DNA of 64,000 nt from Candidatus Hadarchaeum sp. (GCF_038871235.1 NZ_JAVZIN010000007.1:22404-86403), one strand, 5' to 3'; shown: positions 1-64,000, counted from the first letter of the stretch. Numbers and translations are program-made. Notes: generated by a model not told the origin, from the letters alone.

Positions 1-2
1 GA

Positions 3-638
3 TGCCGCTATCTGCCCGCGTGTTTGGTCGACTACCGCAGCCCAAGGATTCAGGTCGGCTGCTGGTACCGCGTGGTTCAGGACTGGGTGAGCGATGCAAG
101 GCTTTTGAATATTTTCATTTCTCTAGGGTTGAGCGTTGAACCTTCTTCCTTTGATTCGGCTTTAAATGAGCTTGAGGCTAGAAGGGCCACCGCTGCCCTC
201 TTCACGGCAAGAAATTGCCATTTGATCCGGGCGCCGAAAACCGATATCGTTGAAAGCTACCGGTGGGTAAAACGTTTTGAATCCATCGCTGAAGAGCAAG
301 GCCTCCACATCGGTTATGAGATGGAGCACGATGCCGAGTGGCAAGTTCGGTCAGGGAAATGCTCTGCTGCCCTCTTGGTGCCCAGGACGACCAAAGAAGA
401 GGTGATCAGGACAGCTTTGTCAGGCATGGTCTTCACCCACAAGACGACCCGCCACATCTTGCCCGCCCGCCCAGTTAATGTCAACGTTCCCCTTGACTGG
501 CTGATGGGGGAAAAGCCCATGGAGGAGGTGGAGAGGCTTTTGGTGGAATACCTTTCGGGAAAAAAAGTGATGAGGCTTTCCAAGGGCAGTTTTTACGATG
601 GCAGGCGCTACGATGAGGAGCTTCTGGTTTTCAGGTGA
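3..638 (+). CDS. SerK-like (ParB/Srx fold) ADP-dependent serine kinase homolog, 5'-truncated by the window edge
   Basis: Frame is open from the window start (CRYLPACLVDY). VDY..I.V..WY and TKEEVI....SG.VF..KTTRH.LP resemble Thermococcus SerK as recalled. Confidence 0.7.
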   Translation, partial: CRYLPACLVDYRSPRIQVGCWYRVVQDWVSDARLLNIFISLGLSVEPSSFDSALNELEARRATAALFTARNCHLIRAPKTDIVESYRWVKRFESIAEEQGLHIGYEMEHDAEWQVRSGKCSAALLVPRTTKEEVIRTALSGMVFTHKTTRHILPARPVNVNVPLDWLMGEKPMEEVERLLVEYLSGKKVMRLSKGSFYDGRRYDEELLVFR

Positions 639-1840
639 ACCAATTGGTGGATAGAAAGTTCGTGATAGTTGTCGGGGATGGCATGGCTGACTATCAGGTG
701 GAGGAACTCGGCGGAAGGACGCCGCTGGAAGTGGCAGACAAGCCCAATATGGATTATTTGGCCAGCGAGGGAAGGATGGGCCAGGTTAGCACCATCCCGC
801 ATGGAATGGCAAAGGATTCCGCCGTCGCCGCTCTTTCCATCCTCGGCTACGATCCTAAAAAATACTTCACCGGACGTGGCCCTCTCGAAGCCGGTTCCAT
901 GGGCATCGACCTAGGCCCAAAAGATGTTGCTTTCAGGTGTAACTTGGTTACGGAGAGGGACGGTAAGCTCGTCGATTATTCCGGTGGCTGCGTCACCACC
1001 GAGGAGGCCGCGCAACTGCTTGCCGAGTTGCAGAGGCAGGGGCTGGGTGAGTTTCACCTCGGCGTTAGCTATCGGCACATTTTTGTCCTGCGGAATGCCG
1101 AGATCAGCAAAGGGTGTTCTCCCCCCCATGAGATCGTTGGTGAGCCGATATCTGAGCACCTCATCAAATCCAAGGATAAGGTCTCTCAATCTCTGAACAG
1201 GCTCATTTTGGCGTCAAGGGACATATTGGGCAGCCACCCCGTCAACCTGAGGCGGATAAAACAAGGTAAGAATCCCGCCAACATGGTCTGGCTCTGGGGC
1301 CCGGGCAAGCGTCCCAATCTGGAGCCCTTTGAGAGGAGGTACGGGGTCAAGGGAGCCATAATTTCGGCGGTGAACGTGATCAACGGCATTGGGGCTTGGG
1401 CTGGCATGGAGATCATTAAAGTTCCCGGCGCCACGGGATACTATGACACCAATTACGAGGGTAAGGCCGATTATGCGCTGAAGGCTCTAAGGCGCAGGGA
1501 CCTTGTCCTCATCCATGTGGAGGCGCCGGACGAGGCAGGTCATGCAGGTGATGCTGAGATGAAGATAAAAGCTATAGAAGATTTGGATCGGCGTCTCCTA
1601 GGCAGGATCATCAAAAAAGGCAGAGAAAATGTCATTTCGGTTCTGCCTGATCATCCCACGCCGATTAAGGTCAGAGCACACACGTCCGATCCGGTGCCTT
1701 TTATGATATTTGTCCCGGGCGCAAAGGGCGACGGGCTCAGGTTTACCGAGGCCGATGCTGAGAAGGGCTCACTGGGTTTGATAAAGGGATCGGAGTTCAT
1801 GAAGCTGGTCCTGTCATTGGGCTCAGCCGATGGCTCCTGA
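635..1840 (+). CDS. apgM: Cofactor-independent phosphoglycerate mutase, ApgM type
   Basis: GDGMAD, TPLE.A.KPNMD, GRGPLEA, HVEAPDEAGH and PDHPTP alkaline-phosphatase-superfamily motifs. GTGA overlap with the upstream gene. Confidence 0.9.
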   Translation: MNQLVDRKFVIVVGDGMADYQVEELGGRTPLEVADKPNMDYLASEGRMGQVSTIPHGMAKDSAVAALSILGYDPKKYFTGRGPLEAGSMGIDLGPKDVAFRCNLVTERDGKLVDYSGGCVTTEEAAQLLAELQRQGLGEFHLGVSYRHIFVLRNAEISKGCSPPHEIVGEPISEHLIKSKDKVSQSLNRLILASRDILGSHPVNLRRIKQGKNPANMVWLWGPGKRPNLEPFERRYGVKGAIISAVNVINGIGAWAGMEIIKVPGATGYYDTNYEGKADYALKALRRRDLVLIHVEAPDEAGHAGDAEMKIKAIEDLDRRLLGRIIKKGRENVISVLPDHPTPIKVRAHTSDPVPFMIFVPGAKGDGLRFTEADAEKGSLGLIKGSEFMKLVLSLGSADGS

Positions 1841-2987
1841 GCGTTTTTCTCAGCAGGATCATCGCCGCAGCCTGAGCCGAGATGGAAAATAAGACAGCAA
1901 TTTGAGCCAAGTTGTTATCCATGAGAAAACCAAAAATGGCACCGCTGACGAGAAAACCAAACCCGTAAAAAGTGTGGAAGACCCCGTAGGCCGATCCCCT
2001 TACCTCTATCGGCGTGAGATCAGTCACGGCGGCCCTGTAGATTGACTCGTGCATTCCAAAAATTATTCCGAAGAAGATTGCCGACAGAATGACGAATTCC
2101 AGCCCGGGCATGAAGATCAGGGTCGAGGGGAAAACGGAGAGCGCGAAGGGAAGGTAAAGCAGCTTTCGGCCTATCCGGTCGTAGAGATAGCCGGCCAATG
2201 GCGCCGCCGCCGCGTCCACGGTTTGGGCGAGCAAATAAATGAGGGCCACCAACCAGGGCAAGGTTTCCGGTGAAGCCCGGTAGAGGATTAAGCCAATTGA
2301 TACCAAACCCATCGCGTTTAGCGACACTGAGATCGCGTAGATAATAAATTCACTTGGAAGTTCCTTAAAAGTGGATCTTTTTTCACTGACGGTCGGTATC
2401 GTGATGAGTGGCCTGATCCTGAGATAGATAAGAAAGAGCATGATAATCATAAGGAGGTAGGGAATGAAAAGGGCCGAGAAGGCAGCGCTGAAGTTCTCCC
2501 CGGTCGCGAATAGGGTCGCAGCGACAATCGCCGGCCCTGTTATTGCCCCGATCTGATCCAGCAGCTCGTGAATGCCGAAGGCCTTACCGCTGCCTATACC
2601 TTTGGTAGCGTAGGAGAAGACGGTGTCCCGAGCTGGAGACCTCACCGCTTTAGATAGTCTTTCTATTAGGACAAGAACCATGGCTAGAGGCCAGCTGCCC
2701 GCCAGCGCCAGCAGCGGGACGGCTATCAGCAGCGAATACCCGATGATGAAGATCGTCCAGTAGGATCTTGTCTTGTCGGAGAGGATGCCGAAGATCATCC
2801 TCAGGGCGTAGCCGAAGAACTCACCCAAACCTAAGATCAGACCAACGATAAAGGCAGAGGCACCGAAGCTGAGGAGGAAGGGTGAAATGACGCTCCTCGA
2901 ACCCTCGTAGATGATGTCCCCAAGTAGGCTGACGAGGCCAAATGTGAGGATGCTTAAAGCGGCGACTCGCCTAGGCTGCATGTTCAT
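1797..2987 (-). CDS. MFS transporter
   Basis: About 12 hydrophobic segments with G.LSDK and GYLYDRIGRK loop motifs. ATGA overlap with thrS. Confidence 0.88.
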   Translation of the reverse strand: MNMQPRRVAALSILTFGLVSLLGDIIYEGSRSVISPFLLSFGASAFIVGLILGLGEFFGYALRMIFGILSDKTRSYWTIFIIGYSLLIAVPLLALAGSWPLAMVLVLIERLSKAVRSPARDTVFSYATKGIGSGKAFGIHELLDQIGAITGPAIVAATLFATGENFSAAFSALFIPYLLMIIMLFLIYLRIRPLITIPTVSEKRSTFKELPSEFIIYAISVSLNAMGLVSIGLILYRASPETLPWLVALIYLLAQTVDAAAAPLAGYLYDRIGRKLLYLPFALSVFPSTLIFMPGLEFVILSAIFFGIIFGMHESIYRAAVTDLTPIEVRGSAYGVFHTFYGFGFLVSGAIFGFLMDNNLAQIAVLFSISAQAAAMILLRKTLRSHRLSPMTGPAS

Positions 2988-4843
2988 CCGCCGAAGAAGA
3001 TCGGGCGCAGCGATAACAATCGGTTCATGGCGAGGGGCCTGAAGGGCATCCCTTTGGTCAGTTGCTTAATTTCAGCGGAGAGCTCCTCCATGGTCAGTAA
3101 TTTAAGTCCCTTCTCTCCTCGTACCCTGACTGGAATTTTTTCCGATCCTAATTCCTTGTCACCGATGACGATAATGTAGGGCACCCACTCTCGCTCGGCA
3201 TCCCTCACCTTCTTTGAGACAGATTCCTCTCTGTCGTCGATGTCAACTCTTATCTGGTTCTTCTCAAGAGCCTCAGCGATTTTATTGCAGAAGTCAAGGT
3301 GACGGCTGGCAAGCGGCACGATTCTTACCTGAGTCGGCGCGAGCCAGAGGGGCAAGCAAGGTACTCCGCCCGCCATTTGGGCCTTGGCAGCCTCCTCCAA
3401 AATCGCGTAGATCCACCTCTCGATAGAACCGATGGAGGAATGCAATATCACGCAGTTCCGTTTTTCACCTCTTTCATCAACATAGCGAATATCATAGCGT
3501 TCCGAGTCCTCGAGGTCAAGCTGGATGGTGGAAAGCTGGGCATTTCCACCCACCGAGTCGATCATCTGAAATTCATGTTTTAGGATCCAGTAGTGTTTTC
3601 GTTCGGTGAGAAGCTCAATCAGGGCCGGGCGCTTGACCAGTTGCAGCAGACGGACGATGAAATCTTTGTTCTGGCGATAGAAATCCTCGACCACACGAAA
3701 GACCACCACATATTCAACTCCCATTGAACCTACCATCTTAACATAGACTTCAAAGAGCCGTTCATATTCCTCCAATCCCTGCTTCAAGTCAAGGCAAAAG
3801 CAGTGGATGTCGGGCATGGTGAAAGCCCTGAGCCTCTTCAGCCCCACGGTTTCACCGCTCTGCTCAAGCCGGTAGGACGGGGAAAGCTCGAAAACCCGCA
3901 CCGGCATCTGCTTGTAGGTCATTAGGGTGTTCTTCATCATCTTGAAAAGTCCAAAGTCTCCGGAGAACCTCAGGATGAGTGTTCGGTTGGGTAGTCTGAT
4001 CTTGTAGTCCTTTTGCAGGAACTTGGCCGCTTGCTCGGCTATGTCCGGTTCATCGGCGCGGTAGAGTACTGGAGTTTCTATCCTGACAGCACCGATTTCT
4101 GCAGCGATTTGCGAGGCGAAGTCCTCCAGCAGACCCTTGATGAGGGCGCCGTTGGGATAGAAACGGAAGTGTCCGGTATCGCTCGCTGGCTCGTAGTCCA
4201 CCAGCTCCAGCCGCCGCATCAGCTTGATGTGGGCCGGTTCTCCTCCCGGCTTTTGTCCCAGTTCCTCGCTCAAGAGGTATTGCTTGAGCAGCGGGTTTTT
4301 CATCAGCGGCTGGCAAGATTCGATCTCGGCTAGGTTTAACTCTTGTTCACCACCTTCGGGTGTGAGGAGGATCCATTTACCCGGTGCGGCCCTAGCGACC
4401 AATTCTGCGGCTACAGGGGCTTCCGAGGTAATGGTACGGGATAGCTCTGAAAGAGGATGTCCCTTGCAGCTGATGGTGAATGCCTTGTACCAGCCAAAGG
4501 GCAGCCGATGGACTTCAAGACCGTGTCCTCGGAGTTCCTCGGCGGTGGCATCGAGCAGTTTGATGGCTGTTTTAGGTGAGGCAAGCGAGGAACTCAGGTG
4601 AGCATAGGGATAGATAGCGACCCTTTGCGCCTCCACTTTCTTTGCGATGTTGAAGATCTCCACAGCGGCATTTTTAGCCACTTGTTTGATGTTGTTTTCG
4701 TCGGCTTCTTCAGCGGCCGAGAAGACAACGAGCACATCATCGATTTGTCCCGAGCACTGCTCAGGTCTGATTTCCTCAGCTGCGGGTGTACGTTGCTTTA
4801 CCTCGAACTTGAGGTAGTCGGCATGTATCAGCAGGATTTGCAA
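2984..4843 (-). CDS. thrS: Threonyl-tRNA synthetase, archaeal type with N-terminal editing domain
   Basis: ILLIHADY, YPYAHLSS, PFGWYKAF.ISCKGHPLSELSR, class II motifs (YRLEQSGE, HSSIGSIER) and anticodon-binding domain. Confidence 0.97.
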   Translation of the reverse strand: MQILLIHADYLKFEVKQRTPAAEEIRPEQCSGQIDDVLVVFSAAEEADENNIKQVAKNAAVEIFNIAKKVEAQRVAIYPYAHLSSSLASPKTAIKLLDATAEELRGHGLEVHRLPFGWYKAFTISCKGHPLSELSRTITSEAPVAAELVARAAPGKWILLTPEGGEQELNLAEIESCQPLMKNPLLKQYLLSEELGQKPGGEPAHIKLMRRLELVDYEPASDTGHFRFYPNGALIKGLLEDFASQIAAEIGAVRIETPVLYRADEPDIAEQAAKFLQKDYKIRLPNRTLILRFSGDFGLFKMMKNTLMTYKQMPVRVFELSPSYRLEQSGETVGLKRLRAFTMPDIHCFCLDLKQGLEEYERLFEVYVKMVGSMGVEYVVVFRVVEDFYRQNKDFIVRLLQLVKRPALIELLTERKHYWILKHEFQMIDSVGGNAQLSTIQLDLEDSERYDIRYVDERGEKRNCVILHSSIGSIERWIYAILEEAAKAQMAGGVPCLPLWLAPTQVRIVPLASRHLDFCNKIAEALEKNQIRVDIDDREESVSKKVRDAEREWVPYIIVIGDKELGSEKIPVRVRGEKGLKLLTMEELSAEIKQLTKGMPFRPLAMNRLLSLRPIFFGG

Positions 4844-4928
4844 ACCAGCACCGCGGGAACTTGATTTTGTAAATTTAATAACTTATCGTTTCAAAGGCAC
4901 CGAAACAGCGTTTAATTCAAAGGGCAGA

Positions 4929-5702
4929 ATGGAATTGGTGCTGATGAGAAGATTTTGCTATAAATGTGGGGCATTCGAGGACGATGCCGGACCGTTGTTG
5001 CAGGGGCTCTGCCAACGCTGTTTTTCCGACCTACCGCTAATGGAAGTCCCCGCCGAGATTGAGGTGGTTCTCTGTAGGGATTGTGGGGCTATCAAGATCG
5101 GAGGAAGGTGGCAATCTCAGTTCTCCGGAGAGCCGGTGAAAGAGGCGGCGCGGCAGGCGTTGCTCCATTCCGTCCGCGTGTTGAGTTATACTGATTCCGA
5201 AAAGCGCCTTCTTAGAGCCGCTGAAGCGCCGGGCCTTCGGTTTGAGGTGGAGCCGCGGTTGGAAGAAAGCTTGGTGGTGGTCAGGGCTTCGGGCAAGCTT
5301 CACCCACTACAGAAAATTCCCAAAATTGAGGAGCACGCCTTGAAATTGGACTTGAAATATACTACCTGTGATGTTTGCAGGTTGAAAAGGGCCAAGCATC
5401 ATGAGGCGATTTTGCAATTGCGTGATTTTTCTTCGACTGAAAAGCGACTTCAGATTCAAAGAGAAGTGGAAAAGATAGTCGCCCAATTAGGGAAAAGTGA
5501 GCCTAGGAATTTTATCGCCAACTTCAAGGAACAGCATGGTGGCTTGGACTATTACCTCAGTTCAGTGAATTTGGGAAGGAAGATAGCGGCCTTGCTGAAG
5601 GAGAGGTTTGGAGCTACCGTTATCGAAAGCGCGAAGCTCATCGGACGAACAAGAGACGGGCGGAAAAAATATCGTGTTTCAATTTTGGCTAGATTTATGT
5701 AG
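4929..5702 (+). CDS. NMD3 family ribosome-associated protein
   Basis: FC.KCG...LC..C, C..CG, C..C, EAILQLR and G.DYYL motifs; C-terminal KLIGR..DGR..YR. Confidence 0.88.
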   Translation: MELVLMRRFCYKCGAFEDDAGPLLQGLCQRCFSDLPLMEVPAEIEVVLCRDCGAIKIGGRWQSQFSGEPVKEAARQALLHSVRVLSYTDSEKRLLRAAEAPGLRFEVEPRLEESLVVVRASGKLHPLQKIPKIEEHALKLDLKYTTCDVCRLKRAKHHEAILQLRDFSSTEKRLQIQREVEKIVAQLGKSEPRNFIANFKEQHGGLDYYLSSVNLGRKIAALLKERFGATVIESAKLIGRTRDGRKKYRVSILARFM

Positions 5703-5739
5703 TTGTTTATAAAAAGTTGAAATAATAACTTTATAGCTG

Positions 5740-7428
5740 ATGCCAATGGTCGAGATGACTGGAGCGAAGGCGCTTTTCGAGGCTCTGAAGGCAGAGGGCG
5801 TGCGGAACATCTTCGGGATACCTGGAGGTGCTATTATCCCTGTCTACGATGCGCTTTACGATGAAACCGAAATTCGCCACATACTCACTAGGCATGAGCA
5901 GGCAGCAGCGCATGCGGCTGATGGTTATGCTCGCGCCACGGGTAGACCGGGCGTTTGCCTTACCACCTCAGGCCCGGGTGCGACCAATCTGACCACCGGA
6001 ATCCTCAACGCCTACATGGATAGCTCGCCGGTGGTTGCCATCTCGGGGCAGATGCCGAACTCCGTGCTGGGCAGTGACGCTTTTCAGGAAGCCGACATGC
6101 TGAGCATCATGCTGCCGATAACTAAGCACAACTTTATCATCCGCAATGTCGCCGATCTCCCCGCCATAATCAGGCTCGCATTTAAAACAGCCACCATCGG
6201 GAGGCCGGGCCCGGTGCACATAGATCTGCCTAAGGATGTTCAAGTAAGCAAAGCCGACCTAAAGATTCCTGCCGAAGTGAATTATCAGAAGGTGATAAAG
6301 TATGACCCCAACCCTGAGGACATCCGGAAGGCGGTTAAAATGCTGGTTGATGCCGAGCAACCAGTGATATATGCCGGCGGCGGCGTCATCATCTCCTCAG
6401 CTTCAGCCGAGGTCGTCACTCTGGCTGAGATGCTGGGTGCTCCGGTGGTGACTTCTTTGATGGGCAAAGGCGTGATTCCAGAGGACCACCCCCTCGCGCT
6501 CGGCATGCTCGGCATGCACGGACGCATGGCGGCCAACCTTGCGGTGAGTGAGTGTGATGTTCTGCTGGGAGTGGGGGTCAGGTTCAGCGATCGGGCCACC
6601 GGAGACGTTCGTCACTTTGCTTCACGAGCTAAGATCATTCACATTGACATCGATCAAGTGGAGCTAGGTAAGAATGTTCGAGTGGATCTACCGATAATCG
6701 GTGATGCCAAGCGGGCTCTCACCGAGATAATAAACGGGCTTAAGCTGCAGGTGAAGCAGGATAGAACCAGCGCTTGGCTGCGGAGGGTGAAGAAGATGAG
6801 GGAGGAGCTAGCCCCGAGGATGGATTACGATGAGGTTCCCACCAAGCCGCAGCGCGTGATTAAAGAGATAATGAGCGTGCTTAACGATGACGCGATCATC
6901 GTGACTGAAGTGGGACAGTGCCAAATGTGGGCAGCTCACTTTTACGTGGTCAGAAAACCCAGACATTTCATCTCCTCGGGTGGCTTGGGGACGATGGGGT
7001 TTGGATTCCCAGCTTCGATGGGCGTCAAAGTGGCCCGGCCCGAGTGTGATGTGGTCGATATAGCTGGAGATGGCAGTTTTCTCATGAATTCCCAGGAGCT
7101 GGCCACGGTGGTGGAAAACAAGATAAATGTGGTTTCCTGTATCTTTAACAACGGTTACCTCGGCATGGTCAAGCAGTGGCAGGACCTCTTTTATCAGAAA
7201 AGACGTTCAGGGGTCTACTTGGGCAAGGCACCTGATTTCGTGAAACTTGCCGAGGCCTACGGCGCCTGGGGCGATCGTGCCTCGAGGCCAAGTGAGATAG
7301 CGCCTAAGCTGAGGGAGGCGCTGAAATGTGGAAAGCCTGCGATACTCGATATACCAATTGACCCCGACGAACATGTGTTACCGATGGTGCCATCCGGAGG
7401 GAGGCTGGATGAGCCAATACTCACGTAG
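5740..7428 (+). CDS. ilvB: Acetolactate synthase large subunit
   Basis: FGIPGGA, RHEQAAAHAADGYAR, TSGPGATN, FQEAD and TPP-binding GDGSFLM...NNGYLGMV. Confidence 0.97.
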   Translation: MPMVEMTGAKALFEALKAEGVRNIFGIPGGAIIPVYDALYDETEIRHILTRHEQAAAHAADGYARATGRPGVCLTTSGPGATNLTTGILNAYMDSSPVVAISGQMPNSVLGSDAFQEADMLSIMLPITKHNFIIRNVADLPAIIRLAFKTATIGRPGPVHIDLPKDVQVSKADLKIPAEVNYQKVIKYDPNPEDIRKAVKMLVDAEQPVIYAGGGVIISSASAEVVTLAEMLGAPVVTSLMGKGVIPEDHPLALGMLGMHGRMAANLAVSECDVLLGVGVRFSDRATGDVRHFASRAKIIHIDIDQVELGKNVRVDLPIIGDAKRALTEIINGLKLQVKQDRTSAWLRRVKKMREELAPRMDYDEVPTKPQRVIKEIMSVLNDDAIIVTEVGQCQMWAAHFYVVRKPRHFISSGGLGTMGFGFPASMGVKVARPECDVVDIAGDGSFLMNSQELATVVENKINVVSCIFNNGYLGMVKQWQDLFYQKRRSGVYLGKAPDFVKLAEAYGAWGDRASRPSEIAPKLREALKCGKPAILDIPIDPDEHVLPMVPSGGRLDEPILT

Positions 7429-7436
7429 GTGTTGAG

Positions 7437-7919
7437 ATGAAAACGCGAATGTTTTCTGTGCTCTGCCAGAATGTTCCTGGAGTCATGATGAGGATATCCA
7501 GATCTTTCACTAGGCGTCAGATCAACTTGGACTCGATCACGGTGGGCATCGAGCCCAGCGGTCTGGCCCGGGTTATCCTAACCTTCAAGGCCGACGATCG
7601 TCTAGCGGAGTTCATGCGCAGGGTACTTGCCCGAGCCGAGCCGATAATAGATGTCGAGGTCATTGATCCGGAACGTAGCATTGCTAGGGAGATTGCGCTG
7701 TTGAAGACCAAGAAGCTTGATGAGGAGCAGCTTTGGAAAGTGGTGCAGAAAGTCGAAAGCGCTGGCGGCAAGGTTTTGGAGGACAAGGGGAACGTTTTGA
7801 TCATCGAACTCAGTGGCAGCCATGAGCACATAGAAAAGGTGGTCGCGGAGCTGGGTCCGGATATTCTCAGGGAGGTCGCCCGCTCGGGTCAGGTTCTTAT
7901 ATCCCGAGAGACAACATAA
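7437..7919 (+). CDS. ilvH: Acetolactate synthase small (ACT regulatory) subunit
   Basis: N.PGV..RI...F.RR..N.DSI ACT domain and C-terminal EVARSG; lies between ilvB and ilvC. Confidence 0.9.
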   Translation: MKTRMFSVLCQNVPGVMMRISRSFTRRQINLDSITVGIEPSGLARVILTFKADDRLAEFMRRVLARAEPIIDVEVIDPERSIAREIALLKTKKLDEEQLWKVVQKVESAGGKVLEDKGNVLIIELSGSHEHIEKVVAELGPDILREVARSGQVLISRETT

Positions 7920-7929
7920 AAAAGATAAC

Positions 7930-8916
7930 ATGGCGAAGATATATTATGATAAGGATGCGGACATTGCCCCCTTGCAGGGAAAGACAATTGCCATCATAGG
8001 TTACGGAAATCAGGGGCAGGCCCAAGCCAAGAATCTCAGGGATTCTGGATGCAAGGTGATCATCGGCAATATAAAGGATGCCAGTTATGAACAGGCGAAG
8101 CGGGATGGTTTTGAGGTTTACGACATCCCGGAGGCCGCTAGGCGTGCTGATATTATCCACATTTTGATTCCGGATGAACACCAGGCCGACGTTTATCGGG
8201 AGCAGATTCAGCAGCATCTCACCGCGGGCAAGGTCCTCTGCTTTAGTCATGGATTTAACATCCATTTCAAGCAAATAGTGCCACCTAAGGATGTGGACGT
8301 TATCATGATAGCTCCGAAGGCGCCCGGGGCCATGTTGCGACAGATGTATGAGCGCGGTTCCGGAACGCCGGGATTACTGGCGGTTGAACAGAATGCCAGT
8401 GGGAGGGCTAAGGAGATAGCGCTAGCGATGGCGAAGGGAGTTGGGTTGACTAGGATCGGGGTTGTTGAGACCACTTTTAAGGAAGAGGTGGAAACCGACC
8501 TGTTTGGCGAGCAGGCGGTGCTGGTGGGTGGAGTTTCCGAGCTGATGATCGCCGGGTTTGAAACTTTGGTCGAGGCGGGCTATCAGCCGGAGATAGCTTA
8601 CTTCGAGTGCATCAACGAGCTGAAGCTGATCATCGATTTGGTCTATGAGCACGGCATCGAGGGGATGATGAAGGCCGTTAGCAACACGGCCGAGTATGGT
8701 GGTCGCACTAGGGGCAAATGGATAGTCGATCGTAGAACGAGAGAAACAATGAAGCGGATGCTGGAGGACATCAAGAGCGGAAAGTTTGCCAAGGAATGGA
8801 TAGAGGAGAGCAAGGCGAACCTGCCAAACCTGCGCAGGATGCGCGAGGAAGGGAAGAAGCACTTGGTTGAGCGGGTCGGAAGGGAGCTGCGCAAGTGGGC
8901 CGGAATCGAAAAGTGA
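7930..8916 (+). CDS. ilvC: Ketol-acid reductoisomerase
   Basis: IIGYGNQG, FSHGFNIH, APKAPG, ETDLFGEQAVL, AYFEC, SNTAEYG. Confidence 0.98.
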   Translation: MAKIYYDKDADIAPLQGKTIAIIGYGNQGQAQAKNLRDSGCKVIIGNIKDASYEQAKRDGFEVYDIPEAARRADIIHILIPDEHQADVYREQIQQHLTAGKVLCFSHGFNIHFKQIVPPKDVDVIMIAPKAPGAMLRQMYERGSGTPGLLAVEQNASGRAKEIALAMAKGVGLTRIGVVETTFKEEVETDLFGEQAVLVGGVSELMIAGFETLVEAGYQPEIAYFECINELKLIIDLVYEHGIEGMMKAVSNTAEYGGRTRGKWIVDRRTRETMKRMLEDIKSGKFAKEWIEESKANLPNLRRMREEGKKHLVERVGRELRKWAGIEK

Positions 8917-8979
8917 TAATTTCCCTCTACCGCCAGAATTTTATATTTATAACGTGATGCCTTCTCGGAGGCAGGACCG

Positions 8980-10638
8980 ATGAAGCTTCGCAGCCGAGAG
9001 GTAGTGGTTGGGCTAGAGAGCCTTCCCCGCCGAGCTCTGTTGAGAGCCGATGGCCTGACCGATGCTGATATCGAGAGGCCGTTTGTGGCCATAGCCAACT
9101 CCTACAATAACATTGTGCCGGGACATTTACATCTGCGGCAGCTGGGCGAGGCGGTTGCGGCGGGTGTTCGGGAGTCCGGTGGCACACCTTTTGAGTTTAA
9201 CACTATTGGTATCTGCGACGGCATCTCGATGGGAACCCGAGGAATGTGTTACTCGCTGCCCTCCCGGGAAGTCATCGCCGACAGCGTCGAGTTGATGCTT
9301 GAGGCTCATAGATTCGATGCCGTAGTTTGCGTGGCTAGCTGCGATAAGATCGTCCCAGGGATGCTGATGGCCATGGCGCGGGTGAACATTCCCGGGATAA
9401 TGGTCACTGGCGGGCCGATGATGCCTGGAGAATGGGGCGGGCAGAAGTTGGATGTGATCAGCGCCTTTGAGGCCGTTGGTGCGGTTAAGTCGGGCAAGAT
9501 GAGCGAGAGAGAAGCACGGATTATCGAGGAGCGCTGTTGTCCCGGCTGCGGCTCATGTGCGGGACTGTTCACGGCCAACACCATGGCCTGTCTCACCGAG
9601 GCTATGGGAATGTCACTACCAGGGATGGCGACCGCTCACGCTGTTGATTCTAAAAAAGTAGCTCTAGCCAAGCGGAGTGGCTCTCAGGTTCTGAAGTTGC
9701 TTCGTCTGGGGATAACAACTAGAAGGATAATGACGCGACCTGCCTTTGAAAATGCGGTGATAGTAGACATGGCCATTGGGGGCTCGACGAACACCGTGCT
9801 GCATCTTCCGGCAATCGCCCACGAAGCCGGGATCAAGTTGGATCTGGATATATTTGATAGGTTGAGCCGAAGGACGCCGCATCTCTGCAGCTTGAGGCCT
9901 GGAGGTTCACACACGATGCTTGATTTAGACAGGGCTGGTGGAATACCTGCTGTCATGAAGCGGCTGAGTGGGCTAATTCGGGGCACACCTCTTACCGTCA
10001 CTGGCAGACGGGTTCGGGACAACTTGAAGTTCGTCAAGATACCGGAAAACGATGTCATCAGGCCGCTCAATCGACCGTACCATCGCGAGGGCGGCATCGC
10101 GATTTTATATGGTAATTTGGCCCCGAAGGGAGCTGTGGTAAAATACGCTGGCGTTAGTCCTCGGATGATTCGGCACAGAGGGCCGGCAAGGGTTTTCGAC
10201 CGTGAGGATGACGCGGTGAAGGCGATATTAGGTGGCAAGATCAAACGTGGTGATGTAATTGTCATCAGATACGAGGGACCCAAAGGAGGCCCTGGGATGC
10301 GTGAGATGTTAGCGGCTACTTCTGCCTTGGCTGGCGTGGGGTTAATCGATTCCGTGGCTTTGGTGACTGATGGGAGGTTCTCCGGCGGGACGAGAGGTGC
10401 AGCAGTGGGCCATGTTTCGCCCGAGGCCGCGGAGAAGGGACCCATCGCCGCCGTTGTCGAGGGAGATAAAATATTGATTGACATTCCCGGACGCAGGCTG
10501 GAGGTAATGGTTCCGGAGCAGGTGCTTGAGGAGAGGCTGGCGAAGGTGAAACCGCTTCCACCGAAAATAAAAACTGGTTATCTGGGATTATATTCTAAAA
10601 TGGTTAGCTCGGCTGCAGAGGGAGCCATAAGACTTTGA
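8980..10638 (+). CDS. ilvD: Dihydroxy-acid dehydratase
   Basis: [44 protein letters not shown]. Confidence 0.98.
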
Positions 10639-10911
10639 CCAGTTTTCCAGAAAGTGCGGAAATTGTACTCATTCGGCACGATTTCAAGGGTCTAAAATTT
10701 GACTGTTTGAGAAACGACAGCCTCGAATAAAAACACAAGATATAGCCATGTCACAGGTTTACCTTGCTCAACAAATTTCAATCGTTTTATTTGGCATGAG
10801 ATAGCTGTGTCATCCAGTGGCTTAAATCCCAAGCGAGGCACAATAGCCAAATGTTTACTGGCAATCACAATAAAACTTAAAGATTGGGCCACTTAATCAG
10901 GTTGGAAGTTC

Positions 10912-12168
10912 ATGCCGATGACGATTGCGGAGAAAATACTGGCCCGGGCGTCGGGGCGCCAGAGCGTGTCTCCTGGCGAGATAGTTGAGGCCCGAGTTGA
11001 TGTTGCCATGATTAATGACATCACCGGCCCGATCACGGTGGAGGCTTTGGAGCAGATCGGCGTTAAAAGAGTCTGGAATCCCTCGAGGGTGGTAATCGTC
11101 TTGGACCATCAGGCACCAGCCACATCGATCGAGGCCTCTCGAGAGCACATTGGGTTACGCAGGTTCGCGGCTCGGAACGGGGTTCAGAATTTTTTTGAGG
11201 TGGGCGAGGGAGTATGTCATGAGGTGCTTCCCGAAAACGGTTTTGCTCTTCCCGGCGAGCTCATCGTCGGAGCCGATTCCCATACCTGCACCTATGGGGC
11301 CTTCGGCTGTTTTGCCACCGGTATTGGTTCCACAGATATGGCGGCTGTCTTCGCCACCGGAAAGCTGTGGTTCCGTGTGCCTGAGAGCATGCTGGTGAGA
11401 ATCGAGGGGACGCTGAGAAGCCGGGTCTCACCGAAGGACCTGATTTTAAAAATCGTGGGCGAGGTCGGAGCCGATGGTGCCACTTACCGTGCCATCGAGT
11501 TCTCCGGCAGCGGTCTGAGTAGGATAAGCGTTGGGGGTAGAATGACGATGTGCAACATGGGGGTCGAGATGGGGGCAAAGACAGCTATTGTCCCCCCCGA
11601 CAGAACCACCTTTAGATATTTAAGGGGAAGGGCCAGATGGGGTTACCAACCAGTTTACAGTGATGCCGGTGCGAGTTACGTCGACGTAATGGAACTTGAT
11701 CTGTCAAAACTTGAGCCTCAGGTAGCTCTGCCCCACAATGTGGACAGGGTGCGACCGGTGCGTGAGGTTGCCGGGGTAAAAATCGACCAAGCCTTTTTGG
11801 GCAGTTGCACGAACGGCAGGCTTGAGGACTTGATTGAAGCGGCCAAAGTGTTGAAGGGTAAAAAAGTAGCCCCAGGAGTAAGGATGCTGGTTGTTCCGGC
11901 GTCACGAGAGGTTTACTTGGAGGCGCTCAGAAAAAAGGTACTGCAGAAATTCGTGGAGGCTGGTGCAATGGTGGGATCGCCATCATGTGCGGCCTGCATG
12001 GGGGGGCACATCGGAATCATCGGACCGGGAGAGGTCTGCATCTCCTCGTCCAACCGGAACTTCAGAGGGCGCATGGGCAGCCCGGAGGCCAAGGTTTATC
12101 TGGGCTCTCCAGCTACGGTTGCCGCTTCAGCCCTGAGAGGAGAGATCACTGATCCGAGGGACGTGTAA
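10912..12168 (+). CDS. leuC: 3-isopropylmalate dehydratase large subunit (archaeal/HACN-like clade)
   Basis: DH, GADSHTCT, FLGSCTNGR, CAACMG, NRNF.GRMG. Confidence 0.92.
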   Translation: MPMTIAEKILARASGRQSVSPGEIVEARVDVAMINDITGPITVEALEQIGVKRVWNPSRVVIVLDHQAPATSIEASREHIGLRRFAARNGVQNFFEVGEGVCHEVLPENGFALPGELIVGADSHTCTYGAFGCFATGIGSTDMAAVFATGKLWFRVPESMLVRIEGTLRSRVSPKDLILKIVGEVGADGATYRAIEFSGSGLSRISVGGRMTMCNMGVEMGAKTAIVPPDRTTFRYLRGRARWGYQPVYSDAGASYVDVMELDLSKLEPQVALPHNVDRVRPVREVAGVKIDQAFLGSCTNGRLEDLIEAAKVLKGKKVAPGVRMLVVPASREVYLEALRKKVLQKFVEAGAMVGSPSCAACMGGHIGIIGPGEVCISSSNRNFRGRMGSPEAKVYLGSPATVAASALRGEITDPRDV

Positions 12169-12683
12169 TGGCTAAGGCTTGGGTCTTTGGAAATAACATC
12201 TCAACCGATGACATCATCGCCGGGCGTTATCTGGTCCAGAGAGATCCGAAGCAGCTGGCCAAACATGTGATGGAGGCGGTGGATCCGAGTTTTGCCGCCA
12301 AGGTGAGGGCTGGAGATGTCATCGTGGCGGGAAAAAACTTCGGCTGCGGTTCAAGCCGGGAACATGCACCGATGGCTTTGAAGGGAGCAGGAATTGCCGC
12401 GGTGGTGGCTGAATCGTTTGCTAGGATATTTTTCCGAAACGCGATAAACCAAGGGTTACCTGTGTTGATCTCCAAGGAGGCAAGGCGTGGATTCAGGACC
12501 GGTGATGGTATCCGGGTGGATATCAGCAGGGGCGAGGTGCTCAACACCAGCACGGGCAAGAAATTTGATGCTGAACCGCTTCCAGATTTCCTGATGGAGA
12601 TCTTGCGAGCCGGTGGACTGCTGCCTTATCTCAAGAGGATGGGTCGGAAAAGTGGTTTCTTGAGGGAAAAAACCGCTGTTTAA
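12168..12683 (+). CDS. leuD: 3-isopropylmalate dehydratase small subunit
   Basis: [11 protein letters not shown] and SFARIFFRN. Substrate loop YLVQ resembles IPMI-type YLV(Y/I/M), not homoaconitase YLRT. Confidence 0.9.
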
Positions 12684-12722
12684 GCTTAAGAGCCCTGATG
12701 TCAAGATTGTTCAGGTGATAGT

Positions 12723-13853
12723 TTGACAAGGTACAAAATAGCAGTCATCCCGGGTGACGGCGTCGGCCCGGAGGTTATTCGAGAGGGCGTCAAGGTCCTT
12801 CGTGCTGCGGCGGATGTGGCGGGCGGAATTGATCTGGATTTTGCGGAGTTCCCTTATGGCGCCGAGCACTACCTCAAAACAAATGAGCTGATCCCAGAAG
12901 AAGTGTTAAAAGAACTGTCCCGTATGGATGCGATTTACCTCGGAGCCTTGGGCGATCCCAGAGTACCTACTGGAATCCTGGAGCAGGGAATACTGCTCAG
13001 GTTGCGTTTTTACTTTGATCAGTACGTAAATTTGCGTCCCGTTAAGCTCTACCCGGGCGTACCATGCCCCCTGGCTGGAAAAGGACCGGAGCACGTGAAC
13101 TTCTTCGTGGTCAGAGAGAACACGGAGGACTTTTACGTGGCACTGGGTGGAAGGGCTAGAGGCAAGCAAAAAGCCAATTTAGATCTCATCAGAGCGCTGT
13201 ATGAGGCGAAGTTTAACCTAGACATCGATGTCGATAGGGATGAAATAGCCTATCAGCTTGGGGTCATAAGCAGAAGGGGAGCCGAGAGGGTCATTCGCTA
13301 TGCGTTTGAGCTGGCCCGGAGGAAGGGAAAAAAGCGCCTGACCTCCGTGGATAAAGCCAATGTCCTCACTCATGTCTACGGGCTCTGGCGAGAGGTCTTT
13401 GAGTCGGTGGCTAGAGAGTATCCTGAAATTGAAACAGAATATGCCTTTGTGGATGCCGTTGCTATGTGGTTCGTGAAGAATCCCGAGTGGTATCAGGTGG
13501 TGGTGACGCCGAACATGTTTGGGGACATCATCACCGATCTCGGCGCCATGATTCAGGGAGGTTTAGGTCTGGCACCGGGTGGCAACATCAACCCAGATGG
13601 CGTGAGCATGTTTGAGCCCATTCATGGATCAGCGCCAAAGCATGCGGGAAAAAATGTGGCTAATCCAATAGCCACAATCTTGGCCGGTCAGATGATGTTA
13701 GAGGAACTGGGTGAACAGGAGGTTGCTGACATCATCGAGGCGGCCGTCGTTGAGGTGCTTCGAGAGAGGAGGGTCAGGACTTATGATTTGGGCGGAAGAT
13801 CGAGCACCTCGGAAGTTGGCGATGAAGTGGTTAGAAAGATAGAGAACAGGTAG
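12723..13853 (+). CDS. leuB: 3-isopropylmalate dehydrogenase
   Basis: [40 protein letters not shown]; follows leuCD. Confidence 0.9.
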
Positions 13854-13916
13854 CGGGAGGAAGACTTCGGTTCAACGGGGATATATTAGTTCAGTAAAGA
13901 TATTAGTTGGGAAAAC

Positions 13917-14480
13917 ATGAGGCTGGTTGTCGCCATAACCGGAGCGAGCGGTGCTCCATACGGGCTGAGATTTCTCGAAGCGTGTCAACGGCTGGGGATA
14001 GAAACAGAGCTCATCGTCTCAAAAAGCGCGGAGAAAATCTTGATGCTGGAGCTGGGAAAAGCCGCCGCTGATCTTCGCAGGCTGGCCACGCGGAGCTACT
14101 CTCCCGATGATTTGGAGGCGCCACCATCCAGCGGGTCTTATCCTGTTGACGGCATGGTGGTGATTCCCTGCAGCATGAAAACGCTGGGTGAGATCGCAAA
14201 CGGCATCTCTCATGATCTGATAACCCGGGCGGCTGATGTGATCCTTAAGCAGAACCGCACGCTGGTGCTAGTGCCGCGCGAAACTCCACTTAGCTTGATT
14301 CATCTGGAAAACATGACCAAACTCAGGCGAGCCGGAGCCATAATTTTACCCGCCGCCCCGGCGTTTTACATAAAGCCTGAAAAAGTAGCGGACCTGGTGG
14401 ACTTCATCGTGGGACGGGTTTTGGAGATGTTTGGCATCGATCACGGCCTTTATCCCCGTTGGTCCGGCGCGGGTGAGTGA
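13917..14480 (+). CDS. ubiX: Flavin prenyltransferase UbiX
   Basis: AITGASGA, SSGS, PCSMKTL, RAADV.LK, PRETP, PAFY. Confidence 0.95.
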   Translation: MRLVVAITGASGAPYGLRFLEACQRLGIETELIVSKSAEKILMLELGKAAADLRRLATRSYSPDDLEAPPSSGSYPVDGMVVIPCSMKTLGEIANGISHDLITRAADVILKQNRTLVLVPRETPLSLIHLENMTKLRRAGAIILPAAPAFYIKPEKVADLVDFIVGRVLEMFGIDHGLYPRWSGAGE

Positions 14481-15676
14481 TCGGTGCTGGCCGAGGCGAT
14501 AGGATGGGGTTAAATCTGCCCCCGATCAAGAAGTTTGAGTGCACGGAATGCAAGTATGCTGATTATAGGATTTCCGCCCGTGAGATAGGTGAGACGATAC
14601 CCGGGGGCTGTCCGAGATGTGGAGGAAATCTGCGGGTCGCGGCCGAAGAGGTGCCAGATTGGCTGAAGAGGCCGCTTGAAACAGTTGCAAAAAAATTTGA
14701 GATTTTGGATTTAGTGGCGCGAAGGGATAGAATTGAGCTTGAGGTTTCTTCGCGAAACGTTCGCAGCGCCTTTCGCTATGCGTTAAAGGTCCTCGAAAAG
14801 GAGGATTACCTCCCAGTGATGCGGGAGCATGAGGGCGAGCTGAGGCTTACTCTGGTGAAGCGTCCGGCTATTCGGGAAGGTAGGATCCTGACTAATGTGG
14901 CACTTTTTGCTGCCACAGTGGCTTCAACATTCATCGCCGGATATTACCTCTTTGACAGCTCATTTACCAGTGCCGCGCTTTTTTCCGCGTCGCTTTTGAC
15001 AATGTTGGTGGCTCACGAATTAGGCCATAAGCTGTCGGCTCGGCGCAATCGAGTGGCTTCCACGCTCCCCTACTTCATCCCTGCTCCCCCGCCATTTCCC
15101 TTGGGGACGTTTGGGGCGGTTATCAACATAAAGAGCCCCATACCCACCAAGGAGGCCCTTGTCGAGATGGGCGCCTCCGGACCAATCACCGGGTTTGTTC
15201 TTTCAGTGATAATAACCTTCATCGGCCTTTCGCTTTCAGTCCCGAGTCAGCTGGAGAACCCGCTGCCGTTTGTACCTTTAATGTTCGGTTTGCTGCAGCT
15301 GATAAGTTTGGGCAGGGTCACCAGCGCTTTTGAGTTAAACCCGTTGACATTCTCCGGCTGGGTGGTGATGCTCCTGACCATGTTCAACATGATTCCGGTG
15401 GGGCAGCTTGATGGCGGACATATCGCTAGGGCGGTTCTAGGGCGCGACCGCCACTTTTTGCTGACTAGGATGTTGGGGTTTTTGTTGATGCTCTTAGGGT
15501 TGGCTTTTCCAGACATGCCGATTTTCTTTGTTTGGGGCCTTTTGATCTTAGTTTTCTTCAGAGGTTATCATCCCGGGGCATTGGATGACATTTCACCGCT
15601 TTCCTTGCGCCATAAATTTTTAGCGGCAGCAGCACTGGCGGTGTTTGTGCTCTGTTTGCCTCTTCCTCTCGGGTAG
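14477..15676 (+). CDS. Site-2 protease (M50) with N-terminal zinc ribbon
   Basis: HELGH and NMIPVGQLDG catalytic motifs, multiple TM helices, N-terminal CTEC...CPRC. Confidence 0.9.
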   Translation: MIGAGRGDRMGLNLPPIKKFECTECKYADYRISAREIGETIPGGCPRCGGNLRVAAEEVPDWLKRPLETVAKKFEILDLVARRDRIELEVSSRNVRSAFRYALKVLEKEDYLPVMREHEGELRLTLVKRPAIREGRILTNVALFAATVASTFIAGYYLFDSSFTSAALFSASLLTMLVAHELGHKLSARRNRVASTLPYFIPAPPPFPLGTFGAVINIKSPIPTKEALVEMGASGPITGFVLSVIITFIGLSLSVPSQLENPLPFVPLMFGLLQLISLGRVTSAFELNPLTFSGWVVMLLTMFNMIPVGQLDGGHIARAVLGRDRHFLLTRMLGFLLMLLGLAFPDMPIFFVWGLLILVFFRGYHPGALDDISPLSLRHKFLAAAALAVFVLCLPLPLG

Positions 15677-15696
15677 ACGATAGATAAATAGGCAGG

Positions 15697-16314
15697 GTGG
15701 AAAAACTCAGCTATGGTGCCCGGGTGAGGGGAAAATTCATCTGCATTGAGGGATTAGATGGGAGCGGGAAGAGCACTCAAGTGAGATTGCTCGCTAATTG
15801 GTTGCGAAATTTGGGTTATAAGGTAGTTGTTACCGAGGAACCAACAGGAGGTCCGATCGGTAAAATAATAAAGTTGGCTTTGGCGGGAAAGCTTAGGATA
15901 CCGGTGGCAGCTGAGGCACTTCTTTTTGCCGCTGATAGGTTGCAGCACGTGGAACAGGTGGTAGCTCCGTCGCTCAATTCAGGCAAGTTCGTTATTTCAG
16001 ATAGATACACGGCCTCCTCCCTTGCCTACCAGTCGGCCCGTGGGCTTCCCCTCAAATGGGTAATGAAGGTAAATGAGATGGCACCGGAGCCGGATCTGAT
16101 GATATTGATAGACGTTCCTGCAGAGGTTTCGGCTCAGAGAATAAATCGTTCGCGCAAACTTGATGAATTCGAAAAGAGCCTTGAACTTCAGCGAAAGGTT
16201 AGACAAGTATATTTGAGCATTGCCAAGTTATGCAAGATGAAGGTGGTCGATGGCAATCGTTCGATCGACGAGGTTCAGGCGGAAATTCAACAGCTGGTGA
16301 AAAAGCAGCTGTAA
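15697..16314 (+). CDS. tmk: Thymidylate kinase
   Basis: IEGLDGSGKST, EEP, LFAADR, SDRY..SSLAYQ. Confidence 0.96.
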   Translation: MEKLSYGARVRGKFICIEGLDGSGKSTQVRLLANWLRNLGYKVVVTEEPTGGPIGKIIKLALAGKLRIPVAAEALLFAADRLQHVEQVVAPSLNSGKFVISDRYTASSLAYQSARGLPLKWVMKVNEMAPEPDLMILIDVPAEVSAQRINRSRKLDEFEKSLELQRKVRQVYLSIAKLCKMKVVDGNRSIDEVQAEIQQLVKKQL

Positions 16315-16362
16315 TCTCTTTGGTTTTGCGTCTGGCTTGTTTTGACGGTAGTTCTCAGCGGA

Positions 16363-17673
16363 CTACATGTTTATCTGGGCTGAAAATGGTAGCGTTTTGA
16401 AGACTTCACTGGCGGCCTTTTCAACGTTGGTTCTTTGTTTTGAGCTGGTATAGACTCGGATAATATCAACATATCCTTTCAAAACGTTAATTAAGCGTGA
16501 GTACCTAGAGAGCTGCACGAGTTCCTTGTTTCCGCCGCTGTAGGTGAAGACCGGGATTTCCATGGGATCAATTTCTCGAGGGTAGTATGGAATAGAATCC
16601 AGTGTTGGAACATCCACCACGACGTCATCGCTGTCAACTCCGGCTAGCCTAGCGATCTCCTGCTCTTTCTGCTGTCTTACGTTTTTGTCGCTCAGTAATT
16701 TTGCCACGTAGGCATCTTTGACGTGAACATCTCTCTGGTAAGCGACCTTGAGGAGTTCTCTGTTGTCTAGCATTTTCATTATCTCTTTGGCTTTTTCCGC
16801 CCGTCTCCGCTTTTCAGGATCGTTGAAGTCAGGGGGGTTAAGCTCCCTTAATTTGGTCGCCACATAACCATCGTCCATTTTCAGGAACTCGTTCACGCTG
16901 GCGAAGGAAGTCAGGCCGATGAGTTCGTCGGCATATTCCATCGCCTTATGGAGAAGAATTTCCGCGGATCTGACCGCGTGGTGGTAGTAAACCGCCAAGA
17001 ACATCTCATATCTGGCTATCATGAAGGCTTCAAGTGCGTAGAGCGCCTTAAGATCGATGGCGATGTCATTTCCATAGACATCCATCGCCTGAATCAACCT
17101 GTTGATGTCGATGCGGCCGTATTCGACTCCAGTATAGTAGGAATCCCGGACCAGAAAGTCAAGTTTGTCGGAGTCAACTTGGCTGGCCGTGATCTGGTGC
17201 AGATAGTTCCTGCCCCTGCTATCTTTTCCAAAGGCAAGTTTGACGATTTCATCCGGCCCGTAGCCACACTCCTTTAATGCATCGGCAAGCTCGCTCTCCT
17301 TTACAATCTTGGCACCCATCTGCTCGTGGTTGATGCCGCGCTTTTCCACGATCAGTTCCTCATAAGAGTGGGAGAAGGGGCCATGGCCGACATCGTGCAG
17401 AAGGCTGGCGAGCCTGACGAGCTGCCACTCGTTTTCAGATATCTCAACACTTTTTCTCAAGGATTCGGCGATTTGCCCAGCCACATGCATGGCGCCCAGC
17501 GCATGTGAGAATCTAGTGTGTTCGCCGCCGGGATATACCAGCGACGCGATTGAAAGCTGCTTTATTCCACGAAGGCGCTGGACCGGCCAGGTGTCGATTA
17601 TCCGGCGTTCCACGTCAGTTATGCCGATATAGCCATGGATGGGATCGCGAATGTATTTGATCATCATACGCAA
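16363..17673 (-). CDS. HD-domain phosphohydrolase (SAMHD1/dNTPase-like)
   Basis: RDPIHG, QRLR.IKQL, HTRFSH, LLHDVGHGPFSH, D.DKLDFL.RD, VYYH. Confidence 0.92.
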   Translation of the reverse strand: MRMMIKYIRDPIHGYIGITDVERRIIDTWPVQRLRGIKQLSIASLVYPGGEHTRFSHALGAMHVAGQIAESLRKSVEISENEWQLVRLASLLHDVGHGPFSHSYEELIVEKRGINHEQMGAKIVKESELADALKECGYGPDEIVKLAFGKDSRGRNYLHQITASQVDSDKLDFLVRDSYYTGVEYGRIDINRLIQAMDVYGNDIAIDLKALYALEAFMIARYEMFLAVYYHHAVRSAEILLHKAMEYADELIGLTSFASVNEFLKMDDGYVATKLRELNPPDFNDPEKRRRAEKAKEIMKMLDNRELLKVAYQRDVHVKDAYVAKLLSDKNVRQQKEQEIARLAGVDSDDVVVDVPTLDSIPYYPREIDPMEIPVFTYSGGNKELVQLSRYSRLINVLKGYVDIIRVYTSSKQRTNVEKAASEVFKTLPFSAQINM

Positions 17674-17839
17674 TCTTCTCTGTTGCTGGGGCTATTTAGC
17701 TGTCGCTGGGAAACAAATCAGGAAAAGTTGGAGTGGTTTAAATTTAATCGGGTCTTTCGGTTGGACTCTCTGGAGACCATCATTTAGCGATAGATTGGCT
17801 TCTTGTTTTTGCGGGATTTTTATTCAATTTCCAGTAATT

Positions 17840-18874
17840 CTATCCTCTTTCCCCATATTTCTCGAAAACAGAGATGAAGATGAGATCCTTGTCACTGATG
17901 TTATGTACCCGATGAAATTCTCCCGGGGCGATTGTCACCACGTCTTTTTCCCTGACACGCCGTCTGCCCCCGTTCATTTCTATTTCCCCCTCCCCCTCTA
18001 TGAAGAAGTAGACCTCACCCACAGGATGAGAATGACCGGTCGTTTGTTTTCCTACATGTAAAATGGTGATGGAGAGTACTAGGTTGCCCCCGATCGTCCT
18101 GTCGCAGACGATGTAGCGTTCGTCGTTTTTTACCACCCTTGCCTCGCGGAAGGCCTGAAGGTAGCTCTTGTGCGAAACATCGTACCACTCGCCGCTGAAC
18201 AAGTAGCCCTTGACCTTTTCTCCAAGTTGCATCAGATGCTGGATGAAGAATCCTGGAGCGTCCTGCTTAGAACTCCTGCAGAACTTGCCGAGAAGGGGAA
18301 AGATGCGTTTGGGAAAGATGTAGACTCCGGTGCTGACGTAACTGCTGAGAGGGGGACGGACCTTTTCCTTAAAATCGGTGAAGAAGAAGCTGGTGGCAGG
18401 AGGAGGATAATCGTCGCTACCATCAAATTTCACCGTGGCCATTTCCTCGGGCTTCATCTCGGGATTCTGCCCCACGTAGTATATGCCCACGAGCGGCTCT
18501 CCGGTGTAGCTTGAGACGAAGTCCTCAAAACCTGAGGAAAAATAGTTGTCGGCGCATACTACCATGAGATCCTCCTCAATTTTTTTCGCGTTGATGGCGT
18601 TCCAAATTGCCGAGACAGCCCCTAATTTCTGCTCCTCGGCCATGGCTTCCTCGACGATGAGGTTTTGGTAACCGGAGAAGAACCCCTCAAACTTTTTGTT
18701 AGTGGAGATGATCGGTTCCAAATTCACGGCGCGAAGCTTTTTGATCAGGTTGTTAAGGACGGTGTCTCCCTTTTCCATGATCATAGCCTTGGGCATCAGC
18801 TCCCCAATTGTACCTAGCCTTTTGGCAAAGCCGCCGGCGAGGATTAAGGCCTTCATGCCATCACTGGGAAACAC
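17840..18874 (-). CDS. Sugar-phosphate nucleotidyltransferase-like domain fused to C-terminal cupin
   Basis: MKALILAGG..KRL...PK and DN; cupin metal motifs HSH...E.Y...GEG and GEFH. True start probably MKAL. Confidence 0.8.
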   Translation of the reverse strand: MFPSDGMKALILAGGFAKRLGTIGELMPKAMIMEKGDTVLNNLIKKLRAVNLEPIISTNKKFEGFFSGYQNLIVEEAMAEEQKLGAVSAIWNAINAKKIEEDLMVVCADNYFSSGFEDFVSSYTGEPLVGIYYVGQNPEMKPEEMATVKFDGSDDYPPPATSFFFTDFKEKVRPPLSSYVSTGVYIFPKRIFPLLGKFCRSSKQDAPGFFIQHLMQLGEKVKGYLFSGEWYDVSHKSYLQAFREARVVKNDERYIVCDRTIGGNLVLSITILHVGKQTTGHSHPVGEVYFFIEGEGEIEMNGGRRRVREKDVVTIAPGEFHRVHNISDKDLIFISVFEKYGERG

Positions 18875-18926
18875 TTAGTTACTATGTTTATTTATCTTTC
18901 ATGAGAGAAGTTAGAGAAGTGAGCCG

Positions 18927-20306
18927 ATGGTTCTGGAGCAGCTGGGAAGGGCCCTCCATGGTGCCCTGCAGAAGATAACTCGCGCAGCCCACGTTGACGA
19001 GCGGGCCGTGAAGGAGCTGGTCAGGGAGATCCAGAGGGCCCTGCTTCAGGCCGATGTCAACGTTGAACTTGTGTTGAACCTCACCAAACGGATAGAAAAG
19101 AGAGCGCTGGAGGAAAAATTACCTCCGGGGATGAGCCGCAAGGAACATGTCATCAAGATAGTTTACGAAGAGCTTTCCGGTTTTCTGGGGAAACCGGCGC
19201 CGCTTCAGCTCGAGGCGGGGAAATCAAAGGTCCTTCTCATGGTTGGACTTCAGGGCAGCGGTAAGACCACATCCGTTGCCAAGCTTGCCGCCCACTTCAA
19301 GAAGCGCGGTTACAAGCCGGCCATCGTGTGCGCTGATACCTACCGCCCGGGAGCTTATGAACAGCTGAGCCAGCTGGGGCAGCAGATAGGCGTTGAGGTC
19401 TTCGGTGATCCGGGCTCTTCCGATTCGATAAACTTGGCCAAAGAGGGGGTTAAGCGCTTCAAAAAGGAGCGTGCTGAACTCATCATCGTCGATACTGCGG
19501 GCAGACATCGCCGGGAGGAGGCTCTGATGAAGGAGATGCAGGAGATAGCCAAAGCAGTAGAGCCCGATGAAATCATGCTGGTCATCGACGGAACGATAGG
19601 CCAGCAGGCGAAGGAGCAGGCGACGGCGTTCAAACAGACCACACCTATAGGGTCTATTCTCGTCACCAAGCTGGATGGCACGGCCAAGGGCGGCGGTGCC
19701 CTCTCCGCCGTGGCGGCCACCGGGGCGCCGATTAAGTTCATCGGGGTCGGGGAGCACATAGAGGACCTAGAACCGTTTGTGCCGGAGAAGTTCGTGGCTA
19801 GGTTGCTCGGGATGGGCGACATCGAAACCCTACTGCAGAAGATTGAGGAGGTGGCGAAAGAGGAGAAGCTGAAGCCCGCTGATATGAAGGCGATGATGGC
19901 GGGCAAGATAACACTCCGTGATGTTTACGATCAGCTTGAAGCTCTTAGCAAGATGGGACCGCTGAGGAAGATCATGCAGATGATTCCTGGCGTCGGGGTT
20001 TCCCTGCCTGAGGAACAGATGAGGGTTGGCGAGGAGAAGCTGAAAAAGTTTAAATACATCATGCAGTCGATGACCCCGCAGGAGCTTGAGGACCCCAAGA
20101 TAATGAATTCCTCACGCATCCGTAGGGTGGCTAGGGGATCGGGCACCACAGAAGCCGAGGTCAGGGAGTTATTGAAGCAGTATGAGATGATGAAGAGATT
20201 CATCAAGACGTTTGCAAAGGGAAGAGGCCCTAAGTTGGGCCAGCTGGGGAAGATGTTTCGGGAAGTCCCTAGGGGCGGGGATAAGGGCCCTAGAAAAGGC
20301 TCTTAA
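18927..20306 (+). CDS. srp54: Signal recognition particle 54 kDa protein
   Basis: GLQGSGKTT, DTAGRH, TKLDGTAKGGG and M-domain SMT..E...R..RVARGSG. Confidence 0.98.
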   Translation: MVLEQLGRALHGALQKITRAAHVDERAVKELVREIQRALLQADVNVELVLNLTKRIEKRALEEKLPPGMSRKEHVIKIVYEELSGFLGKPAPLQLEAGKSKVLLMVGLQGSGKTTSVAKLAAHFKKRGYKPAIVCADTYRPGAYEQLSQLGQQIGVEVFGDPGSSDSINLAKEGVKRFKKERAELIIVDTAGRHRREEALMKEMQEIAKAVEPDEIMLVIDGTIGQQAKEQATAFKQTTPIGSILVTKLDGTAKGGGALSAVAATGAPIKFIGVGEHIEDLEPFVPEKFVARLLGMGDIETLLQKIEEVAKEEKLKPADMKAMMAGKITLRDVYDQLEALSKMGPLRKIMQMIPGVGVSLPEEQMRVGEEKLKKFKYIMQSMTPQELEDPKIMNSSRIRRVARGSGTTEAEVRELLKQYEMMKRFIKTFAKGRGPKLGQLGKMFREVPRGGDKGPRKGS

Positions 20307-20349
20307 ACGAGGGAAACTATCAACTTAATTAGACAGTGAAAAATTTGGT

Positions 20350-20655
20350 GTGATTATAATGTCCGGACGTTCCAAAGGCTTGAGGAGCAAGAGTCGGAAG
20401 AAACTGACCAAGCACCCTCGTCAGAGGGGACTCACTCCCGTCAGCAGAGCAGTTCAGGATCTTACCGTGGGTGCTGAGGTTTCAATCATCTTGGACCCCA
20501 GCGTGGTCAAGGGACAGCCCCATCACCGCTACCATGGTAGAACTGGGGTTATTAGAGAGAGGCGGGGGCGAGCCTATGTTGTGGAAGTCCGCGATGGTGG
20601 CGCAATAAAAAAGATTATTTCCCGTCCCGAACACCTGAAGGTGGTGGAGGCATGA
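20350..20655 (+). CDS. rpl21e: 50S ribosomal protein L21e
   Basis: SKG.RSKSR.KL, KGQPHHRYHGRTG, RPEHL; conserved archaeal synteny. Confidence 0.96.
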   Translation: MIIMSGRSKGLRSKSRKKLTKHPRQRGLTPVSRAVQDLTVGAEVSIILDPSVVKGQPHHRYHGRTGVIRERRGRAYVVEVRDGGAIKKIISRPEHLKVVEA

Positions 20656-20990
20656 TCGGCAAGCGCGTTGTTAAGGAGAAACCTGTGCCCCTTGCGGAGG
20701 TTCTCGGCATTTTGGAGAAGGTCAAGAAGGAGGGAGAGCTGGAGTACTGGCAAAGACTGACTTATGACTATGCGCAAAAGTTTGCCAAGGTCAAGCCGAA
20801 GGAGGCGCAGGAGTTGATGGAGGAACTCCTCAAGATGGATAAGATTAAGGAACACTTGGCCGTGGCGATCATCGATCTCATGCCGGAGACCAAAGAGGAT
20901 CTGGAACTCATTTTCTCGAAGGAGAGGGTTAAACTCGAAGAGGATGAAGCGAACAAGGTTCTCGAGCTAGTTAAAAAATATAGCGGCTGA
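20652..20990 (+). CDS. rpoF: RNA polymerase subunit F (Rpo4)
   Basis: Y.Q....DYA.KF.K and IIDLMP....L..IF; position between L21e and DUF655. Confidence 0.93.
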   Translation: MIGKRVVKEKPVPLAEVLGILEKVKKEGELEYWQRLTYDYAQKFAKVKPKEAQELMEELLKMDKIKEHLAVAIIDLMPETKEDLELIFSKERVKLEEDEANKVLELVKKYSG

Positions 20991-21016
20991 GACAGCAGGC
21001 TCGGGAGCGTGTTTTA

Positions 21017-21601
21017 GTGGAGAAAAAGTATGAGGACCGGGGAATAGTACTTGATTTTCTCCCCCAGGGGCACCCGAACGATCCTAGGCCCATCCATCTG
21101 AGGGAGCCCATAGCCCAGATACTTGGCGATACCTTCTTTACTCTGTTGGAGGTGGTCCCAATTAAAGGAATGACCTTTGTGCCGCATGAAAGGGTTTCCA
21201 TCGGCAAGGGGGAAAGGGACAAGGTCGAGAGGATAAAACGACGGATTGGTTACGAGGATTTAACTGCCGCTGCCAAGGCCGAGCTACAGCCGGCGGTGGA
21301 GAGCTTGGTCAACGAAAATCCGGAGCGTTTTGTTGAGTTCTTTAACAGGGCGGCGCCGTTGACAACACGCTTCCACCAGCTCGAGCTGATCCCGGGCATA
21401 GGCAAGAAGCTGATGTGGGCGATAATTGAAGAGAGGAAGAAAAGCCCCTTCGTTGATTTTGCTGATATAGAGAATCGGGTGAAGGGGTTGGTGAACGTAA
21501 AGTCGCTCGTCGCCAAGAGAATTGTGATGGAGCTGCAGGGAGTTGACAAATACCGGATATTTGTCCGTCCTCCGGCTAAGAGGGCAATGCTTGAGGAGTA
21601 G
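21017..21601 (+). CDS. DUF655 family putative nucleic-acid-binding protein
   Basis: VLDFLP.G, G..FFTLLE, FFN.A.P.TTR.H.LEL.PGIGKK. Confidence 0.92.
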   Translation: MEKKYEDRGIVLDFLPQGHPNDPRPIHLREPIAQILGDTFFTLLEVVPIKGMTFVPHERVSIGKGERDKVERIKRRIGYEDLTAAAKAELQPAVESLVNENPERFVEFFNRAAPLTTRFHQLELIPGIGKKLMWAIIEERKKSPFVDFADIENRVKGLVNVKSLVAKRIVMELQGVDKYRIFVRPPAKRAMLEE

Positions 21602-21615
21602 TGAGTTTTGCCTTT

Positions 21616-21960
21616 TTAGCTTTCAGAGTTTTTAGCGCAAAGCTCGTTCAGGACGTCGATCCAAGCGGTATCGAAACCTCGTTCGTCAGCCGGTCTGAAC
21701 TTCTGCGCGGTTCTGGTCTTGGCCTCGTTTAAGATTTCAGCTATTTGTTCACCGTAGTTTTTTTCAAGTACCTTGTTGATGGTGGAGAGTTCCCCTCCAG
21801 ATTCCATTGCTGAGACCATACCCTGTAACGCCAGCAGGTAGCCCTTCGTAAACTCGTCGCCGGAGTTAGTTTTACTTCGGGTTGCTTCCAGCCACTCCTT
21901 GGCACCCTTGACGTCTTTCTTTTTCATAAGTTTTATCAGGGGCTTTAGATCGATTTCCAT
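21616..21960 (-). CDS. Hypothetical protein (alpha-helical)
   Basis: Non-overlapping 114-aa ORF with ATG start and natural composition. Confidence 0.7.
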   Translation of the reverse strand: MEIDLKPLIKLMKKKDVKGAKEWLEATRSKTNSGDEFTKGYLLALQGMVSAMESGGELSTINKVLEKNYGEQIAEILNEAKTRTAQKFRPADERGFDTAWIDVLNELCAKNSES

Positions 21961-22036
21961 AGCTAACCAGACCCCTCAGGCAGCAATCACCTCATGGTTT
22001 TTCGCAGGTGCAGACAAGGGTTTTCAACTTTCATCC

Positions 22037-22300
22037 TCACTCTCGAATTGTCTCCAGAATGCTGATGGCGTTCCAGATCAGGGTGCGGGTGTGAACGGGC
22101 ATGTTGGGATCGTTGCTTATCTCATCCAAGATTGAAATGGCAGTTGAGGCCCTGACCATGGCGTCGTGACTCTTGTTCAGGAGGGCGTTCTTGGCCTCGC
22201 CGGCTGCCCTGCGGATGTTCCGCGGAACTGTGGTGTCCTCTGCCATGCGCGACATCATCTCTGCAACCTGCTTCAGCTTTTCCTCTGAGGACACGGACAT
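22037..22300 (-). CDS. UPF0147 family protein
   Basis: D.TVPRNIRRAA...ISNDPNMP.H.RT.IW. Start reassigned to ATG at 22300 behind a GGGGTG SD-like sequence. Confidence 0.92.
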   Translation of the reverse strand: MSVSSEEKLKQVAEMMSRMAEDTTVPRNIRRAAGEAKNALLNKSHDAMVRASTAISILDEISNDPNMPVHTRTLIWNAISILETIRE

Positions 22301-22360
22301 CACCCCGCCACATGCGCAATCATCTAATTTTAATCTTGGGTCCCAATAAAGGGTTTTGGG

Positions 22361-22687
22361 GTGGGCATGAGGGAAGAGGACATACCCAAGGTTGTGGAGA
22401 TGTTGATGGCGGGGGGCAAGATGTTGGCGGTACATTGCGGCAGCTGTATGAGTCCTCTCTTTGAATATCAGGGAAAGGTCGTCTGCCCCGTTTGCGGTGG
22501 TCAGGCGAAGAAGTCAAAGCCCGAGGCCAAACCGTCATCGCTTGACAAGATCAGGGAAACGCTGCAGGCTAAGATTGACACCCTCGCCGAGCAGCTTGCC
22601 AAGGAAACCGATCACGCTAAGACTTTAGAGCTACTGGATAGAATAAAATCAGCCCTAGAGGTGCTGGAGAGGCTTAAGGAGAGGTGA
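22361..22687 (+). CDS. UPF0148 / autoantigen p27 (SSSCA1) family zinc-ribbon protein
   Basis: L..G.KML..HC..C.SPLF...G.V.CP.C plus coiled-coil tail; divergent from UPF0147. Confidence 0.88.
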   Translation: MGMREEDIPKVVEMLMAGGKMLAVHCGSCMSPLFEYQGKVVCPVCGGQAKKSKPEAKPSSLDKIRETLQAKIDTLAEQLAKETDHAKTLELLDRIKSALEVLERLKER

Positions 22688-22691
22688 GGGT

Positions 22692-22898
22692 TTGAAGAGG
22701 GATTTGATTTTGAAGGCCCTGAAGGAGGCAGGGACGCCGGTTACCACTGAGGAGTTGGCAAGGATGACAGGCATTGATATCGTGAGGCTGCGCGTAGATC
22801 TCTATCATCTTACTGAAGAGGGAAAGGTGGAGAGAAGGCTGCGTGGGAACACTCCGGTGTGGACGATAAAGCTGGGTATGTTTCCGGAGCAGCGCTGA
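22692..22898 (+). CDS. Small winged-helix protein (Z-alpha/FaeA-like)
   Basis: IL.AL...G.P.T..ELA..TG......DLY.L..EG.V......P.W; GAGGTG SD upstream. Confidence 0.8.
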   Translation: MKRDLILKALKEAGTPVTTEELARMTGIDIVRLRVDLYHLTEEGKVERRLRGNTPVWTIKLGMFPEQR

Positions 22899-23518
22899 AT
22901 AGGCAACCGCGTGATTTTTTGTACTGGTTGGATCTGGTCAGGATTGTCGGTGCTGGGGTGGTTCTCGGAGTCATCATGGGCCGAATAATCGTGAGGAGAC
23001 CTTATCATCTGGAGAGGCTGCACCCTAGGACCTGGTTACCCTTGGTCAAAAGAATGGGCCCTAGGCGTTGGCTGGTTCTCCTCGCCATCTCGCTTTCAAT
23101 AGCTTTTCTCTCCCTTGTTTTCTCGATGGCGACGGGATCTATCTTACAGCATTCGGGGATAGAGACGGTTTCTCCCGAGGAATATCCTTTTGTTTCAATT
23201 GAGCGGAATTACCCTTGGCTGACGCTGCTCTTGGTCAACATCCTTCCGATTTTTGAGGAATGGATTTTCCGTGGCGTGATAATGGATGAGTTAATCCGCT
23301 GGCGCAGGTCCAAGCTTCTCGCGGTCCTGACCTCAGCCCTTCTCTTTTCGGCCTTTCACCTTTCCAATCCGGGAACCTATCCGGCGATCGTCATTTCCAT
23401 GCTACCGGCCAGCCTGCTGCTTTCCGTATGCTACCTCTACACCGGCCTAGGCGGTGTTATTTTGGCCCACAACTCATACAACACAATTCTGGTTGTGATT
23501 GGGATTCTGGCGGGATAG
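22859..23518 (+). CDS. CPBP (CAAX/Abi family) intramembrane glutamic protease
   Basis: EEWIFRG, FSAFH, HNSYN motifs. True start uncertain, probably near 22895. Confidence 0.88.
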   Translation: MDDKAGYVSGAALNRQPRDFLYWLDLVRIVGAGVVLGVIMGRIIVRRPYHLERLHPRTWLPLVKRMGPRRWLVLLAISLSIAFLSLVFSMATGSILQHSGIETVSPEEYPFVSIERNYPWLTLLLVNILPIFEEWIFRGVIMDELIRWRRSKLLAVLTSALLFSAFHLSNPGTYPAIVISMLPASLLLSVCYLYTGLGGVILAHNSYNTILVVIGILAG

Positions 23519-23553
23519 TATCTTACTCGGTCTTTTATTTTAAAGGCTCAGTA

Positions 23554-24450
23554 ATGGTTGGGGAGCGGTTGGCGATTAGAGTTGTTAAATCCAACGGTCA
23601 GATCGAGGATTTCCGCCCTGAGAAGATATTGCGCACGCTCCGGAGGGCGGGTGCCAACAGAAAGCTGGCTGAAGAGATAGTCAAAAAAATTGAGGCCAGT
23701 GTTTACGATGGGATAACCACCAAGGAAATTTTAAGACTCGTTAAGGACATGATCTCCGAGCGGCAGCCTCCGGTGGCGATGCGCTACGACCTCAAGGATG
23801 CGATAATGCGCCTTGGCCCTGCAGGTTTCAACTTTGAAAACTTTGTTGCTGAACTGCTCCAGTGCTATGGGTACCAGACTAAGCTGAGGAGCATCGTTAA
23901 GGGGAGATGTGTGCAGCATGAAGTTGATGTGATAGCGGAGAAGACGGATGGTGATTTTATTCGTGCCATGATTGAGTGCAAGTACCACAACTTGCCCGGC
24001 GGCGCAGTGGGGCTGAAGGATGTTATGTACACCTACGCGCGCTTTTTGGACCTGAATGAGGCCGCCGAGCGTGGGGAAGGCAAATGGTTTGACGAGGTCT
24101 GGTTAGTTTCGAACACCAAGGCCTCTAGCGATGCCACCAAGTATGCTGAGTGTCGCGGAATAAAGCTCATATGTTGGAGATATCCTCGGGGCTGTGGTTT
24201 GGAGAAGATGATCGAGCGGGAGGAGCTATATCCCGTTACAGTTTTGCGTTCTGTCGATAGAGCAACCTTGGAAAAATTGAGTTCCGCGGGGATCATTTTG
24301 GTTAAACAGTTGCTCACCTCCGAGCCGCGTCAGCTGGCTAGGACTGGACTGGGGAAGAAGCGTTTGAGCGCGTTGGTTTCGGAGGCTGAACAACTGTTGG
24401 GTAAGAAAAACGGGGTTGATCGCGCGGTCTCCAGATGTGCTATAGTTTAA
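23554..24450 (+). CDS. ATP-cone domain fused to Mrr-like PD-(D/E)XK restriction-endonuclease domain
   Basis: VVKSNG..E.F..EKI (ATP cone); GF.FE.FVA.L....GY, HEVDVIA, IECKYH, LVSNT (nuclease). Start reassigned to ATG at 23554. Confidence 0.88.
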   Translation: MVGERLAIRVVKSNGQIEDFRPEKILRTLRRAGANRKLAEEIVKKIEASVYDGITTKEILRLVKDMISERQPPVAMRYDLKDAIMRLGPAGFNFENFVAELLQCYGYQTKLRSIVKGRCVQHEVDVIAEKTDGDFIRAMIECKYHNLPGGAVGLKDVMYTYARFLDLNEAAERGEGKWFDEVWLVSNTKASSDATKYAECRGIKLICWRYPRGCGLEKMIEREELYPVTVLRSVDRATLEKLSSAGIILVKQLLTSEPRQLARTGLGKKRLSALVSEAEQLLGKKNGVDRAVSRCAIV

Positions 24451-26755
24451 ACTTCATCTGAGAGGCGGCCACCGCTTGTCCCACCGAGAGGCAGCCGTCA
24501 CCCGGTGGTAGAAGTTCATGGCGGATGAATTTTAATCCAGCCTTTTCCACCTCTTTTCTCAAGGCAACGGTAATCGCCCGGTTACAGAAGACTCCGCCAG
24601 AAGCCCCGATAACCTCGATTCCTTCGGATCTTGCCACTTCAAGGGCAATCTGGCCCAGCCCACGGGCAATTGCCAGCTGAGCCGCGGCAGCGATGTGCTT
24701 TCTCGGGATGTGTTTTTTCATGGCAGAAATGATATCGAGTAACAATTTAGAAGTGTTTAAGATCAATTTTCCATCAACTTTTTCGATATGGGGTTCTATT
24801 TTGGCCTCGCCGGGCTCACCACCTCCTGCGGCAGCCTCCAGTTTTATAGCGGGCTCGCCCTCATAGGTCCGCTGGCAGCATATTCCCAGCAGACAGGAGA
24901 TGGCGTCCAAAACCCGGCCGCAACTGCTGCTCAGGAAAATGTTGAATTTTCTTTTCAATTGATGAAGGACCACTTCCCGTTCCTTTTCTCCGTGCTTAAA
25001 GCCGTTCGGGCAGTATTCCCTGAGGAGACGGTCAAGCTCATCTTCCCTGATATGATCCCAGAGAATTCCAGCCACCATTCTGGCCGGGTATACCGCCGCC
25101 AGATCACCGCCTGGCATCATTTGTTTCATCAGGCCCCCTCGATGCTCGTAAGAGTCGAGTCTGGCCACCATGATCTCTCCACCCCAGGCCGTCCCGTCCG
25201 GCCCATAACCGACGCCGTCCGCAGCAACGCCGATGAGTTCGTCGAGCCCGTGTTCAGCCATGAGTGCGCAGAGGTGAGCGTGATGGTGCTGGACGGAGAT
25301 GGTGCTGGCTTGGAAAGCCTCCGCCAGCTTAGGGGCAACGCGGGAAGTTGAGTAGCTAGGGTGCAGGTCGTGGGCCACAAGATCAACTTTTTTCAGGCCC
25401 AGCAGGTGCATCAGTCTACCGATGGCCTCCTGTAAGTAGTCAAGGGTTTCGAGCTTGGAGGTGTCCCCGATGTGCTGGCTGGGAAAACATCTGTTGCCGA
25501 TTAAAATTGAGGCAGTGACGTTAAGGTCTCCCCCAAGCGCGAGCACGGCTGTCCGGCTGTTGAAGGACAACTGAATGGGCTCGGGGACGAATCCGCGCGA
25601 TCGCCTTAGGAAAGCAGGTTTACCCTCAATCATTTTGACTACTGAGTCGTCGCACCTGTTGACGATGACTCGGTTGTGCAGCAGCAGGTAATCAACGACA
25701 TTTCGGAGTTTCTCTAGGGCTGCGCCATTGTCCACGATCATGGGGAGGCCGGTCACGTTGGCGCTCGTCATCACATAGGCGGGATCCTTGCCCATAGCTA
25801 GGAGCAAGTGGTGGATTCCGGAGTAAGGGAGCATTACCCCGACGGTATCGAGTCCTGGAGCCACCAGCTCGGACAGGTAGTAATTGTGGGAGCGTTTCAG
25901 GATGACGATGGGCCGGCGGTAGGAGGTGAGCATTTCCGCCTCTTCCGGCGAGACTTCAGCAAACGTTCTCACCCTCTCCAGATTTCTCGCCATCACTGCG
26001 AATGGCTGCTGGGGGTGGTCGAACTCCCTTCTGAGCCGTTGCAGCACACCGTCGTCGGTGGTCTTAGCTGCGATGTGAATGCCTCCTATTCCCTTCACGG
26101 CAACTAAATATCCCTCATCAAGCAGGCGCGCGGCTTCAGCAATCGGGTCTTCACTAACAACGATTTCACCGTTGGAGTGATACAGCTTCATGCGCGGCCC
26201 GCAGCTAGGACAGGCGATGGGCTCGGCGTGATATCTCCTATCGGCTGGATTCTGATACTCGCGCAGGCAGTCCGGACACAACGGGAAGAATTTCATCGAA
26301 GTTCTGACCCGGTCGTAGGGAAGCTCTTCAATAATAGTGAATCTTGGGCCACAGTTGACGCAAGTAATGAACGGGTAGTTATGCCTTCGGTCATTTTTAT
26401 CGAACATTTCGCTAAGGCAATCCTCGCAGAGGGCAAGGTCTGGAGGGATAACTGAAGGAAGGCCCAATATCTTTTTTTCGCTTGGTTGGACCTGAAAATC
26501 TTGAAATTGCTTGGATGGCGGTTGCCAGAAAATAGCTAGCGATTCAATCCTTGAAAGCGGAGGTTTTTCAGACCGGAGCGCTTGAATGAATTCCAAAATT
26601 TTTCCTTTGTCTCCCTCAACTACTATCTGAACTCCAGCATCGCCCATATTGCGAACGAATCCCAGAAGGCGATGTTTAATTGCCAGCCGGTAGACGAACG
26701 GCCTGAATCCCACGCCTTGGACGATGCCGCTGACCTGAATTTCAGCCCTTTCCAT
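24440..26755 (-). CDS. hypF: Carbamoyltransferase HypF ([NiFe] hydrogenase maturation)
   Basis: GIVQGVGFRPF acylphosphatase domain, two CxxC..CxxC zinc fingers, HDLHP, QHHHAH, DG.GYG, GDG..S.GQ. Confidence 0.97.
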   Translation of the reverse strand: MERAEIQVSGIVQGVGFRPFVYRLAIKHRLLGFVRNMGDAGVQIVVEGDKGKILEFIQALRSEKPPLSRIESLAIFWQPPSKQFQDFQVQPSEKKILGLPSVIPPDLALCEDCLSEMFDKNDRRHNYPFITCVNCGPRFTIIEELPYDRVRTSMKFFPLCPDCLREYQNPADRRYHAEPIACPSCGPRMKLYHSNGEIVVSEDPIAEAARLLDEGYLVAVKGIGGIHIAAKTTDDGVLQRLRREFDHPQQPFAVMARNLERVRTFAEVSPEEAEMLTSYRRPIVILKRSHNYYLSELVAPGLDTVGVMLPYSGIHHLLLAMGKDPAYVMTSANVTGLPMIVDNGAALEKLRNVVDYLLLHNRVIVNRCDDSVVKMIEGKPAFLRRSRGFVPEPIQLSFNSRTAVLALGGDLNVTASILIGNRCFPSQHIGDTSKLETLDYLQEAIGRLMHLLGLKKVDLVAHDLHPSYSTSRVAPKLAEAFQASTISVQHHHAHLCALMAEHGLDELIGVAADGVGYGPDGTAWGGEIMVARLDSYEHRGGLMKQMMPGGDLAAVYPARMVAGILWDHIREDELDRLLREYCPNGFKHGEKEREVVLHQLKRKFNIFLSSSCGRVLDAISCLLGICCQRTYEGEPAIKLEAAAGGGEPGEAKIEPHIEKVDGKLILNTSKLLLDIISAMKKHIPRKHIAAAAQLAIARGLGQIALEVARSEGIEVIGASGGVFCNRAITVALRKEVEKAGLKFIRHELLPPGDGCLSVGQAVAASQMKFKL

Positions 26756-26897
26756 CTCTCTCCCTTTAATTCCAGTTTTTCAGATAATAAATTGAACGTG
26801 ACGCTAATCGCGTTTAATTGAACCAAATCTAGTCGGTAGATATTTTATTGGATATTGAGATCGGTTCGGTATCATCGATTTTTTTCGATTCTGAGGT

Positions 26898-27788
26898 TTA
26901 TGGTATCCCGAATTTTTGGCACTGTTCGTCAACCATTCTTTGGATCTGAGCTATTTCCTCGTCGGTCAGGTGCCTGAATCTTCCCTGCATTTTCAGGTAA
27001 TCGGCGATAGGCCTTCTTTTGGTGGGCTTGAAAGTGACGTTTATCTTGCCGGCTTCATATTCGTAGAGGACCCAAGCCCCAGTGAGCACAGCTAGGCGAG
27101 CCACCTCTATTGACTTGCTGCTTTCTATCCTCCAACCAGGAACGCAGGGCGCGTGAACATGTACGTAAGTCGGCCCCTTGATTGACGCTGCTTTTTTTAA
27201 CTTTTTCTGAAAGTCAATTGGATAGGCAACAGAAGCCGTGGCCACGTAAGGGGCTCCGTGAGCAATTATTATCGCAGGTATATCTTTTTTCGGCCGATCC
27301 TCACCTTTTTTCACCTTTCCGACCGGTGTTGTGGTAGTCCAAGCCCCGAAGGGAGTGGCCCCGCTGCGCTGTATTCCAGTGTTCATGTAAGCCTCATTGT
27401 CATAGCAGATGTAGAGCATGTCTTCCCAGCGCTCCACAGCACCCGAGAGGGCCTGCAGGCCTATGTCCGCAGTCCCACCGTCGCCTGCTATAGCCACTGC
27501 TTTAACGTCGTTTTTGCCCAGCACCTTCAGCGCGCGAGAAACACCGGAAGCCACGGCAGCAGCATTTTCAAAGGCAACGTGAATCCAAGGGACCCTCCAA
27601 GCAGTTTGGGGATAGGGGCTGGTGACTATCTCCATGCAGCCGGTGGCCTCACTGATGATGACGTTTTTGCCCAGCGCCTTCAGCGCGTGCCGCAGCGAGA
27701 GCACACAGGCGCAACCAGCACAAGCCCTGTGTCCCGGAGCCAGCAGCTCCAGATCTGAGATGTCTTTCATTCCATCACTCCTCGACAA
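26898..27788 (-). CDS. porB: Pyruvate/2-ketoisovalerate:ferredoxin oxidoreductase beta subunit
   Basis: [43 protein letters not shown]. Confidence 0.93.
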
Positions 27789-28953
27789 GTTTTTCCTGAA
27801 GGCCCAGCCATCTGACTTTTTCTTTCACCTCTCCCGTTTCAGCGGCTTTCTGAGTTTCTCTGACCGCCTGCTCGATCTGGGCCGAGGTAACATCCCGTCC
27901 CGCTAGGCCACAGATGAAGTTGATCATCAATGGAGCTTGTTTAGTATTGGCGAAAGCCGCCGCCGTGTCGATGAAAAGGCCTCCAGCATATCCCAGTGAG
28001 ATGTCCTTTTCTAGCACCGCGACCGCTTTGGACTGCCCTAACGTTTCTACTATTTCATCGGTTGGGAAGGGACGGAATGATTTTAGCTTGACCAACCCCA
28101 CCTTCTCTCCCTTGCTTCTTAAGTTGTCCACAACGTCCCTTGCGCTGCTGCTGAGCGAGCCCATGGTCAGTATCATCACCTCGGCATCATCGCAGCAGTA
28201 TTTTTCCATAATCCCATAACCTCGGCCGAAGCGTTTCTTAAACTCTTCGTCAACTTTAAGGATCTTGGCCTTGGCTCCCTGAACGGCTTTCTGGAGCAGA
28301 TACCTGAACTCCATGTAGTATTCTGGCACGCCGACGGCGCCCATCGTAACTGGCTTATCTGGATCGAGCGCGTAGGGATAGTGATAAGGTGGTAGAAAGG
28401 CATCAACTTCCGTCTGCTCCGGGCAGTCCACTGGTTCGAGAGTATGGGAGAGGATATAGCCGTCGTAGCAGATCATGACCGGAAGTAAAAGTTCCTCGGC
28501 TATGCGGAAGGCCTGAATGGTGGTGTCAAGGATCTCTTGGTTGTTTTCACAATAAAGTTGAATCCAGCCAGAGTCCCGCACCGTCATCGAGTCCTGTTGG
28601 TCACACCAGATGCTAAGAGGCGCGGAAACCGAACGATTGGCGTTGGTCATAACTATAGGAAGCCTGAGACCTGAGGCGACGTAGAGCATCTCGTTCATGA
28701 GAAGAAGTCCTTGGGATGATGTGGCCGTGAAAGCACGGACACCTGTGGCCGCAGCGCCGATGCAGGCGCTCATGGCGCTGTGCTCGGATTCCACCTTTAT
28801 GAATTCGGCGTCCAATTCTCCGTTTGAAACGTATTCCGCTAGCTTCTCAACAACTGTGGTCTGAGGCGTAATCGGATAGGCCGAGATGACTTTTACCCGG
28901 GACAGCTTAGCGGCAAGCGCAACCGCCTCGTTTCCATCCATTATCTGCTTCAT
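27775..28953 (-). CDS. porA: Pyruvate/2-ketoisovalerate:ferredoxin oxidoreductase alpha subunit
   Basis: [32 protein letters not shown]. Confidence 0.93.
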
Positions 28954-29210
28954 GTCTTACATTCCTCCTTCATGGTTATGGCTTTTACCGGGCATTCGTT
29001 GGCGCAGATACCGCAGCCCTTGCAATACCTGAGATCTATCTTGGGTGGTTTTCCCTTGGATATCGCCATTTCCGGGCAGAAGAGCCAGCAGATGCCACAG
29101 CCGGTGCATTTGGCTGGGTCTATGCTAGGACAGAAAACCCTCCATTCACCTGTCTCATAACTTTCGGCGTTTCCGGGTTCAGTTATTATGGCTCCGGGTT
29201 TAAGCTTCAT
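28950..29210 (-). CDS. porD: Oxidoreductase delta subunit (2x[4Fe-4S])
   Basis: [30 protein letters not shown]. Confidence 0.93.
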
Positions 29211-29749
29211 ACTACCACCGTCTCTTCGTATGCTTGCCTAGCTGCGTTAATGTTCTTCTCAGCCATTTTTCCAAATCTCTTTTCAATCACTTTCTGTATG
29301 GACTCCAACGAGACCACACCGGTAGCTTTTGCTAGAGCGCCGAGCATGGTGGTGTTGGTTATCGGCACACCAATGGCTTCAATTGAGATTTTAGTGGCAT
29401 CAACAACGGCGACCTTTACTCCCTTGAGATTTTTTGGGACCTCCTTGGAGTTCAGAATCACGACTCCGTTCGGTTTTAAACCCGCAGCCACGTCTATGGA
29501 ACCGATAAGAGTTGGGTCTAGCACCACCACATAGTCCGGCCTGTAGACCTGTTCATGGGTGCGGATGGGTTGTTTATTTATTCTGGTGAAGGCCACGACT
29601 GGTGCCCCTCGTCTTTCCGCTCCAAAGAAGGGAAAAGCCTGACAATAGTTTCCCTCAAGGAAAGAGGCCTCCGCCAATAGCCGCGCCGCGGTGACGGCGC
29701 CCTGCCCGCCCCTGCCGTGAAATCTTATCTCTATCGTGATAATCCCCAC
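29207..29749 (-). CDS. porG: Oxidoreductase gamma subunit
   Basis: [23 protein letters not shown]. Confidence 0.93.
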
Positions 29750-29883
29750 GCTCAGCTTTTACCAAACTCTGCTTACCTTTATAAATTTTAATCGGTGGGG
29801 TGAATATAATTTAAAATTAATCTTTAGCAGAAAATTTTCGAAAGTGATAAATAAAATAGGGTAAACCTTTATAGGGATTTTCA

Positions 29884-30030
29884 ATGGCTAAAAAGGGCGA
29901 AAAATATCGTTGTGAAAAATGTGGGGCAGTCGTCGTAATAGACGAAGAGTGCGGCTGTGCAGCCTGCGATTTGATCTGTTGCGGCGTGCCGATGAAGAAA
30001 GTCACAAAACCGGCTAAAAAGGCCAAGTAG
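29884..30030 (+). CDS. 48-aa desulforedoxin-like Cys-rich microprotein (absent from ORF track)
   Basis: Translated by hand: MAKKGEKYRCEKCGAVVVIDEECGCAACDLICCGVPMKKVTKPAKKAK. G..Y.C..CG and L.CCG.PM desulforedoxin signature; TTTATA box upstream and T-tract downstream. Confidence 0.85.
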   Translation: MAKKGEKYRCEKCGAVVVIDEECGCAACDLICCGVPMKKVTKPAKKAK

Positions 30031-30162
30031 GTTCCTTTCTAGTTATCTTTTTCTTTTTTTTGGCACTACTTACATTTTTAAAGCTAGGGATTTTGGAGTT
30101 TTTTGGGCGGCTGGGAATCGAAAAAGGTAAAAGTTTTAAAAACAACTTAAATTAGGTGAAAA

Positions 30163-30585
30163 ATGAAAGTGTCAAAGGAATTGTTAGATCTTTTAAACGA
30201 TGCTATTGCTAGAGAACTTCAAGTCGCAATTCAGTACATGTGGCAACACGTAATGTGGGGCGGAGTGAAAGGTTTCGCAGTTAAGGATGAACTGAAGAAG
30301 ATAGCGATAGTCGAGATGAAACACGCGGAGAAGATTGCGGAGCGGCTTTACTATCTTGGTGGAGTGCCAACTACCAAGCCCTCTCCGATAGTGGTGGGCA
30401 AGAACCTCAAGGAGATGATCGCCCAGGACATCAAGGATGAAGAAAACGCGATTTCTATGTACAAAAAGATAATCGAGCTGGCCAGAAAAGAAGGCGACGA
30501 AGTGACCAACTTAATCTTTAGGCACATCCTTGAGGATGAGGAAGAACATCACGACACCTTTACGACGTTGATGGAAGAAATATAA
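30163..30585 (+). CDS. Ferritin-like (bacterioferritin-related) di-iron protein
   Basis: E..A..QY, EMKH, E..A...Y and DEEEH ferroxidase-type motifs. Confidence 0.88.
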   Translation: MKVSKELLDLLNDAIARELQVAIQYMWQHVMWGGVKGFAVKDELKKIAIVEMKHAEKIAERLYYLGGVPTTKPSPIVVGKNLKEMIAQDIKDEENAISMYKKIIELARKEGDEVTNLIFRHILEDEEEHHDTFTTLMEEI

Positions 30586-30719
30586 GTTTGGTTCTAATCC
30601 GGTAGAAAATATAAAAATATTTTTTTGTTTTTTAAATCAGCGATGGTGCTAGGTAATTTTCGAGCTAAGAAAAGATTTTAAGTTTTCCGTGAATTAAATT
30701 TTGAGGAATTCAAACGCAG

Positions 30720-30992
30720 ATGAACCATGTCGAGGGAAAGAAAAGGGGGCGCATATTTCTTTTTGCCCTGAGCACGTGCGTCTGGTGCGCCAAAACAAAG
30801 AAGCTTTTAGACGACCTAGGTGTGGATTATTACTACGTGGATGTAGATCTTCTTAAGGGTGAAAGCAGAGAAGAGGCGCTGAAGGAGATGGAGCGCTGGA
30901 ATCCCAAGAGATCTTTCCCCACGCTGGTGATAAACGACCGGCACATCGTTGGCTTTGATGAGAAGAAGATAAAAGAGGCGCTAGCTGCGTGA
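30720..30992 (+). CDS. Glutaredoxin-like protein
   Basis: LSTCVWC, SFPT, IVGF. Confidence 0.92.
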
Positions 30993-31492
30993 AAGAGATC
31001 GCAGTTTCCCCAGAGGAAGTGAATAGGCTTTACGAGAAGTTAAAAAGAGAGGGCGAGGCCGCGGGTTATTACCTGAATGGTGATGTTGAGTTCGCGAAAA
31101 AACTGGTGAAGGGTTTGTTGATAAATGAGCAGAGATACGGTTACTGGTCCTGTCCGTGTAGGCTGGCTTCAGGTAAAAAGGAGGAAGACTTGGATATTAT
31201 TTGTCCCTGTGATTATAGAGATGCAGATCTAGTTGAATACGGATCCTGTTATTGCGGATTGTATGTCTCAAAGGAAGTGTTGGATGGTAACAAGGAGTTA
31301 AAATCAATACCGGAGAGAAGGCCTCCACCGGAAAAAAGAAAAATGTCAGAGGCAACCGTTGAGGGCCCCTTTTTACTCCCGCTCCCGGTCTGGAGATGCA
31401 CCGTCTGCGGTTATCTTTGTGCAAGGGAATCACCGCCGGAGATTTGTCCCATCTGCAAAGCAAAAAAGGATCGCTTTAAGAGGTTCATTTGA
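30989..31492 (+). CDS. Ferredoxin:thioredoxin reductase-like catalytic subunit with C-terminal rubredoxin domain (FDR type)
   Basis: CPCR...CPC...CYC FTR motif, then WRCTVCGY...PP..CPIC. GTGA overlap with the Grx gene. Confidence 0.92.
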
Positions 31493-31530
31493 GAACGTCG
31501 GTGTGTCGCTACCAGTTCAATTCTCATCGA

Positions 31531-32379
31531 TCACATGAGCTGCAGAAGCGCCTGTTTTATTGAATTTGCTGGGTTTTCATCGGCAAGGATCCTGTCGCCC
31601 AGCAACTGTTTTTCATAGATTTGTTTTTCGACACGGTAGAAGATTCCCAGCGGCATTCTGTCTGTCTCCCCCGCCTTGCTCCATGCGGCTGAGAAGTTGG
31701 TATCATCATGTCCCTCTTTGTTTAGATCGTACATTTTGGGCAGATATTTTTCCCGAACAGGATTGAAAGTAACGCATTCCTGGATCACGTCGATAAAGCT
31801 GAAGCCGCGATGCCTTACTGCTTCCAGCATCATCCCTTTCAGGTGTTTTGAATCTCCGGAGAAGCCTCGAGCCACAAAGGTTGCGCCACAGGCGAGCATG
31901 AGTTGCAGAGGATTGAGCGGGGTCTCGAAGCTACCCTTAGGCGCTGATTTTGTCCTAAAGCCAACTTTTGTCGTTGGAGTCACCTGCGAGGTCGTCAGGG
32001 CGAAGACCTCGTTGTCGTGCACGATGAGGGTAACGTCCAGATTTCTTCTGGCGGCGTGAACGACGTGGCTGATGCCCTCGGCGTAGGCATCGCCATCGCC
32101 GGCAAAGGCGATGACTTTCAAACGTTGGTTAGCGACTTTTATCCCCATGGCCGGAGGCAGAACCCTCCCGTGGAGGCAGTAGAAGCTGTTGACGCGGAGA
32201 TAATCTGAGATTTTACCGTGACAACCAACACCTGAGAGTACCACCACCTCCTCTGGCTTGACCTCTCCGGAGTTCACCAGTTCTGCTAGCACCTGTTTGG
32301 CCGTCACCAGTATGCCGAAGTTATTGCAGCCAGGGCACCAGGTGTTCTTGGTCGGTGTGTCAAAATCCTTCATCTCCAT
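31531..32379 (-). CDS. 2-oxoacid:ferredoxin oxidoreductase beta subunit (two-subunit type)
   Basis: TWCPGC, G.GC, LHGR, GDGD, DN..F.LT..Q, C.TFN. Confidence 0.92.
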   Translation of the reverse strand: MEMKDFDTPTKNTWCPGCNNFGILVTAKQVLAELVNSGEVKPEEVVVLSGVGCHGKISDYLRVNSFYCLHGRVLPPAMGIKVANQRLKVIAFAGDGDAYAEGISHVVHAARRNLDVTLIVHDNEVFALTTSQVTPTTKVGFRTKSAPKGSFETPLNPLQLMLACGATFVARGFSGDSKHLKGMMLEAVRHRGFSFIDVIQECVTFNPVREKYLPKMYDLNKEGHDDTNFSAAWSKAGETDRMPLGIFYRVEKQIYEKQLLGDRILADENPANSIKQALLQLM

Positions 32380-34061
32380 CCGAACGCCTCCTTAATCCTC
32401 TCCGCCAGCAGGATTTGGTCAAATGGTCTGCCATCATTTTTGAGCACCGTGTTTTCGATTCTGAAGCCAGTATGTTCAGCGATCAGTGAGCCAAGTTGCC
32501 CCGTCATGTTGCCCTCGACCAATAGAACTTTTTTCGCCAGCTTCAAGTGCTTGTTGATCTCCCAACCCGGAAAGGGACTCAGGTACAAAACCTGTATGAA
32601 TTTCAACGGTTTTTTTATCAGCTCCATGACCTCTAGCACTGCTCCTTTAGTGGACCCCCAGGCTACCACAAGGTTTTCGGCAGATGTGTCGCCGTATATC
32701 TTAACTGTTTCTCTTTCCTTCAAATCTTGGATCAGGGACGAAAGCTTACGCATTCTTTTTTCCTGCATTTTCTGAATGCCCTCGGGGCTTTCCTCAGCAT
32801 AACCATATTCATTGTGTTCGTAGCTGGTGACTTTGACAACCTTTCCGGCCCAACCCGGGAATGCTAACGGTGAAATCCCACTTTCAGTAAATCTATACCT
32901 ACGGTAATCTCCGCTATCTTCTTCCGCGATCTCGGCTGGTTCCACCTTCACTTTGTTCTCCTCAATATAGATGCTCATGTAGCTCTCCAGAAGATGTTTG
33001 TCTACAAGCACAATGGCAGGCGACTGATATTTCCAAGCTAAGTTTATGGCTTCCCCCGTCTTAATGAAAGCCTCTTCAGGATCTCCCGGAGCAACAACGA
33101 TTCGCGGAAATTCACCATGTCCGGCGCCGACGGCGAATTTAAGATCTGCCTGCGCCGTGTAGGTGGGCGCTCCTACGGCCGGCGCAACCCTTTGTCCCAC
33201 GACGAAAACCACCGGTATCTCGGCTTGACCAGCCATGCTGAAAGCTTCCTGCATTAGGGCGAAGCCTCCGCCTGCGGTGCCGACCATTGTCCTCACACCC
33301 GCATAGGCAGCTCCAAGTGCCATATTCGCCGCGCCGATTTCATTTTCAGGATGCACCAACACTACTCCTAGCGACTCTTGGTTGGGACCGATATAGTTCA
33401 GTATTGCGGTTGAGGGAGTCATCGGATAGGTCACATAAAGTTTCATGCCCGCCTTAACAGCCCCCAGTGCCACAGCTTCAGCGCCTGAGATAAAAGGAGT
33501 CTGTTCGCGTGAAATTGGTTTAATTGTCAGGATTTTCTCGAAGTTTTTCTCAGCATAGTCATAGCCAGCCCTTGCTAGCTCAATATTTTTGGTGGCCTTG
33601 TCCCCATAGGCCTGCATGAGGATATCATTAGCTAGACTTGGGGGGATGCCGTAAAGGTAAGCTATGGCTCCTATCAGGACAGAGTTCCTCATTATGGGTG
33701 AACCGCCAGCTTGTTTTACCATGTCAGTGAGGGGTATTGGCAGGCTTTCGTGAGATCCCTTGTATTGGGAAACGTCGCTGTCATAGAGGATGCGGCCGCC
33801 GTCGACAAGCTCCTTTTCATGCTTGGCGATGGTATCTTGATTGACGGCGGCGATGAGGTCGATCGATTCTCGGTGAAGCCAGAGTTGTCTCTCTGAAATC
33901 CTGATTTTGCAGAAGTTGTGGCCGCCGCGAATTAATGATCCGTAGTCATTTATTACAAAGACGTAAAGTCCCATTCGGTTGAAGATCCTTCCGATGAGTT
34001 CAGCCGTACGCATTACACCATCGCCGGCTTGCCCTCCAACGAGCAAAGAAACGTCCGTCAT
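32370..34061 (-). CDS. 2-oxoacid:ferredoxin oxidoreductase alpha subunit (gamma-alpha fusion)
   Basis: GGQAGDG, Y.SLIRGGH, YPMTPST, ENEI, GGGFALM.E, GHGEFP. Confidence 0.92.
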   Translation of the reverse strand: MTDVSLLVGGQAGDGVMRTAELIGRIFNRMGLYVFVINDYGSLIRGGHNFCKIRISERQLWLHRESIDLIAAVNQDTIAKHEKELVDGGRILYDSDVSQYKGSHESLPIPLTDMVKQAGGSPIMRNSVLIGAIAYLYGIPPSLANDILMQAYGDKATKNIELARAGYDYAEKNFEKILTIKPISREQTPFISGAEAVALGAVKAGMKLYVTYPMTPSTAILNYIGPNQESLGVVLVHPENEIGAANMALGAAYAGVRTMVGTAGGGFALMQEAFSMAGQAEIPVVFVVGQRVAPAVGAPTYTAQADLKFAVGAGHGEFPRIVVAPGDPEEAFIKTGEAINLAWKYQSPAIVLVDKHLLESYMSIYIEENKVKVEPAEIAEEDSGDYRRYRFTESGISPLAFPGWAGKVVKVTSYEHNEYGYAEESPEGIQKMQEKRMRKLSSLIQDLKERETVKIYGDTSAENLVVAWGSTKGAVLEVMELIKKPLKFIQVLYLSPFPGWEINKHLKLAKKVLLVEGNMTGQLGSLIAEHTGFRIENTVLKNDGRPFDQILLAERIKEAFGWR

Positions 34062-34166
34062 GATATCCTAGTCGCATTTATTTAGTTTGAATTAGTAAAA
34101 AAGCCTTTTACCACTTAGCGGCACTTCTTTAGATCGGCTTTAATTTTTTCTAGAAAATCGTTTTAA

Positions 34167-34207
34167 TTAGGTTCGCCTAAGGTTTTTATTAAGTTAGGTC
34201 TACCTAA
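34167..34207. promoter_or_regulatory. Two DtxR-type operator palindromes TTAGG-N4-CCTAA
   Basis: TTAGGTTCGCCTAA (34167-34180) and TTAGGTCTACCTAA (34194-34207) flank a TTTTTATT TATA-like box just upstream of a DtxR gene. Confidence 0.8.
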
Positions 34208-34210
34208 TTT

Positions 34211-34936
34211 TTGAGCACCATGGCCCATCGCATGTTTAGAAAGAACTCCAAGCTTTCGGCCTCTGAGGAGGAGTACCTCGAGGCCATCTATAAGGAACAG
34301 ACCGAATCCAAGGAACGAGTTAAGGTGAAAGATTTGGCCAAGGACCTTGGGGTTAAGGATCCCAGCGTGGTTGAGATGCTTTCAAGACTAAGCGATAAGG
34401 GCCTGATAACTAGAGATCGCTCTGGGGCCGCTCTTACCGACAGAGGCTTGAATGAAGCTATGAGAGTGGTGCGGCGCCACAAGCTCGCGGAGCGTTTGCT
34501 ATGTGATGTCTTTGGCCATGAATTGCCCGGAGTTCATGAGCACGCTTGTGAGTTCGAACACGTCTTCGACGACGAGCTGACGGAAAAAATCGACGACCTC
34601 CTCAAAAGACCAGCAACTTGCCCTCACGGAGGCCCCATCCCGCGATTGAGTGGAGAGTCAGTACAGCCAGCAAAGCCCCTCTCAGACCTAGCCTGCGGCG
34701 AATCTTGTACTGTGGTCACAATACCTGAAGAGAGGGAATCGGTAGAGCGTCTGCTGGCATTGAACATACTTCCAGGTTCTAGGGTGAAGGTGGTGGAAAA
34801 GCTGCCCCGCGGGGCCATTATGCTTCAGTGCGGTAAAATGCAGGTCGCGCTCAGTCGCGATATAGCTTCCAAAATTTTGGTGAAACGGCCGGAGATGGGG
34901 AGGGTTCGGCACCGAGCGCGCCACGGTCAGCGTTGA
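34211..34936 (+). CDS. DtxR/IdeR family metal-dependent regulator with C-terminal FeoA domain
   Basis: EEYLEAIY, RRHKLAE, HACEFEH, TCPHG.PIP and FeoA-like RLL.L...PG..V.V. Confidence 0.93.
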   Translation: MSTMAHRMFRKNSKLSASEEEYLEAIYKEQTESKERVKVKDLAKDLGVKDPSVVEMLSRLSDKGLITRDRSGAALTDRGLNEAMRVVRRHKLAERLLCDVFGHELPGVHEHACEFEHVFDDELTEKIDDLLKRPATCPHGGPIPRLSGESVQPAKPLSDLACGESCTVVTIPEERESVERLLALNILPGSRVKVVEKLPRGAIMLQCGKMQVALSRDIASKILVKRPEMGRVRHRARHGQR

Positions 34937-34940
34937 TTTT

Positions 34941-36917
34941 TTGGTGACTACCATGTCGGCGGTAAAGAAATCTGAGATAGTGGTGGCGCTTGCTGGGACC
35001 CCCAACGTAGGCAAGAGTGCCATTTTTCACCAGATCACCGGCGCCGATGTGATAGTTTCCAATTATCCGGGAACAACTGTGGAGCTGATGGAGGGCTGGG
35101 TGAAGCGCGGCGATTATGATATCAGAGTTATCGATCTTCCCGGCGTTTATTCGCTTGGCGCGGTTTCCCAAGATGAGCTGGTTGCCCGGCGTGCTATTCT
35201 GGAACAGGAACCTGATGTGATCGTGAATATACTCGATGCTTCGAACCTGGAACGGAGCCTTTTCTTGACCCTGCAGCTGATGGAGCTTGGCCGCCCGATG
35301 CTGGTGATTATGAATATGTATGATGTGGCACTGGCGAGGGGCCTCCATCCGAATGCTGAAGCACTCTCGAGCAAGCTCGGCCTGCCGGTGGTGACCACTG
35401 TTGCCACACGCGGGGAAAACGTTGCTAGGGCCTTTGATAAGGCCATAGAAGTTGCCTTGGCGAGGAATAGACCCGAGAAGGTTTTACCTTTGACCCGGGA
35501 TACTGAGAGGGCGATAAAGGGGCTTGCAGGAGAGATAGTCAGATCTCTAGGTAAAACACCGTTTGGACTCTCTGCACGGACCCTTGCCATAAAACTTCTG
35601 GAAGGCGATGAACACCTCATAAAGGCAGTGGCCGATCTTCCTGGCAGCGAGCGCGTTCTGATGAAGGCAAGGAAGTTGGCTAGGGAAATGGTGACCAAAT
35701 ATGGTGAACCGTCTGCTTACAGAATTGCCCGTGAGCGCCATGGCATCGCGGCCATGATCTCGCGAGAAGTGACTGAAAGGGCCCCAGCCAAACTGAAGTG
35801 GGCCCATCGTTTGGACGACATAACTTCAAGCGTACGAACTGGTGTGCCGATAATGGTGGCTGTTTTCGCGGCTCTGATTCTCTTGTTGATCTACGTGGGT
35901 GGATTTCTGGAGGGTTTGCTGGTCGAGGGTTGGGAAATTTTCGTCTCGCCGCTGCTTCGCGGTTTTTTTAACACATTGGGTGATCTGGGTCGGATTCTAG
36001 ATATTGGAATCAACCAAGGCATCATCGGGATCTTGGCGGTCATGATTCCTTACATTCTGGTCTTTTTTCTCGTCTTCGCCCTGCTCGAGGACATCGGTTA
36101 TCTGCCGCGCATGGCCTTTGTGATGGATTCGGCTATGCACCGGATAGGACTTCACGGACGTGCAGTAGTTCCGATGCTGGGCGGTTTCGGTTGCAATGTC
36201 CCCGCAATCATGGCCACGAGGGTACTGATAACGAGACGGGAGAGACTGATCGCCAACTTTCTTATCACCATGGTTCCCTGCTCAGCGCGTACTGCTGTAA
36301 TTCTTGGCACGGTTGGATATTTTTTGGGCGTCCAATATGCGCTTTTGATTTACGGCATCATCTTAATTCTAATCTTCATCGTCGGACTGGTTCTCAACCG
36401 ATTCTTACGCGGTCGGGTTTCTGGGATGATCATGGAGATGCCACCGCTACGCTTGCCCATACTCAGGCCGCTGTTAAGCAAGACATGGATGAGGATGAAG
36501 CACTTCGTCTATTTTGCCACTCCTGTGCTTATCGTCGGCAGCCTAGTGATAGGTGCTCTGCATGTTTTCGAATTGTTGGCCGCGATAGTCGCGCCGCTCT
36601 CCCCACTCACCTCGGGCTGGCTAGGCCTGCCTGCCGTGACCATCATCTCGCTTCTCTATGGCTTCATCAGAAAAGAAGGGGCGCTTGTTCTGCTGGTGAC
36701 CATAGCAGGTACATCGAACCTGTTGAATTTCATGACCCCCCTGCAGTTGTTTGTCTTTGCTCTTGTCGTCTCAATCTACGTGCCTTGTGCAGCCACCGTA
36801 GCGGCTCTTAAGCAGGAACTAGGCTGGAAGGACGCGATCATGATAAGCGCGAGTACTTTTCTTATTGCGCTGCTAGTAGGTGGTATTTTCAATCACCTGA
36901 ACCCCATTGGGCTTTGA
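34941..36917 (+). CDS. feoB: Ferrous iron transporter FeoB
   Basis: GTPNVGKS, NYPGTTV, DLPG, NMYD; LEDIGYLPR, GFGCNVPA, PCSAR, MEMP, YVPC.A. Confidence 0.96.
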   Translation: MVTTMSAVKKSEIVVALAGTPNVGKSAIFHQITGADVIVSNYPGTTVELMEGWVKRGDYDIRVIDLPGVYSLGAVSQDELVARRAILEQEPDVIVNILDASNLERSLFLTLQLMELGRPMLVIMNMYDVALARGLHPNAEALSSKLGLPVVTTVATRGENVARAFDKAIEVALARNRPEKVLPLTRDTERAIKGLAGEIVRSLGKTPFGLSARTLAIKLLEGDEHLIKAVADLPGSERVLMKARKLAREMVTKYGEPSAYRIARERHGIAAMISREVTERAPAKLKWAHRLDDITSSVRTGVPIMVAVFAALILLLIYVGGFLEGLLVEGWEIFVSPLLRGFFNTLGDLGRILDIGINQGIIGILAVMIPYILVFFLVFALLEDIGYLPRMAFVMDSAMHRIGLHGRAVVPMLGGFGCNVPAIMATRVLITRRERLIANFLITMVPCSARTAVILGTVGYFLGVQYALLIYGIILILIFIVGLVLNRFLRGRVSGMIMEMPPLRLPILRPLLSKTWMRMKHFVYFATPVLIVGSLVIGALHVFELLAAIVAPLSPLTSGWLGLPAVTIISLLYGFIRKEGALVLLVTIAGTSNLLNFMTPLQLFVFALVVSIYVPCAATVAALKQELGWKDAIMISASTFLIALLVGGIFNHLNPIGL

Positions 36918-36928
36918 AGGCAATCTTA

Positions 36929-36948
36929 TTACGTGCGAATGAACATAA
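36929..36948. promoter_or_regulatory. Putative operator TTACGTGC-N4-GAACATAA upstream of DUF134 gene
   Basis: Imperfect palindrome (ideal TTATGTTC-N4-GAACATAA) 12 bp before the ATG; second copy at 41390-41409. Confidence 0.6.
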
Positions 36949-36960
36949 ACTATTGATACC

Positions 36961-37311
36961 ATGCCGCGACGATGGTGCTGGCGGAGAGGTGGGCCGGGTA
37001 GGCCGATGAAGCCGCGATTTCTCAGTTCTGTGCCATCACCAACCATGTTTGTTCCTTGGGTTCCAGGTGGCGGCCCCATGCCCACTAAAGAGCCGATTTA
37101 CCTCTCCTACGATGAGTACGAGTCCCTGCGTTTGACTTACATAGAGGGTTTGAATCAGGAGGAGGTCGCCGAGCGAATGAAGATATCGCGTGGCACCGTC
37201 TGGCGTTGTCTGGAGAGCGCCAGAAATAAGCTCGTCCGGATGATGGTCGAGCGGAGACCTCTGATCATCGCCGATAAACCACCTCAGCCACCGGAGGGGC
37301 CGAGCACTTGA
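36961..37311 (+). CDS. DUF134 family predicted DNA-binding protein
   Basis: GRP...R, L..DEYESLRL....GL.QEE.A..M.ISR.T.WR.L.SAR.K sigma4-like HTH. Confidence 0.9.
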   Translation: MPRRWCWRRGGPGRPMKPRFLSSVPSPTMFVPWVPGGGPMPTKEPIYLSYDEYESLRLTYIEGLNQEEVAERMKISRGTVWRCLESARNKLVRMMVERRPLIIADKPPQPPEGPST

Positions 37312-38165
37312 ACTCAGTAGATGGGCTGAGGCTTACGGTATTGGTCGAGGACACCAAGAAAAGGCCCGATCTTGCAGCCAAACACGGTCTATCATTTTTC
37401 ATCGAGGTTGAATCAGCAGGTAGTATTACCACGTTGCTACTGGATGCCGGGCCCTCGGCGGAACTGGTGCTGGGCAATGCTCGAAAGCTGGGCATTGATC
37501 TGGGGAAATTGGATTACATTGTTATCAGTCATGGACATTACGATCACACCGGCGGGCTTTTAGGAGTCCTGAAATTCGTCAACAAGAAGGTACCCGTGGT
37601 TCTTCATCCGCAGGCGCTTGTGCCAAAATTTGTGGTGAAACAGGGAAGGCTCAAGAAGATAGGCATTACAAGCACGGTTGCGGAGCTTGAGGGTGCCGGT
37701 GGCTTTCTGGCTCGAAATCGGAAGACCCACTCGTTAATGCCGGGCGTATGGGTTAGCGGTGAAATCAAAAGGACAAATCAGTATGAACTGGTTAAGGGGT
37801 TCAAGACTGAGATTGGGGGAAAAGTTGTTAAGGATAACTTGCCCGACGATCAGGCACTTTTCGTGAAGTTGAAGAATGAAGGGCTGTTGGTGATTACTGG
37901 TTGCGCCCATGCCGGGATAATTAACACAATTGAACACGCTCAAAAGGCAACTGGTTTGAGCCGTTTGCGTGCGGTCATCGGAGGATTTCACTTGTTCGGA
38001 TCAAGCGCGAGAAGGATAAATTGGACAACCGAGGAACTCCAGAAACAGGGAGTAGAATTGCTGATGCCTTGCCATTGTACAGGAAGAAGGGCCATCGCGA
38101 AGTTCGTTAAGCTTTACGGTAAAAATTGCCACAGGCTCAGGACTGGTGATGCAGTTGTTTTCTGA
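37308..38165 (+). CDS. Metallo-beta-lactamase-fold hydrolase (COG1237-like)
   Basis: HGLS, SHGHYDHTGG, TGCAHAG, GGFH, PCHCTG. Confidence 0.9.
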   Translation: MNSVDGLRLTVLVEDTKKRPDLAAKHGLSFFIEVESAGSITTLLLDAGPSAELVLGNARKLGIDLGKLDYIVISHGHYDHTGGLLGVLKFVNKKVPVVLHPQALVPKFVVKQGRLKKIGITSTVAELEGAGGFLARNRKTHSLMPGVWVSGEIKRTNQYELVKGFKTEIGGKVVKDNLPDDQALFVKLKNEGLLVITGCAHAGIINTIEHAQKATGLSRLRAVIGGFHLFGSSARRINWTTEELQKQGVELLMPCHCTGRRAIAKFVKLYGKNCHRLRTGDAVVF

Positions 38166-38273
38166 TAAATTAAAATGTTTTCATTCCCAAACTTCTCATC
38201 AAGAATTCACAATTTGGCACCATCTGGATGATGATTCTTTTCTCTCTTTACGATCGTGATCACAACTTTTAAA

Positions 38274-38290
38274 TTTAGGTAAAACCTAAA
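38274..38290. promoter_or_regulatory. DtxR-type operator TTTAGGT-N3-ACCTAAA (TTAGG-N5-CCTAA)
   Basis: Perfect 7-bp inverted repeat immediately upstream of the second DtxR gene and just after a TTTTAAA box. Confidence 0.78.
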
Positions 38291-38295
38291 ATTTT

Positions 38296-38757
38296 TTGTT
38301 AAGAATGAAAACGAAATTAATCGTTACCGAAAATGAGGCCAGGTATTTAATGTTAATTTATAGAAGACAGGTAGAAAACTTTTCCGATTTTGGGACCACG
38401 GACATAGCAAGAATTCTTAAGGTTCGGCCCGCCACAGTTACGGAAGCGATACAAAACCTTGCCAAAAAGAAACTTGTCAAGCACAGACCCTATCATGGCG
38501 TCCAATTAACCAAGAGGGGAGTAAGGGAAGCCCAAAAACTTTTGAGAAGGCATCGAATTCTTGAACTTTTTCTTTCAGATTTCCTAAAATATGATGTTAG
38601 AAAGTCGTGCCTTGAGGCCTCAAAAATTGATTATCATGTTTCGAGTTCTCTCATCAACGACATTTGCAGGCTTTATGGACATCCGCGCACCTGTCCGTGT
38701 AAAAAGAATATTTTTACTGACCCCGGCTGTTTAAAGGAAAGGGTAAAAGCGAAGTGA
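38296..38757 (+). CDS. DtxR family regulator (short, no FeoA), likely controlling the adjacent ZIP
   Basis: YL..IY, A..L.V.PATVTE, Y.GV.LT..G, RRHRILE, HP.TCP. Confidence 0.88.
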   Translation: MLRMKTKLIVTENEARYLMLIYRRQVENFSDFGTTDIARILKVRPATVTEAIQNLAKKKLVKHRPYHGVQLTKRGVREAQKLLRRHRILELFLSDFLKYDVRKSCLEASKIDYHVSSSLINDICRLYGHPRTCPCKKNIFTDPGCLKERVKAK

Positions 38758-39512
38758 GTTGGATGGAGGGAATGGTTTCGATTCTGTTGGCAACGTTTTT
38801 GGTAAGTTTGATTTCATTTGTCGGGGCAATGACTCTGGTAGTTTCAGAAAGATTACTCAAGTATATCCTGCTGGCACTGGTCGGTTTATCGGCCGGGGCT
38901 CTAATCGGCGGGGCCTTTTTACATCTTTTACCGGAGGCGATAGAAGAAACTGCGGGCGTGGAAATCGGCAACGTTTTTCAGGCAGTAATCGTCGGCTTCG
39001 TGATATTTTTCATCTTGGAAAAGTTACTCTGGCGGCACTGTCACGAAAAGTCTTGTCCGATTCACACGTTTGCCTATCTTAATCTTGTTGGTGACGGAGT
39101 TCATAATTTCATCGATGGCTTGATAATTGCCTCCGGATTCCTAGCCAGTCCACAGCTCGGTTTGGTCACGGCTTTAGCGGTTGCAGCCCACGAGGTTCCC
39201 CAAGAACTCGGTGATTTTGGGGTAATTGTCTACGGTGGTATGAAACCCCGGGTGGCTCTTTTATTAAATTTTGTAACTGCTCTTACTGCCGTTGCTGGTG
39301 GTCTGTTTGGCTATTATTTCTTTTCACATCTGGAGCACGCGATGACTTTTCTCTTGCCTTTTGCCGCCGGTGGATTCCTTTACATTGCCGCCGCTGATCT
39401 AATACCGGAGCTGCATAAGGAGAGCGATCGGGCAAAGACGGTGCTATCATTTTTGATGTTCATGGTAGGAATAGCCTTGATGTTGGTTATTAAGATATTA
39501 CTCGGGGGTTAA
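38754..39512 (+). CDS. ZIP family metal transporter
   Basis: FLHLLPEA, HCH, GDGVHNFIDG, AHEVPQELGDF, DLIPE. Confidence 0.94.
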   Translation: MSWMEGMVSILLATFLVSLISFVGAMTLVVSERLLKYILLALVGLSAGALIGGAFLHLLPEAIEETAGVEIGNVFQAVIVGFVIFFILEKLLWRHCHEKSCPIHTFAYLNLVGDGVHNFIDGLIIASGFLASPQLGLVTALAVAAHEVPQELGDFGVIVYGGMKPRVALLLNFVTALTAVAGGLFGYYFFSHLEHAMTFLLPFAAGGFLYIAAADLIPELHKESDRAKTVLSFLMFMVGIALMLVIKILLGG

Positions 39513-39539
39513 TTTTCTAACTGAGAGCACGATAATCCG

Positions 39540-40319
39540 TTGGTGCTGGTTGTGGCAATAGTTTATGGTCCGGTTTCTTCTTGGCGGTTAGGAAGATCGT
39601 TGGGCGTGGATCCAATTTGCCAAAGGGGAAAGATCTGCTCGTTTGACTGCATCTACTGTTCGCTCGGTCCAACCACCGCGAAGTCGGTTGAACGGAGGAT
39701 TTTTGTCACCGAAGACCAAGTCGCGCGCGCCCTCAGGCGAGCCATCAAGAGGGTTAACGCTGATGTGGTGACTTTCTCCGGTACCGGCGAACCAACGCTG
39801 GCTCAGAACTTGGGGGCACTTATAGAGACCGCTCGGGAGATTTCAGGGTTACCCGTGGCGGTTCTGACCAACTCTTCACTTAAGAGCAGGAAGGATGTTA
39901 GAGAGGATCTGGTCAAGGCAGATGTGGTGAAGGGCAAGTTGGATGTTTTCAACGATCAGCTGCTACGGATGATAAATCGACCTCATCAGAGCTTGAGTTT
40001 TCAGAAAATTGTTGAGGGGTTGAAGAAATTCCGTGCCGGTTTCAGAGGCAAGTTCCAATTGGAGGTCATGTTCGTCCCGGAGAATATGGGTTTTTCTCGC
40101 GAGATCGCCGAAATTGTCAGATCAGTAGGTCCCGACGAGGTTCAGATCAACACACCTCTTAGGCCCAGCCCAACCAGACCGCTGACGCCGCAGGAGTTAG
40201 AGCGTGTTCAGAAGGATTTTGAGGGAATGAATTTACGATCGGTTTATCTTGCAGCGAAGCCTAGAGTGGGCATGACTGTAGGTAAAGGGAAGATGAGAAG
40301 GCTCAAGAGGTCTGATTAA
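39540..40319 (+). CDS. Radical SAM protein (COG0731-like)
   Basis: YGPV.S.RLGRSLG, CSFDCIYC, SG.GEPTL, LTNSS, QINTP.RP. Confidence 0.9.
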   Translation: MVLVVAIVYGPVSSWRLGRSLGVDPICQRGKICSFDCIYCSLGPTTAKSVERRIFVTEDQVARALRRAIKRVNADVVTFSGTGEPTLAQNLGALIETAREISGLPVAVLTNSSLKSRKDVREDLVKADVVKGKLDVFNDQLLRMINRPHQSLSFQKIVEGLKKFRAGFRGKFQLEVMFVPENMGFSREIAEIVRSVGPDEVQINTPLRPSPTRPLTPQELERVQKDFEGMNLRSVYLAAKPRVGMTVGKGKMRRLKRSD

Positions 40320-40406
40320 AATAAATTCGGTGAGGGCAAATTTACCTTAAAATTAGTTCTTGATGAAAAAGGACTAAAATCTAAAATATCAAAGATCCAT
40401 GGCTAA

Positions 40407-41297
40407 TTGACATTCATGAGTACTCAGCCTTTGAATGCTGAAGTTAAAGACGCCGCCGTTGCCGCGCAGAGGGAGGAGATCAATGGTCACCTCATTTACA
40501 AGAGGCTGGCAACGGTTGCAAGAGATCCGCGCACTAAGGAGATTTTGGAACGGATGGCCACAGATGAACTCAGACACTACAACTTCTGGAAAGAGCACAC
40601 CCAGATCAACGTGAAACCCAGCAGGATGTTGGTTTGGTTTTACGTTTTCGTCTCGAGAATTTTTGGCATAACTTTTGGTTTGAAATTGATGGAAAATAGC
40701 GAGGAGCGAGCTCAAGAAATCTACGATAAATTGTCCAAGTTTGTGGCGGGGGCTGAGGAAATCCTGCGGGACGAGGAGATTCACGAGGACCAACTTATCG
40801 GTTCTGTTAAGGAGGAAAGGCTTGATTATGTTAGCTCCATGGTGCTGGGGTTGAATGACGCGCTGGTAGAGTTAACCGGGGCGTTGGCTGGATTCAGCTT
40901 AGCCTTTCAGAACAGTCTAGTTGTCGCAGTGGCAGGCTTGATCACAGGGATCGCGGCTTCTCTTTCCATGGCCACTTCCGCGTACCTTTCGACGAAGGCG
41001 GAGGGGTCTTCGAAACTTCCGCTCAAGGCCGCGCTTTACACGGGAAGTGCTTATCTGATTACGGTGATGCTACTAATAGCGCCATTTCTCTTATTTCAGG
41101 AGACCATTCTTTCGCTGGGAGTAACGATAACGTTTGCCATCCTCATCATTTTTGTTTTCACCTACTACATTTCCGTGGCTAAGGATCTTCCCTTTAAGAG
41201 AAGATTTGTCGAGATGGCGGCGATTAGCCTGGGGGTTGCCGCGCTGACGTTTTTGATCGGGGTTATTGTCAGGGTGTATCTGGGAATCGAAATCTGA
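40407..41297 (+). CDS. Ferritin-like domain + VIT1/CCC1 membrane fusion (MbfA-like iron exporter)
   Basis: N-terminal E..G...Y, DELRH, E, DEEIH; C-terminal VLGLNDALVE...G, AASLSMA.S.YLS. Confidence 0.9.
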   Translation: MTFMSTQPLNAEVKDAAVAAQREEINGHLIYKRLATVARDPRTKEILERMATDELRHYNFWKEHTQINVKPSRMLVWFYVFVSRIFGITFGLKLMENSEERAQEIYDKLSKFVAGAEEILRDEEIHEDQLIGSVKEERLDYVSSMVLGLNDALVELTGALAGFSLAFQNSLVVAVAGLITGIAASLSMATSAYLSTKAEGSSKLPLKAALYTGSAYLITVMLLIAPFLLFQETILSLGVTITFAILIIFVFTYYISVAKDLPFKRRFVEMAAISLGVAALTFLIGVIVRVYLGIEI

Positions 41298-41389
41298 GAC
41301 TATGGGAGTCGATTTGTCTAGTAGTAGATATTAGAAGTTTAAATGATGGTTTTATAACTCGGGTCTAGCTTAATCAAAAGCTTTTTATA

Positions 41390-41409
41390 TTTTGTGCAAT
41401 AGAACATAA
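41390..41409. promoter_or_regulatory. Putative operator TTTTGTGC-N4-GAACATAA
   Basis: Second copy of the 36929 motif, directly after a TTTTTATA box and before the DUF5320-like gene. Confidence 0.6.
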
Positions 41410-41411
41410 TT

Positions 41412-41678
41412 TTGGTGATATTAATGTGTGGGTGGAGAAGAGCAAGCCAGTATTGGCCTGGCAGAGGGCCGTTCAACTATTTACCCCCATGGGAACGTCC
41501 TGGTTGGCTCTACGGTCCAAGGGCTTGCTGGCGGTTCTATATCCAGAAGGCGCGTCCGGCAAAGGCTTCGCCGGATGTAGATCTCGAATACCTCAAAAAT
41601 TACGCTGAGGAGCTGAAGCGGGAGCTGGAAGACGTTGAATCCAGAATAAAAAGTCTTGAGTCGCAGGGCGAGAGGTAA
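41412..41678 (+). CDS. DUF5320-like small protein (GRGPF..LPPW.RPGW plus coiled coil)
   Basis: WPGRGPF..LPPWERPGW.YG..AC motif and C-terminal heptad repeat. Confidence 0.75.
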   Translation: MVILMCGWRRASQYWPGRGPFNYLPPWERPGWLYGPRACWRFYIQKARPAKASPDVDLEYLKNYAEELKRELEDVESRIKSLESQGER

Positions 41679-41694
41679 CTGGTTGTGAGATATT

Positions 41695-42039
41695 ATGGCT
41701 AAGGTCAAGATAGCCATCGCCACTGATGGGCGCAAGGGCTTGGGAGACGAGGTGGCGGAGCACTTCGCCAAGGCGGAGACCTTCACCATTGTCACGATCG
41801 AGGGCAAAAAAGCCCATGTTGAAATCATGGAGAATCCAGCGGCAAAATTGTTAAAAGGAAGAGGCCCAACCGTGGTTCGTTTGCTCAGGGATAATGGGGT
41901 GAATACAGTGGTAGCAGGCGGTTTCGGCTCGGGGTCATTGGCTCTCCTCAGGCAGGGGGGATTTTGCGTAGCGAGGGTGCAGCCTAAGGTTAAAGTCAGT
42001 GAAGTTATCCGAAGTGAGCTTTACAAGAACACCTTTTGA
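41695..42039 (+). CDS. NifB/NifX-family (FeMo-cofactor-binding fold) protein
   Basis: KIAIAT, VAEHFAKA..F, ENP, G.G......L...GV..VV.G.FG.G. Confidence 0.88.
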   Translation: MAKVKIAIATDGRKGLGDEVAEHFAKAETFTIVTIEGKKAHVEIMENPAAKLLKGRGPTVVRLLRDNGVNTVVAGGFGSGSLALLRQGGFCVARVQPKVKVSEVIRSELYKNTF

Positions 42040-42120
42040 GGTCATGTTGATTGTAAAGCATTAGTCATACATTGGCTCTTTTTTAATCGTTTTCTGAGTA
42101 GGAGAGGATTGGAAGCTCTT

Positions 42121-42549
42121 TTACTCCTTTATCTTTTCTAAGACGATCGCCGGACAAACCTTTTTCACTCCCTCTATCATGCCTATTTTTTTCGAGAGAA
42201 TTTGCGACAGTTCCCTACCATCACTAGCCCAGATCTCGGTCATTATCATGTGGTCGCCAGCGGATGTGGCCACGTATCTGGTCTCCGGCAGCTCGGCCAG
42301 TTTTTGGGCAATCTCCAGAAGTTTATCCGGGGCCGCGTCGATGCCGACAACGGCGATGGTGCTGAAGCCGATTTTGGCCGGATCTATTACGATGGAGAAT
42401 TTCCTAATCACTTTTTTTTCCTTCAGTGAGAGGACCCTTTTTCGCACCGTTGATTCGTTCAGCTTGAGCTTTCTCGCCATCTCGGTAAATGAGATGCTCC
42501 CGTCCTCCTCGAGCATCCTTATAATCTTCAGATCAAGCTCGTCAACCAT
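42121..42549 (-). CDS. Lrp/AsnC regulator, LrpA/Ptr2 type
   Basis: D.LD.KI...L..D....F..A..L...ESTVRKR; GDHMIMTEIWA.DG and KVCPAI.LE as in Pyrococcus LrpA and Methanocaldococcus Ptr2. Confidence 0.92.
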   Translation of the reverse strand: MVDELDLKIIRMLEEDGSISFTEMARKLKLNESTVRKRVLSLKEKKVIRKFSIVIDPAKIGFSTIAVVGIDAAPDKLLEIAQKLAELPETRYVATSAGDHMIMTEIWASDGRELSQILSKKIGMIEGVKKVCPAIVLEKIKE

Positions 42550-42593
42550 GATTTCATCCGATTTAATATTATTTTCTGCTATATAAATCCTAT

Positions 42594-42605
42594 TTTCGGA
42601 CGAAA
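42594..42605. promoter_or_regulatory. Palindrome TTTCG-GA-CGAAA in divergent lrp/rubrerythrin promoter region
   Basis: Inverted repeat between two opposing TATA-like boxes; candidate Lrp site. Confidence 0.4.
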
Positions 42606-42651
42606 GTTTAATAAATTAGTAAATAAATCTATTTTTACAGGAAGGGATTTT

Positions 42652-43155
42652 ATGAGGAAAATGACCGAGAAGAATTTGAAAGAAGCCTTTGCTGGAGAAA
42701 GCCAGGCCCACATGAAGTACGCCATCTTTGCGGAAAAAGCCGAAGAGGATGGCCTTAAGAACGTAGCCAGACTTTTTAGAGCCATATCCTTTGCCGAGCT
42801 TGTGCATGCGAAAAACCATCTCAAGGCGCTGGGACAAATGGGGGACTCGATGGACAATCTACAGACGGCGATTGATGGGGAGACCTATGAAGTTGAGGAG
42901 ATGTATCCGGCGTTTAGAGCAGTAGCGGATCTACAGAATGAGCGGGGGGCGCAGCAGAGTATTAATTACGCTTTGCAGGCGGAGAAGGTACATGCTGGGA
43001 TGTATCAGAGCGCTAAGCAAGCCGTGGCCAGCGGCTCGGATATTAAAATCGGAGCCATCTACATCTGCAAAAAGTGCGGTTATACGGTCGAGGGTGAGGC
43101 GCCAAAAAGATGTCCCATTTGCGGGGCTCCGAGCGCAGAATTTAAGGAGTTCTAG
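42652..43155 (+). CDS. rbr: Rubrerythrin
   Basis: AFAGESQA, AELVHA, GETYE..EMY, AEKVH; C-terminal C..CGY...CPICG. Confidence 0.95.
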   Translation: MRKMTEKNLKEAFAGESQAHMKYAIFAEKAEEDGLKNVARLFRAISFAELVHAKNHLKALGQMGDSMDNLQTAIDGETYEVEEMYPAFRAVADLQNERGAQQSINYALQAEKVHAGMYQSAKQAVASGSDIKIGAIYICKKCGYTVEGEAPKRCPICGAPSAEFKEF

Positions 43156-43176
43156 GGAATAGATACAGATGGAGGT

Positions 43177-43518
43177 ATGGGCTTGATAAAGTGGAAATGT
43201 ACTGTTTGCGGCTATATTTTCGACGGTGAAAGCCCACCGGAGAAATGTCCCAACTGCGGTGCACCGAAGGAAAAATTTGAGAAGCTTTCAGAGGAAAAGG
43301 CGCAGTTGATCGAGAGGTCCAGGTACACTAACGATCTCCACGTTTCACTGCAGAAGCTACTTGGTGAGGTCCTAGCTGTTGCTGAAAACGGAATCAGGGA
43401 CAACCTTGATCCCAGATGTTTGGAGATATTTACTCAGGCTAAGGAGATGGCCTGGACCATAAGGCAGAGGTCCAAAACAGAAGTTCAGACCCACGTTGGC
43501 AAAGGGAAGTGGGGATAA
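43177..43518 (+). CDS. Rubredoxin-like domain protein with helical C-terminal domain
   Basis: KWKCTVCGY...PP.KCP.CG.P..KF followed by TN.LH...LDP.C...E...H..KGKWG. Confidence 0.85.
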
Positions 43519-43561
43519 GCCAGACCTAAGTCGTTTGGCGTAAAAATGGGAGGTGTAAAAA

Positions 43562-44215
43562 ATGGAGGAGGGTTTAGAAGTTAAAACGCTGCCGAGGCTA
43601 GGTGAAAAAGCGCCCGAGTTTGAGGCCGTGACCACACAGGGAAAGCTGAAGCTATCTGATTTTCGTGGCAGCTGGCTCATCATGTTTTCCCACCCGGCGG
43701 ATTTCACACCGGTCTGCACCACCGAGTTCATCGCCTTTGCGAAGATTTACGATGAGCTTCAAAAGAGAAACGTTCAGCTCTTGGGGTTAAGTGTTGACAG
43801 CGTGAATTCTCATATCGCTTGGATAAGGAACATCGAGGAGAAGTTCGGCGTGAAGATACCATTTCCGGTGATCGCTGATTTGGATAAGAAGGTTTCTCAG
43901 CTCTATGGGATGATAATGCCTGGGGAGAGCAAGACTGAAACAACACGGTGCGTCTTTGTGATCGATCCCAACGGCATCGTTCGAGCAATGATTTACTACC
44001 CACTGACGACGGGGAGGAACACTGATGAAATACTCAGGTTAATCGACGCATTGCAGACTACCGATGAGCACCATGTCGCCACGCCGGCTAACTGGCGGCC
44101 TGGCGATGATGTTATTGTTCCGCCACCGAACACACAGGAGGCGGCCGAGGAAAGGCTGAAACAGGGCTACGAATGCAAGGACTGGTACTTCTGCAAAAAG
44201 AAGCTGCCGAGGTGA
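43562..44215 (+). CDS. Peroxiredoxin (Prx6/archaeal type)
   Basis: [32 protein letters not shown]. Confidence 0.95.
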
Positions 44216-44219
44216 GGGC

Positions 44220-44438
44220 TTGGCCTGTATATCGCCGGACGGCAAGCCCACGGAATCAGGTCGGAAGTTGCTCCTGGCGGTTAGGGAAAAGCGAACTCCT
44301 GAGGAGATAGCCGAGGAGACCAAGCTGCCGCTATTCCGGGTGAGGAGCGGGTTGAGGGAGCTGGCTGCAGCCGGCTTTGTCCGCGAGGAGCAAGGAAAAT
44401 ACATTTTGACTGAATCCGGGTTGCGCGCAACAGTGTAG
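44220..44438 (+). CDS. Small winged-helix protein with N-terminal Cys (MACISPDG)
   Basis: EEIA.....PLFRVRSGLREL...G.V...GKY.LT..G; SD GAGGTG upstream. Confidence 0.82.
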   Translation: MACISPDGKPTESGRKLLLAVREKRTPEEIAEETKLPLFRVRSGLRELAAAGFVREEQGKYILTESGLRATV

Positions 44439-44471
44439 GATTGAAAATCAGTCATTAAAAATTTTAAGGAG

Positions 44472-45032
44472 GTGGGAAAAATGGCAAAGGTAGCTCGGGA
44501 GATGGTACAAAGGTCGGGCGTTAACGTCGACGAACTCGTCGATTTGCTGGTGAAGAACGCGGCGGCCGAGCTGACGACTTATTACTACTACACCATATTG
44601 AGGGTAAACCTGATTGGTCTCGAGGGTGAGGGTATCAAGGAGATTGCCGAGACCGCAAGAATTGAGGATCGGAACCATTTTGAGGCCCTAGTGCCGCGAA
44701 TATACGAACTTGGTGGAAAACTTCCGGAAAACATGAAGGATTTTCACGACTGCTCAGCATGTCCACCGGCGAGCCTGCCCAAGGATCCGACGGACATCAG
44801 AGCGATGTTGAAGGTGCTCGTTGAGGCGGAGAGATGCGCGGTGAGGGGCTACACGCACATCTGCAACCTGACCGCGGGCAAGGATCATCGCACCTACGAC
44901 CTGTCTCTGTCGATTCTAAATGAAGAGATTGAGCACGAGTCCTGGTTTTCGGAGTTCTTGGGTGAAGGGCCTTCCGGACATTATCTGAGACGCGGAGAGA
45001 CGTCACCGTTTGTTTCGAAGTTCCTGAAGTAG
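44472..45032 (+). CDS. DPS-like (DPSL, thioferritin) DNA-protection protein
   Basis: AAAELTTYYYY, EDRNHFE, SACPP, AERCA, EEIEHE.WF match the Sulfolobus/Pyrococcus DPSL pattern. Confidence 0.93.
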   Translation: MGKMAKVAREMVQRSGVNVDELVDLLVKNAAAELTTYYYYTILRVNLIGLEGEGIKEIAETARIEDRNHFEALVPRIYELGGKLPENMKDFHDCSACPPASLPKDPTDIRAMLKVLVEAERCAVRGYTHICNLTAGKDHRTYDLSLSILNEEIEHESWFSEFLGEGPSGHYLRRGETSPFVSKFLK

Positions 45033-45060
45033 GGGGCTTTTAGCCCCTTTTTATTTTTTT
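45031..45060 (+). terminator. Hairpin plus U-tract terminator after DPSL
   Basis: GGGGCT-TTT-AGCCCC followed by TTTTTATTTTTTT. Confidence 0.7.
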
Positions 45061-45073
45061 AAGTGGATTATTT

Positions 45074-45319
45074 TTGAATGGTAAGATGAGAAAGTTCACC
45101 AAGGAGGAACTGGCCAGTTACAATGGCAGGGAGGGGAAACCAGCCTATGTTGCCTATAAGGGAAAGGTGTATGATGTCTCCTCTAGTTTTCTCTGGAAGG
45201 GGGGCAGACATCAGGCCGGACACAAGGCCGGCGAGGATTTAACCGAGGCCATGAGCAAAGCACCGCATGGTGAGGATTTTTTGAGTAAGTTCCCCGTGGT
45301 GGGAATTCTCGAGCGTTAG
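45074..45319 (+). CDS. Cytochrome b5-like heme/steroid-binding domain protein
   Basis: FT.EEL..YNG..G.PAYVAY.G.VYDVS, W..G.H...H.AG.DLT, APHG. Confidence 0.9.
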   Translation: MNGKMRKFTKEELASYNGREGKPAYVAYKGKVYDVSSSFLWKGGRHQAGHKAGEDLTEAMSKAPHGEDFLSKFPVVGILER

Positions 45320-45385
45320 ATGTTTATAAAAATTAGTAGCACGAAGTGAACCTGATGGTTTAGGTGCGGGAAATGGATTGATTTT

Positions 45386-46198
45386 ATGCTTGACTTTTTT
45401 CAGAATCTTCATCCGTTGATACAGACGCTCTTAGCCACAATATTTACTTGGGGGCTGACGGCTCTGGGTGCGGCGGGGGTTTTCTTCCTCAAGGGATTCA
45501 ATAGAAAAATAATGGATGCGATGCTTGGCTTGGCAGCTGGCGTGATGATCTCTGCCAGCTTTTGGTCGCTGCTGTTGCCTGCGATCGAGCTATCGACCGG
45601 AAGCGGTTCTCCGAGCTGGTTTCCGGCCGCTGTGGGGTTTGTTTTTGGAGGCATTTTTCTTCTGGTAATTGACAGAATACTGCCACATTTGCATCTAGGT
45701 CTTCCGGATGAAAAGGCCGAAGGCATTAAGACGACTTGGCATCGAACCACGCTGCTGATCTTGGCGATAACTCTGCATAATATACCTGAAGGGTTGGCCG
45801 TCGGCGTTGCCTTCGGTGCCGCGGCTTCAAATCTTCCCTTTGCCACGCTGGCTGGGGCCATCTCATTGGCCGTGGGCATCGGCATCCAGAACTTCCCCGA
45901 GGGCCTTGCCGTTTCCCTGCCGCTCAGGCGCGAGGGCAAGTCACGGTTGAAAAGCTTCTGGTACGGGCAACTGTCTGCTGTCGTGGAACCTGTTGCGGCC
46001 GTGATCGGAGCGGCGGCGGTCATGACAACTCGTTTGATCCTGCCTTATGCCTTAGCATTCGCCGCTGGCGCGATGATATTCGTGGTCATCGAGGAGCTGG
46101 TTCCGGAGTCACAGACAGGCGGCAACCCAGATCTGGCCACCATTGGCGCCATGCTGGGATTTGTAGTAATGATGATATTGGACGTGGCCTTCGGTTAG
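45386..46198 (+). CDS. ZIP family metal transporter (GufA-like)
   Basis: AAGVM..ASFWSLL.PA, PHLH, LHNIPEG, IQNFPEG, EELVPE. Confidence 0.94.
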   Translation: MLDFFQNLHPLIQTLLATIFTWGLTALGAAGVFFLKGFNRKIMDAMLGLAAGVMISASFWSLLLPAIELSTGSGSPSWFPAAVGFVFGGIFLLVIDRILPHLHLGLPDEKAEGIKTTWHRTTLLILAITLHNIPEGLAVGVAFGAAASNLPFATLAGAISLAVGIGIQNFPEGLAVSLPLRREGKSRLKSFWYGQLSAVVEPVAAVIGAAAVMTTRLILPYALAFAAGAMIFVVIEELVPESQTGGNPDLATIGAMLGFVVMMILDVAFG

Positions 46199-46248
46199 TT
46201 TCTCTTCGCCGTGCTGAAGCTCTTAAACATGAAAGTTCAACATTTAAT

Positions 46249-46546
46249 TGCCGGCGAGCTGGTGGGCGACTGTCGGGCGTAAGCCTGAGGAAATTCCGTC
46301 CATCGGGCAGGTCCGCGGCCCCGCAAGGGTACGGTCGAGAGATCGGGAAGATGGAACAGAAACGACACCCCGCGACTCGCGCCGTGATGCGTAAACGCTG
46401 AGGTCGTGTCGTTGGGGATGAAACGGCCATCACGCGGGATGCAAGGGCAAATTGCCGCCGATGAACGCCTGCCGGAGGTGGGTGGTAGCCCGCTTAGCTG
46501 AATGTCGCCTGAAAACAGAAGACGGATTACGGCCAGCACGCCGGCA
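46249..46546 (+). ncRNA. rnpB: Archaeal RNase P RNA
   Basis: P1 TGCCGGCG..GCTGG pairs with CCAGC.CGCCGGCA. CR-I GAGGAAATTCCGTCC pairs with CR-V ACAGAAGACGGATTA (P4). Also GGAACAGAAAC, GATGAAACGG, GCAAG and GCTTAGCTGAATG. Confidence 0.93.
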
Positions 46547-46579
46547 TTATTTTTAACAAAATGAGATGATGGTTAATAA

Positions 46580-48775
46580 ATGAGAGACCACATTCACGGC
46601 TCACAGGGGCACATGGGGCACGGCGCTCATGCCCATCACCTTCACGATTTCAAGAGAAGGCTTCTGGTCTCCGCTATTCTCACCGTTCCCGTTCTGATTC
46701 TTTCAGAGATGATCCAGATGTGGTTCGGCTTCTCCATCTTAATACCCTATCAGGGATTGGTGCTGCTTCTCGTTTCAGTTCCCATCTACGTTTACGGCGG
46801 CTGGCCTTTTCTGGCTGGCTTGGTTGAGGAGATAAGGTCACGTCAGCCCGGGATGATGACCCTTATTGGTATGGCGATTTCCGTGGCCTTCTTCTACTCG
46901 GCGGCCACGGTTCTTGGGGCCTTCGGGATGGATTTTTTCTGGGAACTCGCCACGCTGATTGACGTGATGCTGTTAGGCCATTGGATTGAAGCGAAAAGCG
47001 TCTTGGGTGCCTCGATGGCGCTGGAAGAGCTGGCTCGGATAATACCGACGGCCGCACACCTAGTTGAAGAGGGTGTGGTGAGGGACATCCCTGTCTCGGA
47101 ACTAAAGCCCGGGCAGGTGGTGCTGGTTCGTCCCGGTGAGAGAATACCCTCAGACGGAATCGTGATTGAGGGTGAGTCCTCAGTGAACGAGTCCTTTTTG
47201 ACGGGGGAGTCGATGCCGGTGCCCAAGGGAGCCGGGGCGAAGGTCATCGGCGGGGGGATAAATGAGGAGGGAGCCCTGAAGGTGAGGGTGGAAAAGACGG
47301 GCGAGGAGACCTACCTGGCGCAGGTCATCAAGCTGGTGAAACAGGCGCAGGAGAGCCGATCGAGGACTCAAGATCTGGCCAACAGGGCCGCCGCGCTGCT
47401 TTTCTACATTGCCCTTGGTGTTGGGATTTTGGCCTACGTCGCTTGGTCGCTCGTTTCAGACCCGGGCTTTGCGATAGAGCGATCCGTTACCGTCATGGTG
47501 ATCGCCTGTCCCCACGCTCTTGGTCTGGCCATACCTCTCGTCGTTGCCATCTCCACCTCCATCACCGCGAGGAGCGGGATTCTCATCAGGGATAGAAAGG
47601 CCTTTGAGGCGATTAGAAATGTGGATGCGGTTGTTTTTGACAAGACGGGGACACTGACGGAGGGGAAGCTCGGCGTCACCGATGTAGTTTCCTTCACCTC
47701 CGAGGAGGAACTTCTGAGGTTCACCGCCAGCATTGAACTCAACTCCGAACACATGATTGCCAAGGCCATCGTGGAGCACGCCCGGAAGAGGAATGTTGAT
47801 ATTCCCGTCGCCGAGGATTTTAAAGCGATACCGGGCAGAGGCGCCAGAGGCAGAGTTCTGGGGAAGGAGGTTTATGTGGGCGGCCCCAACCTGCTGAAGG
47901 ATCTGAAAAAGGAGACGGCTGATTCTAGAATAAAAGAACTTCAAGAGGGAGGAAAAACCGTCATCTTCACCCTAATAGAAGGTGAGTTGGCTGGGGCCTT
48001 TGCCCTCGCGGACAGGATCAGGGCCGAGTCCTATGAGGCGGTTAGAAGGCTCAAGGAGATGGGCCTGAAGGTCTACATGATCACGGGTGACTCTGAGAAT
48101 GTCGCCCGCCGTGTCGCCGATGAACTCAAAGTTGATGATTACTTTGCCCAGGTTTTGCCCGAGGAAAAGGCGGAGAAGGTTAAGGCTTTAAGGGAGGCCG
48201 GGCAGCGGGTGGCGATGGTGGGCGACGGGATCAACGATGCACCAGCGCTGGTCACGGCCGACGTCGGCATTGCCATCGGCGCCGGCACTGACGTGGCGAT
48301 TGAGAGCGCCGACATAATTTTGGTGAGAAATGATCCTAGGGACGTGATCAAAGTCATGGAACTTTCCCGGCGGACCTACTCCAAGATGGTTCAGAATATC
48401 TGGTGGGCGGCGGGGTACAACATCATCGCCATCCCCTTGGCGTCCGGAGTTCTTTCAGGACTGGGGATAGTTCTGAGTCCTGCGGTTGGTGCTATCGTGA
48501 TGTCGCTGAGCACGGTCATCGTGGCGGTTAATGCCCAGACGCTGAGGAGATATGGGCCGAAGGTTCCAAAGCTGGAAGGTAAAATCCAGATGGTTAAAGA
48601 CCCCGTGTGCGGGATGGAGCTTCGACCCGAGGAAGCCTTCAGCAGGATCGAACAGAATGGCCACATCATCTATTTCTGTTCCCAGATCTGCGAGGAGAAG
48701 TTCAGGCAGAATCCTGCGCGGTACTTGCCCTCCGTGGAAAACCCAGAGGCAGCGGAGCACAAGCATCATCACTGA
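46580..48775 (+). CDS. copB: Copper-translocating P1B-type ATPase, CopB-like, with C-terminal YHS domain
   Basis: His-rich N-terminus, TGES, CPHALG, DKTGTLT, GDGINDAP, YN, MSLS; tail KDPVCGM...YFCS..C..KF. Confidence 0.92.
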   Translation: MRDHIHGSQGHMGHGAHAHHLHDFKRRLLVSAILTVPVLILSEMIQMWFGFSILIPYQGLVLLLVSVPIYVYGGWPFLAGLVEEIRSRQPGMMTLIGMAISVAFFYSAATVLGAFGMDFFWELATLIDVMLLGHWIEAKSVLGASMALEELARIIPTAAHLVEEGVVRDIPVSELKPGQVVLVRPGERIPSDGIVIEGESSVNESFLTGESMPVPKGAGAKVIGGGINEEGALKVRVEKTGEETYLAQVIKLVKQAQESRSRTQDLANRAAALLFYIALGVGILAYVAWSLVSDPGFAIERSVTVMVIACPHALGLAIPLVVAISTSITARSGILIRDRKAFEAIRNVDAVVFDKTGTLTEGKLGVTDVVSFTSEEELLRFTASIELNSEHMIAKAIVEHARKRNVDIPVAEDFKAIPGRGARGRVLGKEVYVGGPNLLKDLKKETADSRIKELQEGGKTVIFTLIEGELAGAFALADRIRAESYEAVRRLKEMGLKVYMITGDSENVARRVADELKVDDYFAQVLPEEKAEKVKALREAGQRVAMVGDGINDAPALVTADVGIAIGAGTDVAIESADIILVRNDPRDVIKVMELSRRTYSKMVQNIWWAAGYNIIAIPLASGVLSGLGIVLSPAVGAIVMSLSTVIVAVNAQTLRRYGPKVPKLEGKIQMVKDPVCGMELRPEEAFSRIEQNGHIIYFCSQICEEKFRQNPARYLPSVENPEAAEHKHHH

Positions 48776-48906
48776 TGTTTTCTGCAAGCGGTCAATATTT
48801 TGATCATGTTATCGGAAAATCAAGCAACCATGGAAAAAAATAAGACAAATCCAGATGACGGTTTCAAGCTTTTGAGTTTGAGGAACAACTAGAACAGGGT
48901 GAATGG

Positions 48907-49506
48907 GTGCCGGAACTTGGGATAATCAAGAGCCCCGATGTTGAAAGAAGAGACAGAGTTCCTCCGGGGCAAAGACTGGTCGATCAGTGGCCGGTACTTC
49001 ACTATGGCCAGGTCCAAAGGATAAATCCTGCTCACTGGACCTTCACCGTGTCCGGCCTCGTGGAAAAGGAGCTGAGGCTGAGCTATCAGGAATTCATGTC
49101 GCTGCCGCGTGTTAGGGTTCTTTCGGACATCCACTGCGTCACCGGGTGGTCAAGGCTGGACAATCTTTGGGAGGGCGTGAGCACATCTCAGCTGAAAAAA
49201 CTGGTCAGAATTCTGCCTCGAGCAAAGTTCGTCATCGTTCAATCTACGGGAGGGTTTACCACCAATCTTCAACTCAGCGACTTTTTTGAGCCGGATGTGC
49301 TCTTCGCGGTCAAACACGATGGAAAGCCGCTTACTCCGGAGCACGGTTATCCGGTGAGGCTGGTGGTGCCGAGGCTGTACTTCTGGAAGAGCGCGAAATG
49401 GGTTACTGGGGTAGAGTTCACGTCCGAGGATAGACCAGGCTTCTGGGAGAGCCATGGTTATCACAATCACGGTGATCCTTGGAAGGAAGAGAGGTACTCC
49501 AGCTGA
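48907..49506 (+). CDS. Sulfite-oxidase-like molybdopterin oxidoreductase (YuiH-like)
   Basis: RVPPGQ, DIHCVTGWS, HGYPVRLVVP..YFWKSAKW, GFWE..GY. Confidence 0.92.
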   Translation: MPELGIIKSPDVERRDRVPPGQRLVDQWPVLHYGQVQRINPAHWTFTVSGLVEKELRLSYQEFMSLPRVRVLSDIHCVTGWSRLDNLWEGVSTSQLKKLVRILPRAKFVIVQSTGGFTTNLQLSDFFEPDVLFAVKHDGKPLTPEHGYPVRLVVPRLYFWKSAKWVTGVEFTSEDRPGFWESHGYHNHGDPWKEERYSS

Positions 49507-49559
49507 GACGGAGCTGCAGGCTTATTTGGTAAAACATCTCAGGATGAAGTAGTGGGAAA

Positions 49560-49892
49560 TTGGTGAAAAAACAAGAAAATGAGCTAGCTAAGAAGGTTAG
49601 TAAAGTTGCGGATTTGGTGGACTATCAGGAGGGTTCTGTGGTTAGCCGCGAGATAATCAGGAAGGGGACAGGCACGGTCACGTTGTTTGCCTTCGATAAG
49701 GGTCAGGGCCTGAGCGAGCACACCGCACCCTACGATGCCTTGGTGCAGGTCGTCGATGGCGAGGCGGAGGTCACCATCTCTAAGAAGAAATATCGCCTGA
49801 GTTCGGGGGAGATAATACTGATGCCCGCCAACGAGCCGCACGCACTGTTCGCCCGCGAGCGTTTTAAGATGCTCCTGACGATGATCCGCTGA
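49560..49892 (+). CDS. Cupin domain protein
   Basis: YQ.GSVVS, TLFAFD.GQ.LSEH, MPAN.PHAL.A, FKMLL. Confidence 0.9.
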   Translation: MVKKQENELAKKVSKVADLVDYQEGSVVSREIIRKGTGTVTLFAFDKGQGLSEHTAPYDALVQVVDGEAEVTISKKKYRLSSGEIILMPANEPHALFARERFKMLLTMIR

Positions 49893-50015
49893 TCTGCTAG
49901 AAAAAGCATGTCGGCTTTACTGTATTTTTAATGGCAGTTCTTTGTTTCATAGGGGTGGAGCAGAGAAACCCAAACAGTTATAGCCTTCAATTTTAATGAT
50001 GGTTTGGTCGATAGC

Positions 50016-50240
50016 ATGGGCAAGAAGTGGGGCCATTACAAACCCGGAGGGAGGAGCCAGCCAGTGCCATGTGTCTACTGCGGTCGAATGACACCGCGAA
50101 TCAAGGCAGTACCGGTTAGAAGGCATTATGGCATCGGAGACCTGCGGAGCATACCGGGCATTGATCGCAGACGGGTGTTTCTGCCGCACATGAAGGAATA
50201 TGCCTGCATTTCTTGTGCTAAACACCGCAAGCTAATTTGA
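50016..50240 (+). CDS. rps26e: Ribosomal protein eS26-like zinc-binding protein
   Basis: GR...V.C..CGR..P..KA and Y.CISCA.H.K.I, the eS26 CxxC...CxxC pattern; basic, 74 aa. Confidence 0.78.
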   Translation: MGKKWGHYKPGGRSQPVPCVYCGRMTPRIKAVPVRRHYGIGDLRSIPGIDRRRVFLPHMKEYACISCAKHRKLI

Positions 50241-50268
50241 TTTGCGATGTTGTTTTGGGCCGGATTTT

Positions 50269-51033
50269 TCAGCCTTTAGCTTTTTTCGTGCGGGCAGCTT
50301 TGATTGCTGTCACGATTTCCTTTATTCTGGCGTGCCTGTCAACGGACTGTTCCACCAGCGTCCCGGTCACGATGATGTCGGCGCCAGCCCGGACCCTCTC
50401 AGCCGCCGCCTCCGGAGTTTTGATTCCACCCCCCACGATTAAAATGACATCAGTAGCTTTTCGCACCGCTCGAATCATTTCAACCGGAACCGGCCGGTCG
50501 GCGCCAGAGCCGGCCTCGAGATACACCAGCCGCATTCCGAAAAATTGTGCTGCCAGCGCGTAGGCAACGGCGAGTTCTTTGTCATCGCGCGGGATCAGCT
50601 CGGCCTTACCCACCCGGCCAACAGCGCCTCCGGGTTCCACGACCAGGTAGGCCATAGAGATAGGCTCTAGGCCAAGCTTTTTGACGACCGGTGCTCCTAA
50701 CCTCTGGGCTCCTGTGATGTAGTAGGTGTCGCGGGAGTTGAGCATGCTCATGAAGAAGATGGCATCGGCATGAGCGCTGATGCCGGTCTCGTTGGCGGGG
50801 AAGAGAATGACTGGAAGGTCGGTATTTTCCTTTATCGAGATCACGGTGTCGTCGAGCCGCTTGCCGCCAGCACGGGTCGACCCACCGACCATGATTCCAT
50901 CGGTTCCGGCAGCATCGGCTTCCCAGGCCATTTTCCCCGCTTCTTCAGGCGATTGTTTTTCTGGATCGATGAGAGTTAGGTGAGCAGCGCCATGAAGTGA
51001 TATGATGCGCCTCAGTCTCTCCTCTACCTTCAT
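50269..51033 (-). CDS. Geranylgeranylglyceryl phosphate synthase (group II)
   Basis: [36 protein letters not shown]. Start reassigned to ATG at 51033. Confidence 0.95.
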
Positions 51034-51176
51034 CCTCGTGGCTCCTTGCTCTTGGGCCTGAGACCGGAGTAACCGCACTTTCGGCACTTGGTGGCCTTGA
51101 TTGGATTGTGGGCATTGCATCGCATGCAGATCTTGGTGTTGAACAGGCGCCTCTCCGCGACATCAAACCTTGCCAT
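51030..51176 (-). CDS. rpl40e: 50S ribosomal protein L40e (absent from ORF track)
   Basis: Translated by hand: [52 protein letters not shown] overlap with GGGPS. Confidence 0.95.
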
Positions 51177-51180
51177 GATT

Positions 51181-52074
51181 TCACCCCTTGTTCCTTACCT
51201 CCTTGAACACTTCAGGTATTTTATTGATTACGTCTGAGGCTAAGAATTCGTAACCACTCTCCCTGAGACACAAGTCTCCGGCCCTCCCGCAGACCCAGGC
51301 ACCGGCGGCAGCGGCCCTGAAAGGGTCGACTCCCTGCGACAGAAAGGCGCCGACTATTCCTGAGAGGACATCTCCAGTGCCACCCACGGTCATGCCGGGA
51401 TTGCCCGTGTAGTTGAGCTTCAGCTCACCCTTCGCCGAGGCAATGATGTCCACGTGTCCCTTGAGCAGGATCACGCATCCCAGCTCTTGCGCCGCTTTGC
51501 TGACGAGCTTGATGCGACCATTCAGCTCGGCGGGTAAGATCTGGCCGGTTAATGTTTTGAATTCACCGGCGTGGGGCGTCATCACCCAAGGCATGTTGTT
51601 AATTAATCCAGTTTCATTGCCCAGAGCTTTGAAGGCATCGGCATCGAACAGTGCTGGTAGTTTCGGGTGCTCATCCCCCAGCAGGTGCGCCAGCTTGGTA
51701 ACGGCCTCTAGAGTTTCCGGCCGTGCGCCTAGGCCGGGGCCGATGACGACAGCGGTTGAATTTTTCAGCTCTTGAGAAATATCGGGAACCGCTGAGGGCT
51801 CCAGGTCTTGACATCGGAGCTTGATTGTGATCAGGTCCGGTGAGAGTGAATTTATGGTCCAGGCCGTTTTCTCAGGAGCGGCAATTATGGCCAGATCAAC
51901 GCCGCAACGCAGCGCCGCTAGGCCGACCAACGTTGGAGCACCCACGTAGCGAGAACTTCCGCCCACGACGAGCAACCTGCCGAAATCACCCTTGTGGGCC
52001 TCGGCTCTTCGTTCGGGTATGGCTGTGCGTACATATTTCCGGTCGACCCGAGATATTCTTACCATAGTTACCAA
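51181..52074 (-). CDS. nnrD: NAD(P)H-hydrate dehydratase (stand-alone NnrD)
   Basis: [41 protein letters not shown]. Confidence 0.93.
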
Positions 52075-52216
52075 AACTAAAGACGCGGGGCCGGGGTTAA
52101 ATAGTATGCTAAGGCGGCGGGCGCGGTGGTTTCATTAGAGACGTGGCGAGGACATTCGAGCCAACGACTTTTTTCGCTTGGGCAAATTGCTATAAAGAAC
52201 GCGCTCTGATGCAATC

Positions 52217-52942
52217 TTGAGAGATACCTTGATAAAAGTGGTGGCTGTAAACGGAAGCGTCCGTATGGAAAAGAGCGATACAGCGATGCTTCTGGGACCG
52301 TTTCTTGAAGGTATGGAGAAGGCAGGTGCCTCTGTTGAGCTGTTTTATGTAAAGCGCCTAAACATCAGGCCTTGCATTGGAGACTTCTATTGCTGGAACA
52401 CAAAACCTGGTGAGTGCATTATCTCTGACGATATGCAAATACTTTACCCTAAGCTACGCGGCGCAGATATTCTCGTTCTGGCCACGCCTGTCTATATTCC
52501 CCTTCCCGGTGAGATGCAAAATTTCATTAACAGACTTTGTCCTTTAAGTCCTTTAATAGAACCCATCTTGGAGAAACATGAGGGCAGTACCCGAGCTAGA
52601 TTTCATGAGAATGTTAGGATAAGAAAGATCGTGCTTGTGTCCGCATCTGGTTGGTGGGAATTAGGCAACTTCGGAATCGTGCTTCACATCGCTGAGGAGA
52701 TTGCAAAGAAGGTAGGTGTTGAATTTGCTGGTGCAGTTCTCCGGCCTCATGCATTCCTCATGAGAGAAAACAAAGAAAAAGCCGAAATAATCAAAGACGC
52801 GTTAAAACATGCTGGTTTTCAACTTATAAAAGACGGAAAAATGAGTGAAGACATTCTTGACAAAATCAGCCAACCACTCATATCTGAAGAGGATCTTAGG
52901 CAAAGATACAACGAACCGTACATGAAAATAAAGCACGGGTAA
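52217..52942 (+). CDS. Iron-sulfur flavoprotein-like flavodoxin family protein
   Basis: NGS.R, PCIGDFYCW..PG.C...DDM, ATPVY, F..R. Confidence 0.85.
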   Translation: MRDTLIKVVAVNGSVRMEKSDTAMLLGPFLEGMEKAGASVELFYVKRLNIRPCIGDFYCWNTKPGECIISDDMQILYPKLRGADILVLATPVYIPLPGEMQNFINRLCPLSPLIEPILEKHEGSTRARFHENVRIRKIVLVSASGWWELGNFGIVLHIAEEIAKKVGVEFAGAVLRPHAFLMRENKEKAEIIKDALKHAGFQLIKDGKMSEDILDKISQPLISEEDLRQRYNEPYMKIKHG

Positions 52943-52974
52943 ACGCTTAGCTAAAGATTACTATGGACAGAATT

Positions 52975-53097
52975 TGGTGCCGGGGGCGGGAATTGAACCC
53001 GCGGCCTCGAGATTTCCTACATCATCCCGTAGTTCAGCACTCAAAGCTGCGGTTGAAGCTATGAGTCTCGCGCTCTGACCAGCTGAGCTACCCCGGC
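52975..53097 (-). tRNA. tRNA-Met(CAT), elongator type, with 46-nt intron at 37/38 (53014-53059) and encoded CCA
   Basis: GCCGGGG/CCCCGGC acceptor stem, CGAGA-CTCATA^A-TCTCG anticodon arm, GTTCAATTC T-loop; 77 nt after splicing. Confidence 0.95.
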
Positions 53098-53146
53098 TCA
53101 TAGAGATTTCTGCTATCAAATCCTTAAGCCTTTTTTGGTGTCAGTT

Positions 53147-53857
53147 TTATCTTCTGGGTTCATTCTTCTTCAAAAAATTCAGGAAGCTTTTCTTGTCCCG
53201 TAAAACCACGCAGCCGCTTTCGCAGCCGACGTAGAGCACATCCGCGAGGCCGGCGAAGATGCCGTTGTCAACTACTCCGGGGAGGCTGTTAATCTTCTGT
53301 TCCAGTTTTGCCGCGTTGGTGATCCTGCTGCACCACACCTCGATGAGATAATTTCCGTTGTCGGTTATGATCGGCTCGTTGTTTTCCGTCTTGAGGCGGG
53401 GGTTGCCGAGCGCAGCCAGCTTTTTTATCGCGTAGTCCTTGGCGAAGGGCAGAACCTCCACCGGGACGGGAAAACGCTGTCCCAGCCTTCTGACCAGCTT
53501 GGTCTTGTCAATGATGATGGCCACCTTCCTCGCAGCCCCGGCGATGATTTTCTCACGCGTGTGAGCCCCGCCATGGCCCTTTATCATGTCGAAGTTTGGG
53601 TCGACCTCGTCGGCACCGTCTATGGTCAGGTCGAGCCTGTCGTGGTTTTTGAAACTGGTCAGCTCTAGACCTCGCTCTTTAGCCAGCCTCTCGGAAGTTG
53701 AGGACGCGGCGAGATAAACCGCGTTTGGTTTTAGTTCAGACAGCGCTTCGATCAACTTGGCCACGGTGGTCCCTGAACCTAGCCCCACTACCATGCCATC
53801 CCGAACAAGCTTGGCCGCTTCGCGCGCCGCCGCCTCTTTCCAGCTCTCGGTGTCCAC
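53147..53857 (-). CDS. rpiA: Ribose-5-phosphate isomerase A
   Basis: VGLGSGTT, IDGADEVD, IKG.GGA..REK, PVEV, TDNGN. Confidence 0.96.
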   Translation of the reverse strand: MDTESWKEAAAREAAKLVRDGMVVGLGSGTTVAKLIEALSELKPNAVYLAASSTSERLAKERGLELTSFKNHDRLDLTIDGADEVDPNFDMIKGHGGAHTREKIIAGAARKVAIIIDKTKLVRRLGQRFPVPVEVLPFAKDYAIKKLAALGNPRLKTENNEPIITDNGNYLIEVWCSRITNAAKLEQKINSLPGVVDNGIFAGLADVLYVGCESGCVVLRDKKSFLNFLKKNEPRR

Positions 53858-53931
53858 GCAAATCAGAATTAAATGTTCATTTGGGCCTTAAAGATTTAAG
53901 TAGAAAATGATAATATGAAATCGGTGGCACG

Positions 53932-54462
53932 ATGAAACGAGTGATTCCGGTTAGTGAGGCCATGAGAACCGAAGTTTTGACGGTGCCGAGGGGAACCAAC
54001 GTTGCCCGGGCCGCCAAGCTGATGGCGAGCAAGGATGTCGGCAGCATTGTGGTGGTTGATGGCAAGAAGCCCGTGGGTATTTTGACCGAGAAGGATCTCT
54101 TGATGAAGGTCGTCAGCGAGGACCTCAAGCCGAGCAAGATCCGAGTGGGGAAGATAATGTCTGCTCCCCTGATCACGATTGGCCCTGACGTTGACATCGT
54201 TGAAGCCGCCAAGATTATGGCCAGCCACAAGATCCGCCGGATTCCGGTGGTAAAAAATGGAAAGCTGGTCGGCATCGTCACCTCCTCAGATATCACCGCC
54301 ATATCACCGGCGCTCTCAGAGCTGATGGCCCATCCGGAGAGAGTTCCAGAGGAGCGGGTGGATCAGAGCGTTTGTGAGAACTGCGGTGAGGTCACCCCCG
54401 ACCTCTATGAAGTTAATGGCATGTGGGTATGTGAGAATTGTCGTGATTCGATGGGCGAGTAG
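53932..54462 (+). CDS. CBS-pair protein with C-terminal zinc ribbon
   Basis: Two CBS repeats plus CENCG...VCENC. Confidence 0.92.
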   Translation: MKRVIPVSEAMRTEVLTVPRGTNVARAAKLMASKDVGSIVVVDGKKPVGILTEKDLLMKVVSEDLKPSKIRVGKIMSAPLITIGPDVDIVEAAKIMASHKIRRIPVVKNGKLVGIVTSSDITAISPALSELMAHPERVPEERVDQSVCENCGEVTPDLYEVNGMWVCENCRDSMGE

Positions 54463-54467
54463 ATGGT

Positions 54468-55289
54468 GTGATGGCATGCCGTGACGCGCTCAGCGGCGTG
54501 AAAGTTGAAGATGTGATGAGACCCTGCAGCATATTTGTATCCTCTAATGATCTGGTCACCAAGGCGCGAGCGGTAATGCGTTCCACTGGACTCAGGAGTC
54601 TTCCGGTCATCGATGGGGGAAGGCTTGCTGGGATCGTGACCATCAAGGATATCCTGCAGGTCACCTCGACCCGCTCCAACATCGCCGTTTCTGGGATAAT
54701 GTCGCCTTCCAAGCTGGTGGCCACTCCTTCGATGTCTCTCGTCGATCTGGCTAGACAGATGGTTGGCTTGGAGGTTTCCGATGTTCCCGTGGTAAAAAGT
54801 CTTAGCGATCGAACGGTGGTCGGTTTGGTGAGGCTTGACGACCTGCTGGCACAGATCTCCGGCAAAATTTCTCCGGGGAGAAAGGTGGAGGAGGTGATGG
54901 TAACAGATGTGGTTACCTGTGAGCCTGAGGATGAAGTTTCCAAAATTTGGGATCTGATGGAGAAGACAAATTGTTCCGGACTGCCCGTGATTCGACCTGA
55001 CAAGCGACGGAGGGCGAGGCAGGTTTTGGGGATGGTTACCCGCTCCGATATAATCAGGTCAGGCAAGATCAGGCTCTCAGAGGAGTCCGACAAGGGGCGT
55101 TTCAAGTCGCCGCCAAAGGTGAAATCGGTGATGAGGACGCCGGCGATAGTGGTCTCGCCTCAGACGCCAATTACTACTGCTATCGACTTGATGCTGGAGA
55201 AAAAAATCGGGAGGCTGGCGGTAGTGATGGATGAAAATCTGGTGGGAATTTTGAGCCGCTCGGACATCATCAGGTTCGCCTGCGGGTGA
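54468..55289 (+). CDS. Four-CBS-domain protein
   Basis: Four repeats of M...LPV...G(I/L/M)(V/L)T..D. Confidence 0.92.
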   Translation: MMACRDALSGVKVEDVMRPCSIFVSSNDLVTKARAVMRSTGLRSLPVIDGGRLAGIVTIKDILQVTSTRSNIAVSGIMSPSKLVATPSMSLVDLARQMVGLEVSDVPVVKSLSDRTVVGLVRLDDLLAQISGKISPGRKVEEVMVTDVVTCEPEDEVSKIWDLMEKTNCSGLPVIRPDKRRRARQVLGMVTRSDIIRSGKIRLSEESDKGRFKSPPKVKSVMRTPAIVVSPQTPITTAIDLMLEKKIGRLAVVMDENLVGILSRSDIIRFACG

Positions 55290-55293
55290 TCAT

Positions 55294-56193
55294 GTGCGAA
55301 GGATGCCCCACTACAAATCCCTTGATCGCGGCCCGGTCGATTTTAAGTCACGCGTTCACCGCAAGGAGGGCGACATAATGACCATCGCCAAGAAGTCGGT
55401 GATTTCAGTGCCCCAGACGATGAGAATAAAAAATGCCGTGGACCTGATGGTGAAGGAGGGAATAAGGAGACTGCCGGTGACCGAGCCCGGAACCAAGAGG
55501 TTGATCGGCGTCGTCAGGACTAGGGACATTCTGGAGTTCCTCGGAGGCGGGGAGAAGTTCAACATCGTCAAGGTGAAGTTCGGTGGCAACTTCCTAGCGG
55601 CGGTGAACGAGCCAGTGAAGATGGTCATGGAGAGGGACCTAACCTACGGCACCAGCCGCATGTCGATAACTGAGGTCGCCCGGCTCATCCTCGATCGGGG
55701 AGTTGGTGGGGTCCCGATTCTGGACGATGACAAAAAAATAGTCGGGATTGTTTCAGAGCGTGATTTTCTCCCGTTTATCCCGGAGGTAACCGGAGCCAAG
55801 GTGAGCTACTATATGTCCCGCCACGTCGCCACCGCAGAATCCTCCTTCAGCATTCTTGATGCCACGCGAACCATCGTTTCCCGGGGCTTTCGCCGGCTTC
55901 CCGTCGTTAGCGGCGGCAGGTTGGTGGGCATCGTAACGAGCATGGATATCCTGCGTTATCTCAGCTCCAACAAAATCTTTGACTACCTGAGCACTGAAAA
56001 ATTCGAGGACGCAATGTCAATCAGCGTTGAGAAGATAATGACCCAGGAGGTCTTCCGAGCCGCCCCTGAGATGGATGTCGGTGAGGCTGCTAGGATCATG
56101 CACCAGAGGGGTTGCGGCGGGTTGCCCGTCATCTCCGGTGATGAGCTGGTGGGGATAATTACCGAACACGATTTGATGAGGTTGTTGATTTGA
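55294..56193 (+). CDS. Four-CBS-domain protein
   Basis: RRLPV, D...FLGGG.K, GIVSERD, GIITEHD. Confidence 0.92.
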   Translation: MRRMPHYKSLDRGPVDFKSRVHRKEGDIMTIAKKSVISVPQTMRIKNAVDLMVKEGIRRLPVTEPGTKRLIGVVRTRDILEFLGGGEKFNIVKVKFGGNFLAAVNEPVKMVMERDLTYGTSRMSITEVARLILDRGVGGVPILDDDKKIVGIVSERDFLPFIPEVTGAKVSYYMSRHVATAESSFSILDATRTIVSRGFRRLPVVSGGRLVGIVTSMDILRYLSSNKIFDYLSTEKFEDAMSISVEKIMTQEVFRAAPEMDVGEAARIMHQRGCGGLPVISGDELVGIITEHDLMRLLI

Positions 56194-57050
56194 AGGTTAA
56201 GGAGCTGATGAGCGCGCCGGTGCTAGCGGTGAAGCCGACCGATACGGTTGCCCACGCGAGGAAGCTGATGCTGCGGGGTAAGGTGAAGCGGCTGGTGGTG
56301 ATGGAGAGGGGCCGGTTGGTCGGGCTGCTGACCGTGCGCGACATTATCGCCCGATTAAAGGCCAGCTCTCCGACTTGGCGCCTGCGAACCGTTGATAATG
56401 TTTTGGTTTCACGCGTCATGAGCGATGAGGTTCAGTCGGTATCCCCGGAGACAGATGTTAACAAGGCAGTGGCCATGATGCTCGACCGTGATGTCAGCAG
56501 CTTGGTGGTGATGGATGGAGATAAGGTGGTGGGAATTCTGACCAAAACCGATGTGGTGAGATATTTTTCAGAATCGCTGGAAAAGAGATTCCAAGTGAAA
56601 GATCTGATGAGCCGGGATGTCGTCACGGTTAGACGCAGCCAATCGGTGGCGCGCGTCGTGGAGCTGATGGAGGAATTCAACGTCAGGAGCGTGGTGGTGA
56701 CCGATGGAAAGAAGCCCGTTGGGGTGATCATGGACCGAGATTTAGCCTTTGCCCAGCTCGAACATCCGGAAAAAGGAGTGAAGGAGAAGGAGCTCAAGTA
56801 CACGAGAAAGGTGGAGAGGGGCGGCAGACCGCGGGGACGATATGTTAAATACGTGGCGCTGCTTACTGCTGATGATATCATGCGCCGGGACCAAGTAACA
56901 ATTAACCCCGAGGCCGATGCTGCCGTGGCGGCGGAGCTGATGATAAGGAGCGGGATTAGCGGCGTACCAGTAGTGAAGGGGGAGAAGCTGGTCGGGATCG
57001 TGACCAAGACCGACTTACTTAAAGGAGTGCGGAGGGCTGGGATTGGATGA
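56190..57050 (+). CDS. Four-CBS-domain protein
   Basis: HARKLM, GILTKTD, GIVTKTD; 4-nt overlap with upstream gene. Confidence 0.92.
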   Translation: MKVKELMSAPVLAVKPTDTVAHARKLMLRGKVKRLVVMERGRLVGLLTVRDIIARLKASSPTWRLRTVDNVLVSRVMSDEVQSVSPETDVNKAVAMMLDRDVSSLVVMDGDKVVGILTKTDVVRYFSESLEKRFQVKDLMSRDVVTVRRSQSVARVVELMEEFNVRSVVVTDGKKPVGVIMDRDLAFAQLEHPEKGVKEKELKYTRKVERGGRPRGRYVKYVALLTADDIMRRDQVTINPEADAAVAAELMIRSGISGVPVVKGEKLVGIVTKTDLLKGVRRAGIG

Positions 57051-57841
57051 GGGTCAGTCAGATAATGAGTTCACCTGTGATCGCTCTGGACAAGGATAGA
57101 TCTCTGGCCGATGCCATCGACTGCATGAGGCGGAAGCAGATCTCCAGAATCGTGGCTGTCGATAACGACCGCGTGGCAGGAATATTGACCGAAAAGGACA
57201 TCGTCCGGGAACTCGGCTCGTTGCATGCCTATCGATTACCTCCGAGCCGGTTACACATCTCCAGCGTCATGACCTCCGACCCCATCAGCGTGGCCCCGGA
57301 GGTCACGGCGAAGAGAGCCGCCGAGCTGATGCTGGATCACGATATCAGTGGACTCCCGGTGCTGGAAGGAGGGAAGTTGGTCGGCATCGTCACCAAGATG
57401 GACTTCGCCAAAGTTTGCATGGATTATGACGACGTTTACGTGGGGCAAGTCATGCAAGCCAGCCCCATCACGGTTTCTCCCGGCGACCGGGTGATTCACG
57501 CGCGGAAGCTTCTCTTGGAGGAGGAGATACTGGCCCTGCCCGTCGTGGAGAACAGGGTCCTCATCGGGATCGTGACAACTAGGGACGTGGCCATGAAGCT
57601 GGCGGCGTTTCAGGAGGTGGTTCCGGACAAGTACAAGAGTGAACGCATCAGGAACCTTCTGGTGGGGGACATCATGACGCAGCCGCCGACAACGGCCAGA
57701 ACCGACACCAAGCTACCTGAGTCCGCGAAGCTCATGCTGGAAAAGAGATTTTCCGCGCTCCCCGTTTTGAACCTCGACGGCGAGCTCGTCGGGCTGCTGA
57801 CTAAGACCGAGCTCACCGAGCTGGCGCGCGAAAGGCTTTAG
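57047..57841 (+). CDS. Four-CBS-domain protein
   Basis: GILTEKD, LH.SSVM, ISGLPV, HARKL, GLLTKT; ATGA overlap. Confidence 0.92.
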   Translation: MRVSQIMSSPVIALDKDRSLADAIDCMRRKQISRIVAVDNDRVAGILTEKDIVRELGSLHAYRLPPSRLHISSVMTSDPISVAPEVTAKRAAELMLDHDISGLPVLEGGKLVGIVTKMDFAKVCMDYDDVYVGQVMQASPITVSPGDRVIHARKLLLEEEILALPVVENRVLIGIVTTRDVAMKLAAFQEVVPDKYKSERIRNLLVGDIMTQPPTTARTDTKLPESAKLMLEKRFSALPVLNLDGELVGLLTKTELTELARERL

Positions 57842-57866
57842 TGGTCAATTCTGTAGTCTTCTTGGG

Positions 57867-57961
57867 GCGGCCGTGGTCCAGCCTGGTTAAAGCTAAATGC
57901 TGCCAAGAGACTCAGGCTTCCCAAGCCTGCTACGCGGGTTCGAATCCCGCCGGCCGCACCA
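57867..57961 (+). tRNA. tRNA-Gly(CCC) with non-canonical 18-nt intron at 21/22 (57890-57907) and encoded CCA
   Basis: GCGGCCG/CGGCCGC acceptor, CAGGC-TTCCCAA-GCCTG anticodon arm, GTTCGAATC. The D-loop insert folds as a BHB; mature length 77 nt. Confidence 0.92.
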
Positions 57962-58175
57962 CTATGAGGATTTGAATTCAACGCTAAAATTGAAATCAAC
58001 TTTCTACAAATACCAATTTTTATGGTTGCTTGGTTGGGTGTTGTTGTTGCGAGTCGCTATGGAGTTGGTTTATCGTCGAATTCACAAAAAAGGGTGTTTA
58101 AAACTTCATTTAGCTCCGTAGGTCGCATCGGCTTTATACGTATGGCCGTCCCAGTTAAAGCAAGAGGTTCTTCAT

Positions 58176-60110
58176 TTGCCTTTTTGTCATGAGTGTGGTG
58201 CCGAGGTTGACGGCAGGGCGAAGTTCTGTCCCGAGTGCGGTGCTAAGATTTTCGTTAAAATACCTTTCAAAAAACCACCAGTTTCAGGCACGGCGGTCGC
58301 ACTTCCAAGGATGGAAAAATGTCCGGAGATTCCATCAGCTGGTAAAACGAAAGGAAAGCGAAAGATTCTACCCTATATGGTTCTCTCCATATTAATCCTC
58401 ACCATGGTCGTCACAGCTGCGGTGGCATCGATGGAGGGCCAAAATCTACCCATGACGAGCTCCGTAACGAGTTCCACAACCACGATAACGAGCACTTACC
58501 CAAGCACCACGACCATGACTACCACATCGACGCACTTACTTGACAACAGGGTTGGAGGGATAATCCCTTATGACGGTGGTTATCCGACAGTTGCGTGGAT
58601 CACCTATGTTACCAAGGACGGGACCACCACCAGCATGGAAGCCTACTCCGGCTTGGTTGTCATCTTAGCGGAGAAGGGAACCACCGCTGCAGTAGTGTCG
58701 GCCGAGGTCGGCTCTCTCGGTGGGGAGCTAGTCCTTGAAGTTCCTATCTGCGGCTATTACTGGGCGCGCGTTGCTGCGGGTAAAGAAGCCGATTTCATCA
58801 GCCGCCTGAGGGGCAAATCTTGGGTGGCCGACGCCTTCCCCTGTGTTCCTATCGACTTGGCCCAAGGGGGAACCGTTTATGTGGACGCCGAGCAGACCAG
58901 CGGTTGGTTCTGGGACGCCTACGACTCCAATGCTCTCGACAGCAACCAAGTGATCATCGACGCTTGGTCCAACGACGGCTACACCACTCATGGCACCGAC
59001 GTCTCGCAGATCTCCAGCAGCTGCACGTCGTCGGCCACGGCCAGCAAGTCCGAGGTCGACATTTATTACCAGCCCAACGGCACGGGGCAGGGGTACATCA
59101 ATAGCGGTTCCATCATCCCCGCGATCGCCCTAGCCATGATTAACGCCAACGACGCCGACCGGGTGACGGCGATTAACCTTTCGATTGGGTACAAGGACGG
59201 CTTCAATGACGGCGTCGACCGGCACGGACTCGATAATCCGGACGTAGCCACGATCCAAGAGGGCGAGTATCAGTTCTTGGCGGAGATCCTCCACGGGATG
59301 GAGACCATGGGCCAGCCCTACCTCGACCACGTCCTGATATCAATCGCGGCCGGAAACATGGGCGTCGACCTCACCAAGAAACTGCAGCTCCTGCAGGAGC
59401 TGTACCCAAACGCTTGGGGTCACGTCATCATCGCAGGCGGCCTAGACGCTGACGGCAATCGCATCCGAACTTTTAACGATAGCGACAACCCGGACGACAT
59501 CATCTACGCGAAGATGCCGGGCGGCCTTTGGGGCACCTCGTTCACGGCCCCGCAGCTCACCTGCTTGGCCACGGCCTTGGCGGCGGCCCGGCCCGACCTG
59601 AGCAGCTGGCAGATCAAGAAAGCCATTCTCGAGGCGGCGCTGCCAAGCTTCGAGGGCTACCGGGTCATGCCGTCGCTGGCGGAGACCATGAAAAAGGCCG
59701 AGGAGCTCTTCCCGGAGGGGGAGCCCTTGCCCGACATGATGGGAACTTGGTCGGGATCCTATACAGCCAATGGTACTAATCCCAGAACTCCGTGGGCATA
59801 TAACGACGCGGGAGAGCTAACGTGGACCATCACCTCTGCAAGCGACTACTATTTTTCCGGGACCATTCACATAACCGGAATTCAGCTCCGCTGGGACCAG
59901 AGCGGGGAGATTTATGGATACACCTCGGCTACGGGGAGCATTTCCGGGAGCGTTTATGGGAGTGTGGTCGAGGGAGATTACTATTACTATGTACAGGAGA
60001 CCTCGAGTACCTCTCACTGGCACTTCACGGCGACATTGAGCAGGGGTACCCTGACCTGTAATCAGTCCGATTCTAAGACCTCGCTGTCTTTCACGTTAAC
60101 GCGCCAGTGA
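58176..60110 (+). CDS. Membrane-anchored subtilase (S8) with N-terminal zinc ribbon
   Basis: FC.ECG......KFCPECG, TM helix, S/T-rich linker; catalytic IID, HGT.V, AAGN, GTSFTAP. Confidence 0.85.
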   Translation: MPFCHECGAEVDGRAKFCPECGAKIFVKIPFKKPPVSGTAVALPRMEKCPEIPSAGKTKGKRKILPYMVLSILILTMVVTAAVASMEGQNLPMTSSVTSSTTTITSTYPSTTTMTTTSTHLLDNRVGGIIPYDGGYPTVAWITYVTKDGTTTSMEAYSGLVVILAEKGTTAAVVSAEVGSLGGELVLEVPICGYYWARVAAGKEADFISRLRGKSWVADAFPCVPIDLAQGGTVYVDAEQTSGWFWDAYDSNALDSNQVIIDAWSNDGYTTHGTDVSQISSSCTSSATASKSEVDIYYQPNGTGQGYINSGSIIPAIALAMINANDADRVTAINLSIGYKDGFNDGVDRHGLDNPDVATIQEGEYQFLAEILHGMETMGQPYLDHVLISIAAGNMGVDLTKKLQLLQELYPNAWGHVIIAGGLDADGNRIRTFNDSDNPDDIIYAKMPGGLWGTSFTAPQLTCLATALAAARPDLSSWQIKKAILEAALPSFEGYRVMPSLAETMKKAEELFPEGEPLPDMMGTWSGSYTANGTNPRTPWAYNDAGELTWTITSASDYYFSGTIHITGIQLRWDQSGEIYGYTSATGSISGSVYGSVVEGDYYYYVQETSSTSHWHFTATLSRGTLTCNQSDSKTSLSFTLTRQ

Positions 60111-60156
60111 ATAGCACCAAGCAAATGTTTATTTTGACCGATTACGAATATTACCT

Positions 60157-60478
60157 ATGGCAAAGCTGTTTCCTGCGGTTTTGGTAATAGCTATCGTGGT
60201 CGCTTTATCGGTGGTATTCTTTCTGTTACCAGGTCGTCCTAGCGCGAGTCAGACGCCCTCTAGCACGTCAGGTCAGTCAACTACCACAAGTCAGACATCC
60301 TCGTACACATCCAGCCCGGCGACTTCGAGCACGACAAGCCAGACTTCTTCGAGCACATCCGCACAGACCACGGCAGAATACGTGGTGGCTGAATATCTAC
60401 CCGGCGAGTATTCGGGGACCAAATCATCACTTAACTATGGAGAGGTGAACTACAATCTTCGATACGATTACAGCTTCA
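60157..60478 (+). pseudogene. Truncated membrane-anchored S/T-rich surface protein
   Basis: Signal/TM helix, S/T linker and the start of a Tyr-rich domain. The frame then runs into the antisense 3' end of the transglutaminase gene (ORF stop 60627). Confidence 0.55.
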
Positions 60479-62059
60479 GCGCTTTCTTGGCTTCAGGTTC
60501 GCGCCGCACTCCGTGCAGAACTTTGAGTCCGCCGGAACCTGAGCTTGGCATTTGGGACAGATCGCTAGGACCTTCGGCTCAGCTTCGGCGGCTGACTCGG
60601 GCTCTGGTTTTTCTTGCCTCTTCGTGATGATCATCCTTCGCCTTCGTGCTGAAGTTATCGCGCCGACTATCGCCACGATTACTATCGCCACCACGACGAA
60701 GGGTAGCATTTCCGTCAGCTCCGAGGGAATTGTAGGCCCGGTTGGAGTTGTCGTTTCGTAAGGTGAGGTGGTGGTTTCGGGTGTTGTCGTGTAGGTCGTT
60801 GTGGCCTCAGGATACTGCCAATTCACGAGACCATTATCAGCCATCCTTGACCAGACATAATAACCCACGCCACTTTCTTTGGCAGAGGTGTAGGTGTAAG
60901 TCTCCTGAGGGTTCAGGAAGATTATCTCGCTGAAGGCGTTGACCCAGCTCGACCACGTCCCATCTTGTAGTGTGGACCTTTTGACCAGCACGTTGTCCAA
61001 GAAAGGAATGGGCGAGATATTAGTGATGTTGAAATTCAGCTCGCTTCCCGCGGTCTCCAGCGACATCGCGACCGGAGTAACCTCATCGATGACTTCCCAG
61101 CCGGTGAGGACGATGCTGTAGTTGACGCCGGACTGTATTACTCCGGATCCGGGCGGAGCTTCCCTGTACCAGTAGTGCCAGCTTTCCTCACGAGACCTTG
61201 CGGTGGCAAGTTTGCGGGTATCTCCAATATCTCCCCAAGTAGGATCGACCGTCAGCCAGCCGTAGTTGGGAACCCAGACTTCAACCCAAGCGTGGCTCGT
61301 TGTTGTTTGTATTTCTTGGTAAAGGTTAGTCTCCTTGTTTTCCAATCCATAGCCCAGAACTCGGCGCGCCGGGAGGCCCACGGCCCGGCAGAATCCTATG
61401 AACAAGTTGGAGTAGTCGGTGCAGACGCCGGAGCGAACGCTCAGCATCTCGTTATCGGTCAGGTCCGGGATTTCTGCTCCGGATTGCCTCGCCGCCCATT
61501 TGGCCTCATCGTAGGAGACATTTTTCTTGATCCAATCGACGAATTTTGCGATGATTTTTGGAACGTCATTACCGGCCTCGCTCACCAGCTGCAGCGCTTG
61601 ATTGGTCACCTCAGCAGAAACGGTGACGTATTCGTCGGGCTGGAGATATTGAGCCAATTCCTCCTCCACCTTGGTCGGCAGGGGCTGGTGCGGCACGGCA
61701 GTGGTTTTTCCCAGATCAACCGTGACCACGAAGGTGCCGGTGTAGATATTGTTGGTGTAAATGGTCGTCGTCTCGACCACCCAAACGTACTTTCCATCGA
61801 TGGTTTGTATGTCGCCCTGATCCAGCGTCGCCTGCACTATCTGATAATCGGTTTGTATCGGGATGTCGTAAATTTCCGCGCGGATGGAGGTCCTGCCGGG
61901 GTAATAGTTTCCCTGCCAAGGCAGTTCAATTTTGTAACGTAACGTATACTTCACCGTGAGCGGTAGCCCCTCTTCGGCAGCTGCAACTGGTGGCGATGTC
62001 AAGCATCCCAGCACAACAACCAGCGCTAGGCAGATGAAAACAATGGTTAATTTTTTCGT
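60476..62059 (-). CDS. Secreted transglutaminase-like protein with C-terminal TM and zinc ribbon
   Basis: GVCTDYS, HAWVEVW and VDPTW triad, T-rich linker, TM, CPKC...KFCTECG. Frame extends upstream of 62014 into a signal peptide starting at ACG 62059. Confidence 0.85.
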   Translation of the reverse strand, partial: TKKLTIVFICLALVVVLGCLTSPPVAAAEEGLPLTVKYTLRYKIELPWQGNYYPGRTSIRAEIYDIPIQTDYQIVQATLDQGDIQTIDGKYVWVVETTTIYTNNIYTGTFVVTVDLGKTTAVPHQPLPTKVEEELAQYLQPDEYVTVSAEVTNQALQLVSEAGNDVPKIIAKFVDWIKKNVSYDEAKWAARQSGAEIPDLTDNEMLSVRSGVCTDYSNLFIGFCRAVGLPARRVLGYGLENKETNLYQEIQTTTSHAWVEVWVPNYGWLTVDPTWGDIGDTRKLATARSREESWHYWYREAPPGSGVIQSGVNYSIVLTGWEVIDEVTPVAMSLETAGSELNFNITNISPIPFLDNVLVKRSTLQDGTWSSWVNAFSEIIFLNPQETYTYTSAKESGVGYYVWSRMADNGLVNWQYPEATTTYTTTPETTTSPYETTTPTGPTIPSELTEMLPFVVVAIVIVAIVGAITSARRRRMIITKRQEKPEPESAAEAEPKVLAICPKCQAQVPADSKFCTECGANLKPRKR

Positions 62060-62129
62060 TAGATTACCTTAAGTCAATTAGCTCGCTGATAGTATTAAGG
62101 TTTGGTAAGCCCGGCCTACTTCTCACGGA

Positions 62130-62528
62130 CTATTTTTTGGGTTTCACTCGTGCCCCACACCTGGGGCAGAATTTAGAGTTCAACGGAATTCTCTCGTAGC
62201 AGTTGGGACAGATGGCCAGTACCAGCGCCTTCTCGGGCTTACGTTCACCTTCCTTGATGATCACCGCCTGTCCCCGGGCGGTGAGGATCTTCCAAGCCGT
62301 CAGCGAGAGTGCCTGTCGCTTATATTCCACGGTAATCACGGCGTTGGCCCCCATTTTCTGGGCTTTTTCCTTCAGCTTTTGGTTTACCTCTTCCAAAGTC
62401 GGTTCTCGCGAGAAGGCCGTGGTGGCATGGACCTTGGCCTGGACGGTTCCGATGACTTCGTATGGAACGGCAGGAGCTTCGGAGTAAATCCTGATTTTTG
62501 CCAGCTCTGCAGGGGTTTTCATTTGCAT
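62130..62528 (-). CDS. YbjQ-like (dodecin-like) domain protein with C-terminal zinc ribbon
   Basis: PYEVIG.V.A, L.EKA..MGANAVI, A.G.AV; CPNC...KFCPRCG. Confidence 0.8.
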   Translation of the reverse strand: MQMKTPAELAKIRIYSEAPAVPYEVIGTVQAKVHATTAFSREPTLEEVNQKLKEKAQKMGANAVITVEYKRQALSLTAWKILTARGQAVIIKEGERKPEKALVLAICPNCYERIPLNSKFCPRCGARVKPKK

Positions 62529-62777
62529 CTGATGACACTATTTTGGAGCTTGTTTATAACTTGGGTAGCTTAGGGATTGGTTTTCGCTCCGTACCGTTTC
62601 AATGCTGAGTTGTTACGCGTAGGTGATTTTCTGAGATCGCCTCTAGGTCATTTGTTTTATTTTTTGCACGACCCCAGCGAATTTTTTTTTAGGATCAACA
62701 GGGGCAAGTTGGTTATTTGAGTTATGTTCGGGACGGGCCTGCCTAAATCATATAAACGATTAGCTTCATTTTTTTAG

Positions 62778-63050
62778 ATGGAATGTGGTCGGATGGACAT
62801 CACGTTCATCATCGAGGTTGTTGTTTTGGCGGTGGAAATTTTGGTGATCGCTTTGGTCCTCGTCCATTTTCACAGGCTGGAGAAAAATACCGAGGCGGTA
62901 AACCGTCTCATCAAGAAGCTGGATGATCACATCAACGAGCTCGAACATGACTATGAACGCATTGAAAAATGTGTATCCAGATTGTGCCAGTCCGAGTCGC
63001 AGATATACGATTATCTGAAGAAGCACGGCAAAAAGCTCCAGCGCTCTTAA
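62778..63050 (+). CDS. Small membrane-anchored coiled-coil protein
   Basis: N-terminal hydrophobic helix followed by heptad repeats. Confidence 0.65.
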   Translation: MECGRMDITFIIEVVVLAVEILVIALVLVHFHRLEKNTEAVNRLIKKLDDHINELEHDYERIEKCVSRLCQSESQIYDYLKKHGKKLQRS

Positions 63051-63093
63051 TTTCGAGTCCGCTGAGCTTAGAGGATATTGGTTAATAATCACG

Positions 63094-63738
63094 TTGAATA
63101 AAGAATTAATGATGTCCGGGTGCCTGCAGGCGCTGTCCAAGATTCAGAGCTACTCGCGCGAGCTGGGCTTAGACCTCAGGAAACCGGAGGATCGGTTCAA
63201 GTGGTTCTTGGCCTCGCTGCTTTTTGCCAAGAGGATTTCCGCTAATGTGGCCAAGAAGACCTACCTGATGTTTGAGGCCGAGGGGCTGGTGACTCCGGAG
63301 GCGATCTTGGCCGCGGGCTGGGACAGGCTGGTTGAGGTCCTAGACGCCGCGGGATATGTGCGCTATGATTTTTCCACGGCCTCAACGCTTCTCGACACCG
63401 TGGGCAGGATCAAATCATTGGGTGGTCTCGATCGCCTGCACCAGATTTCAGATAACGCGAGGGATCTGGAGCGCAGGCTTCAGGAGCTGAAGGGGGTTGG
63501 TCCGGTGGCCTGCAACATCTTCCTGCGGGAACTGCGAGGGGTCTGGCCCAAGGCAAAACCCAGTCCCTCTAAGGTGGCCCTGCAGCTGGGCGAGAGCCTG
63601 GCGCTGTCCCGGCCCCAGGTCGAGCGGTTTGAATCAGCCTTAATCAGGGTTCATCTGGAATACTGCAAGCGGCGAAAATGCCTCAGTTGCCCCTTGGGAA
63701 AATATTGTCGGAACTTCACCCGGCCGAAGGAGAGATAG
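63094..63738 (+). CDS. HhH-GPD-superfamily-like protein with C-terminal Cys cluster
   Basis: FKWFLAS.LF..RI, VRYDFSTA, L.ELKGVGP..C.IFLREL HhH; tail C....C..CP....C. Confidence 0.8.
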   Translation: MNKELMMSGCLQALSKIQSYSRELGLDLRKPEDRFKWFLASLLFAKRISANVAKKTYLMFEAEGLVTPEAILAAGWDRLVEVLDAAGYVRYDFSTASTLLDTVGRIKSLGGLDRLHQISDNARDLERRLQELKGVGPVACNIFLRELRGVWPKAKPSPSKVALQLGESLALSRPQVERFESALIRVHLEYCKRRKCLSCPLGKYCRNFTRPKER

Positions 63739-63740
63739 TT

Positions 63741-63998
63741 TCATTCTATGATCGGCAATATTTCTGCCATGATGAAGTCGACGAACTCCTGCACCGTGGA
63801 TCTGCTGAAGAGGGTGACGACAACGTTTCTGGTGATACCCACGACCAGACCACGCTTGGCCACCTCCCAGACCACATACCACAGCTTCCCGTGCTCCAGA
63901 TATTCACGGTAGAGCTTGGTATCCGCCAACCCCGAGCCGGCCAGCGCCAGCTTACCCACGCCGGGAATGTCCACGTTATCGAACCAGATCAGCTTCGT
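63741..63998 (-). CDS. Hypothetical protein, 3' part (truncated by window edge)
   Basis: Frame open to the window end (TKLIWFDNVDIPGV...HGKLWYVV); natural composition. Confidence 0.7.
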   Translation of the reverse strand, partial: TKLIWFDNVDIPGVGKLALAGSGLADTKLYREYLEHGKLWYVVWEVAKRGLVVGITRNVVVTLFSRSTVQEFVDFIMAEILPIIE

Positions 63999-64000
63999 CG

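Follow-up and report, generated by a model that had tools for sequence, protein, structure and literature searches.

The tRNA-Met intron of Hadarchaeota as a candidate half-mer box C/D guide for C34 of its own precursor

The intron of the elongator tRNA-Met gene in Hadarchaeota is probably a natural half-mer box C/D guide for 2'-O-methylation of C34 (Cm34), which would act mainly in cis on its own precursor. We file it as a half-mer, intron-encoded, self-targeting tRNA-Met guide, set apart from the canonical members of the class because it has no terminal C/D motif; the antisense element, the site rule, the K-loop sequence and the protein machinery are all present. The gene was analysed in G000, an archaeal assembly of 1.2 Mb in 16 contigs (94.75% complete) that belongs to the Hadarchaeota (Hadesarchaea), within a stretch of 64,000 nucleotides that we call the window. 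A sequence-only reading of the window had already proposed a Cm34 guide, and comparison with relatives, as set out below, supports that proposal. The features of the window copy are as follows.

52975..53097, minus strand: elongator tRNA-Met(CAU) gene with encoded CCA (Rfam tRNA match and our own parse)
53060..53097, minus strand: 5' exon, positions 1-37 (own parse)
53014..53059, minus strand: 46-nt intron at the canonical 37/38 position (own parse, Rfam and the relatives' alignment)
52975..53013, minus strand: 3' exon, A38 to CCA (own parse)
53057..53066, minus strand: target strand of the guide helix, A31 C32 U33 C34 A35 U36 A37 plus intron bases 1-3 (GCU) (pairing tables, RNAalifold)
53063, minus strand: C34, the predicted target base, which faces guide position 5
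53039..53048, minus strand: antisense (guide) element, positions 2-11 upstream of box D' (10 pairs, compensatory changes at 3)
53042, minus strand: guide position 5, a G, opposite C34 (pairing table)
53034..53037, minus strand: box D' (CUGA), invariant in 46/46 distinct sequences
53026..53033, minus strand: D'-C' spacer (ACUACGGG), 8 nt, the first five bases of which are the 5' strand of hairpin P34 (alignment, pair counts)
53019..53025, minus strand: box C' (AUGAUGU), with AUGAU invariant in 46/46
53016..53020, minus strand: GUAGG, the 3' strand of P34 (P34 pair count)
53016..53019, minus strand: UAGG, the last four bases of GUAGG, the splicing-motif strand that pairs with C32-A35 (splicing-helix pair count)
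53013..53015, minus strand: 3' bulge of the splicing motif, A A and A38 (all aligned sequences and the 15-nt box-less intron of G056)

The Rfam tRNA model matches 52978-53097 (62.6 bits) and treats 48 nt behind the CAU anticodon as an insertion. Default ARAGORN returns 0 tRNAs across the 64-kb window; with introns allowed it calls the gene Ser(cga) with a 46-nt intron, a miscall according to both the Rfam match and our manual parse. Automatic annotation of Hadarchaeota genomes probably mislabels or misses the tRNA-Met gene. The gene has a G1-C72 pair, and its anticodon stem (CGAGA/UCUCG) lacks the three G-C pairs by which the literature recognizes an initiator tRNA. The second CAU tRNA of the genome (C1:111717-111829) is tRNA-Ile2, since its acceptor stem is common to tRNA-Ile(GAU), and this, together with the missing initiator pairs, identifies the window gene as elongator tRNA-Met. 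The initiator tRNA was not located in the 94.75% complete assembly. The tRNA-Ile2 gene itself appears to be interrupted twice, by one intron ahead of the anticodon stem and another at 37/38, and many tRNA genes of G000 are interrupted, in agreement with the one paper found to mention Hadesarchaea tRNA introns, which remarks only that disrupted tRNA genes are numerous (PMC5829648). Two other RNA genes lie in the window: a full-length archaeal RNase P RNA at 46254-46541 (plus strand; Rfam RF00373, 198 bits) and a second intron-containing tRNA at 57867-57958 (plus strand; Rfam 52.1 bits, 92 nt; Gly according to ARAGORN), the intron of which is non-canonical because the extra bases lie in the D-arm region.

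On re-reading, the intron (53014-53059, minus strand) is GCTTCAACC-GCAGCTTTGAGTG-CTGA-ACTACGG-GATGATGT-AGGAA, identical to the string given by the sequence-only reading, and its order from 5' to 3' is antisense element, CUGA, 8 nt, AUGAUGU and splice-helix strand. Canonical archaeal C/D guides have two motifs, including a K-turn of terminal box C (RUGAUGA) and box D (CUGA) with a closing stem, and an antisense element of about 10-12 nt lies directly upstream of D or D'. The tRNA-Met intron carries an internal D' and C' with a short loop between them, i.e., the boxes of a K-loop in sequence, which we predict to fold as such. The earlier description of a single box pair in D'/C' order holds: a terminal C/D motif was sought, and neither intron nor exons nor conserved flanks contain a second CUGA or UGAUGA; leader, exons and hairpin loop yielded only a non-conserved UGAUC in some loops.

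We parsed 89 copies of the element, which reduce to 46 distinct anticodon-arm-plus-intron sequences (alignment A1). In this alignment CUGA and AUGAU never vary, but the bases around them do, in the spacer and hairpin loop and also in the anticodon stem. The sixth base of box C' is G in 45 of the 46 (one sequence has AUGAUU) and the seventh is U or G, never A, which counts against the guide reading; the distance between the boxes is also confined, with CUGA followed after 6-9 nt by AUGAUG in 45/46. Upstream of CUGA, positions 2-11 pair with A31-A37 and intron bases 1-3 to form a helix of ten pairs in which 99.1% of the alignment cells are paired. Pairs were counted two ways, anchored on the invariant strings and by a pair-counting tool, with results that agree. 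The three pairs that involve the intron vary on both sides: i1:g9 is AU in 21 sequences, GC in 17, GU in 7 and CG in 1; i2:g10 is CG in 43, UA in 2 and AU in 1; and i3:g11 is CG in 34, UA in 4, GC in 2, AU in 1 and GU in 1. Genus g1 by itself contains GCU/AGC, ACC/GGU and ACG/CGU variants. As a check on its proposal, the sequence-only reading had asked for boxes that are conserved in related introns and for compensatory changes in their guides, and both are present: the two boxes are invariant across the 46 sequences, and three guide pairs are compensated. By the standard of covariation, the predicted 10-bp guide helix is shown to exist in the precursor.

Statistical controls and folding agree with this picture. 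For the 19-pair structure comprising anticodon stem, guide helix and P34, slid registers are 34-46% paired and 0/500 shuffles match the observed paired percentage or covariation score, and in our own tally of intron pairs i1-i4, 78% are paired compared with 24-67% in slid registers and 0/2000 shuffles reach the count; both shuffle counts overstate the case, since kin are not independent. RNAalifold, given no hint, predicts the anticodon stem and the guide helix, and unconstrained minimum-energy folds contain at least 8 of the 10 guide-helix pairs in 45/46 sequences. The minimum-energy fold of the whole window precursor is no cloverleaf, and the intron folded by itself has nothing unusual (z -0.42). 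A pairing between guide and spacer ('2:3') was rejected, being 79% paired without covariation and no better than shuffles.

The helix has sharp ends, with position 1 paired in 1/46 sequences and position 12 in 4/42. Paired positions 2-11 are also those of solved C/D RNPs. The guide duplex of a C/D RNP is at most 10 nt, capped by two Nop5 C-terminal domains (Yang 2020, PMC7229835), and we count the agreement of the 10-bp helix with this exact limit in favour of a guide. The same holds for the register: the box C/D site rule places the target base opposite the fifth guide nucleotide (Breuer 2021, PMC7994747), and C34 faces position 5 in 46/46. The G five bases upstream of CTGA at 53042 had been read as opposite wobble C34 (53063), correctly so. 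That reading had also counted 10 of 13 pairs between the 13 nt before CTGA and GACTCATA continued across the junction by GCTTC; the recount gives the same figure, and the pairing stands, but not the length of 13, as the comparison delimits a working duplex of 10 bp at positions 2-11.

In the window copy, nine of the ten pairs at guide positions 2-11 form, the exception being a U36-U mismatch that lies two pairs away from target C34 and occurs in 2/46 distinct sequences. The base responsible is 53044 (minus-strand T), guide position 7, opposite U36. This position is G in 37/46, including the two closest relatives of the window (99% identical), and a metagenome contig (run X11) also carries G there. 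The U at 53044 may be a derived state that weakens the guide, or it may be specific to the strain.

The element is widespread in the phylum. A scan of a collection with one genome per prokaryote species used the pattern GACTCATA-N6-36-TGAGTNCTGA-N4-11-ATGATG, with ATGATG, CTGA and GACTCATA required exactly, and returned 54 stretches, 49 of them labelled Hadarchaeota, Hadesarchaea, Hadarchaeum or Hodarchaeaceae. One match labelled 'Methanobacteriota' (L060) is identical to a Hadarchaeota sequence, one in an uncultured archaeon has no tRNA context, and two bacterial matches (L069, likewise without tRNA context, and L082) were treated as chance. In the window's order the element is found in 53/65 species genomes, 22/25 high-quality genomes and 18/19 genera, and in the phylum in 53/66 species genomes and 18/20 genera; a reversed-pattern control gave 1 match in the order scan and 2 in the phylum scan. 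The genomes without it are mostly incomplete assemblies, apart from two families. Family f5 has the element in 0/3 genomes, with an intronless tRNA-Met gene in 2/3 (L044 and L045; G043 and G046), and keeps fibrillarin and Nop5; family f6, a single genome (L043), has a tRNA-Met intron of 15 nt without boxes. A search for a replacement C34 guide in family f5 and G056 found none, giving only two chance-like matches, and given the loss in family f5 the Cm34 modification may be dispensable. One further locus, L038 (G026 C85:846-1040), keeps the intron element and has a 5' half unlike a tRNA 5' exon, which may mean that the gene is split, holds one more intron or was misassembled.

Two more collection-scan matches, L070 ('Methanobacteriota') and L089 ('Micrarchaeota'), represent a second, unrelated lineage with the same intron design:

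G061 C11:22960-22996 (L089/L138): second-lineage tRNA-Met intron
G062 C71:1412-1449 (L070/L137): second-lineage tRNA-Met intron

These two genomes (0.9 Mb and 0.6 Mb) are the only ones with the design among 61 relatives searched, the other 59 being without it. Both introns have ten pairs at positions 2-11, a hairpin loop of 3-4 nt and CUGA-5 nt-AUGAUG, and i3:g11 is C-G in one and A-U in the other, a compensatory difference. Both genomes encode fibrillarin and Nop5. In G061 the distance from the tRNA-Met gene to the Nop5 gene (C11:24086-24757) is about 1.1 kb.

The guide helix competes with the fold required for splicing. An archaeal bulge-helix-bulge intron has its splice sites in two 3-nt bulges separated by a 4-bp helix. 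In the tRNA-Met precursors, C32-A35 pair with the UGRG that precedes the last two intron bases (98.9% of cells), leaving bulges of 3 nt each, formed by U36, A37 and the first intron base and by A A and A38, which is the standard bulge-helix-bulge; the 15-nt box-less intron of G056 has the identical arrangement. The window copy has one mismatch in this helix, C34-A. The guide fold and the splicing fold are mutually exclusive, and cleavage by the endonuclease requires the guide helix, which spans the 5' splice site, to melt first. In the tRNA-Trp intron, too, guide fold and splicing motif are mutually exclusive, as Bortolin is said to have described in 2003. When each fold is enforced in turn, the guide fold is the stabler in 40/46 sequences, by a mean of 2.8 kcal/mol, and the splicing helix appears in the unconstrained fold of just 1/46.

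A second hairpin, P34, pairs the first spacer bases with the last G of box C' and UGRG. It is 92.2% paired with 2 compensatory pairs, the window variant CUAC/GUAG being replaced elsewhere by UCAC/GUGA and CCAC/GUGG, and at least three of its pairs form in 23/46 unconstrained folds. P34 and the K-loop (CUGA/GAUG) probably cannot coexist, since together they would make a pseudoknot whose linkers have no bases at all, and this conflict counts against the guide reading. Family f2 has only a weak P34 and the G061/G062 lineage none, yet both retain the boxes, which suggests that the core of the element is the box pair, with P34 as an addition. The splice-helix strand would be held by P34 for as long as the anticodon loop occupies the guide. 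The sequence-only reading mentions neither P34 nor the switch to the splicing motif.

A parallel is provided by the tRNA-Trp gene of the same genome:

G000 C4:29590-29745 (L106 about 1501-1656), outside the window: tRNA-Trp gene with two introns

Its 37/38 intron, compared across 29 distinct sequences from 30 relatives, has the layout GUGGGUCUG-CUGA-CGNAAGG-AUGAUGA-CCCAYUGGAGC (CUGA-CGUAAGG-AUGAUGA in the G000 copy). Ahead of CUGA lies an element whose positions 2-9 pair (25-29 of 29 sequences) with the final two bases of the intron, with A38 and with C39-C43; C39 is at position 5 in 29/29. The element after C' is antisense to GCUCCAG followed across the splice site by UGG, the C34 region; in the 29 sequences it is followed by GUGY or other strings in place of a box D, and no box C comes before. 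With box D and box C both missing from these places, the Trp guide seems to be reduced to one K-loop in this phylum, and this lone D'/C' motif would support the idea that such a motif can work here by itself. Against Rfam sR40 the Trp intron scores 15.1 bits, under the threshold of 50 and thus a hint only. The euryarchaeal tRNA-Trp intron guides Cm34 and Um39, so that position 39 is a known target (PMC4033218, PMC2584109, PMC4090602), and C39 at position 5 is a parallel that we count for the guide reading of the Met intron.

The proteins that a C/D guide would need are encoded by the genome of the window, at profile scores of 316 bits for fibrillarin, 246 bits for Nop5 and 107 bits for L7Ae:

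G000 C5:74806-76190: fibrillarin and Nop5, side by side
G000 C4:38662-38937: L7Ae

A stand-alone C34 guide was sought in G000 (94.75% complete) by three scans, for the exact core beside CUGA, for CUGA with at least 8/11 pairs and for NUGA with at least 7/10 pairs and a C-like box. None of them gave a stand-alone match with guide architecture, and the intron was the top match each time. A strict-pattern scan of G000 for canonical two-motif sRNAs produced one candidate (C4:92430), which was rejected because of its coding-like context and lack of an rRNA match, and the Rfam C/D families have no match to the window region at E up to 10. Among 13 sequencing runs (one a clear RNA run; X8, X10, X11 and X1 were aligned), the RNA-run pieces are 90-95% alike and correspond to tRNA exons of other organisms; none joins across the intron or contains a circular junction, an outcome that bears neither way on expression or splicing.

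Like the tRNA-Trp intron guide, the Met element is a canonical 37/38 intron that targets its own anticodon arm by antisense pairing across the exon-intron junction (PMC2584109, PMC4033218, PMC4090602). It differs in host, in having one motif and one target where the Trp intron has C/D and C'/D' motifs and acts on positions 34 and 39 (PMC2584109), and in length, 37-50 nt compared with a median of 65 nt for Trp introns (PMC4090602). With Haloferax sR-tMet, given for haloarchaea by Hori 2014 (PMC4033218), and Pyrococcus sR49, it shares target C34, the need for an intron-containing precursor and pairing that extends into the intron (PMC4033218, PMC2584109); those RNAs, however, are separate genes acting in trans, whereas here the guide is part of the intron that its own target carries. 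For archaeal elongator tRNA-Met, Cm34 has been ascribed to C/D guides whose pairing spans the exon-intron junction (PMC2584109, PMC4033218), and Grosjean 2008, with a list of 18 candidate tRNA-Met guides, describes the tRNA-Met guide as 'always exonic' and the Trp guide as 'always intronic', both pairing with intron bases (PMC2584109). Yoshihisa 2014 calls the Trp intron a unique example (PMC4090602), and Trp is the sole intron-encoded guide named by a 2024 review (PMC11408192). We found no report of an intron-encoded tRNA-Met guide in the literature searched, a scope outside which most subscription journals fall.

The lone motif has a counterpart in the engineered half-mers of reconstitution and crystal-structure work, which have one K-turn or K-loop, one open-ended spacer and a duplex of at most 10 bp; half-mers with C/D only or C'/D' only guide site-specific methylation in vitro with Sulfolobus proteins (PMC7229835). 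These are laboratory constructs, whereas the Met intron is a natural, conserved, C'/D'-only candidate. In the same work the existence and function of half-mers in cells is posed as a question, C'/D'-only assembly in eukaryotic cells is doubted, and coupling of the two motifs is given as the popular view (Yang 2020, PMC7229835). Hardin and Batey 2006 regard the bipartite architecture as a primary determinant of specificity (PMC1635284); canonical guides being bipartite, the lone D'/C' motif counts against the guide reading.

Could the resemblance be fortuitous, or the decaying relic of a full-size C/D intron? The box motif is common: CTGA-N4-11-ATGATG has 5 copies in the 64-kb window (both strands), compared with 1.19 expected from shuffles, and 44 in the 1.2-Mb genome. 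The chance of finding it within one 46-nt intron is roughly 1e-3 or less, and TGAGTNCTGA occurs once in the window against an expected 0.44. On these figures the window sequence by itself is suggestive only, and the window copy is mismatched once in the guide and once in the splicing helix. Phylum-wide retention and compensatory changes contradict such an origin, as does the second lineage that shares the design, and we consider it very improbable; the conservation and covariation among relatives confirm, at the level of sequence comparison, that the element is far beyond chance. It is also improbable that the element is RNA structure and nothing else, with guide helix and P34 serving intron stability or processing and with CUGA and AUGAUG as linker and loop that neither form a K-loop nor bind L7Ae. 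The covariation of P34, incompatible with a K-loop, fits such a role, as do the 23 of 46 unconstrained folds with at least three P34 pairs, but invariance of linker and loop in 46/46 would then be unexpected, family f2 and G061/G062 keep the boxes where P34 is weak or absent, and the Trp intron has a K-loop of matching string and spacing.

L7Ae is a member of several RNPs, so that the intron might bind it as a structural switch without methylation, one that times or chaperones folding and splicing or shields the CAU anticodon. In favour of this, the 5' splice site is buried in the guide helix, which is incompatible with the splicing motif, and the covarying P34 masks the splice-helix strand; both helices point to a regulated conformational change. 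We nevertheless find a switch of this kind rather unlikely, as it leaves unexplained why the helix ends at positions 2 and 11 from CUGA with C34 at position 5, and why Trp C39, at a known methylation site, is also at position 5; moreover, other archaea methylate C34 through C/D guides (PMC2584109). A different matter is whether a true guide would act mainly in trans, with the excised, probably circular, intron or another precursor methylating C34 of other tRNA-Met molecules and the cis hairpin as storage. tRNA introns are known circular RNAs in archaea, and the Trp intron guide has been reported active in trans in vitro (PMC2584109, PMC4090602). The sequence-only reading had held that only the unspliced precursor could be targeted; this applies to the window copy, which forms just 1/3 distal pairs with the spliced tRNA, but not generally, since in 25/46 relatives spliced tRNA-Met could still offer A38-U39-C40 as partners for the three distal guide bases. 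Mainly trans action is distinctly unlikely all the same, given that an intramolecular hairpin with loops of 3-12 nt dominates the predicted folds in 45/46 and that the covariation includes intron bases 1-3, which are missing from the mature tRNA.

We therefore return to a guide for Cm34 that would act mainly in cis, the likelier mode because the hairpin loop is just 3-12 nt. The anticodon loop of the precursor, together with intron bases 1-3, folds back onto the antisense element as a 10-bp hairpin stacked on the anticodon stem, and the free RNA would consist of guide helix and P34. L7Ae would then bind the K-loop, swapping P34 for it, and recruit Nop5-fibrillarin; fibrillarin would 2'-O-methylate C34 opposite the fifth nucleotide upstream of CUGA. 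The hairpin would subsequently open, and C32-A35 would pair with UGRG before the 3' splice site, building the bulge-helix-bulge for the splicing endonuclease. Since the guide fold and the splicing fold exclude each other, methylation would precede splicing. In family f2 the cis hairpin has a loop of 3 nt, which may hinder RNP loading.

More tentatively, and with less confidence than in the Met guide itself, we suggest that Hadarchaeota use C'/D'-only intron guides for Met Cm34 and Trp Cm39 as cis checkpoints, in which a guide hairpin hides the splice site, a second hairpin parks the splice strand and methylation licenses splicing. If the Met intron is indeed a guide, it would be without precedent both as a natural half-mer C/D RNP and as an intron-encoded guide for tRNA-Met. 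It would break the stated rule that the tRNA-Met Cm34 guide is always a separate sRNA and the Trp intron the unique intron-encoded guide. As a conserved, naturally occurring element it is a candidate for a half-mer C/D RNP built from the C'/D' motif by itself. The covariation for two exclusive folds would indicate how a tRNA intron can order modification ahead of splicing.
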